DNA of 64,000 bases from the human T2T-CHM13v2.0 reference genome, Homo sapiens, in contig CP086569.2 in NCBI GenBank assembly GCA_009914755.4, positions 13,152,001 through 13,216,000 of the forward strand, read 5' to 3'. The position numbers and the translations under genes are program-made. Positions 1 through 64,000 of the stretch are shown in pieces. The notes below the pieces were generated by a model that was not told the origin of the DNA, did no database searches, and saw nothing but the letters and a program-made list of their open reading frames with translations. The number at the start of each line of letters is the position of its first letter. Within the stretch, counting starts at the first letter, position 1.

Positions 1-215
1 AATGGAGTTTGAGATTGACCTGGGCAACATAGGAAGACTCATTCCCTACAAAATAATATGAGCTGGGTGTCGTGGTACGTGTCTACAGTGCCACCTACTA
101 TGGAGGCTGAACTGGGAGGATTGCTGTGGGGTCCAAGAGTTCAAGGCTGCAGTAGCTCTGATTGCACCAGGGTACTCAGCTGCCAACATGAATGACACAG
201 CAACTATCTACATAG
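1..215 (+). repeat. Alu SINE (old subfamily, truncated by window start)
   Basis: Alu left-arm end, A-rich linker and right arm (…gagttcaaggctgcagt…gcaccagggtactcagc) recognisable but divergent. Confidence 0.7.
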
Positions 216-324
216 GAAAGTCATGAGGTACCGACTTCTTCAGAGGCAACAAATGGTCATTAATGTTCTTCACGCCAGGAAGGCAACAGTACTTAAGACA
301 GAAATCCAGAAAAATGCTAGCCAA

Positions 325-646
325 AGAATGTCCTGGTTTTTTTTTTTTCTTTTTTCTTTTTTTTTGAAATGGAGTCTTGCTCTGTTGCCCAGGCTGGAGT
401 GCAGTGGTGCAAACCTGGCTCACTACAACACCCACCTCCCAGGTTCAAGGGTTTTCCTGCCTCAGCCTCCCAAGTATCTGGGACTACAGGTATGTGTCAC
501 CACCTCTGGCTAATTTTTGTATTTTTAGTACAGACAGGGTTTCATGATGTTGGCCAGGCTGGTTTTGAACTCCTGACCTCAAGTGATCCACCCACCTTGG
601 ACTCCCAAAGTGCTGGGATTACAAGAGTGAGCCCCCATGCCTAGCC
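325..646 (-). repeat. Alu SINE
   Basis: poly-T then reverse-complement Alu consensus (ggagtcttgctctgttgcccaggctggagtgcagtgg … ctgggattacaag…gcccccatgcctagcc). Confidence 0.9.
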
Positions 647-912
647 AGGATGTCCTGTTTGTATTCATATTCAGAACTCATTTTGGTGGTGGTTAAGACA
701 ACTGGTTTTGGCACAATTTACAAATCTTTGCATTATGCAAAGAAAAATGAACCCCAACATAGACTTTCAAGAATCACCACATGTGAGAAGAAAAAGATCC
801 CAGGGAAACAGCAAGTGGAATGAAAGAACAGAACAAAGAAAGTCAGGAAGACTGCAAAGGCCACTGTTGGTTCTGGCAATAGAAGAGGTGGAGACTGGGT
901 GAAAAACAGACT

Positions 913-1409
913 AAGAGAAGAGAGACAGACCCTCTCATATTGCTTTATATTGTTTTATACTCAGAAAAGGAAAGAAAAGTGAAACAAAAGGCAGGTAGCC
1001 CGGCGCCTAGGAACCAGACCTGAAACCAAAGAACCAGACCTGAAACCAGGCCTGGGCCTGCCTGACCTAAGCCTGGTGGTTAAAATTCCACCCCTGACCT
1101 AGCAACTGATGTTATCTATAGATTCCAGACATTGTATGGAAGGACATTGTGAAACCTCCCATTCTATTCTGTTTCACTCTGACCACTGGTGCTTGCAGTC
1201 CCTGTCACGTTACCCCTGCCTTGCTCAATCAATCACAGCCCTCTCACACAGACCCCCTTGGAGTTGTGAGCCCTTAAAAGGGAAAGAAGGTGGGCACCTG
1301 AAAGCTCAGATTTTAAGATGTTAGTCTGCCAATGCTTCCAGCTGATTAAAGCCACTTCCTTCACTATCTTGGTGTCTGTGGGGTTTTGTTCACAGCTTGT
1401 CCTGCTACA
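913..1409 (+). repeat. 5' LTR of HERV-E-like provirus (LTR2-like)
   Basis: near-identical (~90%) to 6954-7474; ends …tcctgctaCA; starts TA (TG in 3' copy). Confidence 0.8.
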
Positions 1410-1414
1410 TTTCT

Positions 1415-1432
1415 TGGTTCCCTGACCTGGAA
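1415..1432 (+). promoter_or_regulatory. primer-binding site complementary to tRNA-Glu 3' end
   Basis: TGGTTCCCTGACCTGGAA vs expected TGGTTCCCTGACCGGGAA (1 CpG-type mismatch), 6 nt after LTR end. Confidence 0.75.
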
Positions 1433-1934
1433 GTGAGGTGACTGATGGACGGCCGAGGCAGCCCCTTAGGTGGCTTAGGCTTACCCTGTGGAGCATCCCT
1501 GTGGGGGACTCCAGCCAGCCTGAGTTACGCGATGCAAAGAACACTCATGGGTAGGCAATTGCCCCGGTGGAACGCCTCACCAAAGCAGCACATAACGGGC
1601 CCCCACGGAGGATTAACACAGTGGCTGAACACCAGGAAGGAACTGGCACTTGGAGTCCAGACATCTGAAACTTGGTAAGACTAGTCTTTGAAATTTGCCC
1701 ACTCCATTTGAGTGGAAGCATGGCCTGATCACCCACGGTGTGCCTGTATTGGCACTTTTGTTCCGGTTTTGACTTTACTTGAATTGCTTGATACTTTGAT
1801 TTTGATTTTGACTTGGCCTGATACTCTGATTTTAGTTTGGTATAAATCTTAAAGGTGTGTGTGTGCCCTCTTTACCCATTCTTTGTTTTGTGGTGAGTGT
1901 GTGGTGTGGGCATGGTATTTTGTCTTGAGAAAAC

Positions 1935-2396
1935 ATGGGCCAGCCTCAAAGTAAGCCAATCCCATTGGGAACTATGTTAAAGAATTTCAAGAAAGGATTC
2001 AAAGGAGACTATGGAGTCATTATGACTCCAGGAAAACTTAGAACTTTGTGTGAAATAGATTGGCCAGAATTACAGGTGGGTTGGCCATCAGAAGGAAGCT
2101 TGGACAGGTGTCTTGTCTCAAAGGTATGGCAAAAAGTAACTTGTAAGGCAGGACACCCAGATCAGTTCTCATATATAGATTCCTGGTTACAGCTAGTTTT
2201 AGACCCCCCACAGTGGTTAAGAGGACAGGCAGCAGCATTACTAGTAGCAAAGGGACAGTTAGTTAAAGAAGGTTCTTGCTCCACCCGCAGAGGGAAGCCA
2301 ACACCTAAAGTTCTATCTGATACAGTGCCTGAAGATTCATTCAGTCGGTTGTGCAAAAGGGATGGATGCCCTGCACCTGGAGGACTGTGGGCATAA
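1935..2396 (+). pseudogene. gag N-terminal remnant (MA/p12-like, MGQPQSK… myristoylation-type start), truncated by internal deletion
   Basis: ORF 1935-2396 begins MGQ; followed directly by RT C-terminal homology, so CA/NC/PR/RT-N are deleted. Confidence 0.7.
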
Positions 2397-3145
2397 GGTG
2401 TCCAAGAAGAAAGCTCAGACCTGCAGACAGCAGGTACACTACCTGGGATTCACTATTCAGAAAGGGGAGTGCAGCCTGGGGTCAGAAAGAAAGCAGGTCA
2501 TCTGCAGCTTACCAGAACCTGAAACCAGAAGGCAAGTAAGGGAATTTCTAGGAGCTGTGGGGTTTTGCAGATTATGGATTCCAAACTTTGCAGTGCTAGC
2601 CAACCATTGTATGGGATTACAAAGGGGGGTGACTGAGAGCCCTTTGAATGGGAGCCTCTACAACAGCAAGCCTTTTGTAAGTTAAAAGAAAAACTTATGT
2701 CACCCCAGCTCCAGGACTACAAGATTTGACAGAGCCCTTTACACTCTATGTATCAGAAAGAGAAAAAATGGCAGTTGGAGTTTTAACCCAAACTGTGCGG
2801 CCCTGGCCAAGACCAGTGGCCTACCTCTCAAAACAGCTAAATGGAGTTTCAAAAGGCTGGCCTCCATGTCTGAGAGCCCTGGCAGCTAAAGCCCTGTTAG
2901 CACAAGAAGTAGAAAAGCTAATCCTTGGACAAAACTTAAGTATAAAGGCCCTCCATGCAGTGGTAAGTTTAAAGAATATCAAAGGACACAATTGGCTAAC
3001 AAATGCTAGATTAACCAAATACCAGAGCTTGCTATGTGAAAACCCCTACATAACCATTGAAGTCTGTAACACCCTAAATCCTGCCACCTTTCTCCCAGTA
3101 TTGGATAGCCCTGTTGAACATAGCTGTGTGGAGGTGTTGGACTGA
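2362..3145 (+). pseudogene. pol: reverse transcriptase C-terminal (post-YXDD, thumb/connection) fragments
   Basis: ORFs 2362-2685 and 2726-3145: …KKAQTCRQQVHYLGFTI…REFLGAVGFCRLWIPNFA… and …GVLTQTVRPWPRPVAYLSKQL…GWPPCLRALAA… match MLV-type RT. Confidence 0.85.
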
Positions 3146-3179
3146 GTCCATTCTAGCAGATCCAATCTTTGATACCAGC

Positions 3180-3560
3180 CATGGGCATCAGTGGACTGGG
3201 AGTTATACATGGACGGGAGCAGCTTCATCAATCCACGAGGAGAAAGATGTTCCGGATATGTGGTGGTAACCTTGAATAATGTTATTGAAGCCAAGCCATC
3301 GCTCAGGGCACTTCAGCCTAGAAAGCAGAACTCATTGCTTAAACTCGGACTCTAGAACTCAGTGAAGGTAAGACTGTAAACATTTATCCTGACTCTCAAC
3401 ATGCCTTTCTAACCATTCAAGTACATGGAGCATTATATAAAGAAAAAGCCCTGTTAAATTCTGGAGGCAGAGACTTAAAATATCAACGAGAAATTCTGCA
3501 ATTATTAGAGGCAGTGTGGAAAGCCCAAAAGGCAGCAGTTATGCACTGCAGGTGACATCA
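3180..3560 (+). pseudogene. pol: RNase H domain, frameshifted
   Basis: translation across frames resembles MLV RNase H (…NIYPDSQHAF…ILQLLEAVWKAQKAAVMHC…). Confidence 0.6.
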
Positions 3561-3681
3561 GCGAGCTTCCACCTCAGTAAGCCAGTGAAACTCCCGAGCA
3601 GTCACAGAGGCACGAAAAGCAGCGTCTACTCCTTACCGGGCATCAGTCACAGCCTTCCTGCTCCCTCAAACACCTGATCTT

Positions 3682-4790
3682 GTGTCTACTTATTCTAAAG
3701 AGGAAAAAGACTTTCTTCAGGCAGAGGGAGGACAAGCAATACAAAAAGGATGGATAAAGTTACTAGATGGGAGAATAGCTGTACCACAGCTGCTAGGAGC
3801 CACAGTCACGCTGGCTGTACATGAAACTACCCATTCAGGCCAAGACTCACTTGAAAAGCTGTTAAGCTGGTATTTCTATATCTCACACTTGCCAGCTCTT
3901 GCTAAGACAGTAGCACAGTGATGGGTTACCTGATGACAGCATAATGCAAAGCAAGGCCCCTCTGTTCCTCCTGGCATAAAAGCCTATAGAGCAGCTCCTT
4001 TTGAAGATCTTCAAGTGGACTTCACAAAGATGCCCAAATGTGGAGGTAACAAGTATTTACTGGTTCTAATGTGTACTTACTCTGGGTGGGTAGAGGCTTA
4101 TCCAACAAGAACTGAAAAAGCTTGTGTAGTAACCTGTGTGCTTCTTTGAGACCTCATCCCTAGGTTTGGACTCCCTCTATGGATCGGCTCAGATAGTAGG
4201 CCGGCATTTGAGGCTGATGTAGTACAGAGACGGCAAAGATATTGGGAATCACTTGGAAGTTACATGCTGCCTACTGACCTCAGAGTTCCGGAAAGGTGGA
4301 GTGAATTAATCAGACTATTAAAAATAGGTTAGGGAAAGTATGTCAAGAGACAGGATTAAAATGGATGCAGTCCCTTCCTATAGTATTGTTTAAAATTAGT
4401 TGCATCTCCTCTATGAAAATAGGATACTCCCCTTATGAAATATTATATCACAGGCCTTCTCCTATACTGTGAGGACTTTCAGGTACTCCGCAAGAGTTGG
4501 GTGAAATTGAATTGCAGCAACAGCTACAGGTCTTGGGGAAAATTACCCAGACAATCTCAACTTGGGTAAATGAGAAGTGCCTGGTCAGCTTATTCTCCCC
4601 AGTTCACGCTTTTTCTCCAGGTCACCATGTGTGGATCAACAACTGGAACATAGCCCCTTTGTGGCCATGGTGGAAAGGACCTCAGACCATTATCTTGACC
4701 ACCCTCACAGCTGTAAAAGTAGAAGGAATTCTGACCTGGATTCACCACAGCTGCCTAAAGCCTGCAGCTGCTGATACCTAGGCCAAACCA
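3682..4790 (+). pseudogene. pol: integrase (zinc-finger, catalytic core, C-terminal domain), multiple frameshifts/stops
   Basis: HETTHSG… N-term; core …YLLVLMCTYSGWVEAYPT…GSDSRPAF…; C-term ORF 4497-4781 …WKGPQTIILTTLTAVKVEGILTWIHHSCLK… (MLV IN-like). Confidence 0.8.
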
Positions 4791-4884
4791 AGCCTGGACA
4801 ATCCCTGTAAAGTGACCCTGAGGGGGATGACAAGCCCCGCTGCAGTCACATCCGGAAGCTGACTGGTCTACATACGGCCAAAGC

Positions 4885-6925
4885 ATGAGGAAAATCGTCG
4901 TGGGACTTATTTTCCTTATAACATGGATTTGTGTGGTAAAAGCTGCTTCTTCCCACACAGAGGAATGCTTTCAGTGCATACTTCAGGTCACTGAGGTAGG
5001 ACAAAAGGTTAAAACAATCTTTTTGTTCTATAGTTATTATGAGTGCCTAGGAACTCCAGAAGGAACATGTTTATATAATAACACTCAGCACAAAGTCTGT
5101 AATCCAGGAAGTGATCAGCCTGATGTGTGCTGTGACTCCTCTGAACCTCCCATGATCACAGTTTTTTGAAATAAGACTAAGAACTGGTCCTTTTCTAGGT
5201 GACACAAGTAAAATAATAGCTAAGACACAAGAAAGAGGGGTCCCCAAGCATGTAACCCTAAAATTTGATGCTTTTGCCACTATTAATAGTAATCAGTATG
5301 GAATAGGATGCGGTTCTTTAGATTGGGAAAAAAGTTACACAGCAGAAAATAAGTATATCTGCGATGAATCATATTCATGTACAAAAGTGTGTCAGCACTG
5401 GTCTTGTGTCATCTGGGTTTCTTGGAAAAAAGATGAAAAAGATCTCGTTTTCCAAAAAGGAAAAAGCAGCTCGTCCTGCACAAGTGGAAGCTGCAACCCT
5501 TTAGAATTGGTAATTACAAATCCCTTATACCCAAAGTAGGAAAAAGGAGAACACATATCTCTAGGCATTGATGGAAAAGGACTAGACCCTAGAGTAAATA
5601 CCTTAATAAAAGGGGAGGTTCAGAAACGCTGTCCAGAACCAGTATTTCAGACTTTCTATGATGAACTAAATGTGCCAGTACCTGAGATTCCAGGAAAAAC
5701 TAAAAATTTGTTTTTGCAATTAACCGAGCATGTAGCCCAGTCTCTAAAAGTCATTCTGTGTTGTTTGTGGAGGAACTTTAAAAGGAGATCGATGGCCACG
5801 GGAAGCCCAAGAATCAGTTCCTACAGACCCAGTTCCTGATGAATTCCCAGCCCAAAAGAACCACCCTGACAATTTCTGGGTTCTAAAAGTCTCAATTATT
5901 GTACACTATTGCATAGCTAGAAAAGGAAAAGAATTTACTCATCCTGTAGGACGGCTTAGTTGTCTAGGACAGAAACTGTATAACAGTACCACAAAACAGT
6001 TACATGGGGGAGTTCAAACCACACAGAGAAAAATCCATTCAGTAAATTTCCAGAGTTGCAGACCATTTGGGCCCACCCAGAATCCCACCAGGACTGGACT
6101 GCCCCCACTGGGTTATACTGGATATGTGGACATAGAGCCTATGCTAAGCTACCTGACCAGTGGACAGGTAGTTGTGTAATTGGCACTATTAAAACATCTT
6201 TCTTCCTAATACCCATAAAAACAGGTGAACTCCTACGCTTCCCTGTCTGTGCTTCTCACGAAAAGCAAAGCATAGCCATAGGTAATTGGAAAGACGATGA
6301 ATGGCTTCCTGAGAGAATTATACAATACTATGGGCCTGCCCCTTGGGCACAAAATGGCTCATGGGGATACCAGACCCCCATTTACATGTTCAACTGAATT
6401 ATACAGTTGCAAGCTGTTTTAGAAATCATCAGTAATAAAACTGGTTAAGCCGTGACTGTTCTAGCCTGGCAAGAAACTCAGATGAGGAATGCTATCTATC
6501 AAAATAGATGAGCTCTCGACTACTTGCTAGCAGCTGAAGGAGGGGTTTGTGGAAAATTTAACCTTACTAATTGCTGTCTACACATAGATGATCAGGGGCA
6601 AGTAGTTGAAGACATAGTTAAAAATAAAACGAAACTGGCACATGTGCCCCTGCAAGTGTGGCATGGATATGATCTTGGGGCCATGTTTAGAAATTGGTTC
6701 CCAGCACTAGGAGGATTTAAAACTCTACAGTAGGAGTTATAATAGTAATAGGAACCTGCTTACTGCTCCCTTTTTTACTACCTGTACTTCTTCAAAGGAT
6801 AAAAAGCTTCATTGCTACCTTTGTTCACCAAAATGCTTCAGTACAAATGTACTATGTGAATCACTATCAATCTATTACACAGGAAGACAAAAGTAGCAAA
6901 AATGAGAGTAAGAACTCCCACTAAT
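4885..6925 (+). pseudogene. env (signal peptide + SU + TM), disrupted by stops/frameshifts
   Basis: ORF 4885-5169 signal peptide; SU motif YWICGHRAYAKLPDQWTGSC (6056-6397); TM with CC…immunosuppressive-like region and membrane span (6524-6925). Confidence 0.75.
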
Positions 6926-6940
6926 AAAAAGTGAGAGTCT

Positions 6941-6953
6941 CAAAGGGGGAAAA
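6941..6953 (+). promoter_or_regulatory. polypurine tract preceding 3' LTR
   Basis: caaagggggaaaa immediately 5' of LTR start TG. Confidence 0.6.
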
Positions 6954-7474
6954 TGAGAGAAGAGAGACAGACCCTCTCATATTGTTTTATACTCAGAAAA
7001 GGAAAGGAAAGCGAAACTAAAGGCAGGTAGCCCAGTGCCTAGGAACCAGACCCGAAACCGAGGAAGCAGAACGAAAACCAGGCCTGGGCCTGCCTGACCT
7101 AAGCCTGGTAGTTAAAATCCCACCCCAACCTAGCAACTGATGTTATCTATACATTATAGAAAGACACTATAAAACTTCCCAGTCTGTTCTGTTTCACTCT
7201 GACCACCAGTACTTGCAGCCCCTGTCATGTACCCCCTGGCTTGCTCAATTGATCACGACCCTCTCACAGACCCCCTTAGAGTTATGAGCCCTTAAAAGGG
7301 ACAGAAGTTGGGCACCTGACAAGCTCGGATTTTAAGATGTTAGTCTGTCGATGCTTCCAGCTGATTAAAGATGGATTTTAAGACATTAGTCTGCCAATGC
7401 TTCCAGCTGATTAAAGCCACTTCCTTCACTATCTTGGTGTCTGGGGGATTTTGTGCACAGCTCGTCCTGCTACA
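6954..7474 (+). repeat. 3' LTR of HERV-E-like provirus; contains internal 43-bp tandem duplication (7328-7416)
   Basis: TG…CA, aligns with 913-1409; duplicated unit gattttaaga..ccagctgattaaag. Confidence 0.8.
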
Positions 7475-8239
7475 AGACAAAGTAGCAATTCTGCAATGAC
7501 ATCAGCAGCAGCCATTGTGTGGATTTTTTACAAGAGAATTAATAAATTATAAACTTTAAGGAAATAAAACAAATTTCAATCAACATTTATCCACAGGAAT
7601 TCCCCCCCCCCCCACCAAAAAAAAAGTTAGCAGCTAGTGGAGTAACCAGTGGGCCTTTAATAATCTGGAATGGTAGATAAATTTATTGGATCTTAAATGC
7701 ATTCCTTGGAAACTTGAAAGCACCAAAGTTAGTGGCCTTTGGCAGCCTGATAGTAATTACCTCTACTCGTTAGGACCCCAGGGCTGAGAGAGTTCCCCTT
7801 CCTTGTCACACAGACAAAATGGGAACACCCCACAGCAAGGCTTCAGCCACATCCTGCCCTGATTCAGTTCTGAGAATTGGTAGGGCACAGGCACCATGGT
7901 TTCCCAGTGTTCCTTCAGGGTATCAGCCACCTTTTTAATCACAAAATAATGGAGAGTTGGAGAGTCTCCTTGTCAGGCATCAGTGGGGAAGGAAAATTAA
8001 ATTAAGTAATAAAATTTAAAATAATAAGCATAACATAGGTAATAGTTAACATTTAGTATAAGCTATTTAGAAGTCACACATAGGCTAAAATTTTAAGCAG
8101 ACCCTCCCAGCATTGTTAACAAGTTGCAGATGCAAGCTTACTTCAAAAGCTTTTCACCTGCCTCGGCCCACCACCTCCCCGCCACTTCCATCCCCCCACC
8201 CACTTCCACCCCCGTACCGCATCCCGCACATTGCACTGT

Positions 8240-8320
8240 GCATTGTGCCATTGCACTCCAGCCTGGGTAACATAGTGAGACTCCATTTCAATAATAATAA
8301 TAATAATAAATAAAATAAAG
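8240..8320 (+). repeat. Alu 3' fragment with (AAT)n tail
   Basis: …ttgcactccagcctgggtaacatagtgagactccatttcaataataataat…. Confidence 0.7.
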
Positions 8321-8442
8321 TTGATATAAATTGAGCAAGTGGATAATACTACTGTCTTCATGGGTAAAATGCTGATGAAATTTGTCCAAAAATCTGATAG
8401 CTATTTCTTGGCTTATGACTTTGTGGGTTTTTGGTTGTTGCT

Positions 8443-8743
<301 letters not shown>

Positions 8744-9041
8744 TGACTTTGTGGTTTGAAAGAAAAAAAAGCTATTTTCTGGTGGCAGACTGCATGTGTA
8801 AACACTTGTGTTAATTACTTCATTCCAAGAGAGCTTATCTCTGTTGACCTGGGAAACCCAAACATACACCTTGTGACTTGGAATTCAGATAAAAAGCTGT
8901 TATTGCATCAAAATAAAACTGAACCACACAGGGTGATCTTGTATCTCTGAGAAGTGCAGTAATTTTGATGTGGCCGGTGGTTGTTGTGTATGCCAGTGCA
9001 CCTATGCACAGGTGTACTTTTTCTTTTCTTTCCTTGGTATC

Positions 9042-9328
9042 TTTTTTTTTCTTTCTAAGACATGCTCTATCACAGGCTAGTGTGCAATGCTGTGATCATG
9101 CTCACTACAGCCTCAAACTCCTGGACTTAAGTGATCCTCCCACTTCAGCCTCCCAAGTAACTGGGACTACAGGCACATGCCACCATGCTCAACTTACTTA
9201 AAAACATTTTTGTGAAGATGCGGTCTTACTGTTGCCAAGGCTGGTTTGAAACTCCTGGGATCAAGCAATCCTCCCACCTTGGCCTCCTGAAGTTCCGGGA
9301 TTACAGGCGTGAGCCATCGTGCCCAGCC
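9042..9328 (-). repeat. Alu SINE
   Basis: reverse-complement Alu consensus, poly-T at 9042. Confidence 0.9.
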
Positions 9329-9421
9329 CTTTATCACTTGTTAACATAGTCAAGCCATGTTTTTATTTCCTCACATCCTAACTTGAGGGCAGAGTCCAGC
9401 AGAGCCCGCCAGTTTGCATAC

Positions 9422-9543
9422 CTGATCAGATCGGGTATCTTCCCGTCAAGAACACGGACCAGCTTGGGCTGCAGATGGAGGTGGCAGAGATGTGCTGAGT
9501 CAGTCGCACGCCTTCCCTGGCAAGGCAGTGGATGTGAGGCGTC
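9422..9543 (-). pseudogene. arylsulfatase (ARSF-like) internal exon carrying sulfatase signature region; inactivated (CSPSW instead of CSPSR; in-frame TGA)
   Basis: minus-strand: acceptor …cccccttcag|G, translation [39 protein letters not shown], donor CAG|gtatgc; matches sulfatase block …[33 protein letters not shown]; stop TGA at 9426-9428. Confidence 0.8.
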
Positions 9544-9544
9544 C

Positions 9545-10576
9545 TGAAGGGGGAGAGGGAAGGTGTATTGAAGAGAAGGAAAAGGTGGGAGGCGGGGGAA
9601 GCAGAGAGGAAGAGTGAGAGAAAGGCAGAGAAGGACAAACAGAAAGGCACAGGTGGAAAGAGAGAGGAGAGACAGACAGGGAGAGAGGGAGAGACCCAGA
9701 AAGCGAGGCAGAGAGAGAGAGACAGACAGAAAGAAAAGATGAAAGAGAGAGAGAGAGATGAGAATGAGAGCAACAGAAAAGGATAGAAAGAGACAAACAG
9801 AAAGAAAGAGATAAAAAGAGAAAGAGACAAAGGGTAGGACACACAAAGAGAGAGAGAGATGGAAAGAGAGAGACAAACAGAAAAAAGGAGAGAGAAAGAG
9901 AGACAGAAAGAGGGAGACAGAGAATGACAGAGAGGGACAAACATACAGAGAAGATGAGAGAGAGAGAGAGAGATGGAAAGAGACATACGGAGTTTAAGAG
10001 AGAGACAGAAAGAAATGAAAAGAAAGACTTAAACAGAAGGAGGGAGTCAGAGAAAGAGAAACAGAAAATGAGGTGGGTAAAGAGAGACAGACAGACAGAG
10101 GGAGAAGAAAGAGAGAAAAACATAGAGAGATGAAAAGAGAGAAAGAGACAGAGAGAGATACAGAAAGAGAGATGGAGAGAGAGAAGTAGAAAGAGAGAGA
10201 TAAACAGAGAGATGGAAAGAGACAGACAGAGGGTGAGAGAAGGAAAGACAGAAAGAGATAGAAAGAAATGGATAGAATGAGATAGACAAAAAGAGAGACA
10301 AAGACAGAGACCGACAGTCACAGAGAGATATAGAAAGAGAGACAAGCAGACAAAGGGGGAGACAGAGACAGACATAGAAACAAATGGAGAGACAGAAAGA
10401 GATGGAAACAGATGGACAGAGAGAGGGAGAGAGAGAGACAGAAAGAGATAGAAAGAAATAGAAAGAGATAGATAGAGAGAGACAATCAGAGACAGATAGA
10501 CAAGCAGACAGAGAGGGGTGACAGAGACAGGCATAGAAGGAGATGGAGAGACAGAAAGAAGAGAAAGAGAGAGACA

Positions 10577-10608
<32 letters not shown>

Positions 10609-10610
10609 TC
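9545..10610 (+). repeat. GA-rich polypurine low-complexity tract / degenerate minisatellite (~1.07 kb)
   Basis: almost pure purine on + strand (gagagacagaaagaga… units); six-frame 'ORFs' of S/L/R/E/K repeats are artefacts. Confidence 0.9.
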
Positions 10611-10969
10611 TGAAGATAAACAACATCCCTGTTTATTATGATTTCCAGGTGCCCAGAGCAGGTAACTGCACATGGAGTTCATTTTTCTTTCTTGCCCGTG
10701 TCAAGGTGAAGTATGACTGAAATTCCAGGCAGCTGTTGTTCTGCGGGGCTCGTATACATGGGTGCCGCTATATGGTGTCCATTCACTGTACTTCAGCCTT
10801 ACAAAATAAAATGCTTAAGGAATTGGGGTCTGATTTATCGAGGCTAATTGCTTACAGACCTTACTTATGCCTAACTACTTACAGACCACCCACCCACCAA
10901 TTTGATAGATACATTTCCCTGCAGTCTGCATAGGTTGCAAAACTGTCATATGATTAAATATTCAAAAGA

Positions 10970-11455
10970 AGGAAATCCCATCATTTTCAACAACACAGAT
11001 GAACTGAAAGGGTATTAAATGAAATAAGCCAAGCACAGAGAGACAAATACCGCATGATCTCACTTATGTGTGGAATCTAAAACAGCAAACTCAGAAGTAG
11101 AATAGTGGGTATCAGGGGCTGGGGCAAGGGTTGAGAATAGGTATGTTAAAGGATATAACATCTCATGGAGCCAAACATGAATAAATCCTCTATTTGATTT
11201 ATTCCTCACATAGAGGAATAAATTTAAGAGATCTGTTGCAGATTGTGGTGACTATAGCTAATAACAATGTATTCTATTCTTGAAATTGCCATAATTTTAA
11301 CCATTCTCACCACATATAAATAATAAGTATGTGTGGTTGTGCATGTTAATTAGCTTGATTTAGCTATTCCACAATGGATCCATGAATCAAAACATCATAA
11401 TGTACACCATAAATACACAGAACTATAATTTGTCAATTAAAAAATAATTTAACAA
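10970..11455 (+). mobile_element. L1 (older L1PB/L1MA-type) 3' end fragment
   Basis: …gaaataagccaagcacagagagacaaataccgcatgatctcacttatgtgtggaatc… and …ggtgactatagctaataacaatgtattctat… typical L1 3'UTR. Confidence 0.8.
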
Positions 11456-12184
11456 GAGAATTCTGGAGGCTGGAGAGACTTCTGGAAAAAGAATCAGTCA
11501 CCTCTTGGATGAAAATAAAATATAATGATTTCTACATTTGTTCATGAGAGAAATTATGACAGGTAACTGGTGCAAGAAGAATTTCCAGCTTTACCAAGGC
11601 ATGTATCTGATTTTTTTTTTGAGATATGGAAGTCACCTACCAACTTTTAAAACATTATTTATTTTGCAAAGAAAAAAGATTATAAACTGCATTCCAGGGG
11701 CACGTGTGCCTGATTTTAGATTTCACATTATAATCTCACTTCTCAAATTGCTAGTATTTTCAGCAAAACACTGATACCTCACACTGACATAATCTCCATA
11801 AATATCTGCCATTTATGGACACCATGTTTCTGTGCGTTTGGGTGAGTCCTCCCTTCTTTTCTCATAAGCAATGGTTAATTTTTGGCGACTACTTTTTCAT
11901 GACTCCTAGCTCTGTTGTTGAAAACTGTGATGACTACCTTCAGCATCTATTAGTCACACATGCAGTGATCTTAAAAGTGTATGATGTATGTCTTATAATG
12001 ATGTACTCCTAAGCTCAGTATAAGCATAGCTAATACAGGTGGCTTCTATAATCCACTACAAAGCTCTGAGTTTCTGCTGCATATCTGTTTTTCTTCTTTC
12101 AGAATGCCCATTGTTAAAAATACAAGCTCATCACCTTAAAGAATCTGTTGACTCGCCAAATTAGGAAACAGAATGAATTCTGCT

Positions 12185-12770
12185 GAATGTACATATTCAC
12201 ATTTATATATTTATGAATATATATGCTTGAATATATAAATATATACTTATTAATTTATACATATTTATGAATATATTTATATGAACATATTTATATATTA
12301 TAAATATGAATATATAAATATGTTTATAATATATAATTTTATGTTATGAATATATATTCATTTTATATAAATATTTATATAAAATAAATAAATATGTTTA
12401 CATATATTTATTTATACTTTTCTAAAGTATATAGATGTTTATATATTTATTTAAATATATTTATATATAAATGTATATAAATTTTATTTATACATTTATA
12501 TAAAAATGAATATATATTCATAGACATATAAATATGTATATATTCATGTATATATGAATAACATTTATATATTTGTAATATATACTCATATATGTTTATA
12601 TATTGAATATATGTTCATATATTCATAATATATGATATATAATACAATAAATGTATGATATATATTTTATATATTATAGAATATATTCATAAATGAAATA
12701 TATCACATATTTATATAATATTTATATGTTTATATCTGTATATGCACATGTATATACAATCATCATGCTT
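12185..12770. repeat. AT-rich complex minisatellite (tatatg/aatatatttata motifs)
   Basis: ~590 bp of imperfect ATATTTATA/TGAATATATA repeats. Confidence 0.85.
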
Positions 12771-13317
12771 CATAATAGACTGCATAATAGAGGATAGTTG
12801 TGTGTTAGGTACTATTCTAAGTTCTTTACACATATAAACTCAGGGATATAAAGCCTTCTCTGCATTCGACAAATAAGAAAACTAAGGCACAGACAGCTTC
12901 GGCGACTTCTCCAAGACTTCAGAGGTAGTAAATACAGAGCTAGGACTTGGGTCCGGACAGCCACGCTTTTACTTTGACCATCCTCGTTAATGGTAGAGAC
13001 ACTGGATGCACTGATTACCCTGATCTGATCACTATACATTGTGCGTATCCAAACCTCACTGTGTATCCCGTGAAGATGGACGATTATTATTTCTTAAAAA
13101 CTGAATGAGATTCAAATTAAAATTATTAAAAATGTAATTGTAAAACTATTTTTACAATTTAAATCTAAATAATTTAAAGCTATCAAAAAGCTTAAAGTAA
13201 CTTAAAAAATCCCAATGAATCCATTTGGTTTTGCACATAGATGCAGTTGTACAAGTTTGTCAGCCTGTCAAACCTGAACAACTGATGAACATATGACTCG
13301 CCATGAAACCGCCTTAC

Positions 13318-13467
13318 CTGATGGTGTCATTGCCATAGCAGCCCAGATCTCCAATACCCAGGTTATCAACCATGATCAGGATAATATTAGGCTTGTTGTC
13401 ATGCACCCTGTGTGCCTGGCAAGTGTTCAAGAGTGCACACACCAAAGACATGAAGACCAAGGGGCTC
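13318..13467 (-). pseudogene. arylsulfatase (ARSF-like) coding exon (signal peptide end + N-terminal metal-binding block), DDLG→DNLG
   Basis: minus-strand: acceptor tttgctttccag|GAGCCCC (AG at 13469-13468), translation [49 protein letters not shown](R), donor CAG|gtaagg (GT at 13317-13316); 150 bp; strong match to ARSF/ARSD/ARSE/STS N-terminus. Confidence 0.8.
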
Positions 13468-13883
13468 CTGGAAAGCAAACGGATTTTATTGGCCAGGCTT
13501 CTCTGGGTGGATTCAGGATCCACCTCCCAGTACAACACAACAGGGGTCTTTGAAGATCACGTGGATCTCCCAGACATCTCCTCAAGCTCAAGAGTGTCTC
13601 TCTCCAAGCACCGAGCTCTGCTGCTGAATGGTAGCAGAAGTTCCCAATGTAATGTGCTCTTGGCTTCTCACGTTGCATAAAATAAAGGCTAAAACAACAG
13701 ATGTTAATGTGGATGCAGTGAAAACGGAATCCTTTTATACTGTTAGTGGGAATGTACCACCGCTGTGGAAAACAGTATGGAGATTCCTTAAAGAACTAAA
13801 AATAGACCTACAATTTGATCCAGCAATCCCACTCCTGGGTATCTACTTAGAGGAAAAGAAGGCATTATATATAAAAGACACTG

Positions 13884-14265
<382 letters not shown>

Positions 14266-14293
14266 TCAATCAATGAATGGATAAAGAAAATGT

Positions 14294-14295
<2 letters not shown>

Positions 14296-14341
<46 letters not shown>

Positions 14342-14385
14342 CATACATAGATAGATACATACATAGATAGATAGATAGAGATTCT
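14296..14385. repeat. (GATA)n microsatellite
   Basis: gatagatagatagata… ~20 units with TACA variants. Confidence 0.95.
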
Positions 14386-14459
14386 ATGCAAAGTGAGAAG
14401 CCAAGAGAGCATTCCATTGGGCATTTCTGCTCCCATTCAGCAGCAGTGCTTGGTGCTTG

Positions 14460-14560
14460 AAGTGAGACACTCTTGATATCTATGGATCTATAGATATCAA
14501 TATATATCATATTTTCTTTATCTATATAGATCTATATCTATCTATCTATATCACATTTTC
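14460..14560. repeat. (TCTA/ATAG)-derived repeats with short inverted repeat gatatctat…atagatatc
   Basis: seen directly. Confidence 0.7.
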
Positions 14561-14930
14561 ATATACATACAGACACGCACACCATGGAATACTAATCAGC
14601 CATAAAAAGGAACAAAATGATGTCATTTGCAGCAACCTGGATGGAGCTGGAGACAATTATTCTAAGTGAAGTAACTCAGGAATGGAAAACCAAACATCAT
14701 ATGTTCTCACTCACAAGTGGGAGCTCAGCTATGAGGATGCAAAGGCATAAGAATGACACAATGAACTTTGAGGACTCAGAAAAAAGGGTGGGAGGGGAGT
14801 GAGGGATAAAAGACCATATATTGGGTACAGTATACACTGCTCAGGGGAAAGGTTCATCAAAATCTCAGGAATCACCACTAAAGAATTTATCCATGTAATT
14901 AAACATCTCCTGTTCCCTAAAATTATTGAA

Positions 14931-15239
14931 TTTTTTTTTTGAGAAGGAATGTCGCTCTGTCACCCAGACTGGAGTGCAGTGCATGATCTCAGCTGACTGC
15001 AAGCTCCATCTCTCAGGTTCATGCCATTCTGCCACCTCAGCATCCCAAGTAGCTGGGACCACATGTGCCCACAACCATGCCTGGATAATTTATTTATTTA
15101 TTTATTTTTTAGTAGAGACAGGGTTTCACCATGTTAGCCAGGATGGTCTTGATCTTCTGATCTCATGATCCACCCACCTCAGCCTCACAAAGTGCTGGGA
15201 TTGCAAGCGTGAGCCACTTGCACCCAGCCTGCAATATTT
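14931..15239 (-). repeat. AluY-like SINE
   Basis: reverse-complement Alu with catgttagccaggatggtct diagnostic. Confidence 0.85.
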
Positions 15240-15454
15240 TTTAAAACCTAAAGTAGATGCTCTTCCAGGAGGGAAATCTGAAAACATGTACTCAGAGGCA
15301 AATGGTTGCAGAGGATGGAGACTATAAGACTCCTGAAGTTAATTCCTTCTTCCAAGGACTTACCCTTATTTAAGGAACTTAACTGAATCTCTAAGTTTAA
15401 GGGATTTAACCTTAACTTACTAAAATCAGAATTTTTATTCTAATTTAAAGGTGT

Positions 15455-16200
15455 GTCAGTGCATATGTTCCTTACAGCACTATTCACAGTGGCCAAACTG
15501 TGAAATCAACCTCAGTGTCCATCACTGGATGAATGGATAAAGAAAATATGGTACATATACATCATGGAATACTACCCAGCCTTAAAAAAGAATGGAATTC
15601 TGTCATTTACGACACAATGGATAAACCTGGAGGTTATTATGCTAAGGAAAATAAGCCTGGCACAGAAACACCAATACCACATGATCTCACTTCTATGTGG
15701 AATCTCAAAAAGTTGATCTCATAGAAGGAAAGGGTAGAATGATGCCTGTTAGGAGCTCAGAGAGCAGTGGGGGGCTTGGAGAGATGCTGGTCGAAGGATA
15801 CAAAATTTCAATTTGACAGAAGAAGTAAGTTCAAAGAATCTATTGTACTTGTGCTGACTGTAGTTAATAAGAATGTGTTTTAGAGTTGAAAATTACTGAT
15901 AAAATCTACTCAAAGTGTTCTCATCACAAATAGGTAAGTGGATGAGGTAATGTGCATTAGCATAATTGAGCCATTCCAAAAGGCAGGCGTATTTCAAAAC
16001 ATCAAGTTGTACACCAAAAATCTATGCAATGTTTATATGTCAGGGTTTTTTTACCCAAAGGACAATAAAAAAGAAAAAGAAATTTAAAAAGGAAAAAAAT
16101 TAAAAAGAAAACTGAATTTTAAAATAAGAAAAAATAAATAAAAATAAAATATTAATAATATAAAAAGAATAAATACATGCAATTTATCATTACCCGAAAT
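15455..16200 (+). mobile_element. L1 3' end fragment with A-rich tail (16060-16200)
   Basis: …cagcactattcacagtggccaaactgtgaaatcaacctcagtgtccatcactggatgaatggataaagaaaatatggtacatatacatcatggaatactac…; ORF 15533-15724 L1 ORF2 tail. Confidence 0.8.
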
Positions 16201-16216
16201 TTTTAAAACATCAGAT

Positions 16217-16904
16217 TGTGTATGGAATTGGTTCCTTCCCGTGGGTTCTTTGTCTCACTGACTTCAAGAATGAAGCTGCAGACCCTCATGGTGAGTGTTA
16301 CAGTTCTTAAAGATGGTGTGTCTGGAGTTTGTTCCTTCAGATGTTCAGAAGTGTCTGTAGTTTCTTCCTTCTGGTGGGCTCCTTCCTGGTCCTGCTGACT
16401 TCAGAAGTGAAGCCACAGTCCTTTGCAGTGAGTGTTATAGCTCTTAAAGGTGGCATGTCCAGAGTTGTTTGTTCCTCCCAGTGGGTTCATGGTCCCACTG
16501 ACTTCAGGAATGAAGCTGCAGACCCTCACAGTGTTTCAGCTCACAAAGATAGTGCAGACCCAAAGAGTGAGCAGCAGCAAGATTTACTGTGAAGAGCGAA
16601 ACAACAAAGCTTCCACAGTGTGGACAGGGACCCAAGCGGGTTGCCACTGCTGGCTCGGGTGGCCAGCTTTTATTCCCTTATTTGCCCCACACACATCCTG
16701 CTGATTGGTTCATTTTACAGAGTGCTGATTGGTCCATTTTAGAGAGTTCTGATTGATGAATTTACAATCCTTTAGGAAGACACAGAGTGCTGATTGGTGC
16801 ATTTTTACAGAGTGCTGATTGGTGCAATGACAATCCTCTAGCTATACAGAAAAGTTTTCCACATCCCCACTCAACCCACAAAGTCCAGCTGGCTTCACCT
16901 CTCA
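16217..16904 (-). repeat. 3' LTR (LTR12 family) of HERV9 provirus
   Basis: minus-strand start TGAGAGGTGAAGCCAGCTGG…; repeated ctgacttcaggaatgaagctgcagaccctc units; CCAAT-rich ctgattggt repeats; PPT agaggggagat immediately 5' (16905-16915). Confidence 0.85.
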
Positions 16905-16949
16905 ATCTCCCCTCTAAACAGGACACCCCAACTTAGGAATTGGGTGATG

Positions 16950-17600
16950 ACCATTCTAGCTACTTCCTGCTGAATAGGGCAAAGATGGGGCCCTGTATTT
17001 ATAGTGTCCTCCAGAGAGGAACTCGTTAGGTCAGCAAAAGGGCCAGTGGGTTGGTCCAGGGGTTCTCAGTAGAAGTTGTTAGTTGAGCTCATTTGGGGTT
17101 CCATTTGTAAAAACAACTGTACCTTGATGGCCTCGATTCTAGAGGAAACAAATTTGACAAGGAGGTTAAAAATACAAGGCCTGAAGGTGAGTAATAGCAA
17201 GATGGCTGTCACAGGACCTAGAAAGGGGAGAAGCCATGTCGCCCAACTCCAGAGGTTGGTATAAGAGTTTGAAAGGTGTCTGATTTCAAAAGCCTTTTCC
17301 TGTAAACGCTGGGCAGCATCTAGTCTATCCCTGACTGATTAGTGTAAAAACAACACTCTTTCCCTAAGAAGGTGCAAAGTCCCCCTTTCTCAGCAGTGAG
17401 GAAGTCTAGGTCTTGGTGGTTTTGCAGAGTCTCTGCTGCTAAAGAGTCTATTTTGGATTGTAAAGTAAGGATAGATTTATTTATTTCTTGCAAACTGTCT
17501 GATAAATCCTTTGAGAGTGCATGGTAGTAGGATAATGAAGTAGATAAACTAGCTATTCTAGTTCCTGTAGCAGTAGCCATTCCTAACCCTGTAAGTAGGG
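16950..17600 (-). pseudogene. env TM subunit remnant (HERV-W/9-like)
   Basis: ORF 17320-17580 …LQNHQDLDFLTAEKGGLCTFLGKECCFYTNQSGI… matches syncytin-type TM; downstream …CIFNLLVKFVSSRIEAIKVQ… with stops. Confidence 0.75.
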
Positions 17601-18289
17601 ATATTAGTTGTATGGCTCTGTGTTGACAGACTTGAGCTTTGAGGGACAGTGATAAGTTCTGATTTCCATAAGATTAGAAGTTAGGATAATACATGTTATA
17701 CTGTTAACTTTTAGCAAACTTACTTTTGTTGAAAATCTTGTAAGTTTGGGATTTCAATTATTCTTTGCTATTAATAAGACCTTGTTCAGTCCATATTAAC
17801 TTAGAATTGGTATAGATGGCTCCTTCCTGATTCTGTAAGTACTTTAAGGTTTGGCTGAGTGCAAACAGCTCACACCCTTGAGCAGACCAATTATTAAGCA
17901 ATTTTCCTAACTCTTACTCTGCAAGAATTTCCTTATCACTTACTGAATACCATTGTGTCTTTTTCCCTTAATCACCTGGGAGGAACCATCTATCATTCTA
18001 TTGTCCTGTCTTCAAGGGAGTTCCTCCTAGGTCTGGTCGGACCTTTGTATGGTAATTAGTTAAGATTTAGATTCCATTAGGAAACTTTCTGGGTTAAGGA
18101 TTTTTGATAGGAAGGCTATGGGTTGTCAGTGGCCTCAGTGCTTTTGGGCTACATCCTTGTTTACACTGAAAACAAGGTGGCATTGGAGTGTTATAGGGTT
18201 ATGGAAAAGACCTTCAATTGTCAATTACAGGTTTTTAATTTACCCTGGCTTTTAGAGGAATAGAGTATACTGTTTTTTCTTTACTACTT

Positions 18290-18585
18290 CCATTTCTGTT
18301 TCTTTCTCTTTTGACTTCTTTTTTGTCTCTCTTTCTGACTCTTTGTCTCTTTCTGACTCTTTGTCTTTCTGACTCTGTCTCTTCCTTTCTCTTTTTGATT
18401 TTCTGTCTCTCTGTTTCTTCCTCTGTCTGTCTCCTTCTCTTTGTCTCTCTGTTTCTTCCTCTCTCTCTCTCTGACTTTCTGTCTCTTTCTCTCTCCTTTC
18501 TGCTGGTCTTTGCCTGCCTCTGCCAACTGCTTATGCTGCTGTTCTCCCCACTCCTTCCCCTTTTGATGGCTTTGGCAGTATGAAA
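18290..18585 (+). repeat. CT-rich (GA-rich on provirus sense strand) low-complexity tract inside HERV9 internal region
   Basis: ttctttctcttttgacttcttttttgtctctctttctgactctttgtctc…; occupies the position where integrase would be expected. Confidence 0.85.
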
Positions 18586-18706
18586 CTGCCACCTCTTTGG
18601 GTTTTTGCACTGCATGCAATAACTCCATGATTGCCTTGTGATACTTAATGGGTCTTCCCCCAGAGGTTAGGAACAACTTTTCTTTTCCATATTGCAGCAT
18701 GGGCAT
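18560..18706 (-). pseudogene. pol RNase H C-terminal fragment
   Basis: …AIMELLHAVQKPKEVAVSYCQSHQKG… ~ MLV …[25 protein letters not shown]…. Confidence 0.6.
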
Positions 18707-18712
18707 GTAGGA

Positions 18713-18955
18713 TTAGATAAGCATACTTACTATCTGTAGCAAAGTCTCCCAGTTACAGCTGAGGAGGTGGGAGAAATACCTGGTTACAGGCTGTCCCAGG
18801 ATTCCTTGGATGGTAACGTACTTTGAGGACAGCTTTCTGGGACAAGAAGCTAACATTAAGAAAGCCAAGCCAGTGTCCAGGAGGAAGTCAATTTCCTGGC
18901 CCTCCAGGTTTATATGTACCTGGGGCTCAGTGAGGGTGATGACATGAGCTGGCAC
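18713..18955 (-). pseudogene. protease (LLDTG active-site motif)
   Basis: ORF 18713-18955 …EIDFLLDTGLAF…. Confidence 0.75.
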
Positions 18956-19053
18956 TTGCCCCAGGCCTCAGTCCTGTTGTTGGATCATCTGTTTGGGGGC
19001 TTCTGGCCCAGAGAACCTTTGTCCATGGGGCAGTGCACCTTCTAGTGATTGCC

Positions 19054-19242
19054 TCAGCATAGTGGACATGGGCAAAGGGGCAGCTTGTTTCTTGTTGGAC
19101 AATCTTTTTTAAGGTGTCCTTTCAAACCACACAGGTAACAAGCCCTACTGGGTGATTGGCTCCATTTTCTGTCCTCTCTGAACCACCAAGGTTTGTTTGT
19201 CTGAGGGCCATGACCAAGCCTGCAGCCTTTCTCTGATCTCAT
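19054..19242 (-). pseudogene. gag nucleocapsid (CCHC zinc knuckle)
   Basis: CYLCGLKGHLKKDC in ORF 19054-19242. Confidence 0.75.
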
Positions 19243-19340
19243 TTTTCCTTTTTGGCCTGTTCCTCTTGGTCCCTATTATAGAACACTGAAGTTTCCAGGT
19301 TTAATAATGCCTCTAGATTTTGTTCAGGGACAAAGGCTCA

Positions 19341-20472
19341 CTATTGGAGCTTTCTCCTCATATCTGCAGCTGATTGGGTAATAAACTTATCTTTTAGAAT
19401 CAGTTGACTCTCGAGTGAGTTGGGTGACAGAGGTGTATATTTTCTTAAGGCCTTCCATAGCTGCTCAAGGAAGGCAGAAGGATTTTCTTCATTTCCCTGA
19501 GTTATGGTGGACATCATTGAATAATTCATGGGCTTTTTCCTAATTCTCCTTAGTGCTTGTAGAACACAGGTCAACAGATGTTTGTGATTCCAGTCCTTAT
19601 GATCTGAGTTGAGGTCCCAGTGGGTATCCATACTGGTGACAGTTTGCTGACCAGTAGGGAATTTGTCACTTTTCCTCAGTTGTCATTCTATCATTTACTT
19701 GACTAAGATACTAGGTATCTCCAAACTCTCAGGCTGCAGCTAAAGCCACATTCTTCGTATTAATGGCCACGGTTTGATCTAACAATACCATGACATCTCT
19801 CCAAGTGAGAATGAAGTTTTGTAGGACATCTATATACCAATCAGGATCATCTGAAAGCTTCCCCAGGTCTGCCTTGATCTGCTTTAAATCAGAGAGGGAG
19901 AAGGGGACATGTATCTAGGTTAGGCCAAATTCCCCTCCCTTCAGCTTGAAGTGGACATATCCAATAGCCTGGGGTTTTTTGTGGTTTTGTGGTCCTTTGG
20001 AGATTTGTTTGCTTGTTTTCTTCTGGGCAGGGGAGATTAGAGGAGGCTTATCATCAATAGGAAGGGGTGCTATAGGGAGGCTAGTAGATGAGGATAAGCT
20101 GAGAGGTCCTCCTGTGGGAAGTAAATTGCAAGCTTTGCATAGTTGTGGATTCTCTTTCAATGAAAAGAAAGCTGAGACATAAGATATTTCACTCCATTTG
20201 CCTTCCCTCTTAAAGAAAAGGTCAAGCTGCAGGATAGTATTGTAATTTATACTTCCCTCAGGGGGCCATTTTTCCCCATCAAGGAGAGAATATTGGGGCC
20301 AGGCTGTACTGCAGAAAAAATTGAGCTGCCTCTTTTTCAGGGTTTGCTGGTCAAATTGGTCCCAATGGCTTAGGATGCATTTCAAGGGTGAGCCTGTTGG
20401 TGCCTGAGTGTTTTCCATCTGAAAGACAAAACCATCTGTGGTTTTGGTTTGTTTGTTTCTCCCCCTACCCAA
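19341..20472 (-). pseudogene. gag (MA–CA) fragments, frameshifted
   Basis: ORF 19915-20472 …CILSHWDQFDQQTLKKRQLNFFCSTAWPQYSLLDGEKWPPEGSINYNTILQLDLF… and ORF 19341-19631 …HKHLLTCVLQALRRIRKKPMNYSMMSTITQGNEENPSAFLEQL… both closely match HERV-W/HERV9 gag. Confidence 0.85.
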
Positions 20473-21723
20473 GAACCTGGAATGATCCCTCGACCCTGCT
20501 GATCAGAATAGTTGCACTCACTGACACAGCAGCAGAAACACCTCTTGTCCAAAAACCCACAATGGTCCCTGGACCCTGCTGATCAGAATAGTTGTGCTCA
20601 CTGACACAACAGCAGAAACACCTCTTGCCCAAAAACCCATAATGGTCCCTGGACCCTGCTGATTGGAATAGTTGTGCTCACCAATACAGCAGCAGAAACA
20701 CTACTTTTCCTCCTAGACCACAAGATGGACCAAGGAAGGTCAGATTTAGTGGCTCTTAATGATGCATTCTCAAAAACCTGCACCCTTGTCTGTCCTCTTA
20801 GACCACAAAGAGGACCAAGAAAAGTTGGATTTAGTAGCCATTACCAATACATTCTCGAAAACCTGTTAGGGTCCTAAGCATTAAGCATTCTACTGTTAGT
20901 ATTGGGACTTTACCCCTGTCCTATAATGATGTTATGCCCCAAAAATGAAGTGGAGAGCCATACCCTGAGGGAGGGAAAGGATCTCCAGAGTTGGAAGAGT
21001 GATGCCTTTTGTCCTCACTTATATGAATAGGAAAGATACCATTTCTGAAGCTCCCCATACCCTACCTTCAGGAATAGCTTTTGTTAGGCCTGCTAGTCTG
21101 AGGAGGGAAAATTCCAGAAAGTCCTCTGCCCCAGTGTGATTTTGGGCTAAAGGTATGTCTTTCTGATTGGTAAGCCTGGGTGCCTAATGAAGTTAACAGA
21201 GTCCTGAAGTTTATCTAGAAATCATTCTTATAGGAGAAACTAGAAAAGTACCAGAGACAGGGAATGGTTTTTAGAAGCAGGACTAGACTTGTAGAAGAGA
21301 GGCAAGAGGAAGTTTGTCTGACAGGCATTAGGACTCAGGATGCAAGGGTCAGGATAGATGTGCAAGTCTCACTTGGGCGACGTGACTTCAAGAGTTCCGC
21401 TCATGGCTGCAGGGTCAACCAATTTGTTGTCAGGACCTCAGAGCTGAATGGTTTTCCTCTCTGTTGACCCTTGGCTCTGCCCAGAAGTATAGGGAAAGTG
21501 GAAGCTGGTTCCAGGCAAACCAACGTTCCCAACTCCAAGGGTCCAGGGGTTGTTAAAGAGCCCTTTCCCAGAAAGCCTGACGCCCGTGTCTTTAGTCTGG
21601 TGGCCACATTAGTCACTTTCAACTGGCCGACAAGTGCCTGGTATTTAGCCCCCGAATTCTAAGAAAAAATAGGACAGAATAACAAGTTAAAATGACCCAA
21701 TGGTACTCACCACTTGGTGATTG

Positions 21724-21740
21724 TCCCTTCATGGTTGCCA
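21724..21740 (-). promoter_or_regulatory. primer-binding site complementary to tRNA-Arg 3' end
   Basis: minus strand TGGCAACCATGAAGGGAC vs expected TGGCGACCACGAAGGGAC (2 CpG-decay mismatches), directly after LTR end …ACA TT. Confidence 0.7.
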
Positions 21741-21744
21741 AAAT

Positions 21745-22474
21745 GTGTCCAGAATTGGTTCCTTCTGGTAGGTTCCTGGTCTCACTGACTTCAAGAATGA
21801 AGCTGCAGATGCTCGTGGTGAGTGTTAAAGTTCTTAAAGATGGTGTGTCTGGAGTTTATTCCTTCAGATGTTCAGATGTGTCCATAGTTTCTTCCTTCCG
21901 GTGGGTTTGTGGTCTCTCTGACTTCAGGAGTCAAGCCACAGACCTTCTCAGTAAGTGTTACAATTCTCAAACTTGGCGCATCCAGAATTGTTAGTTCCTC
22001 CCATAGGTTCGTGGTCTCGCTGACTTCAGGAATGAAGCCACAGTCCCTCATGGCGTTACAGCTCATAAAGGTAGTGTGGACCCAAAGAGTAAGCAGCAGC
22101 AAGATTTATTGTGAAGAGTGAAAGAACAAAGCTTCCATAGCGTGGAAGGGGACCCAAGCCTGTTGCCACTGCTGGCTGAGATGGTCAGCTTTTATTCCCT
22201 TATTTGGCCCCGCCCACATCCTGCTGATTGGTCCATTTTACAGAGAGCTTATTGGTCCATTTTACAGAGTGCTGATTGGCCCATTTTACAGAGCACTGAT
22301 TGGTGCATTTACAATCCTTTAGCTAGACATACAGCGCTGATTGGTGCATTTTTACAGAGTGTTGACTGGTGCATTTTTAGAGTGCTGACTGATGTAGTTA
22401 CAATCCTCTAGCTAGACAGAAAACTTCTCTAAGTCCCTACTCAACCCAGGAAGTCTAGCTGGCTTCACCTGTCA
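21745..22474 (-). repeat. 5' LTR (LTR12 family) of HERV9 provirus
   Basis: same structure as 16217-16904 (U3 tandem repeats, ctgattggt repeats, …ggcttcacctgtca end); likely promoter/enhancer-bearing. Confidence 0.85.
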
Positions 22475-22750
<276 letters not shown>

Positions 22751-23170
22751 CTGTAGGGATAGCAGCTTTGGTTGGAGAAAGGAAAGACAAGCAAAAGGTA
22801 ATATAATAAGGAATTACCAAGTAAAGGAAAAGTGGAAGCTGAGGAAAGAACTGAATTGAGGAAAAGAAAGAAACATGGAATTTGAGGACCACTGCGTCCA
22901 GTTCATAGTTTTGCTCAGTCCTGGCTGAGGTCATATTTTCTTAAGGAAACACATGACACTTTTCTCAGCATATCCCTACTCAGTTATCAGGTAATGAATA
23001 TTGGACATGGGATTATTGATTCAATCCCTATCTCGTCTCTATACTTATTTCAAAACTCACTTCAAATATCTCCTCTGAGAGGAAAAACACAAACAGGAGT
23101 TCATCCCTATTGTCTCTCAGAGTCCTTTGTAAATACTCTGAGACAATGATAGCCACAGATGATTACAATT

Positions 23171-23465
23171 TTTCTTTTTTTTGAGATGGAGTCTCGCTCT
23201 GTCAGCCAGACTGGAGCACAGTCATGCGATCTTGGTTCACTGCCAGCTCTGCCTCCCAGGTTCATGCCATTCTCTTGCCTCGGCCTCCCAAGTAGCTGGG
23301 ACTACAGGTACCCACCACCATGCCCGGCTAATTTTTTTTGTATTTTTAGTAGAGACAGGGTTTCACCATGTTAGCCAGGATGGTCTCGATCTCCTGACCT
23401 CATGATCCACCCGCCTCAGCCTCCCAAAGTGCAGAGATTATAGGCATGAGCCACCGCACCCGGCC
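23171..23465 (-). repeat. AluY-like SINE
   Basis: catgttagccaggatggtct diagnostic. Confidence 0.85.
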
Positions 23466-23628
23466 TACAATTTTTCAAACATCTCCTTGAAGATTAAGAA
23501 TGTTTTGCAGGCAAAAGCTACATGCTCAGGACTGTGGGCCAAATCCCCAAAGTTATAGAAATGCTTTTCATCTATGCAAAGTTAGTTGAATTTTTTTGTC
23601 ACCCCATTTTTACCATATTTTAAAATCA

Positions 23629-23960
<332 letters not shown>

Positions 23961-24472
23961 TCATATGTATCTGTTGGAAATTTACAGTTTATATTTATAT
24001 CAATTACCTCTCTCCTACCTTTTTAAAAAAATTCACACACTTATTAAGCAAAGAGAATGAACTTAGACATCTTATGGCCAGCCATATAAAGACAGCATGT
24101 TGACACATAGTAGTTTACATGAAAAAGAACAAAAGGCAGATGATATTAAATGTCTCTACCTGTGAGGCTGGATTCACAAATACAGAGAATTATACATTAA
24201 ATTCAATGTGCTCAAAATTCCATATATGGCTTTATCTATCTGGGCGTGATTGTGCAGCTCGGAGTACCTTCTTGTTGTCTTTGGCAGAAGACATAGACAG
24301 GATTAAAAAGAAAAAAAAAATGTGTCAATTAAATTAGTTTCCAGCATGAAATTCTCACTAGACTTGGGAGCCATATCCCTAATTCCACCTAATTCCAACA
24401 TTTTAAAATTGATTTTCTGAGGCCACTACTGCACGAATCCTGAACTCTTAATGAGTTCATTATTTTGACCCT

Positions 24473-24650
24473 TTTTTTGAGATGGAGTCTGCCTCCTGGG
24501 TTCAAGTGATTCTCCTGCCTCAGCCTCCTGAGTAGCTGGGACTACAGGCATGCACCACCAAGCTAGGCTAATTTTTGTATTTTAAGTAGAGACAGGGTTT
24601 CATCATGTTGGCCAGGCTGGTCTCAAACTCCTGACCTCAAGTGTTCTGCC
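24473..24650 (-). repeat. Alu SINE, internally deleted
   Basis: partial reverse-complement Alu. Confidence 0.75.
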
Positions 24651-25092
24651 GGTCTTTTGGCCAATTTTTAAAAGAACTCCTGCTGCCCCAAGCCCTGGGG
24701 CTCTTGGATGAATTTTCTCAGTGGCAAAACCTGCCCTGCAACATGCTGGCACAAGAGAATTGTCTCAATGTCCTGCCAAGCCTAAAAGCTTAAACTCAGA
24801 AAGCTTCTGTGTCCTGAATAAAGAAAGAGCCAATTAATCAAAATGAGCTGCCTCTTTTTTGACTGCAAAATGCAGAAACCACTGAATGACTAATGGTTGT
24901 ATTTAATTGGCAGTGGCAGAGGGGTTAGGACTAAGGGATATACAGCCAAATGCATTACAATGAAAGAAAAGCCCATCTGTAGTCTGCAAGTTACTACCCA
25001 TATTTGTACCTTAAAATAACACTAAGGACAAAATATAAACTCATTCCTCCTTAAACTCATTTTGCTCCAAAGCATGGATACTCTGGTCACAT

Positions 25093-25128
25093 ACTACACA
25101 CACTACACACACACACACACACACACAC
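25093..25128. repeat. (CA)n microsatellite
   Basis: cacacacacacacacacaca. Confidence 0.95.
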
Positions 25129-25136
25129 GTGCGTTC

Positions 25137-26397
<1,261 letters not shown>

Positions 26398-27446
26398 CAT
26401 ACGTTCTTGGTTAAGAAAGAAAAAGGAAGAAAGGGAGGGAGAGAAGAAAGAAGAAAGGGTATGAGAGTAACAGAGAGAAAACTTACCTACACTAAAATTG
26501 ATTTAGAATCAATTTCTCAATGCCTAAGCTGATCCATTGAGTTTCAGAATACAATAGGTCAAAGGATCTTTCAACTCTGCCCATTTCAACTAGAGGTTAA
26601 AAAAAAAAAAAAAGACTAAGAAAATGTGTCCAAACAAGCCTTCCCCAACTCACCTATCAGTTGTATTTTCTCTCTAATGTCTATGAACAGAACAGACAGG
26701 CTGTTCTGAAAAGGCTTTGCCTCTTCTGGCAGCTGCCTTGAATCATTACGAAAGCATTAGCCACTCCATCTCACCTCCCTCTTCTATGGGAGGGCTGGTC
26801 CATGCTAGGCTTACCCAGATTGTTCATCTTGATAATGTGCAAATGAGGCAATCTGCGCCCCGCATTTGCAATTCCTACTATGCATCCAGGAAAAGAAAAA
26901 AAAAAAAAAAACAGCACACCAACAACAAAACATTACATTCAGCGAAACACCTACAGCTTTTCTTGCTGATGCTGAATGTTCTTATCTGTGACAACCACCA
27001 AAGCCATTCATCACACCAGGATCAAGACTGGCTGTTTTGAGCCAGAGCAATCCCGTTTGATGTCCCTTGCGTTGCGGTGACCTCATGGTCTATAGCAGTG
27101 CCTCAGGGACATCTGTGCTTCCAATTAAAGGTGTGGGTGGGGTGGACAGAAATGGAAGGTCTTCCCTGTCGTTATATCTTAATAATATTCAACAAGACAA
27201 AGTGTGGGCAATAATTTGGAAGATGGTAGGTATACTGTTCATCAACACCCTGCCCCAAATGGATGGCTATTATATTAAACAGCACAGATGGAAAGCCAGA
27301 TAGTAACTCTCCCAGCATTTTAAATAAAGATTTGAAAATATCAGAGGGCATACATAACTGTCTCCCAACAAAACACCATTTTGTGAGATGGAACACTCCA
27401 TTAAACATGCTATTATATGATTCCGTAAACTCTAGAAACCAGATTT

Positions 27447-27839
<393 letters not shown>

Positions 27840-27958
27840 TAAAAGTACTTGGAGAGGAATTCTGAACTGGAATTGTCTAAAAACACCAAAAGAATATATG
27901 TTAAGGAGATGTGAACTTATTCCCTAGAATGAAAATTTACATACAAAGGGCACATGCA

Positions 27959-28266
<308 letters not shown>

Positions 28267-28548
28267 TAAAATACAAAGAATAAAAGTGTCTGTAATTCAG
28301 ATTTCCATGGCAGCTCCATGACCATTGGTTTGCAGTCTCATTGGTGAATTAGTTAAGTGACTCTGCTTTCCACAGATTCCTCTCCTCCCAGCTTCCAGGA
28401 CTCTCTTGATTCATTCTGTTTCTCCATGGAATGAGTATTCACTCTGAGGACTTCTTTCAGAATCCCTACTTATAATCACAAAAAGGTTTTCCACCTTCGT
28501 GCAACTGCTCATGGTAAAACCTTGGTTTCTAAAGAATTTACTAATCTC

Positions 28549-28877
<329 letters not shown>

Positions 28878-28910
28878 TGACTTTTCTGAGTCCATTTTAT
28901 GTTGACAAAA

Positions 28911-29232
28911 GCAAGAAGTAGCATGCCTGTGGTCCCAGCTACTGAGGAGACTGAGGCAGGGGATCGCTTGGGCCCAGAAGTTCTGGGCTATGGTGCACCA
29001 TGTTGATCGGATGTCTGCACTAAGTTCAGCGACTCCCAGGAGGAGAAGACTACCAGGCTGCCTAAGGCCAGGTGAACCACCCTAAGTCACAAAGGCAGCA
29101 GGTCAAAACTCCCGTGCTGATCAGTGGTGGAATCACATGTCTGAATAGCCACTGTACCCCACCCTGGGCAACACAGCAAGACCCTATCTCCTAAAAAAAA
29201 AAAAAAAAGAAAAAAAAGAAAAGAAAAAAGAA
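28911..29232 (+). ncRNA. 7SL (SRP) RNA-derived retropseudogene with A-rich tail
   Basis: contains 7SL S-domain not present in Alu: …gttctgggctatggtgcaccatgttgatcggatgtctgcactaagttcagcgactcccaggaggagaagactaccaggctgcctaaggccaggtgaaccaccctaagtcacaaaggcagcaggtcaaaactcccgtgctgatcagtggtggaatcacatgtctgaatagccactgtac… then poly-A. Confidence 0.8.
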
Positions 29233-30851
29233 ACAGTAGCATAGCCACACTTAGCTAAATTCTAAACTTTGGTTCCTGCTATCTAATCAGTCATGTCTAT
29301 TTAATGCAATAATGCCAATGCACACAACTGTCATAAGGGCAGGAAAAGAAAACAGTAGAACACACATTGAAAAGGAACAAACCTTTGACCAAACCAGGTG
29401 TTGTTTCTTGAGCAGTGTAAAGGCAGCCCTATTAAAGGTCATGATTTGCAATGTTCTGGCGTCCATTGAGTTGTTGTCGGGGTAGGGTGCTTGTGTCTGA
29501 ATTCACCCAAATTGTTCAGAAATGGCACTTGCCTGCCATCTCTGAAAGACATAGATGAATCTTAATACAGTCCTTGTACATAGCTTTTCTATGTTGTTTT
29601 TTTTTTCCAGTAGGACAAGAAATACATGAAAGACTTCATTGTCGTGCTGGTTATAGTGACCCAGTGAGGATAAAGCTCCCCTAAGGAAAATGATAGCAGG
29701 TCTATTTTATCAAAGTTTGCATTTATTTCAAAGGTTAGCATCTGGCCAGGAAATATAATGTTCCCTCTTCTAGGAAATAAAGTGAAATTGTAATAAATGC
29801 AATGTTTATCATCCACACGCCTACATTCCTGAAATTCTTGGAGTTCACTTTTCTCATGGGTGAAATCAAGATTGGCGTGTTATCTGTGCATAGCCTTTGA
29901 TGTAAAGATGATGATACTCCCTAGCCACATTCCCTAGACGATTTCAGCTGCCTCCTAATAAGACGTTCTGACTGTTACTCTTCAGAATTATGGGATGAAG
30001 AGGGCTCCATAAACCATCTCACTCAAATAGAATCAGAACCACTCACTCTTCCAGGAGCTGAAGGGAGATTTTAAGCAGATCACAGATGACCAAGTGTCCT
30101 AGTAATGTCAGAGTTTCTGGGGAAAAAAAAAACGCTAATAAAGAACAAAAGTGCTCCCTGCATTTGTGATGCAGGAGATAATTCTTGCTGAAGTGAAGCA
30201 AAACAGACAAATTTTTTTTGCTTCTCATTAATATAAATTTTGCTTAACAATATTCAGCTCCATAGAGGATATGACACATGTCATTTTGCAATAAGCAACT
30301 TGCTGAGGTGTTTTTATGAAAAAATATCCAGGGATCTATCAAATGATGGGCAACTGACTCTTTTACCCCAAAGCCAAAGTTCGTTTGTTCATGGAATATT
30401 TATAAAATCCCAGCTGAGCATCTGACTTCCAGGGTAGACTTTGGAGTCACAATGAATGGAATCAGAATAGCTCCTCTCTCAGCAGAGAGGATCAGTGTCA
30501 GTCGTGGCTATTAAAAAGTTCAATAAAGTGTCACAGACAACAAGCTTAATGTATCCTGGGTTGAAACAGACACAGGTTAGAAAGTGAAAGGAATTCTACC
30601 TAGGGTGATCGGAAGAGAATCATAGAAAAAGATCAATGTTCTCCCGTTTTCTAATAAAGCAGTCGGCCTGTCTACAAGAAAATTGAGTGAAGCAGATTTT
30701 GTTTAAGATTGAGATAAAGTCAGCACTGCCTCCATCTGTTTCAGGTTGGGTGGAGAGGGTCATTCTCTTCAACAAGATGTTGTTTTGATACGATCCAATA
30801 TGTTCAATTATTTTAAATGTCTAGACTAGACATTGAAATTAAGAATGATGC

Positions 30852-31175
30852 TTCCTCCGAGAGTGGTGGTTCATGCCTGGAATCCCACCACTTTGGGAGT
30901 TGAGGCAAGCAGATGGCTTGAGCCCAGGAGTTTGAGACCAGCCTGGCCAACAAGGCAAAACCCTGTCTCTACTAAAAATACAAAAATTAGCTGGGTGCGG
31001 TGGCACATGACTGTAATGCCAATTATTCAGGAGGCTGAGACAGGAGAATCACTTGAACTCAGGAGATGGAGTTTGCAGTGAGCCAAGATCGCACCACTGT
31101 GCTCCAGCCTGGGCAACAGAGGGAAACTTCATTTCCAAAACAAAAAAAAAAAAACCACACAAAACAAAAAAAAAG
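30852..31175 (+). repeat. Alu SINE
   Basis: Alu consensus + A tail. Confidence 0.85.
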
Positions 31176-31183
31176 GAATGATG

Positions 31184-31488
31184 GTGCGACCCAGCACAGT
31201 GGCTCACACCTGTAATCCCAATATCTTGGGAGGTTGAGGCAGGCAGATTGATTGAGCCTGGGAGTTTGAGACCAGCCTGGGCAACATAGAAAGACCCTGT
31301 CTCTACAAAAAATATTATACAAAAATTAGCCAGGCATGGTGGCACACACCTGTGGTCCCAGTTACTCAGGAGGCTGAGGTGGGAGGATCACTTTAGCTCA
31401 GGGGTTTGAGGCTGCAATGAGCTGTAATTCCGCTACTGTTCTACAGCCTGGTCAATAGAGCAAGACCCCATCTCAAAAAAAATTTGTT
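31184..31488 (+). repeat. Alu SINE
   Basis: Alu consensus + A tail. Confidence 0.9.
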
Positions 31489-32055
31489 TAATTAAAAATT
31501 TAGTCAAAAAGAATGATGCTGCATTTTTTTTCAAACCTTAAATCCAAGTAGTTTATTAGGGAGGTAATTGAGGCAGCATTGATCAGGGAAAGAGGAAGAG
31601 AGACAGGGAAAGGCAGGAAGCCAGTAGAGATTGTACTTATGAAGCAGCTTGCCACTGGGCTATTGAAGCTGAGTCTTGTGCAGAAACACTGAGATTCAGC
31701 GAGAGACCCTCAGAATTATCCAACCCAGGGACGATGAAGATGAGATATTTATCCTAGGATTCCTTTTCATCCTTCTGTCCCAGCACCTTTATTTGGTCTT
31801 CCATGCAGAGGCTGACAGCAGAGTCAATAGGACAATTTTGCCATGTGCTATGATGGCTAGGACTATGGGGCCATAAGCTGCATGTAGACAGCATTCACCA
31901 TATATACATATTTCTGTGTTAACTTGGAGGTTTCCTTGATCATTCTTTACACTTCCTGACTGGTTAACTTGAAGAAGAGGGATGAGGGGAAGCAGAAACC
32001 AGGCAATCTTGCTCAGCAATAGTTTGAAATAGGCATAGTTCACTCCCAAAAGTAG

Positions 32056-32379
<324 letters not shown>

Positions 32380-32404
32380 AAACATTGGATTTTAAGTGCA
32401 GTTT

Positions 32405-32697
<293 letters not shown>

Positions 32698-32835
32698 GAG
32701 CAGTTTCATGCATTGATCCTAAAGGTTGGATTTATTGCCAGCTTATCTAAACTTTCATGAATGCTTAGCGATTTGAATTCCATAGAGAAAAGCAGACAGC
32801 GCTAAAAGACTTCATGGGTTTTAAGAGGACACTTA

Positions 32836-32996
32836 GTCAGGCGCGGGGGCTCACACCTCTCATCCTAGTACTGTGGGAGGTCAAGGCAAGAGGATGGTTT
32901 GAGACAAGGAGTTTGAAACCAGTCTGGACCACATAGTGAGACCCTCCCCCATTTCAAGTAATGATAATAATAATAACAATTAATAATAATAATAGA
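32836..32996 (+). repeat. Alu left-monomer (FLAM-like) fragment with (TAA)n tail
   Basis: gtcaggcgcgggggctcacacc… then ataataataat. Confidence 0.7.
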
Positions 32997-33376
32997 GGGG
33001 GCTGATTGTAGGCTGCAAATTTTTTAATAAAGAAAATGGTCATTGTGGAGCCACCTTCCTGAGGAAAGGCATTTGTAAGAAGCTTGTGAGGAGACCCCCT
33101 AAGAACCAGGGGTGATGTCCCTTCAGGAAGAAAAGAACAGATCATCAATGCTGGGACCTTGGAGGTAGTAATAGAGAATTTGGATTTTATCTGACAGTGA
33201 AGGAGAGCTGCCCCATGATTTATAACCAAGGTCCATCCACTCTGGCTTGTGTTTCAATATCAATATACTTGACCAAGTACAGCATACACTATAAAGTGAG
33301 TGTGCAGCTGGGACCAGGAACAGGCATTCTTCCTTGAGAAACTACAGTGTGTCTCTGAAAAAATGTCCAGTACATA

Positions 33377-33658
33377 GGCTGGGTGCAGCAGCTCATGCTT
33401 ATAATCCCAGCACTTTGGGAGACTGAAGTGGGTGGATCACTTAAGTCCAGGAGTTCGAGATGAGCCTAGCCAACATGGTGAAACCCCCATCTCTACAAAA
33501 ATAACCTGGACATGGTGGCATGCACCTTTGGTCCCAGCTACTTGGAAGGCAGAGGAAGGAGAATCAATTGAACACGGGAGTTGGAGGCTGCAGTGAGCAG
33601 AGAAGGTGCCACTGCCTGGGTGACAGAATGAGACTTCATCTCCAAAAAAAAAAAAAAA
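33377..33658 (+). repeat. Alu SINE
   Basis: Alu consensus + A tail. Confidence 0.9.
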
Positions 33659-34027
33659 TTCAACAAGGTTGGCAATGCTGAGAAAGACTCCCTGCCAAAC
33701 AGGGAGGACTGGAAGGGGCTCTGCAGGACATCATTGAGTCTCTAATACTTTCCTACAGGGGTATTTGATGCCTTCCAAAAGTACGAGATACCCCATGGAA
33801 AGGCTAAATCTCAAAGGAGCAACCAAGTCAGGCCATGAGTAGGGACCCTTCTGTAACCAAGTTATGGCTTTCACACCAAAAAGCTGGGGCAAGGCAGTCT
33901 ACCACAAAAGCAAAATTCTCCAACCAACTCTCTCCCTTGTTTCTGGCTGCAACTCTGATCCTGGCTTCTAGACCCAGATAGGGTAGAAACCACCTTCTGT
34001 CTCCTCTGTTTCCTGCCCACTTTCTTT

Positions 34028-34341
34028 AAATTTATTTATTTATGTATTTATGTATGTATGTATTTATTTTCAGACAGGGTCTTGCTTGGTTGCCCAGTGT
34101 GGAGTGCAGTGGTGCTATCAAAACTCACTTCAACCTTGAATTCCTGGACTGCAGCAATCCTCCCACCTCAGCCTCCCAAGGAACTGGGACGCACCACCAT
34201 GCCTGATGAATATTTTAATGTTTTGTAGATATGAAGTCTTTCTATGTTGGCAAGGCTGGTCTTGAACTCCTGGCCTCCAGTGATCATCCCACCTTGGACT
34301 TCTTAAAGCTGGGATTACAAGCAGAGTCACTACACCTGGCC
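34028..34341 (-). repeat. Alu SINE with (TTTA)n-type tail
   Basis: reverse-complement Alu. Confidence 0.85.
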
Positions 34342-34805
34342 TCCTGTGCACTTTCTAGGTTTCTAGAAAGTAGGAGACCTTAAGAAGTCATGATTAAAGA
34401 ATACAACCCCCTCAGAGTTGATTTTGGCACTCCAACATTACCAAAGAGATAATCCTATAACATACAATCTAGAATTCCACTAAAATGGGGCCATGAGACT
34501 TAGCAAATAAAATTTCAGGGTGCCCAGGGAAATTCAAATTCCCATTAAGCAAGGAACAATTTTTTAGTACAAGTACATTCTAGACATTGCCTGAGGTACT
34601 TATACTGAAAAAACAAAAGTTCATTGTTTATCTGAAATTCAAATCCAATTAGGAGTCCTTTAACATGTCTGGCAACCATACACAAGGATGAAATATGGGT
34701 AAGATCAGTAAGACCAGTCCTTGTAATTCACTTGAAATTAGATAATATAGAATTGGTTAATGTAGTAGCTGACCTTATCGGGTGGAAGAAAACAAGATCG
34801 GACTA

Positions 34806-35122
<317 letters not shown>

Positions 35123-36481
35123 GAATAGACCCAATGACTACAGATACTTGAAAATACAGGTTGACTGCAAATTTAATGAAAATATATTTTGTCTTTAGAC
35201 TGTGAACTCATTTTCTATTGCTACAGGAAACAATGACCCCAAACTTAGGAAATTAACACAACACAGCATTATCTCATAGTTTCTGTGGGCCAAGAGTCTG
35301 GGGACAGCCATGTTTTCTGTTTCGGTTTCAGGGGGCTGGAGCCAGAGTGTTAGCAAGGTGTGCTCCTTACTGAAAGCTCTGAGGATGTGTCTACGTACAA
35401 GCATATTTAAATGGTAGAGAGGATTCAGTTGCTTATGGTTGTAGGACTGATGTCTCTGTTTCCTTACTGGCTGTGAGCTACAGTTTCTCTTAGCTGTGCT
35501 GAGATTCGATCAGACTGGTGGGAAAAACATTAGTTATCATAGCCACAAAACCCTTTTGGATGGCCTGAGAGTTTTCACATGACTTCGGTGAAAGTGGCCT
35601 GGTCCCATTACTTTACTTAAATAGATTAAAGTAGTAAACACCAGGGATGTGGGGAAGCTATCTAGCTAGCTTGTTTACTCATGATCTTAAAATTAACCTT
35701 TGATGTACCCTGGGTGCTTAAGTGCTTTTTACTTTGGAAGTCCACAATGTCAATTACCCTCTAATGGTATTGACTCAAGCTTTTGTTAATTAATCTTACT
35801 GAATAAATGTTAGTCTGACTACCTGTTCAATGCTGGAACTGCAACTGTTTACCAGACTCAGCAGGGAGTCTGTAAGTGGCTAGGACCCTCAGCCGGACTG
35901 GCAGAATAGAATATCTGTGTGTCAGTGCACGTTTATTCATCTGCCGCTGAATCAGGGGTCTGCAGGAACAGATCCCTCGCAGCCAGTGAGCCCACAAAAG
36001 GAGTGCTGCCTCAGGGTCCTAGAAGCTATCCACATTTTCATGCTTTTTTATGGTGCATTGACTCCCTCTCATATTCTAAATCTATCTGAATTCCTCTTCA
36101 AGCAATGTGAGGTAAAGGACTGTCACCCCCAAATTCCCTACACTGTCCCCTATGGTTGGTGTGCAGCACCAATCACACAATGACAGTGGCAGATTGCAGC
36201 AATGATCGCCCGATAATTTACCCCTTTTTCCATCCACATCTTGGCCACAGGGCTCTTCTACAGGGTCCTCTTGCCCCAAGCTTAGGCACATGATTTGGCT
36301 CACCATTGGGTTATTAGAAAATGGGATAAGCAAAGCCTCATGACACATGTATGGGGGAAACTGAAATGCATATGGCTCGTGAAAGAAGCCAGTCCCAAAA
36401 GTCTACATACTGTGGGCTTCCAACTCGAGGAAATTCTGAAAATGGCAAAAGTATGGAGACAGTAAAAAAGATCAGGGGTTA

Positions 36482-36768
36482 GTCTGGCACAGTCGCTCAT
36501 GCCTATAATCCCAGCACTTTGGGAGGCTGAGGTGGGTGGATCACTTGAGGCCAGGAGCCAAGACCAGCCTGGCCAAGATGGTGAAACCCTGTCTCGTCTA
36601 AAAATACAAAAATTAGCTAGGTGTGGTGGTGCATACTGTAATCCCAGCTACTCGGGGATGGTGAGGCACAAGAATCTCTTGAGCCTGGGAGGCAGAGGTT
36701 GCAGTGAGCTGAGATCCCACCACTGCAGTCTGGCCTGGGTGACAGAGTGAGACCCTGTTTCAAAAAAA
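36482..36768 (+). repeat. Alu SINE flanked by 16-bp target-site duplication aaaaagatcaggggtt
   Basis: TSD seen at 36466-36481 and 36769-36784. Confidence 0.9.
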
Positions 36769-37038
36769 AGATCAGGGGTTGGAGAAAGGAAAGCATGAAC
36801 AGGTGAAGCACAGAGAATTTTTAGGGCAGTGAAACTGCTCTGTGTAATACTACAATGGTGGATTCATGTCACCATACATTTGCCCAAATCCATAAAATGA
36901 AAAACACCAAGAGTGAACCCAATGTAAACTATGGACTCTGGGTGATGGCAACATGTCAACGTGGGTTTATCAATTTCAACAAATACACCACTGTAGGGGG
37001 GATGTGGATACTGGGGGAGGCTGTGCAGGTATGGGGGC

Positions 37039-37463
37039 TGTGGGTGTAAGGTCAGCTGAGAGAAAGGATGAGGAGACCCAAACTCAGGCAAGCAAGCTTT
37101 ATTGAGTCATTAGAGGAGGCAGCCTGGCTTACAGACTATAGCAGGATTTTATAGGGCCAGAACCAGGTCGGGGTGGGGGAGCTGAGTCGGGGGTGCAGAA
37201 CAACTGGGTCGGGGTCGGGGAGCTGGGTCAAGGGTACAGGTGTCTTGACTGCACCCTGCAGAAGTTTTTTGCCAGCTGTGTTATGCGAGGTTAACAAACA
37301 TGTTAACCACAACCTGTAACCGTCTGGACAAACAGTTACTGGAGGGGTCACTGAAGGAGGGGTTTGTCTTTTGCCCTGGGGGAGTTGTGTGGAGAGCGCA
37401 AGAGACTGTATTGTAAGGCCTGTGGGAGGGGAAGGGAACAGTCTGGTTGGGGTGACCTTGACA
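37039..37463 (-). repeat. 3' LTR of HERV-F-like provirus
   Basis: aligns with 43114-43565; minus-strand start TGTCAAGG…, polyA signal caataaagcttgc. Confidence 0.7.
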
Positions 37464-39346
37464 TTTTAGCCTTTTAATAGATAATAGGAAAAGAGGCACC
37501 ATTTTTCATCTGGCTACTTTGAGCTGAGAGGGGGCAGTAGTTAGGGAAAAGGCTGGAAGGTAGAGGTTGGTCCTGGTACTGTTTTGAAATTGGTGCTATT
37601 CTTGTAGTAGCATCACATCTTGTATGGTTTCGTGGGTAAAAGTTGGGACGCGGTTCTGTAAAAACTGAGTAAAGAGACATAAGAGGCAGGGCGCAAAAAG
37701 TAGGAAAAGGAGAACGGTTATGATGGGTCCTACGAGTGGGAGTAACCAGGAGGCCTAAGAGCTGAGAGACCAAGGGGGCCAAGAGGGCCAGGCAGAGGAG
37801 CTGGTTGGTTTTTTTTGGTTTGTTTTTCGTTTTTTGTTTTTGGACAGGGTGGGGGAGCTTGGTCTTTTAGTTTTTGACTGCATCCTGAACCAGGCCTGAC
37901 AAATTGAAACAGAAGCAACATTCCTCATCTACGAAGATGTGGAGACCTCCTTTTTCTGCAGTAAGTAAATTAAGGCCTTTGCGGTTTTGTAGGGTAACTG
38001 CTGCTAGGGAGTCTAGTTGGTTTTAGAGGTGGGTAATAGAGTCTGCAATTTTTTTTTTCTTTCAGGAAAGCTGGTAAGTCTGTAGAGAGTGCCGGGAAAT
38101 ATGATAATGAGGTTCCTCTTAACTGGTGTGTAGGAATAGATGGAGAGCAGAGGGCCCCTTGGGAGGAACTGACTGAGCATAAATGATAGTTTGAGGTTAT
38201 GTTTTTTAGTAAGATAAAAAGGTGGGGGAAGAGAAATATGGGTGAAGGAGAAGGTACAGGGGGTGCACACCAACATGGAAAGATTGGTGAAGGGATGATA
38301 GAATTTTTTGTTTGTTTGTTTGTTTCTTTGTTTGTTTGGTGGAGGATGAGTTTTTCATTTTTGATTATCTAGTTCCTTTGGAAGGAGGTTCCTTGTTGTA
38401 GTAGTGATGCTTTCTTTTTAGTGGGGGAATATTGGGTTTGGATTGTAGGGGTTATGAGGAGGAGAGAGACAGGGGCAGAAGAAAGGGAGACTTTTTTGGC
38501 TTCCTTATTGGCTTTCATGTTTCTTCCTGAGATTTTATCTGATCCTGTTTGATGTCCTTGACAGTGTATAACCCTTGCTTTGGTTGGAAGGTGTGCAGCC
38601 TGAAGGAGTTGGTAAATAAGGGGGCCATTAGTAATGGGGGTTCCTTTGGTAGTCAGGAATACTGTCTTTTGCCAGATGGCAGTGTGGGAATGAAGGATGT
38701 GATATGCATATTTGGAGTTTGTATAAATGTTGACTTGTTTGCCTTTGGAAAGGGTTAAGGCTCAGGTGAGAGTTATAAGTTCTGATTTTTGGGAGGAGGT
38801 TCTGGAGATAGGCGTCAGGCTTTAATTACTTAGTCAAAAGAAGCAAGTGCATATCCAGCAATTTTGGGGGAGCCACTGGGCCTGAAAGAGGAGCCATCTA
38901 TGAATAGCTGGTTATTGGGGTTGGTGAAAGGCTTGGAGGAAATGTTTGCGAAGTATAGTTGCAGGTGGTCTAAGATGCCAATGCAAGAATGACTAGGAAG
39001 GGAAAAGGATACGAGGAGTAAGGATGCTGGGTTGAGAGGAGCACTTTTGGCAAGGCAGAATTTGGGATTTTTGCTAAAGAAGTCATGGAGTAATTGAATC
39101 CAGGAAGGAGGAGGAGAGCTTAATGCTTGGGAGGAGAGATCTTATAGATTATGAGGACTGTAGACAGTGGTATTTTGGCTGAATGTTAGTGTCCTGCTTT
39201 CTACAGCTAAAATGGTTGCTGCTGTTAGTGCTCTAAGACAGATTGGCCACCCTTTGAATGTGCTGTTGAGTTGTTCAAAGAGGTAGGCTATAGGAGCAAA
39301 GGAAGGGGGATCTTCTTTTTTGTTGTCTTAAGAAACAAAGGGCTAT

Positions 39347-39628
39347 TCACTGGTTTTGGGCAGTATAGAGAGTGAAAGTTTGGGAGATAGTAGGTAAGGA
39401 CAGAGCCAGTGCAGTGATAAGATCAGTTTGGAGTTCACAGAAGTTGGGGAGTATGTTATGTGAGGAGTTTAGGGGTATATTGAAGGGGCCTTTGGCTGCT
39501 TTATAAAGGGGGTGAGCTAGGAGGGCAAAGTTGGGAATCCATATTTTTAAAAGCCTGATAGCCCTAGGAAGGAAAGGATTTCGCTTTTTGAGGAAGGTGG
39601 AGATAGGCTGTCTATTAAGGCTGCCCAT
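39347..39628 (-). pseudogene. pol reverse transcriptase (thumb/connection) fragment
   Basis: ORF …LKIWIPNFALLAHPLYKAAKGPFN… ~ MLV …[21 protein letters not shown]…. Confidence 0.75.
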
Positions 39629-40308
39629 GCCAGGGTCATTGCTTGGGACCCAAGGGAGAGTTGAACTTCTAAGTAGGTCACACGGTAGGGATGGAAAGCT
39701 GTGCTTTGAAGGGGGAGACCCTATAGCCTTTATTAGTAAGGAAATTGAGAAGGGTAGCAGTGTGAGTTTGGGAGTTTTTTAGGGAGGGGCTACAGAAGAG
39801 GAGGTCATCTACATATTGAAGAAGGCAGCTGGGGAAAAAGATCCAAGGAGGTGGGGTTTTGAGCTAGGGCTTGCCTGAAGAAATGAGGGCTATCCCTGAA
39901 GCCCTGAGGGAGGACAGTCCACATGAGTTGTGTCTGTAGGTTGTCAGGGACAGTCTGAGTGAAAGCAAAATGGTTTTGGGAATCAGGGTGTAGGGAAATG
40001 GTGAAGAAGGCATCTTTCAGGTCAACTGCGGTGTAGTAGGTGATGTTGGAGGGGACAACAGAGAGACGTGTATAGGGGTTAGAGACTACAGGATGAATAG
40101 GGAGGACAGGCTGACTGATAGCTCAGAGGTCCTAAATGAGTTGGTATGAGCCATCAGATTTTTTAATAGGGAGGATAGGGGTGTTATATGGACAGTGTGT
40201 TGGTTTAAGAACATTGCGTGAGCAGAGCTTGTTTATGATGGGTGGCAAGCTCTTTTGTGTGTTAGGGAAACAGGGTATTGGGGAAAGTTGGGAAATTTAG
40301 AGGGGTCT

Positions 40309-40597
40309 CTTTTTTTCAAGACGGAGTCTCACTGTGTCATCCAGTCTGGAGTGCACTGGTGCGATCTCGGCTACTGCAAGCTCCGCCTCCCAGGTTCACG
40401 CCATTCTCCTGCCTCAGCCTCCTGAGCAGCTGCAACTACAGGCACCTGCCACCATGCCCGGCTAATTTTTTGTATTTTTAGTAAAGACAGCACTTCACCC
40501 TGTTAGCCAGGATGGTCTGGATCTCTTGATCTCGTGATCCACCCACCTCGGCCTCCCAAAGTGCTGGGATTACAGGCATGAGACACTGCGTCTGGCC
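40309..40597 (-). repeat. AluY SINE inserted into provirus, 11-bp TSD tagaggggtct
   Basis: gttagccaggatggtct / cacgccattctcc diagnostics; TSD at 40298-40308 and 40598-40608. Confidence 0.9.
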
Positions 40598-40609
40598 TAG
40601 AGGGGTCTT

Positions 40610-41008
40610 TTAACTGAATTTTGATGGGGTCCTGGTGAGCAGCTGTGGAAGGGGTGGTGGTGTAACACAGTACTGGGTTAATGAGGGAGGTGGGTAGCGG
40701 GTGCTGGGGAGGGGGCTCAGGGGCCGGACTAGCAGAGAGGAGCAGGAGAGACTCTGGTTGAGGGGACAGGAAAAGGTGATAGAAGCTTTGAATTTGGCTA
40801 AAATATCTTGGTCTAGGATGGGGGTGGGGCAATGAGGCATGATAAGGAAGGAGTGTGAAAAAATATTATTAAATAGGGAACAACTAAGAGATTCAGTAGC
40901 ACACAGACACAAGATGAGTCCCTCAACCCCCACAACAGAGACCTGGGAAGGGTAAGTGGGTCCTAAAAATTCAGGTAAAGCCGAATAGGTAGGTGGCCCC
41001 ACTATCAA
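40610..41008 (-). pseudogene. protease region (active-site motif degraded)
   Basis: …SFLIMPHCPTPILDQDILAKFKASITFS… ~ MLV PR …[28 protein letters not shown]…. Confidence 0.6.
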
Positions 41009-41839
41009 TTAAGAAAGAGATTGGCTTACCTGCTATTAGCAGAGTTACCCTGGGCTCCCATGTAGTGACGGCAGATGGGGCCGGGGGCACTGGGCTCCAT
41101 CAGTCTTCAGTGGCCAGGCCATGGGGCTGCAGCAGTATGAGTGCCTTTTTACTCTTTGCTTTTCCAGGGCCTTGAGGAACCGGCCTGTTAGCTTGCTTGT
41201 TAAGAGGGCAATCAGATTTCCAGTAACCAGTTTGTTGGGAGGCTGGCCAAGGCGTTTTTGGCACTTGCAGGTTAGGGCACGCTCAGGCCTACTGGCCTTC
41301 TTTGCTGCACTTAAACAGGGACCAGGAGGGTCACTGCTATTGGGTCTTTTGTGCCCCTAGGCAGCCTGGGTAGGCTGATGAATAGCTGCTGCTAAGAGCT
41401 GGTATTTAGCACAATCTCGTTGGGCTTTATCTAATTTATTTTGCTCATCTCTGTTGCTGAAGACCTTACAGGCCAGGTTAAGGAGGTCTTGTTGAGGGGT
41501 TTGAGGGCCGTCTTCTACCTTTCCGAGCTTGCACCATATGTCAGGAGCAGACTGAGAGATAAAATGGGTATTAAGAACAATCTTTCCTTCCCGGGAGGTG
41601 GGGTCAACATGGGTGTGTTTTTGGAGGGCCTCTGTAAGGCAGGAAAGAAATTCAGTGGGATTTTTGTTGGCCCTTTGGGAGATTTCTTTAAGTTTTTTAA
41701 AGTTTATGGCTTTATGGGCAGCTTTGTTGAGGACTGCGGCAAGGCAAGTGATCGTGCCGTTAGGAGATGCCCAGCCAGGATCTGTGGGTTGATAGTCCCA
41801 GGAGAGTTTTCCCGGGGTACTGCAGTGGCCCCCATGGGC

Positions 41840-42470
41840 TTAGTAGGGTCTTGCTGATGAAGATTGTTGGCATGTGCCTGAGCTGCAAGCCACACTTTTT
41901 TTTTTTTTTTTCCCTGGGAGGACTGCAGAAGAGAGGATAATTTGGAGATCATGCCAAGTGAGTTTGTACGATTGGGTAAAGTATTTGAGCTTTTTGATGG
42001 AAGTGTCAGGATTGGAGGAAAACGACCTGAGACGTTTCTTAATTTGGGAAAGGTTGGAGAGGGAGAAGGGAATGTGGATATGAACGATTCCTTTAGCCCT
42101 GGACACCTCTTGGAGGGGAAGTAAGGGGGCCGACTTGGGCGTGCTGAGTCTGAGAGCGGGTGTGAGGTGGAGATGAGAAGGAATCAGAATCAGAAGCTGG
42201 GTGGTTGGAAAGAGTGGGGAAAAGAGCGAGGGCAGGAGCGTAGGGTGGAGGGTCGTGATGATTGGGCAGAAGATTATCATGTTGACTGGGCCGGGAGAAG
42301 TCGGCAGGGTCAAAGGAGGAGGAATTGTCAGAAGGAAGGGGGAGCTGAGGATGTGTCTGGCTTGGAGCAGGTGAAGAGGATTTGGAAAGCGGAACAGGAC
42401 TGACAAAGGGAGGGGTGGCTACGGAGGGCAAAAAAGGCCTGAATATAAGGGATTTCAGACCACTTGACAT
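41840..42470 (-). pseudogene. gag p12 (PPPY late domain) and capsid N-terminal region
   Basis: ORF 42093-42470 proline-rich with DPPPYAP; ORF 41840-42406 …PLQEVSRAKGIVHIHIPFSLSNLSQIKK… ~ gammaretroviral CA N-terminus. Confidence 0.7.
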
Positions 42471-43089
42471 TGCGATAGGAAAAGTTGTCTAAGTCCCTGA
42501 GGATGTTAAAATTGGAAGTGCCATTTTCAGGCCATTGGGAGCCATTGTTTAGTTTATATTGCGGCCAGGCAGTGTTACAAAAAAGATGAGCCTTTTTGGC
42601 CGAATTTCGGAACGGAGGCTAAGGGCGTTAAGGTTACGGGGGAGACACTCGAGGACGGGATGTTTCGACGGAGTGGATTGGGAGGCTCCTATAGTGGAAT
42701 GAGAAAGGCAGAGGTAGAGACGGGAGACTTGGCCAGAGACCAGAACGGTGGGAGAAGGCATCCCTTGTCCCATGGTTCAAGTCGGATAAGTGGATATCCC
42801 CCCGTTCAGGCGTCCCTGAAAGAGAGATACCGAGGGCCTAGAGGCTGGGAGGGGGGAACCCTTGGCCCAGCGCTGGGTCTTTCGGGAAGGAAAGAGCGGA
42901 CAAGGGTTCCAGACTGAAGACAAAAGTCTCCTTTACTCAGGCCTGACACGGCCCCGGTGTTGGATGTTATTGCTAGCAATGGAAAAGCTGTATGAAATCC
43001 TCGGGTCTCTAGCAGATTCTGGAAGGAGAAGTTTGGCTAGGAGGAGCTGGGAAAGTAGAAGGGGAGAAAGGGAGGCCGAACTCTACCAT

Positions 43090-43109
43090 CTTCCCGGGTT
43101 TCAGCACCA
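43090..43109 (-). promoter_or_regulatory. primer-binding site complementary to tRNA-Phe 3' end
   Basis: minus strand TGGTGCTGAAACCCGGGAAG vs expected TGGTGCCGAAACCCGGGA (1 CpG-type mismatch). Confidence 0.7.
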
Positions 43110-43113
43110 GGAT

Positions 43114-43565
43114 GTAAAGGATCATTGGAAGGACAGTTGAGAAGGGAATGAGGCCAATAAAGCCAAGTTCAGGCAAGCTGATTTATTGTCAGTCCTGCGG
43201 GACTACCTCTTGAGAAAACCAGAGGAGGCAGCCCGACTTACAGACTGTAGGGTTTTATAGGGCCAGAACCAGGTTGGGGTGCCGGAGCTGAGTCGGGGGT
43301 GCAGGAGAACTGGGTCGGGGTTGGGGATCTGAGTCAGGGGTGCAGCTGTCTTGACCTCACCCTGGAGATGTTTCTTGCCGGCTTTGTTATGCGAGGTTAA
43401 CACACATGTGAACCGCATCCTGTAACTGTCTGCACAGTTACTGGAAGGGTCAGTGAAGGAGGGGTTTCTCTTTTGCCCTGGGGGATCTGTGGAGAGAGTG
43501 CAAGAGACTGTATTGTAAGGTCTGTGGGAGGGGAAGGGAATGGTCTGGTCAGGGTGACCCTAACA
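43114..43565 (-). repeat. 5' LTR of HERV-F-like provirus
   Basis: aligns with 37039-37463; ends …cctttaca tcc TGG(PBS). Confidence 0.7.
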
Positions 43566-43721
43566 GGGGGCATATGGAAAAATCTCTGCACCTTGCTTTT
43601 AATTCAGCTATGAACCGAAAACTGCTCTAAAAACTAAAGTCTATTAAATGCTATATATTAATGATAATATATTGATATTTATAGGTAAACATATAGAATG
43701 CCTACCCTGTCCCAGGCACTT

Positions 43722-44003
43722 TCTTCTTCTTTTTTTTTTTTTTTTTTTTCTGAGATGGAGTCTCAGGCTGGAGTTGCCCAGGCTGGAGTGCAGTGGTGTG
43801 ATCTCACCTAACCGCAACCTCCACCTCCTGGGTTCAAGAGATTCTCCTGTCTCTGCCTCCTTAGCAGTTGGGATTACAGGTGCCCACCACCACACCCAGC
43901 TAATTTTTGAATTTTTAGTAGAGATGGGGTTTCACCATGTTGACCAGGCTGGTCTTGAACTGCTGACTTCAAGTGATCCGCTCCCCACCTAGCCTCCCAA
44001 TAC
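43722..44003 (-). repeat. Alu SINE
   Basis: long poly-T then reverse-complement Alu. Confidence 0.85.
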
Positions 44004-44224
44004 ACACTTTGGATATAGTAACTCAGCCCTCACCACAACACCATGAGGGAACAACTCCCATTACTTCCTTTTCACAGATGAGGAAACCAAAGCACAGGCA
44101 GTGACCACACTGAGAAGCCACAAGAGAAAGTGGTGAGGACTAGGCACTAGCAGGGGAAAAGACCTTCCTCTATAATTTAAGTGAGAAAAGCAATGTGTCT
44201 ATTTAGTTATTTCAGTGCTGCTAA

Positions 44225-45200
44225 ACAAACTGAGATAGGCACACATAAAGAGAAAGAAAAAGGAAGGCAGAAGAGGGGAGAGAGAGAAACACAGAGAAGA
44301 GAGAGGAGAGAAACACATAGAGAATGAGAGCGGGAATGAGAAAAACAAGAGAAAAAGAGAAAAATGCGAGAGGCAATCAGAGTCAGAGAGAGACAGAGAA
44401 AGAGAAAGGTACAGGGAAAGAGAAAAAAGAACCATGCAGAAAAAGAGAGAGCAAGAGAGAGGGAATCAGATGGAACAGACAGAAATACACAGAGGCAGAG
44501 ACTGAGAGAAAGAGGGGGGCCAAACACACGGATAATGAGACAGAAACTGAAACCGTGACAGGGACCATTAGAGAGATGCAGAAGACACTGGAGAGAGAAG
44601 GAGTAATACAGAATGAGAATCACAGAGAGAAACAGAGAGAGAGGAGACAGAAACACAAATAAAGAGAGAGGGAGAAAGAGAGTGAGATATAAAGGAGAGA
44701 AAGAGGGTGACACAGAGAGGAGAGAAAGACAGTAAGAGAGGAGAGAGAGAAACAGAGTGAGACAGAGAGGACAGAAAGACAGACAACAGAAAAGATGTGA
44801 GACAGAGAGGAGAGGAACAGAGTGAGACAGAGGAAAGAGAAACAGTGAGACAGAGAGGACAGAAAGACAGTGAGACAGAGCAGAGAAAAAGACAGTGACA
44901 CAGAGGAGAGAGTAAGATGAGAGAGAGAAAAAGAGTGAGACAGAGAGGAGAGAAAGAGACAGAGGAGACAGAGTGAGAATGAAAGTAAGACAGAGGAGAG
45001 AGACAGAGGAGAGAAAGAAAAAGTGTGAGACAGAGGAGAGAGTAAGAAAGAAAGTGAGACAGGAGGAGAGAGAGAGAGGAAAGAGAGAAGGAAAGTGAAA
45101 CAGAGGAGAAAGATACAGAGAAAGACAGAAAGAGGAGAGTGAGAAAGAGGAGAGAGAGGAGAGGAGAGTGAGACAAAGAGAGAACTACGCACACAGAGGG
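44225..45200 (+). repeat. GA-rich polypurine tract / degenerate ~25-bp minisatellite (gtgagacagagaggagagaaagaca)n, ~1 kb
   Basis: near-pure purine + strand; ORFs 44207-45231 are low-complexity artefacts. Confidence 0.9.
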
Positions 45201-46217
45201 AATGAGAGAAGGCTGAGGCAGATACTCTCACATGTTAAGTTGGAGTGAGATGGAAGATGTCAGGGATTTTTCTCACTGTTTTTCTTCTCCTCCTCTCTGT
45301 GTAAGCTTCCCAAGTGCACGGGACTTTTCTTGCCTCTGAGTTTCCTTCTGTATCCCTAGAGCCAGGAACAAAGGCTGCCACCTGGGATGCACTCCTTAAA
45401 TATAAGTTCAAGAAACACAAGGGAGAGCAGATGCTTTTTCTTTGATGCCAAGGCATGACTTTTATAAGCAAGACAATTTGACGCTCACAGAATTTCAAAC
45501 AGCAACAAACACACACACGCATTCCTGCTTGCTCTTCCCTCTGCAGGCTCCATGAGGAGGCAGGGGCTAGACAGCTGGTGGTTGTTCTAACAGAGTCCCC
45601 AACACCAGACTTGGGAGTACAGCCACACGAAGCACCCAGGAAACCCACAGCTCAGGAGTGCAGCAAATGCTTATGCTTGAACATGACTTATTACCCACAG
45701 TTATGATGGCCATAAATAATGATTCCACAAGACAACATTTACCACCCACAGAAACTTCATGGAAAAACCACTTCACCATAAAGAGCTCAGTGACAAAATA
45801 AACAAATAAAAACACAGATTTGTACAAAGCCCAAGAAAAACCACACAGAAAATGACCGTTGTATCTGGTAATGCTCCAAGCCAAAATGGAAAATGTTGGA
45901 AGTGAGGGAATGCAAATAACTTTCGGAATCTATGATCTTTCATTGCCCATCCACTCAAATTTTTGGAATCTATGATCTTTTACTGCACATTTGTCCAATT
46001 TTTTATGAACTTTGAAAAAAATCTATGTTCAAAAGTTTAAAACTTATATAATTTTTATAATATATTGCCCATTTCTTATGCTGTTTCTAAATATTCTTCA
46101 GTGTTTTGTTTTGTGATTCTTTTTTTCCTTTAACTGAGACCTATTTCTTTAAATCTTCATGGTGGCCTAAGTCTTCTTATAACATGAGGTTTTTTCAAGT
46201 TTTAAAAAACCCAGGGT

Positions 46218-46498
46218 CTGGGTGCAGTGGTTCATGCCTGTAATCCCAACACTTTGGGAGGCTGAGGCAGGTGGATCACCTGAGGTCAGGAGTTTGAGAC
46301 CAGCCTGACCAACGTGGTGAAACTTCCTCTCTATTAAAAATGCAAAATTATCCAGGCGTGGTGGCTCAGGCCTGTAATCCCAGCTACTCCAGAGGCTGAG
46401 GCAGGAGAATCACTTAGAACCTGGGAGGAGGAGATTGCTGTGGGCCAAGATCGCGCCACTGCACTCCAGCCTGGGCGACAGAGCGAGACTCCATCTCT
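46218..46498 (+). repeat. Alu SINE
   Basis: Alu consensus. Confidence 0.9.
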
Positions 46499-46877
46499 TT
46501 GAATCTGGGGAAGAACAACTACTATTAAATCATGAAGGTCGACATCAATTCTAAGTTCTACCTGGACAAATAGATGCAAAACATGAAATTATCATGCAGT
46601 TCATGCTCAACAGAGATGTTATGGAGCCCTGTATAAAGCTATTGTGTAGGCACATTCTCTGTTGATTTAAATTAACAAAGAACGTGCTCATATGATGGAT
46701 GTTAAATTACGTCGGATGTTCAATTACATTGACCATATAGGGAATGTGATGGGGTCACACGAAAACATTGTTTAACCCCATTCTGTCTAAGATTCCACAA
46801 CTCCAAGATGAGGGGTACATCTCTAATACTCAGGAGTGTCTGGAGAAGTGAGAATACAATAAATATGTAAGTCTTTG

Positions 46878-47200
46878 GTTAGGTATGGTGGCTCACCTGT
46901 AACACCAACCCTTTGGGAGGCCAAGACAAGAGAAAAATTTGAGCCCAGGAGTTCAAGACTGACCTGGGCAACATAGTGAGACTCCATCTCTACAAAAAAT
47001 TTTAAAAATACAAAAATTAGCTGAGCATGGTGATGTGTGCTTTTACTCCCGGCTACTCCAGAGGCTGAGGTGAGAGGATCGCTTGAGCCCAGGAGATCAA
47101 GACTGCAGTGAGCTGTGATCACGCCACTGCACTCAAGCCTGGGAGACAGAGAGAGACCCTGTCCCCTGACAAAAAAAAAGAAGAAAAGAAAAGAAAAAAT
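46878..47200 (+). repeat. Alu SINE
   Basis: Alu consensus + A/GAA tail. Confidence 0.85.
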
Positions 47201-47532
47201 ATTTATATATATAAGTCTTGTCCCCTAGTCGGCACAAGTTTGTGCATCTCCCATTACTTCCTTCTTACCTCTTCCTTCGTTGTTTTAAGATGATGGATTT
47301 AAAGTGCCCCAAAATGCTCTTTATTGGGCATTAAGTATTAAAGTATTGTATGAATCAAAATGTTCCACCTTTTTCTAAATTTGGCACTAAAAATGGGGGC
47401 ATATATTTGCGATGATCTTCATTCTTGCGTTATTTAATGGTCCATAGAATTGCATGTATTTACTACATTATAAACAGTGTGATAAGTTGATGCAAAAGAA
47501 TGATGAAATAGCAAAAAAAAGATGAAAAAATT

Positions 47533-47700
47533 ATCTGGGTATGATGGTGCATGCCTGTGACACCACCTACTCAGGAGAATCACCTGAGTCTGAGGAAGTC
47601 CAGGCTACAGTGAGCCATGATCATATCACTGCACTCCAGCCTGGATGACAGAGTGAGACCCTGACTCAAAAAATAAATGAAATAAAATAAAAATACAGTA
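47533..47700 (+). repeat. Alu right-arm fragment
   Basis: partial Alu. Confidence 0.7.
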
Positions 47701-47792
47701 CAAATAGTGACATGCTTAGGGCTAAAGATGCTGCAGGATAATAGCTTGATAGTTTTGTAAATCTGCCCAAATTTAAAAATTAAGTTGTAATT

Positions 47793-47963
47793 AGCCAGGC
47801 ATGGTGGCATGTGCCTGTAATACCAGCTACTCAGGAGGCTGAGGCACAAGAATTGCTTGAATTTGGGAGGCAGAGGTTGCAGTGAGCTGAAATCACACAC
47901 TGCACTTCACCCTGGGCAACAGAGCGAGACTGTCTCAAAAAAAAAAAAAAAAAAAAAAACAGT
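47793..47963 (+). repeat. Alu right-arm fragment with poly-A
   Basis: partial Alu. Confidence 0.75.
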
Positions 47964-48314
47964 TGTGGATACAGCATTCACACCTGCTGAACATTTATTT
48001 TGACCAATAAATGATTTCTCAATGTACAAATGCAAATCAAGGAAGTTCAAATTATCAGAGGACATGTCAGAACTTCTCCCTAAATAAAATGTCTGTAAAA
48101 GTGTATTTCCAAATGTGGACCATCTCACCTACAGTGCCCTCCCCTGGAATTTAATATGCAACTCATTATGAATGTTGGGAGCTTTCTCATGATGTCAGGC
48201 TAGTTCCTGGGCATAGTTTCCAGGAAATGAACTTTCTGCAACTGTCTCACCCCATGCCAGAACTTGCTGATTTGCAGCCTGTTCACCTCTTCCTGATTCA
48301 CATCTGCTAATTCT

Positions 48315-48425
48315 ATAATATATATGGTAAATCTATACTATATATACATACCATATATATATACTCACATCATATATACACATACACATATATACACACC
48401 CTATATTTATATACACACACACACC
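48315..48425. repeat. (TATATACACA)-type complex simple repeat; near-identical to 50440-50530
   Basis: seen directly. Confidence 0.85.
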
Positions 48426-48666
48426 CAGTCTTTCTCAGCAACAATAATCAAGAAAATAATTTCCTTGATAGACAAGCAGGATGAACTTCAGAGAGACAGG
48501 TTCTTTAAAACATTCCTAGAGATGCCTTCAGTGTACAATAATTATAATTCTAAAATATTTTTAGTGTGTGATAGGTGAAAAAGAATTGCAGGTGTATGCA
48601 TAAAAAAGGCAGTTGCAATCAGGGAGATAGGTTTGATACTGTTTTGTTTTTACTTCTTTGAATGTA

Positions 48667-48790
48667 TCTTTTTTTTTTTGAGACAGGATCTCACTGTCAC
48701 CCACGCTGGAGTGCAGTGGTGTGATCATAGCTCACTGCAGCCTCAATTCCTGGACTCAAGTGATCCTCCTGCCTCAGCCTCCAAACATGT
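48667..48790 (-). repeat. Alu fragment
   Basis: partial reverse-complement Alu. Confidence 0.7.
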
Positions 48791-49322
48791 GATTATGGAT
48801 GTGATTGGCTGTGCCCAGGCCGAATGTATCATTTTTATAGTAGAATATAATTTGAGCTGTTTCTTTTTAATCAGTGATTTGAAAAACTATTAAAGAACCT
48901 CTGTTGGTAATAGAAGAAAATTACACCCATGCTTAAGATAGGATATTTAAGCTACACTTAAGGAATCAAAGCTTTTTGGTTAAAGTGGACTAGCAAAGCC
49001 AAAATATGTAGGACATGCAGAAAAAATAAATGAAGTATTCCAAGTGTTTCAATTTGACAAAATGTAGGTGAAAGTATTCTATTGCTGAAGACTAAAATGA
49101 ATGCTGAAATACAGCGAGGCATAGACCCTGTCATAGGATATGATTATATAGAGTTATGCATTTTGGTGTCATAACAGAAGTTTGGTGTCATAACAAGTTT
49201 GGTGTCATAACAAGTGCAGTTGACAAGGCAGCTTCATTTTATAATGACACCACTAGAATAGAGAATCTCAGAGATGACTCAACAATAAGTGATTAAAATA
49301 AAATTAGTTAAAAATAATGTAA

Positions 49323-49652
<330 letters not shown>

Positions 49653-50212
49653 ATTTTGTAATCTCAATCAATCAATAAAGGAAAGTGGACACCATCTCCG
49701 ACTTTGCTCCTTTTTTCCTAAGAGATAAAAATGAACACACTAATAACTTTGGAAGGCAAAAATTTTCTCTTCTTTGTGATCAGTGCTTAGAGGGAAACAT
49801 TCATGACCATCCCCTAGGCTGTCCCAACTCCCTGCTCACTAAAAGTCACTAGGAAGGGTGACATGTGGAAATAGCTTCAAAAGACCACACCTGTTCCATT
49901 GGCCTTGAAGTTAGATCATCTATTTCTGCCTCTGCTAAAAATGTAACTCTATCTTTGAAGAAGCTCCTTCCAGTCTCTTAGTCTCTGTTGCCACATATGC
50001 AAGACACAAGGAAGGTTCTCCCCATCTAAGTGGTGTATGTGCCTGCATGAAAAGAAATAGAACGTGGAGCACAGTAGATGCTACACTTTAAAGATCAGTT
50101 TCTCCCTCAGTCTCCTTGGGAACTGCATCTTCCTCACAATCAAAACCTGTAAATTCTACACGTTTTTCTCAGTTTTAGAGTTGAAGGCTGTGAAGTCAGG
50201 AAACCAAAGGGA

Positions 50213-50300
50213 AGTTGCAGTGAGCTGAGATTGTGCCACTGCACTCCAGCCCAGGCCACACAGCGAGACCCTGTCTCAAAAAAAAAGAAAAAGAAAAAAA
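50213..50300 (+). repeat. Alu 3' fragment + A-rich tail
   Basis: gttgcagtgagctgagattgtgccactgcactccagcc…. Confidence 0.75.
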
Positions 50301-50900
50301 TATATATATATATACATATGTGTACACCTACCATGTGTATACTATATATAGACAAAATACATGTGCACCATATATGTCTATACACCTCTGCACACTATAT
50401 ATGTGTTACATATGCCATATACATAAATCTATACCATATTTACATACCATATATATATGCACTCACACCATATATACACATACACATATATACACACCCT
50501 ATATTTATATACACACACACACACCATAACCATCCATATATATTCATATAGTATATATGGGGTGTGCATGTGTTTGTGTTTCTGTGTATATGTAATATAC
50601 ACTGCATATAAAATACTAGTCCACCATATACATCTATACAAAATATATATACCACATAAATATATATCCCTCTCTCTATAGATACATACCCACCATGTAC
50701 ACATAAATCCAACATATATGTACAAGACATATGTGTACACACACATATATACACACATCAATCTACACACCATGTTTTTACACCAGATATATATGCACCA
50801 TTGATATACCATATATACTCCATATATAATACACACTATATATATACATACACATATTTTGTGTGTATATATATATTATATACACACTCCATATATAATA
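50300..50900. repeat. ~600-bp complex TA/CA-rich simple repeat (tatatacaca / catatatg motifs)
   Basis: seen directly; six-frame ORFs of I/Y/T/H repeats are artefacts. Confidence 0.9.
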
Positions 50901-51344
50901 CTATATTTGAAGAGGTTTATCTAAGGAACATTACTCAAGAGGCTTCCTCCATAAATAAAACTAATTCAGCTAATGAAATTCTGCTCACTAACCTGATGGT
51001 ATGGGGGCTTTGGACGGAGGTAACAAAATTTTGCATGTGACAAGGGTATAAAGATTTGTGGCCAGATCTCAGAATCTGGCACTTGTAGGCATATGTCTAC
51101 AAATTTCTGATAGGCAGCCCTGGATAAATATTTTTGTTAGGCAATCATAAATAACTAATACAATGAGCAGACACATATTTGTAAAAAATAATAACAGTAA
51201 TGATTATTTTAATAAAAAATAATAAAAATATATAGCAGGAATTTAACAGTGTTATTTCTGGGTGATAGGAATATAGAGTCTGGTTATTTTCTTCTTACTA
51301 TTTTTTCTATATTATTATTTATTTTATTTTATTTTTTGGAGACA

Positions 51345-51592
51345 AAGTATTAGTCTGTTACCCAGGCTGGAGTGCAATGGTGTAATCATAGCTTACTGCA
51401 TCCTTGACCTCTTGTACTAAAGTAGGGACTACAGGCACATGCCACCACACTCAACTAATTTTTTATATTTTTTGTAGAGATTGGGTTTCGCCATGTTGCA
51501 CAGGCTGGCCTTGAATTCCTGATCTAAAGCAATCCACCTGCCTTGGCTTCCCAAAGTCCTGGGACCACAGACATGAGCCATTGCACCTGGCA
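51345..51592 (-). repeat. Alu SINE (old, AluJ-like)
   Basis: divergent reverse-complement Alu. Confidence 0.8.
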
Positions 51593-52854
51593 CTATTTTT
51601 CCATATCTTTGCTTTTTCAGTTTTTCAAAATGAAACCCTAAAAAGTAGGATGAACAAAGTTTGTCCAGAAATCCTTTTATAAATGTTTGCCTCATTTTGT
51701 CTACTAGCAACTAGGGGTCAGTTTGTGCTCCTGGTGCTATCAGAGTTCCTACCTCTCACTTACATGCAAACATGGGCATGTCTCATTGCTTATTAGCCTC
51801 CTGTACTCGGATGTGCACAGTTCAACATCAATGACCACTCAAGTTTAATTTGTTCCATAGCATTGCCAGGGTGGCATGACTGCCCGTTCCTGGTTCATCC
51901 TGTCCCTTGATGGGACTCCCTATGGCCAAGATGAGAAAGTAGGAAGAAAGAAACCAGTCAGGCAGGCAGTTAGGGTGAGTCTTCACTTGAATCCTTTCAA
52001 ACAAAAGAACAACCTGAAGGAATTGCAGATAAGGGAACTTGCACAGGGGACTTGCCTAAGACATGCCCACAGCTGCACAGATATGAAGGGGTGCACAGGT
52101 GACTTGCCCAGACATGCCAGCAATGGAAAATGCTGTGCTCTAACACATGCGCAGTGAGCAGGATAAAACAGTATAGGGTAACTCAAGCTAAGGGCCTGTG
52201 TATGCACTAGGAGGATGTTGTGGAGCTACCAGCAATTTGCACCATATGCAAATAAGACACCCTGCCCTCATAGGTTTCTTATAAAGGCCTTTGCATTCAC
52301 TGTGAAATAGTAACCCTCTTACAGGCCCCCACTCTGTGATGGTCAGCTTTCTTCTTTTCTTGTTGAAGTTTCACTCCAACCTCACCATTTTGCCCATGCT
52401 CCTTAATTCTCTCGGTCGTGAGAGAAAGAACTACAGGTGATACCTTACAATGAGAGACTGCTACATTGCAGTGCATTGGCGAGAGTATAACAAAGGGGCT
52501 TAGAGCCCAAAGACTTACAGCCAATTTAAATGTCCTAGGACAGATGGGAATGAAGGCAGACAGACATTCATCGACCTTTAAAATTCTTTAAGCAATACAA
52601 AAGCCCAAAAGCCAAACATGAGGTTACAAAATTAACTTATCTTCACCTTCTATGCATCAACCTACTGTATTCTTGGTTTTATTTATAGACTTGTAGCTGT
52701 TAGCTACACAAAATATAAGCATGGTTAAAACCTTTTACGCTAAGGAATTTAGACATTTTTAAAACCTTTTAGCCTAGGAATTTAGAGAATTTTGTTGTGC
52801 TGTAATGCTTTTTACATACTTTTTAGCAATTTGTCCTAAGTTGGCTGAAAATTA

Positions 52855-52872
52855 TATATATATCTGTATATA

Positions 52873-52912
<40 letters not shown>

Positions 52913-52955
52913 GTGTGTGTGTGTGTATATATATATATATACACACACACACATA
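52855..52955. repeat. (TA)n/(GT)n/(CA)n compound microsatellite
   Basis: seen directly. Confidence 0.95.
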
Positions 52956-53581
52956 AATCTCATACCTTGGAGTATTATACCAGGGAGGCTTTGTCATAAG
53001 GTACCTTTATCCTCTCAGTAATTTTCTTTTAATTTTATGGGAAGCAGGAAATTTGTTATGGTTTGGATGGATGTAAAGGGTTGGGTAATAACCCAGGAGG
53101 CAAAAACAGCTTGTTTCACCTGCTATTTAGTCATCTGTGTATCCATCCTTGATTTGGAGGGTCTGAACTAACTCTATCTCTCAAAATCGGCTGCTACAGT
53201 CTCAGGCTCCCATCTCTTCCATGATAGTCCCTGGGTCTAGAGTGAGGGTGCTTGTATAGTTTTAGCAGCAGGGCACTGGCAATGAAAAATAGTTTGGGCC
53301 CAATGGGATGCCAAATAAGGGAGATTTACAGGCTTTCTCAGATTATCTCTGATCATCAGAATACCATGATTCTGGTTTTCTCCGAAGCAAAACAACAAGA
53401 GATAACATTCGTAATTTTGACCATGAAGAGAATTTGTGTGTCACAACAGAAAAAAATAACTTTTTTCATTAGGTTGCCAACTAAAAGCATCATGAATAAA
53501 ATTATAACCTGTTTCATCTTCAGAGAATTCTTGTAGCCAAGAAATAATTCATGATTCCATCTGCATTTAAAAACAAAGGTC

Positions 53582-53890
53582 ACAGCCGAGCACTGTGGCT
53601 CGTGCCTGTAATTCCAGCACTTTGAGAGGCCAAGGCAGGCAAATCGCTTGAGACCAGGCATTTGAGACCAGCCTGGGCAACATAGGAAAACCCCATCTCT
53701 ACTAAAAATACAAAAATTAACAGGGCATAGTGGCACACACCTATAGTCCTAGCCACTTGGGAGGCTGAAATAGGAAGATCGCTTTAACCCAGGAGGTAGA
53801 AGTTGCAGTGAGATGAGATCGCGGCACTGCACTCCAGCCTGGGAAAGAGGGAGATACCCTGTCTCAAATGAATAAATAAGTAAATAATAA
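53582..53890 (+). repeat. Alu SINE
   Basis: Alu consensus. Confidence 0.9.
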
Positions 53891-54744
53891 AAAACAAAGG
53901 TCAGGGCTGGAATCTAGTAACAGATGGTTATAGTTGAAACAACTTTTCTGTCTCTCTAGCCCTCCTTTTCTACTGAAGAAAAAGTATAGGAAGAGCAATA
54001 CGTCTGCAAAATAAGTTTTAGGCTTATTATACTTGAGTATTTGCATAAAGCGCAGCAAGAACTGATTGGTCATATGGGCTCTTCTCAGGCTGGATTTGCT
54101 GGAACTTTACCTAAAACTACATTATTTTAGTCAAAGCCTTGGTCAAATAACCAGTGTTCACAATTGTGTCCTATTTCAAAAGAAAACAGTCCTACTAAAC
54201 TCATGAAAACCACTATATATGGTCATAACATAAGAATAGTCAGAAATAGTTTCCAAATTGTGGAGAAGTCAGGTAGAGAGAAATGTAAATTTTGCTCACA
54301 GGAACATGCAATCCAATCACTCTAAACTGTAAATATCTCAAAAGAAAAAAAAGATGTTAATGTTTCTTTAACCAGAGCAACAGCCTTCCAAACAAGATGT
54401 TGTTTGTTTACCTTGGAACTGCAATTCACATGCAAAGACGTATTTATTGGGCACTGTAAAATCCAACAGCTCCTCACATAGGTACACAGTCAGTCTGAAG
54501 AGGAAAAAGAGGCTCCCTCTTTGTATGTTATCTTTGCATTCCCCAGGTAGCAGGTCCTATATGAACCATTTATATGTCATCACGGAACTCTTTTGGACAC
54601 CATTATTTCCATTAGCTTCAGTTAACATCCCATAGCAAGCGTGTAATTGCCTCTGCTGTCAAAAAGGGTCAAACTCTGTAAACTAATCTCAGATATTTCT
54701 TCTGAGCCAAATATGAGTGACTAGTGGCCCCTAGCACAGGCCTC

Positions 54745-54990
54745 AGGAGATCCTGAGAACGTGTGCCCAGGGTTGTTGAGTTACAGATTGGCTTTATGCA
54801 TTTTAGGGAGACATAAGACACCCCTCAATACATGTAAGATGGACATTGGTTCAGCCAGGAAAGGTGACACACCTCAAAGTGGGGGCTTGCAGGTCATAGA
54901 TAGGTGCATAGATTTTCTCATTGGAAATTGGTAGAAAGAGTTCAGTTATTGTTACAGTAGGTAGCTAGTCAGGCATAAGCAGGGCAGGAA
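54745..54990 (+). repeat. copy A of an unclassified dispersed repeat family (core …ttttagggagacatgagacatcaatcaatacatgtaag…)
   Basis: shares ~75-85% identity with 57340-57560, 61262-61480 and reverse complement of 56840-56965. Confidence 0.6.
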
Positions 54991-55507
54991 AGGCTCTCCC
55001 CAGCCCCACCAGGAATGTCAGGCGAGCATCAGGCGGTTATTAAACTGTCTCTCTAAAATAATAATTGGTCACAGTCAGCACCAGGGAAAGGCTGTCTCCC
55101 AGTAAATAGAAAACACCTAAAGCTGGTGGTTAGCAGCTTCCCAATACGATCTCAGGAAGTGAGTGAGTGGGCTCAAGCATGCACACTGAGAAGCAAAACG
55201 GTGGAGTTTAACTGGTCTATAACCTTCTAGGAACATTCAGCTGGTGAAGGAAGAACGCCTCAAGTGAGCATGCGTCCAACTCCAGTAAACACACTGCGCA
55301 TGCTCCCCTCCCAAGTGCTGGCAGGCCACTGTGCATGTGGACAGCCCAACCCCAAGAGAAGACTCAGCGGAGAAGGGACACAAGACTCCAGAAGCATGCC
55401 AACCTATAAAACCCCAAGTCTGAAGGTCAACCGTACACTTGATCTCTTAGGTCAGCTACTTGGCCGTCTTCCAAGTGTACTTTCCTTCTTTTCATTCCTG
55501 CTCTAAA

Positions 55508-55812
<305 letters not shown>

Positions 55813-55999
55813 TCAATTTTTCTTAAACTTCTCCAATCTGAGGCAAATGAAGAAAATTGGCATGGGGCCCCTTAATGTTGGGGAACCAATTGGGGTTCCC
55901 TGTGGCCCACCCAACCTTTGATCATGTTGTAAAGTCTTTTGTTTTAACTCCATCAATTTTCCTTTTCTTTGTTTCATTTCTTAATAATTATCTAAGGAT

Positions 56000-56230
56000 T
56001 CCAGCCTGGCCAACATTGTGAAACTTCGTCTCTAGTAAAAATACAAAAAAAAATTTGCTGGGCTTGGTGGCAGATGCCTGTAAACCCAGCTACTCGGGAT
56101 GTTGAGGCAGGAGAATCGCTTGAACCTGGGAGGTGGGGTTGCAGTGAGTCGAGACGGCACCGTTGCATGTCAGCCTGGGCAATAAGAGTGAAACTCCATC
56201 TCGAAAAATAAAAAAATTAATAATAATAAC
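56000..56230 (+). repeat. 5'-truncated Alu with TSD aataattatctaa(g/a)gatt
   Basis: TSD seen at both flanks. Confidence 0.8.
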
Positions 56231-56445
56231 AAAATAATTATCTAAAGATTTCCATCCTTCTGGCATGAGCCCTTTGACTCACTTTTCCCTTCCCTGTTTT
56301 TGTTTGTTAATTTATTAATTTTGTTTGTTAATTAGTGAAAGGAAACCAAAATCCCCAAGCCAAGGGGAAAACGCAAGCTGGGAACTGCATCAGAAAAACC
56401 TGCCTCCCATTTTCTCCTAAATAAGACAGCTATGAAGACAAAAAC

Positions 56446-56475
56446 AAACAAACAAACAAACAAACAAAAAGCTAC
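56446..56475. repeat. (CAAA)n microsatellite
   Basis: aaacaaacaaacaaac. Confidence 0.95.
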
Positions 56476-56839
56476 ATACCTCTTTCATAATTTGCCCACA
56501 AAGAAATTTTTTGTGGACCTCAAGATCTTTACCCTAAAACAGTTCTGTTCAATTTCACCTTGGCTTATCTTCACAGATGTGGGTCAAAGGAGAGACAGAA
56601 GTGAAAGTCAGCCCTCTCTGCTCACCTGAGACAAATGTGTATCTGATAGATTCCCCTGCACTATTGTTTACGCAAACATGCAGATTCACTGAACAGGCAT
56701 CAGCCACTATTCCTCTACCCACCACCCCCAACCCCCAACCCCCATCACATGTAAATTATGTAATCTTATCAAAGACTGAAAAGAATGTAAACTTTTGTGT
56801 CTTGTCCATCCATGACCTGGAATCCCCCACTTTGAGTCA

Positions 56840-56965
56840 TTCTACCTTTTTGGACGGAACCAATGTACATGATACATGTATTGATTGATGTCTCATGTCT
56901 CCCTAAAATGTAGAAAACCAAGCTGTATGCAGACCACACTGGGCACATGTTCTCAGGATCTTCTG
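56840..56965 (-). repeat. copy B (inverted) of the unclassified dispersed repeat
   Basis: reverse complement reads …cctgagaacatgtgcccagtgtggtctgcatacagcttggttttctacattttagggagacatgagacatcaatcaatacatg…. Confidence 0.6.
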
Positions 56966-57339
56966 AAGTCTGTGTCATGGGCGGCCATAGTCACTCATAT
57001 TTGGCTGAGAATAAATCTCTTAAAAAAATTTACAGTTTGTCTCTTCTCGTTGACACCCTAGTCTTTTGGTAGCATCTGTAAGACCCATGAGGGAAAGCTA
57101 CAACTGCAAATTTGATAAGGTTTCTCAAACCACTGTTTGATTCTGCAAGAGTCATGTCACCTGGGGTGCTTTTGTAGAAGGGGACCCTTGAACCACAACA
57201 TTTATAGAAATAAAGCTTTCCTTTCCAAATTTATGAACTTCACAGTTCTTCAGCTAGCATCATTAATACACTGAGAATCTATTGTGAACCCAAAATATCT
57301 GAGACAGGTCTCAGTCAATTTAGACAGTTTCTTTTGCCA

Positions 57340-57560
57340 AGGTTGAGAATGTGCACCTGTGACACAGCCTCAGGAAGTCCTGACGATATGTGCCCAAGGT
57401 GTTCGGGGCACAGCTTGCTTTTATATATTTTAGGGAGACATGAGACACCAATCAATATGTGTAAGACATACATGGGTTCAGTTCAGTAATTCAGGACAAC
57501 TTGAAGTGAGGGCTTTCAGATTAGAAGTAGACATGAGACAAAAGGTTACATATTCTTTTG
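57340..57560 (+). repeat. copy C of the unclassified dispersed repeat
   Basis: …cctgacgatatgtgcccaaggtgttcggggcacagcttgcttttatatattttagggagacatgagacaccaatcaatatgtgtaag…. Confidence 0.6.
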
Positions 57561-57789
57561 AGTCCTTGATCAGCTTTCCACTGAATGCACAATTTAGGCT
57601 GGCTCCGTGAATCTGCACTTTTACATAAGCAATGGGGCAGAGGAAATTGTCAGTTAAGTATTTGTCTCGGGAGCCTTGGAAGGATGACTTTGAGTTCCAT
57701 CTGTCCTTTGTCCACAAGGAATTTCCTTAAGCACAAATTGTGAGGGGGGTATGTAGCTTCTTATCTTTGTAGCTGTCTTGTTTAAGAAT

Positions 57790-58005
57790 CAAATGGGAGG
57801 CAGTCTTGCCTGTTACGCTTGGCTCTCACTCTGTCTTTGCCTGCCACCATCCATGAAAGATATGACTTGTTCCTCTCTACCCTCCATCATGATCGTGAGG
57901 CTTCCCCAGTCACGTGGAACTGTAAGTCTAATTACCCCTCTTTCTTTTGTAAATTGCCCAATCTCAGGTATGTCTTTACCAGCGGCATGAAAATGGACTA
58001 ATACA
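57790..58005 (+). repeat. MaLR LTR 3' fragment (MST/THE1-like)
   Basis: …gtgaggcttccccagtcacgtggaactgtaagtctaattacccctctttcttttgtaaattgcccaatctcaggtatgtctttaccagcggcatgaaaatggactaatacat. Confidence 0.75.
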
Positions 58006-58327
58006 TTGGGTAATGGGCATATTCAGCTGGCGAATATCCCGGTCATCATGAAGCCAATCCCACATGGCTTGCATATGAAGCACATCAGCTGCTTTATCTA
58101 GGGTGCTCCACTTTGCATTTTATAGGGAGGGCTGGGCAGTCCCCTTTTCAGGATAAACAGACCTTGTAGTGGTGTTTACCTAGTCCACCAGGCTGGCCAT
58201 TTCCTCAGGAAAAACTTCCTGTGCATCTGGGCCCCATACACTCATCAGCAAGTGTTTAATAGTGAGTGAGCTGCAGGCCCTGCACCAGCCCAAACATGCT
58301 CTTGCTTTCTGTGGCATTTAAAAATTA

Positions 58328-58650
<323 letters not shown>

Positions 58651-59632
58651 TTAAAGTAGTCATTCTTACAACCCATTTTAAAAAAGGGAACTCAGGAAGC
58701 TGACGATACCAATCTAGAAGATGAACCAATTCCTTTTCAAGCTTGTCCAATCCACAGCCCACGGGCCGCACGTGGCTCAGGACAGCTTTGAATGTGGCCC
58801 TACACAAATTTGTAAACTTTCTGAAAATGTTATGAGATATTTTTTGCCTTTTTTTTCTCATCAGCTATCATCAGTGTTTATGTATTTTATGCATGGCCCG
58901 AGACAATTTTTCTTCCAATGTGGCCCAGGGAAGCCAAAAGATTGAACAGCCCTGTAAATACCCTCTGGGTTTAATAGCTACTTGGTTTTGCCCTTCCTCC
59001 ACATGTCTATCTTCTTGGTAATCACAGGTCTCAGGGGTAACTATTGGTTGGCCTGGCTGAATTTTTCCTTTCGTAGGAAGCTTTGAGGTACTTGGCCTGA
59101 TCTGAGACAAACCCACATCTGAGCTTGGTGCCGCCTTCACGCCCAAGCCAGCGCTCTTTTACTTTCATTTTAGCCACTACAGAGGCAGTAAGCAAGGGAT
59201 TGAATAGTTCACTTTTTCCTTATTAATTTGCATTTCCTTTACATCCAGTGAACTAAATTCCCTGGGAGTATGAGTAAGATCCATCTCTAAATTCCTCTGG
59301 TGGCTCTGACCTTTAGTGACTGAAGGCAAGTCAGCTGCATCTCCTTACTGATAGAAGAACTAGAAAGAAACGATTCAAGCAGATAGTGAGGGTAAAAGAG
59401 TCCTTGGCAGAATTTCCCTTTTAACAAAAAGCAGCCCCCACATCATTTCTTCTTTAACAAAGAGCAGGGTGGAAAATCAAGCTGCAGGCATAGATAAGCA
59501 AGCTGGAAGCTTGCACAGGTAAATGCAGGCAGCTATGCCAATGGAAAAGTGCTACCTGGGGGCCAGGCACGTTCAACATGGAGGCTCCACCTTCCCTTTT
59601 CTTTGTCACAATGTGTACAGTAAAAAACCAGA

Positions 59633-59950
<318 letters not shown>

Positions 59951-59997
59951 AACATGGCACTAGCCAGGTAGAGAGTCCGTCTGCATAAGAAAAGAAT

Positions 59998-60248
59998 AGG
60001 TTCTGAGGTGGGCAGATCACCTGACGTCAGGAGTTTGAGACCAGCCTGACCAACATGGAGAAACCCCAGCTCTACTAAAAATACGAAATTAGCCAGTCGT
60101 GGTAGTGGGCACCTGTAATCCCAGCTACTTGGGAGCCCAGGCAGTAGAATCACTTGAACCCAGGAGGCAGAGGTTGCAGTGAGCCAAGATCACGCCATTG
60201 CACTCCAGCCTGTGCAACAAGAGTAAAATTCCATCTCAAAAAAAATAG
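59998..60248 (+). repeat. Alu SINE, 5'-truncated
   Basis: Alu consensus. Confidence 0.85.
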
Positions 60249-60555
60249 GCCAGCTTTTCTTGCCCTATACAGATGACACACCTAGTCCTAACCAGTTTTA
60301 TGTGCCCCATGCAAACGGTACACCTGATCCAACCAATCTTTTGCATCCTATGTAAATCATACACCACCTCCTCAAGCTCATCTATAAAACTTGCTGCATG
60401 CCAGCACAGAAGCAGCAACCCACTTCTCCAGACTCTGCTCTGCTGCAGATAGCTCTTCTCTTTCTTTTGCCTATTAAACTTCTGCTCTCAACCTCACTCT
60501 GTGTGTCCACGTCCTCATTTTCTGTGGCCATGAGACAATGAATCTCGGTTATTTA

Positions 60556-60795
<240 letters not shown>

Positions 60796-60989
60796 ATATA
60801 TTTGCATGCACATAAACACATCTAAACACGCATGCACACTCATAGAAAGATCCTACAGCTTTTACTTCAGAACTCTAGCAAGAGATGTCAACACAAACTT
60901 ACCAGTTTATACAAACAAAAAGGCTGGATCCCAACAGTGACTTTTATCTTAACAGCAGTAGAAAAGTAACAAAAGGGCAAGAAGCAGTG

Positions 60990-61250
60990 TTTCATGCCAG
61001 TAATCCCAGCACTTTGTGAGGCTGAGGCAGGCGGATCACTTGAGGTCAGGAGTTAAAACCAGCCTGGTCAACATGGTGAATCCTGTCTCTACTAAAAACA
61101 CACTGTGTGTCACTACTGAGTCATTCTACCCTTTTACATGTGAACCCAGGAGGTGGAGTTTGCAGCAAGCGGAGATCATGCCACTGCCCTCCAGCCTAGG
61201 TGACAGAGCCAGACTTTGTCTCAAAAAAATATTTTTTTTGAAGAGAGTTT
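60990..61250 (+). repeat. Alu SINE with ~45-bp non-Alu insertion (61090-61140)
   Basis: Alu arms separated by cacactgtgtgtcactactgagtcattctacccttttacatgt. Confidence 0.75.
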
Positions 61251-61261
61251 TTCATTTAACC

Positions 61262-61480
61262 AATGGTTCACAACACCGCCCGAAGAAGGTCCTGAGAACA
61301 AGTGCCCAAGGTGGTTGCGTTACAGCTTGTTTTTACACAATTTAAGGGGACAGGAGACATCAATTAATACATGTCACATGTACATTGGCTTAGTTCAGAA
61401 AGGTGGCATTCAAAGTGGAATGGAATCCAGGTTGTAGGTGGATTCCAAGATTTTCTGATTAAAGACCTGTAATCAATAGA
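61262..61480 (+). repeat. copy D of the unclassified dispersed repeat
   Basis: …cctgagaacaagtgcccaaggtggttgcgttacagcttgtttttacacaatttaaggggacaggagacatcaattaatacatg…. Confidence 0.6.
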
Positions 61481-61847
61481 AAGGAAATATCTGGGTGAGG
61501 ATAAGGGGTTGTGGAGACCAAGATTTTTATTATGCACATGTAGCCTGCAGTTAGCAGGCTTCAGAGAAACTGGATAGTAAATGTTTCTTCTTAGACTTAA
61601 AATGGTGCTAAACTCTTGCTTAACCTTTCCTGGATCAGAAAAAATAATAATATTACAGTGGAGAACACCAACAGACACCACTTAATCCAGGTGATCAAAT
61701 TTAACATCACCAGGACAGGACATAAAGACATCATGCACTCCATAACATGACACACTGAAAACTTACATCAATTCTGATGATTTTTTTGCCAAAAATGCAT
61801 AACCTCAGTCTAATCATGAGAAAACACTGGACAAAACCAAACTGAAG

Positions 61848-62155
61848 GCTGGGCACAGTGGCTCAAGCCTGTACTCCCAGCACTTTGGGAGGGTGAGACA
61901 GGTGGATCACCAGAGGTCAGGAGTTCGAGATGAGCCTGGCCAACAAAGTGAAACCCCATCTCTACTAAAAATACAAAAATTAGGCAGGTGCAGTGGCAGG
62001 TACCTCTAATCCCAGCTACTCTGGAGACTAAGGCATGAGGACAGCTTGAACCTGGGAGGCAGAGGTTGCAATGAGCCAAGATCACACCACTGCACTCTAG
62101 CCTGGGGGATAGAAAGAGAGTCTGTCTTAAAAAAAAAAAACAAAAAAAAAAAACT
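61848..62155 (+). repeat. Alu SINE
   Basis: ggctgggcacagtggctcaagcctgtactcccagc…. Confidence 0.9.
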
Positions 62156-62834
62156 GAGGCGTAATCTATAAAATAATTGACCATTACCTAGATTGGATAG
62201 TGGAACAGAATAATATCACATGCATCCATTTATTTTCAACATTTTTTTTTTGGTTTTTAACTAACCTGCCTCCTACACTACTGTATGTCTGGATTTTATG
62301 TTTATTTTCCCATTCAGAAAGTCTACTTTTTTAAAAAGGAATTTTAATCCATTCATGTTTATTATGATCACTGTTATATTTGGATTGAGTCCTGCAGCTT
62401 TGTTTCACATTGTTTTCCCTTTTTTACATATATCGGATTTTCTGCTTCTTTGGTGTAATTCTTTCCCACCCACCTCTGATTTCATGAAACAAGTTTTCTT
62501 CAATCCACGCATTTCCCATTAAGGCTCTGAAACTTGTAGACATCTTTTCTAGTTTTCTGGAGGTAATGCCCTTTCAACTGTCAGCACACATATTTAAGCT
62601 TATATTTTCTATCAAATATAAAGATAGTCATTATCTATGTCTTCTTCCCAGATGAAACAAAAACATGAACATATGCTCATTCTCTCTTTCTTCTCTGCTC
62701 TTTCAATTACCTCACGTGTGAAATGTTAATTCCAGATTATTTTCACAACTGTGCACTAACACATTCAGACATAACTCTGTTTTATACATTTATTTATTCA
62801 GCACTGCTTCCTGTGTACTCTCTTCTTTTTATTG

Positions 62835-63125
62835 TTAGTAGTGGTAGTAGTAGTAGTAGTATTTTGAGACAGGGTCTTGCTCTGTCACCCAGGCTGGAGT
62901 GCAGCATCAATCTCCTGGGCTCAAGTGATCCTCCCACCTCAGCCTCATGACTAGTTGGGACTACAGGCATGTGCCACTACACTCAGCAATTTTAAACAAA
63001 TTTTTAGTAGAGATAAGAGCTCACTATGTTGTCCAGGCTGGTCTTGAACTCCTGGACCCAAGCGATCCTCCAACCTCAGCCTCCCAAAATGCTATGGTTA
63101 CAGGCATGAGCCACTGTGCTTGGCT
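62835..63125 (-). repeat. Alu SINE preceded by (GTA)n
   Basis: reverse-complement Alu. Confidence 0.85.
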
Positions 63126-63282
63126 ACTCTTGCCTTTCTTAGATTACATTCCATTTTGCTGGAGTCAATCAACTAACTTTTTCCTCAAAGGTCTTTGAGG
63201 GATAACATTTTTGAGCATTTGCAAATTTGAAACACCCTGTAAAGACCAAAAATGGCACATTCATTTCTTCAGCCTCTCCATA

Positions 63283-63645
63283 CCTAAGGTGATATGGTTT
63301 GGCTGTGTCCCCACCTAAAGCTCATCTTCAGTGGTACCTCCCATAATTGCCACGTGTTGTGGGAGGAACCTAGTGAAAGATAATTGAATCATGGGGGTGG
63401 TTTCCCAATACTGTTCTCATGGTAATGAGTAAGCCTTATGAGATCTGATGGTTTTATAAGAGGTTTCCCCTTTCACTTGGCTCTTTTTTCTCTCTTGCCT
63501 GCCACCATGTGAGACATGTCTTTTCCCTTCTGCCATGATTGTGAGGCCTCCCCAGTGATGTGGAACTGTGAGTCCATTAAACCTCTTTCCTTTATAAGTT
63601 ACCGAGTCTTGGGCATGTCTTTATCAGCCGCATGAGACTAATACC
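63283..63645 (+). repeat. MaLR solo LTR (THE1/MST family)
   Basis: tgatatggtttggctgtgtccccacc…ccatgattgtgaggcctccccagtgatgtggaactgtgagtccattaaacctctttcctttataagttaccgagtcttgggcatgtctttatcagccgcatgagactaatac. Confidence 0.85.
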
Positions 63646-64000
63646 TGAGGAATATGTTCCTTCTGGCAAACATGCAGGGCAGCAAACACAAGGGCGCTCT
63701 GGGGCTATTTCTTACATCTCCCTCCTACCACCTTAACAATTCTCCAAAATATTGCCGTGAGTTTTGGAAAATATAATAATGAAGGAAGTGTTTGCCCCCA
63801 TCAACGCATTGCCAGCTCTCTGGCAAAACCACAAATCCCAGAAAATCTCTTCTCAGACATCTTCCAGAACTCACGTCTTTAAGGTTAATGGTAGGAGGCT
63901 TCCCATGTGGGAACGTCGCTGATGAAGACTCTGTCTGTCCTTCACTCTCTCTCAATTCCCACAGTCCTCTGAATATGTGGCTTTTCATGTCCCAGCATGG

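What the first reader, a model, noticed from the sequence alone, without database searches (positions are those of the whole stretch)
9544..10610. 1.07-kb polypyrimidine (gene-sense) / polypurine tract immediately abutting the 3' splice site of the sulfatase exon
The GA-rich tract ends at 9545. The exon acceptor AG is at 9545-9544. On the gene (minus) strand, the exon is therefore preceded by about 1 kb of almost uninterrupted pyrimidines. Homopurine·homopyrimidine tracts of this length can adopt H-DNA/triplex structures. Such tracts are known to stall replication and transcription and to be fragile. Placement directly against a splice acceptor is unusual. It could have contributed to loss of function, or it could simply have expanded after the gene died.
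Basis: seen in the sequence. Interest (0 to 1): 0.5.

Follow-up and report, generated by a model that had tools for sequence, protein, structure and literature searches.

The report
Degenerate GA-rich repeat in pseudogene intron
The 1.06-kb purine-rich stretch is real, but it is a heavily interrupted, old, GA-type simple repeat at the 3' end of an intron of a dead human arylsulfatase-F copy, one of three such tracts in this window, and nothing shows that it killed the gene or does anything.

Summary
The tract exists at window 9546-10608. The + strand is 87% purine, so the gene (minus) strand is pyrimidine-rich. The acceptor AG (9545-9544) and the sulfatase exon (9543-9422) are as described. 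"Almost uninterrupted" is wrong: a pyrimidine occurs about every 8 nt and the longest pure run is 25 nt. The tandem repeat proper starts at 9656. Between it and the exon lies a normal-looking 3' splice site. The tract is a compound (GA)n/(GAAA)n/(GACA)n/(GATA, GATG)n low-complexity repeat. Its C interruptions are motif-borne (85% in ACA context). An internal 118-bp duplication has diverged to 84% identity, so the tract is old. Two sister tracts of the same composition lie at 44.2-45.2 kb and, in the opposite orientation, at 18.3-18.5 kb. H-DNA potential is small: one 45-bp motif at the far end plus two marginal ones, 11% of the tract. The host is a human ARSF-type pseudogene, probably Y-linked ARSFP1. 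It carries its own lethal lesions: a TGA, the catalytic Arg changed to Trp, Asp to Asn in the metal site, and loss of all middle exons. Chimpanzee shares the stop and the Trp. The homologous intron in three other vertebrate family members has no such tract. The X-linked ARSF intron could not be obtained, so the timing relative to X-Y divergence stays open. Verdict: ordinary, low interest.

The parts
9546..10608 (.). Purine-rich (+) / pyrimidine-rich (gene-sense, -) tract, 1063 bp, 87% R on +
   Evidence: Composition and run statistics.
9656..10608 (.). Degenerate tandem repeat proper: (AG)n / GAAAGAGAGA-type units, about 62% matches, with GACA and GATA/GATG units
   Evidence: TRF. k-mer and context analysis: C is in ACA context in 60 of 71 cases against 34.5% expected, p 5e-18.
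9546..9655 (-). Proximal G-rich (C-rich in gene sense) segment. Contains the 18-nt polypyrimidine tract (9546-9563) and a branch-site-like island with A at -21, -23, -25 and -26 (9564-9571)
   Evidence: Gene-sense 3' end reads ...CTTCAATACACCTTCCCTCTCCCCCTTCAG|G.
9544..9545 (-). 3' splice-site AG
9422..9543 (-). Sulfatase catalytic-site exon (122 nt) of the ARSF-type pseudogene. Arg->Trp codon TGG at 9461-9459, in-frame TGA at 9428-9426, donor GT at 9421-9420
   Evidence: The exon A + exon B product is identical to human EAW91602.1.
9544..13317 (-). Intron (3774 nt) between the DDLG exon and the catalytic exon. The tract is its 3'-most 28%
13318..13467 (-). Upstream exon (…[45 protein letters not shown]), with Asp->Asn in the DDLG motif
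10560..10604 (.). Best H-DNA-type mirror repeat (arms 22, spacer 1, 96% purine, 10% asymmetry allowed). The perfect version has arms of 16 at 10566-10598
10332..10448 (.). Copy 1 of an internal 118-bp duplication (copy 2 at 10490-10606, offset 158, 83.9% identity)
   Evidence: also TRF 46-bp period at 10387-10482 and family D3.
10490..10606 (.). Copy 2 of the internal duplication
10029..10030 (-). The only gene-sense AG dinucleotide strictly inside the tract (A at 10029). This gives a 484-nt AG-exclusion zone upstream of the acceptor; the next AG is at the tract's edge, 10611
7760..7966 (-). Remnant of the last ARSF exon (last ~65 codons, 81.5% aa identity to X-type ARSF C-terminus). All exons between it and 9422 are missing
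44240..45200 (.). Sister tract of the same class (85.5% purine on +)
18270..18510 (.). Sister tract in the opposite orientation (87% pyrimidine on +)

Best explanation
The tract is a neutral, old, degenerate compound microsatellite or low-complexity repeat built from GA, GAAA, GACA and GATA/GATG units. It occupies the 3' end of an intron of a human ARSF-type pseudogene, most likely Y-linked ARSFP1. It grew by replication slippage and by at least one ~158-bp segmental tandem duplication. It was probably seeded in or next to the intron's own polypyrimidine tract, and point substitution then eroded it. It belongs to a class that recurs in this region, which descends from the ancestral pseudoautosomal neighbourhood. 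Its position next to the acceptor is incidental. The acceptor keeps an ordinary branch-site-like island, an 18-nt pyrimidine tract and CAG|G. Its capacity for H-DNA is limited to a few short segments. It neither needs to have inactivated the gene nor shows any sign of having done so.

Shown here: the composition, the interruptions, the motif structure, the internal duplication, the sister tracts, the splice-site anatomy, the independent inactivating lesions, and the absence of a tract in three distant homologues. Inferred: seeding by the polypyrimidine tract, neutrality, the Y-linked ARSFP1 identity, and the link to the ancestral pseudoautosomal region.
For: - The tract is 87% purine but interrupted about every 8 nt, with a longest pure run of 25 nt.
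- TRF finds periods of 4, 10 and 14 at about 62% matches.
- 85% of isolated C interruptions sit in ACA context (expected 34.5%, p 5e-18). Interruption spacings peak at 4 and 10 nt. The interruptions are therefore parts of repeat units, not random decay.
- An internal 118-bp duplication has 83.9% identity. Its divergence is of the same order as the X-Y divergence measured here, 78.7-84.3% identity, so the tract is not a recent expansion.
- Two further tracts have the same base composition and hexamer spectrum, one of them inverted.
- No retroelement poly(A) tail adjoins the tract. On + it starts directly after the exon, where the natural polypyrimidine tract lies.
- Perfect mirror repeats cover 118 nt, and there are three imperfect motifs; Markov-1 controls average 0.69 motifs and 26 nt.
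- Independent lesions exist: TGA, Arg->Trp, Asp->Asn, and deletion of the middle exons. The chimpanzee XP_024210520.1 has the same Trp and the same truncation point.
- The homologous intron, with the same AG|G codon split, is 651-2802 nt long with 41-55% pyrimidine in its last 500 nt in a Logan vertebrate contig, Elephantulus ARSD and Nannospalax ARSD-like.
- Literature: the ARS cluster lies just outside PAR1 and is ancestrally pseudoautosomal, and the PARs are repeat-rich (PMC2577121). Clusters of H-palindromes occur in the PAR (PMC4538819, citing Bacolla 2006). H-DNA motifs number about 236,000 in the human genome (PMC11879447).
- No Rfam family matches 7000-14000.
Against: - Neutrality is inferred from degeneracy and context, not measured.
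- Mirror-repeat coverage, though small, equals or exceeds every one of 100 Markov controls. Published work says such structures tolerate a substantial share of interruptions (PMC1543642), so some triplex potential remains.
- ARSFP1 is reported as transcribed in male stomach chief cells (PMC10865703), so the tract is probably present in a pre-RNA and could matter there.
- The X-linked ARSF intron and other primate Y copies were not obtainable. Neither the age relative to the X-Y split nor the 'seeded by the polypyrimidine tract' idea is tested.
- The three comparators are distant paralogues or orthologues, not ARSF of primates.
Confidence: 0.8

Rival explanations
1. The tract is an H-DNA-forming, fragile, polymerase-stalling element like the PKD1 intron-21 tract. 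It contributed to inactivating the gene, for example by provoking the deletion that removed the middle exons or by blocking transcription.
For: The tract is a long R.Y-biased stretch with mirror-repeat coverage above composition-matched controls. The large deletion begins within 1.5 kb on the other side of the adjacent exon. H-DNA motifs are known to stall polymerases and induce breaks (PMC11667243).
Against: - Only 11% of the tract meets H-DNA criteria, and the one good motif is about 1 kb from the exon. PKD1 has 23 perfect mirror repeats in 2.5 kb (PMC11667243).
- The deletion does not touch the tract. It lies beyond exon B, next to an Alu at 9040-9330.
- Two of the point lesions look like simple C->T changes (TGA, TGG) unrelated to the tract.
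- R-loop-type blockage favours homopurine in the coding strand (PMC4538819). Here the coding strand is homopyrimidine.
- The gene models P0351 and P0003 splice across this intron.
Confidence: 0.05
2. The tract is a functional, extended polypyrimidine tract: a binding platform for CU-binding splicing regulators such as PTBP1. It would control use of the 9543 exon in the transcribed pseudogene, with a distant branch point allowed by the 484-nt AG-exclusion zone.
For: In gene sense the tract holds 43 UCUU and 66 CUCUCU motifs. Only one AG occurs strictly inside it, 484 nt upstream of the acceptor. yUnAy matches lie at -70, -195, -214, -220 and -267. ARSFP1 RNA is detected in male stomach (PMC10865703).
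Against: Motif richness and the scarcity of AG follow automatically from the base composition. A branch-like island and an 18-nt pyrimidine tract already sit at the canonical distance. The host is a truncated pseudogene with no reading frame to regulate. Sister tracts occur in the opposite orientation and away from exons. No conservation data are available.
Confidence: 0.07
3. The tract already existed in the ancestral ARSF intron before X and Y diverged, so it is also present in functional X-linked ARSF. It would be an inherited neutral feature rather than a Y-lineage expansion.
For: The internal duplicate copies differ by 16%, of the same order as the X-Y divergence in flanking unique DNA, 16-21%. 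This argues for an age of tens of millions of years. The region derives from the repeat-rich ancestral PAR (PMC2577121).
Against: Low-complexity DNA mutates and misaligns easily, so the 16% figure is a soft clock. The 12-kb X-type ARSF contig L004 has no R/Y tract. Three non-primate homologous introns lack the tract. No direct X-linked intron sequence was obtained.
Confidence: 0.4
4. The tract derives from the poly(A) tail or A-rich linker of a retroelement that expanded, as at FXN or RFC1.
For: GA- and GAAA-rich expansions from Alu tails are well documented (PMC11667243, Table 1). The window is full of Alus.
Against: No Alu or L1 body adjoins either end in the required orientation. On + the tract is preceded by the exon itself and followed by unique sequence. 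The nearest Alu (9040-9330) lies on the other side of the exon with its tail pointing away.
Confidence: 0.03

Closest known systems
GA-rich simple repeats / low-complexity R.Y tracts of human introns and of the pseudoautosomal neighbourhood
   Same: Short-unit tandem structure found by TRF, strong strand asymmetry, intronic location, recurrence nearby in both orientations, and a location in a lineage descended from the repeat-rich ancestral PAR (PMC2577121; PMC4538819 citing Bacolla 2006).
   Different: Nothing essential. It is longer than most (about 1 kb) and more degenerate, at 87% rather than >=90-100% R.
PKD1 intron 21 polypyrimidine element (2.5-kb PyRE)
   Same: A kilobase-scale tract that is pyrimidine-rich in gene sense, lies inside an intron and runs up to a 3' splice site. 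The template strand for sense transcription is purine-rich.
   Different: [quoted passage not shown] Here there is one 45-bp and two marginal motifs, 13% interruptions, no experimental data, and a dead host gene.
Extended polypyrimidine tracts with distant branch points (my own knowledge: alpha-tropomyosin, c-src N1-type PTB-regulated exons)
   Same: A long CU-rich region and a long AG-exclusion zone (484 nt) upstream of an acceptor.
   Different: Those tracts are tens to a few hundred nt long, conserved and functionally mapped. Here a canonical-distance branch-like island exists, and the AG scarcity is a by-product of composition.
Bkm-type GATA/GACA sex-chromosome repeats (my own knowledge)
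   Same: GACA and GATA units are the main carriers of the interruptions (29 GACAG, 8 GATAG).
   Different: Only short runs occur, for example (GACA)3 near 10086. There are no long GATA/GACA arrays, and GA and GAAA units dominate.

Membership tests
Simple / low-complexity tandem repeat (GA-rich) | Head-to-tail short units detectable as a tandem array | tested here: met
   TRF finds 9656/9659-10608 with periods 4, 10 and 14, 61-62% matches, scores 179-214. GAGA and AGAG dominate the k-mer spectrum.
Simple / low-complexity tandem repeat (GA-rich) | Growth by slippage or duplication rather than unique sequence | tested here: met
   118-bp internal duplication at 83.9% identity and many 45-94-nt families at 62-89%. 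C interruptions are motif-borne, p 5e-18.
H-DNA-forming R.Y mirror-repeat tract (PKD1 PyRE type) | >=90% purine (or pyrimidine) on one strand | tested here: not met
   87% over the tract. Only some 50-nt windows reach 0.90-0.94.
H-DNA-forming R.Y mirror-repeat tract (PKD1 PyRE type) | Mirror repeats with arms >=10 nt and spacer <8 nt, many per tract | tested here: inconclusive
   Such repeats are present but sparse. Perfect repeats cover 118 of 1063 nt in about 3 places. There are three imperfect motifs with arms >=15, the best being 45 bp at 10560-10604. This is above Markov controls but far below PKD1's 23 (PMC11667243, PMC11879447).
H-DNA-forming R.Y mirror-repeat tract (PKD1 PyRE type) | Nuclease or chemical evidence of an intramolecular triplex; polymerase stalling | not testable with these tools
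   Needs S1 or permanganate probing and replication or transcription assays.
Canonical U2-type 3' splice site | AG preceded by a pyrimidine tract and a branch-point A at about -18 to -40 | tested here: met
   The sequence reads ...CTTCAATACACCTTCCCTCTCCCCCTTCAG|G, with an 18-nt pyrimidine run and A at -21, -23, -25 and -26 (U at -28, A at -26). Actual use is not tested. The gene models P0351 and P0003 join the two exons here.
Type I sulfatase gene (ARSF lineage), as pseudogene | Exon encodes the C-x-P-S-R formylglycine motif region homologous to STS/ARS proteins | tested here: met
   E 2.6e-10 to human STS 1p49 residues 30-71. Closest named relatives are marmoset ARSF-like at 80% and chimpanzee ARSF-like at 97%. 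The C-terminus is 81.5% identical to the X-type ARSF ORF.
Type I sulfatase gene (ARSF lineage), as pseudogene | Intact reading frame and catalytic residues (would make it a functional gene) | tested here: not met
   CSPSW instead of CSPSR, TGA at 9428-9426, VDNLG instead of VDDLG, and missing middle exons.
Bkm (GATA/GACA) repeat | Long tandem arrays of GATA and/or GACA | tested here: not met
   Only 2-4-unit runs occur. The spacing-4 class accounts for 27 of 126 interruption intervals.

The most novel reading that the evidence does not exclude
The tract is a Y-lineage-specific expansion of the exon's own polypyrimidine tract. In the transcribed ARSFP1 RNA it creates a ~1-kb CU-rich platform and a 484-nt AG-exclusion zone. 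These would alter splicing or nuclear retention of the transcript, or titrate CU-binding proteins such as PTBP1 or PCBPs, in male stomach chief cells.
Probability: 0.05. Interest if true: 0.35.

Novelty: already known. Interest (0 to 1): 0.1.

Why it matters
It matters little. The result removes a tempting story, that a triplex-forming tract killed a sex-linked gene. The tract is too interrupted to be a strong H-DNA former, it is one of several like it in the window, and the gene has ample independent lesions. The only residual value is as one more datable example for studying how polypurine/polypyrimidine repeats arise and decay on diverging X and Y copies. A simple X/Y and primate alignment would settle whether such repeats can be seeded by a splice-site pyrimidine tract.

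Tried and rejected
1. None of the following yielded the intron:
- The first protein search with the 42-aa exon returned only a 57-aa ORF from an unknown vertebrate.
- Exact look-ups found nothing on record for human ARSL partial (P0273), Myotis ARSH (P0165), the human Celera product (P0351) and the 344-aa ORF spanning the tract.
- The genome-contig scan returned only bacterial sulfatases.
- X-type human contigs were found only for exon A (571 bp, P0335) and for the last exon (L004, 12 kb), not for the intron in question.

2. A length-polymorphism check by exact ORF look-up found nothing on record.

3. Apparent giant pyrimidine tracts in the Elephantulus ARSD locus were an artefact: N gaps had been counted as non-purine. 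They were discarded. The introns used as comparators contain no N.

4. A retroelement poly(A) origin is rejected because no adjoining element lies in the right orientation.

5. A known structured RNA is rejected: there are no Rfam matches at 7000-14000.

6. The long ORFs over the tract (up to 344 aa of S/L/C/F-rich sequence) are by-products of stop-codon-poor CT-rich DNA, not genes.

Full report
**What is there**

Window 9544-10610 contains A543 G382 C82 T60, which is 86.7% purine on the + strand. The window as a whole is about 52% purine. In 50-nt steps the purine fraction is 0.78-0.94 from 9550 to 10599 and 0.56 or lower on either side. AT skew reaches about +0.8 and GC skew about +0.5-0.8. 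The tract is therefore real and far beyond chance.

It is not "almost uninterrupted". It consists of 128 purine runs with a median of 6 nt. The longest is 25 nt (9879-9903). Only 14 runs reach 15 nt, 263 nt in all. Tandem Repeats Finder reports a degenerate array at 9656/9659-10608 with periods of 4, 10 and 14 and only about 62% matches.

**The interruptions are patterned**

Of 71 isolated C residues, 60 sit in ACA context, where composition predicts 34.5% (binomial p 5e-18). T residues occur mostly as ATA or ATG. The commonest 5-mers around interruptions are GACAG (29), GACAA (11), AACAG (8), GATAG (8) and GATGG (7). Interruption spacings peak at 4 and 10 nt.

The tract is therefore a compound repeat of GA, GAAA, GACA and GATA/GATG units, not a once-pure homopurine run that decayed at random. 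A self-comparison finds a 118-bp duplication (10332-10448 against 10490-10606, offset 158) at 83.9% identity, plus many shorter families at 62-89%. Growth thus included at least one segmental tandem duplication, and that duplication is old.

**The gene context**

On the minus strand the AG at 9545-9544 is followed by a 122-nt exon (9543-9422) with donor GT at 9421-9420. The exon translates to [39 protein letters not shown]. This is the sulfatase exon that carries the C-x-P-S-R formylglycine motif. The best solved match is human steryl-sulfatase 1p49 residues 30-71, E 2.6e-10.

The upstream exon lies at 13467-13318 and encodes ...[26 protein letters not shown]. The intron between them is 3774 nt, and the tract is its 3'-most 28%.

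The two exons joined give exactly the human Celera product EAW91602.1. Chimpanzee XP_024210520.1, named "arylsulfatase F-like", differs from it by one residue. The closest named relatives are ARSF-like: marmoset at 80%. Exon A is 89.5% identical to an X-type ORF, and the C-terminus is 81.5% identical to the ARSF-type ORF ...CDKEEEVSQPRGPNEKR.

I infer that this is the Y-linked ARSFP1. A paper in the library describes ARSFP1 as Y-linked and expressed in male stomach chief cells (PMC10865703). The name and the Y location rest on my own knowledge and that paper, not on a database hit to this window.

**The gene is dead for reasons unrelated to the tract**

- The catalytic Arg is Trp (TGG at 9461-9459).
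- There is an in-frame TGA at 9428-9426.
- The metal-binding DDLG motif reads DNLG.
- Only the last ~65 codons of the final exon remain (7966-7760), 1.45 kb downstream of exon B. Every middle exon is missing.

Homology to a 12-kb X-type ARSF contig (L004) begins inside the last exon, at window 7954. An Alu in gene-sense orientation (9040-9330) lies directly after exon B. The chimpanzee product has the same Trp and ends at the same codon, so these lesions predate the human-chimpanzee split.

**The splice site itself looks ordinary**

In gene sense the intron ends ...CTTCAATACACCTTCCCTCTCCCCCTTCAG|G. There is an 18-nt pure pyrimidine run. Adenines sit at -21, -23, -25 and -26, with U at -28 and A at -26. 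The acceptor is CAG|G. The proximal 110 nt (9546-9655) is G-rich on +, with GC 0.57-0.59, unlike the repeat proper at 0.39-0.45. TRF does not include it in the main array.

Because CT dinucleotides are rare on the + strand, only one gene-sense AG lies strictly inside the tract. It gives a 484-nt AG-exclusion zone. This follows from composition and is not evidence of design.

**H-DNA potential**

I used the published definition: mirror repeats with arms >=10, spacer <8 and >=90% R/Y (PMC11879447). Perfect mirror repeats cover 118 of 1063 nt, mainly at 10566-10608 and 10415-10441.

Allowing 10% asymmetry, there are three non-overlapping motifs with arms >=15, covering 119 nt. The best is 45 bp at 10560-10604, with arms of 22. 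It lies at the end of the tract farthest from the exon.

First-order Markov controls of the same composition give a mean of 0.69 motifs and 26 nt, with a maximum of 102 nt. There is therefore a modest excess, but the absolute amount is small. [quoted passage not shown]

R-loop-type transcription blockage favours homopurine in the coding strand (PMC4538819). Here the coding strand is homopyrimidine.

One caveat applies. Published work notes that such structures can tolerate a substantial share of interruptions (PMC1543642), so some triplex potential cannot be excluded by computation.

**It is not unique to this position**

Only three stretches in the 64-kb window reach 80% R or Y over 200 nt:

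| Tract | Strand bias on + |
|---|---|
| This tract | 87% purine |
| 44240-45200 | 85.5% purine |
| 18270-18510 | 87% pyrimidine |

All three share A>G, C>T interruptions and similar top hexamers (GAGAGA, AGACAG, AGAAAG). They occur in both orientations and away from mapped exons. This argues for a regional mutational tendency rather than a splice-site-specific feature.

The ARS cluster lies just outside PAR1 and was pseudoautosomal ancestrally, and the PARs are repeat-rich (PMC2577121). Clusters of H-palindromes are reported in the PAR (PMC4538819, citing Bacolla et al. 2006, which I could not open).

**Comparators**

The same intron, recognised by the conserved AG|G split of the Arg codon, was read in three loci:

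| Locus | Intron length | Pyrimidine in last 500 nt | AG-exclusion zone |
|---|---|---|---|
| Logan contig, unknown vertebrate (L001) | 651 nt | 0.55 | 51 nt |
| Elephantulus ARSD (L002) | 2802 nt | 0.53 | 19 nt |
| Nannospalax ARSD-like (L003) | 659 nt | 0.41 | 35 nt |

None contains N. The tract is therefore not a family-wide feature.

The decisive comparator, the primate X-linked ARSF intron, could not be obtained. Unique DNA shared with the X-type contig is 78.7-84.3% identical. The internal duplicate is 83.9% identical. This suggests that at least part of the tract is tens of millions of years old. Low-complexity DNA is a poor clock, however, and I cannot say whether the tract predates X-Y divergence. 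I put that at about 0.4.

**Conclusion**

This is an ordinary, old, degenerate GA-rich compound repeat in a pseudogene intron, plausibly seeded by the intron's own pyrimidine tract (inference). It has little H-DNA capacity and no demonstrated role in the gene's death. No Rfam family matches the region. The long ORFs across it are artefacts of stop-poor CT-rich sequence. Interest is low.

Noticed in passing
window 44240-45200 and 18270-18510: Two more degenerate R.Y tracts of the same composition class (85.5% purine on +; 87% pyrimidine on +). The 44-kb tract shows a ~40-bp GTGAGACAGAGAGGA... periodicity.
   Followed up: partly
window 12190-12740: About 550 bp of extreme AT-rich low complexity (GC 7-12%; TATA/ATATTTATA-type) inside the same intron.
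   Followed up: no
window 9422-9543, 13318-13467, 7760-7966: Lesions of the ARSF-type pseudogene: TGA at 9428-9426, Arg->Trp (TGG 9461-9459), DDLG->DNLG in exon A, a premature stop in the last-exon remnant (…GPNE* against X-type …GPNEKR), and loss of all middle exons.
   Followed up: yes
window 910-7480: Homology to the X-type ARSF contig L004 runs from window 7954 to 7480 and resumes from 910 to 4. About 6.5 kb here is extra relative to X: either an insertion on this copy or a deletion on X. Its content was not examined.
   Followed up: no
window 9040-9330: An Alu in gene-sense orientation lies immediately downstream of exon B, with its T-rich tail side at 9019-9054. It is a candidate participant in the deletion that removed the middle exons.
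   Followed up: no
window 29320-29552 (-): An ARSF-like 5' exon similar to the N-terminal part of marmoset 'ARSF-like' P0274 (38-43% aa identity), showing that the pseudogene extends at least 16 kb upstream of exon A.
   Followed up: no
P0350 (EAW91601.1): A Celera gene model fuses a glycogenin-2-like N-terminus (recognised from my own knowledge) to these ARSF-like exons. This implies a read-through GYG2-like/ARSF-like transcript model. The GYG2-like exons are not in the window.
   Followed up: partly
cluster table: The Celera proteins that match this window are listed with a 'longest contig' of 155,407,050 bp, which is not the size of a Y chromosome record. This is unexplained and could reflect how that assembly placed the scaffold.
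   Followed up: no
L002 9661-22048, L003 5263-5718: Runs of N (assembly gaps) in the comparator loci mimic pyrimidine-rich windows if N is not excluded. L003 also shows exon B twice on either side of a gap, probably an assembly artefact.
   Followed up: yes
L007-L086: Bacterial sulfatases are 51-63% identical to the 68 residues spanning exon A + exon B and encode them contiguously. The intron studied here splits a very conserved stretch.
   Followed up: no
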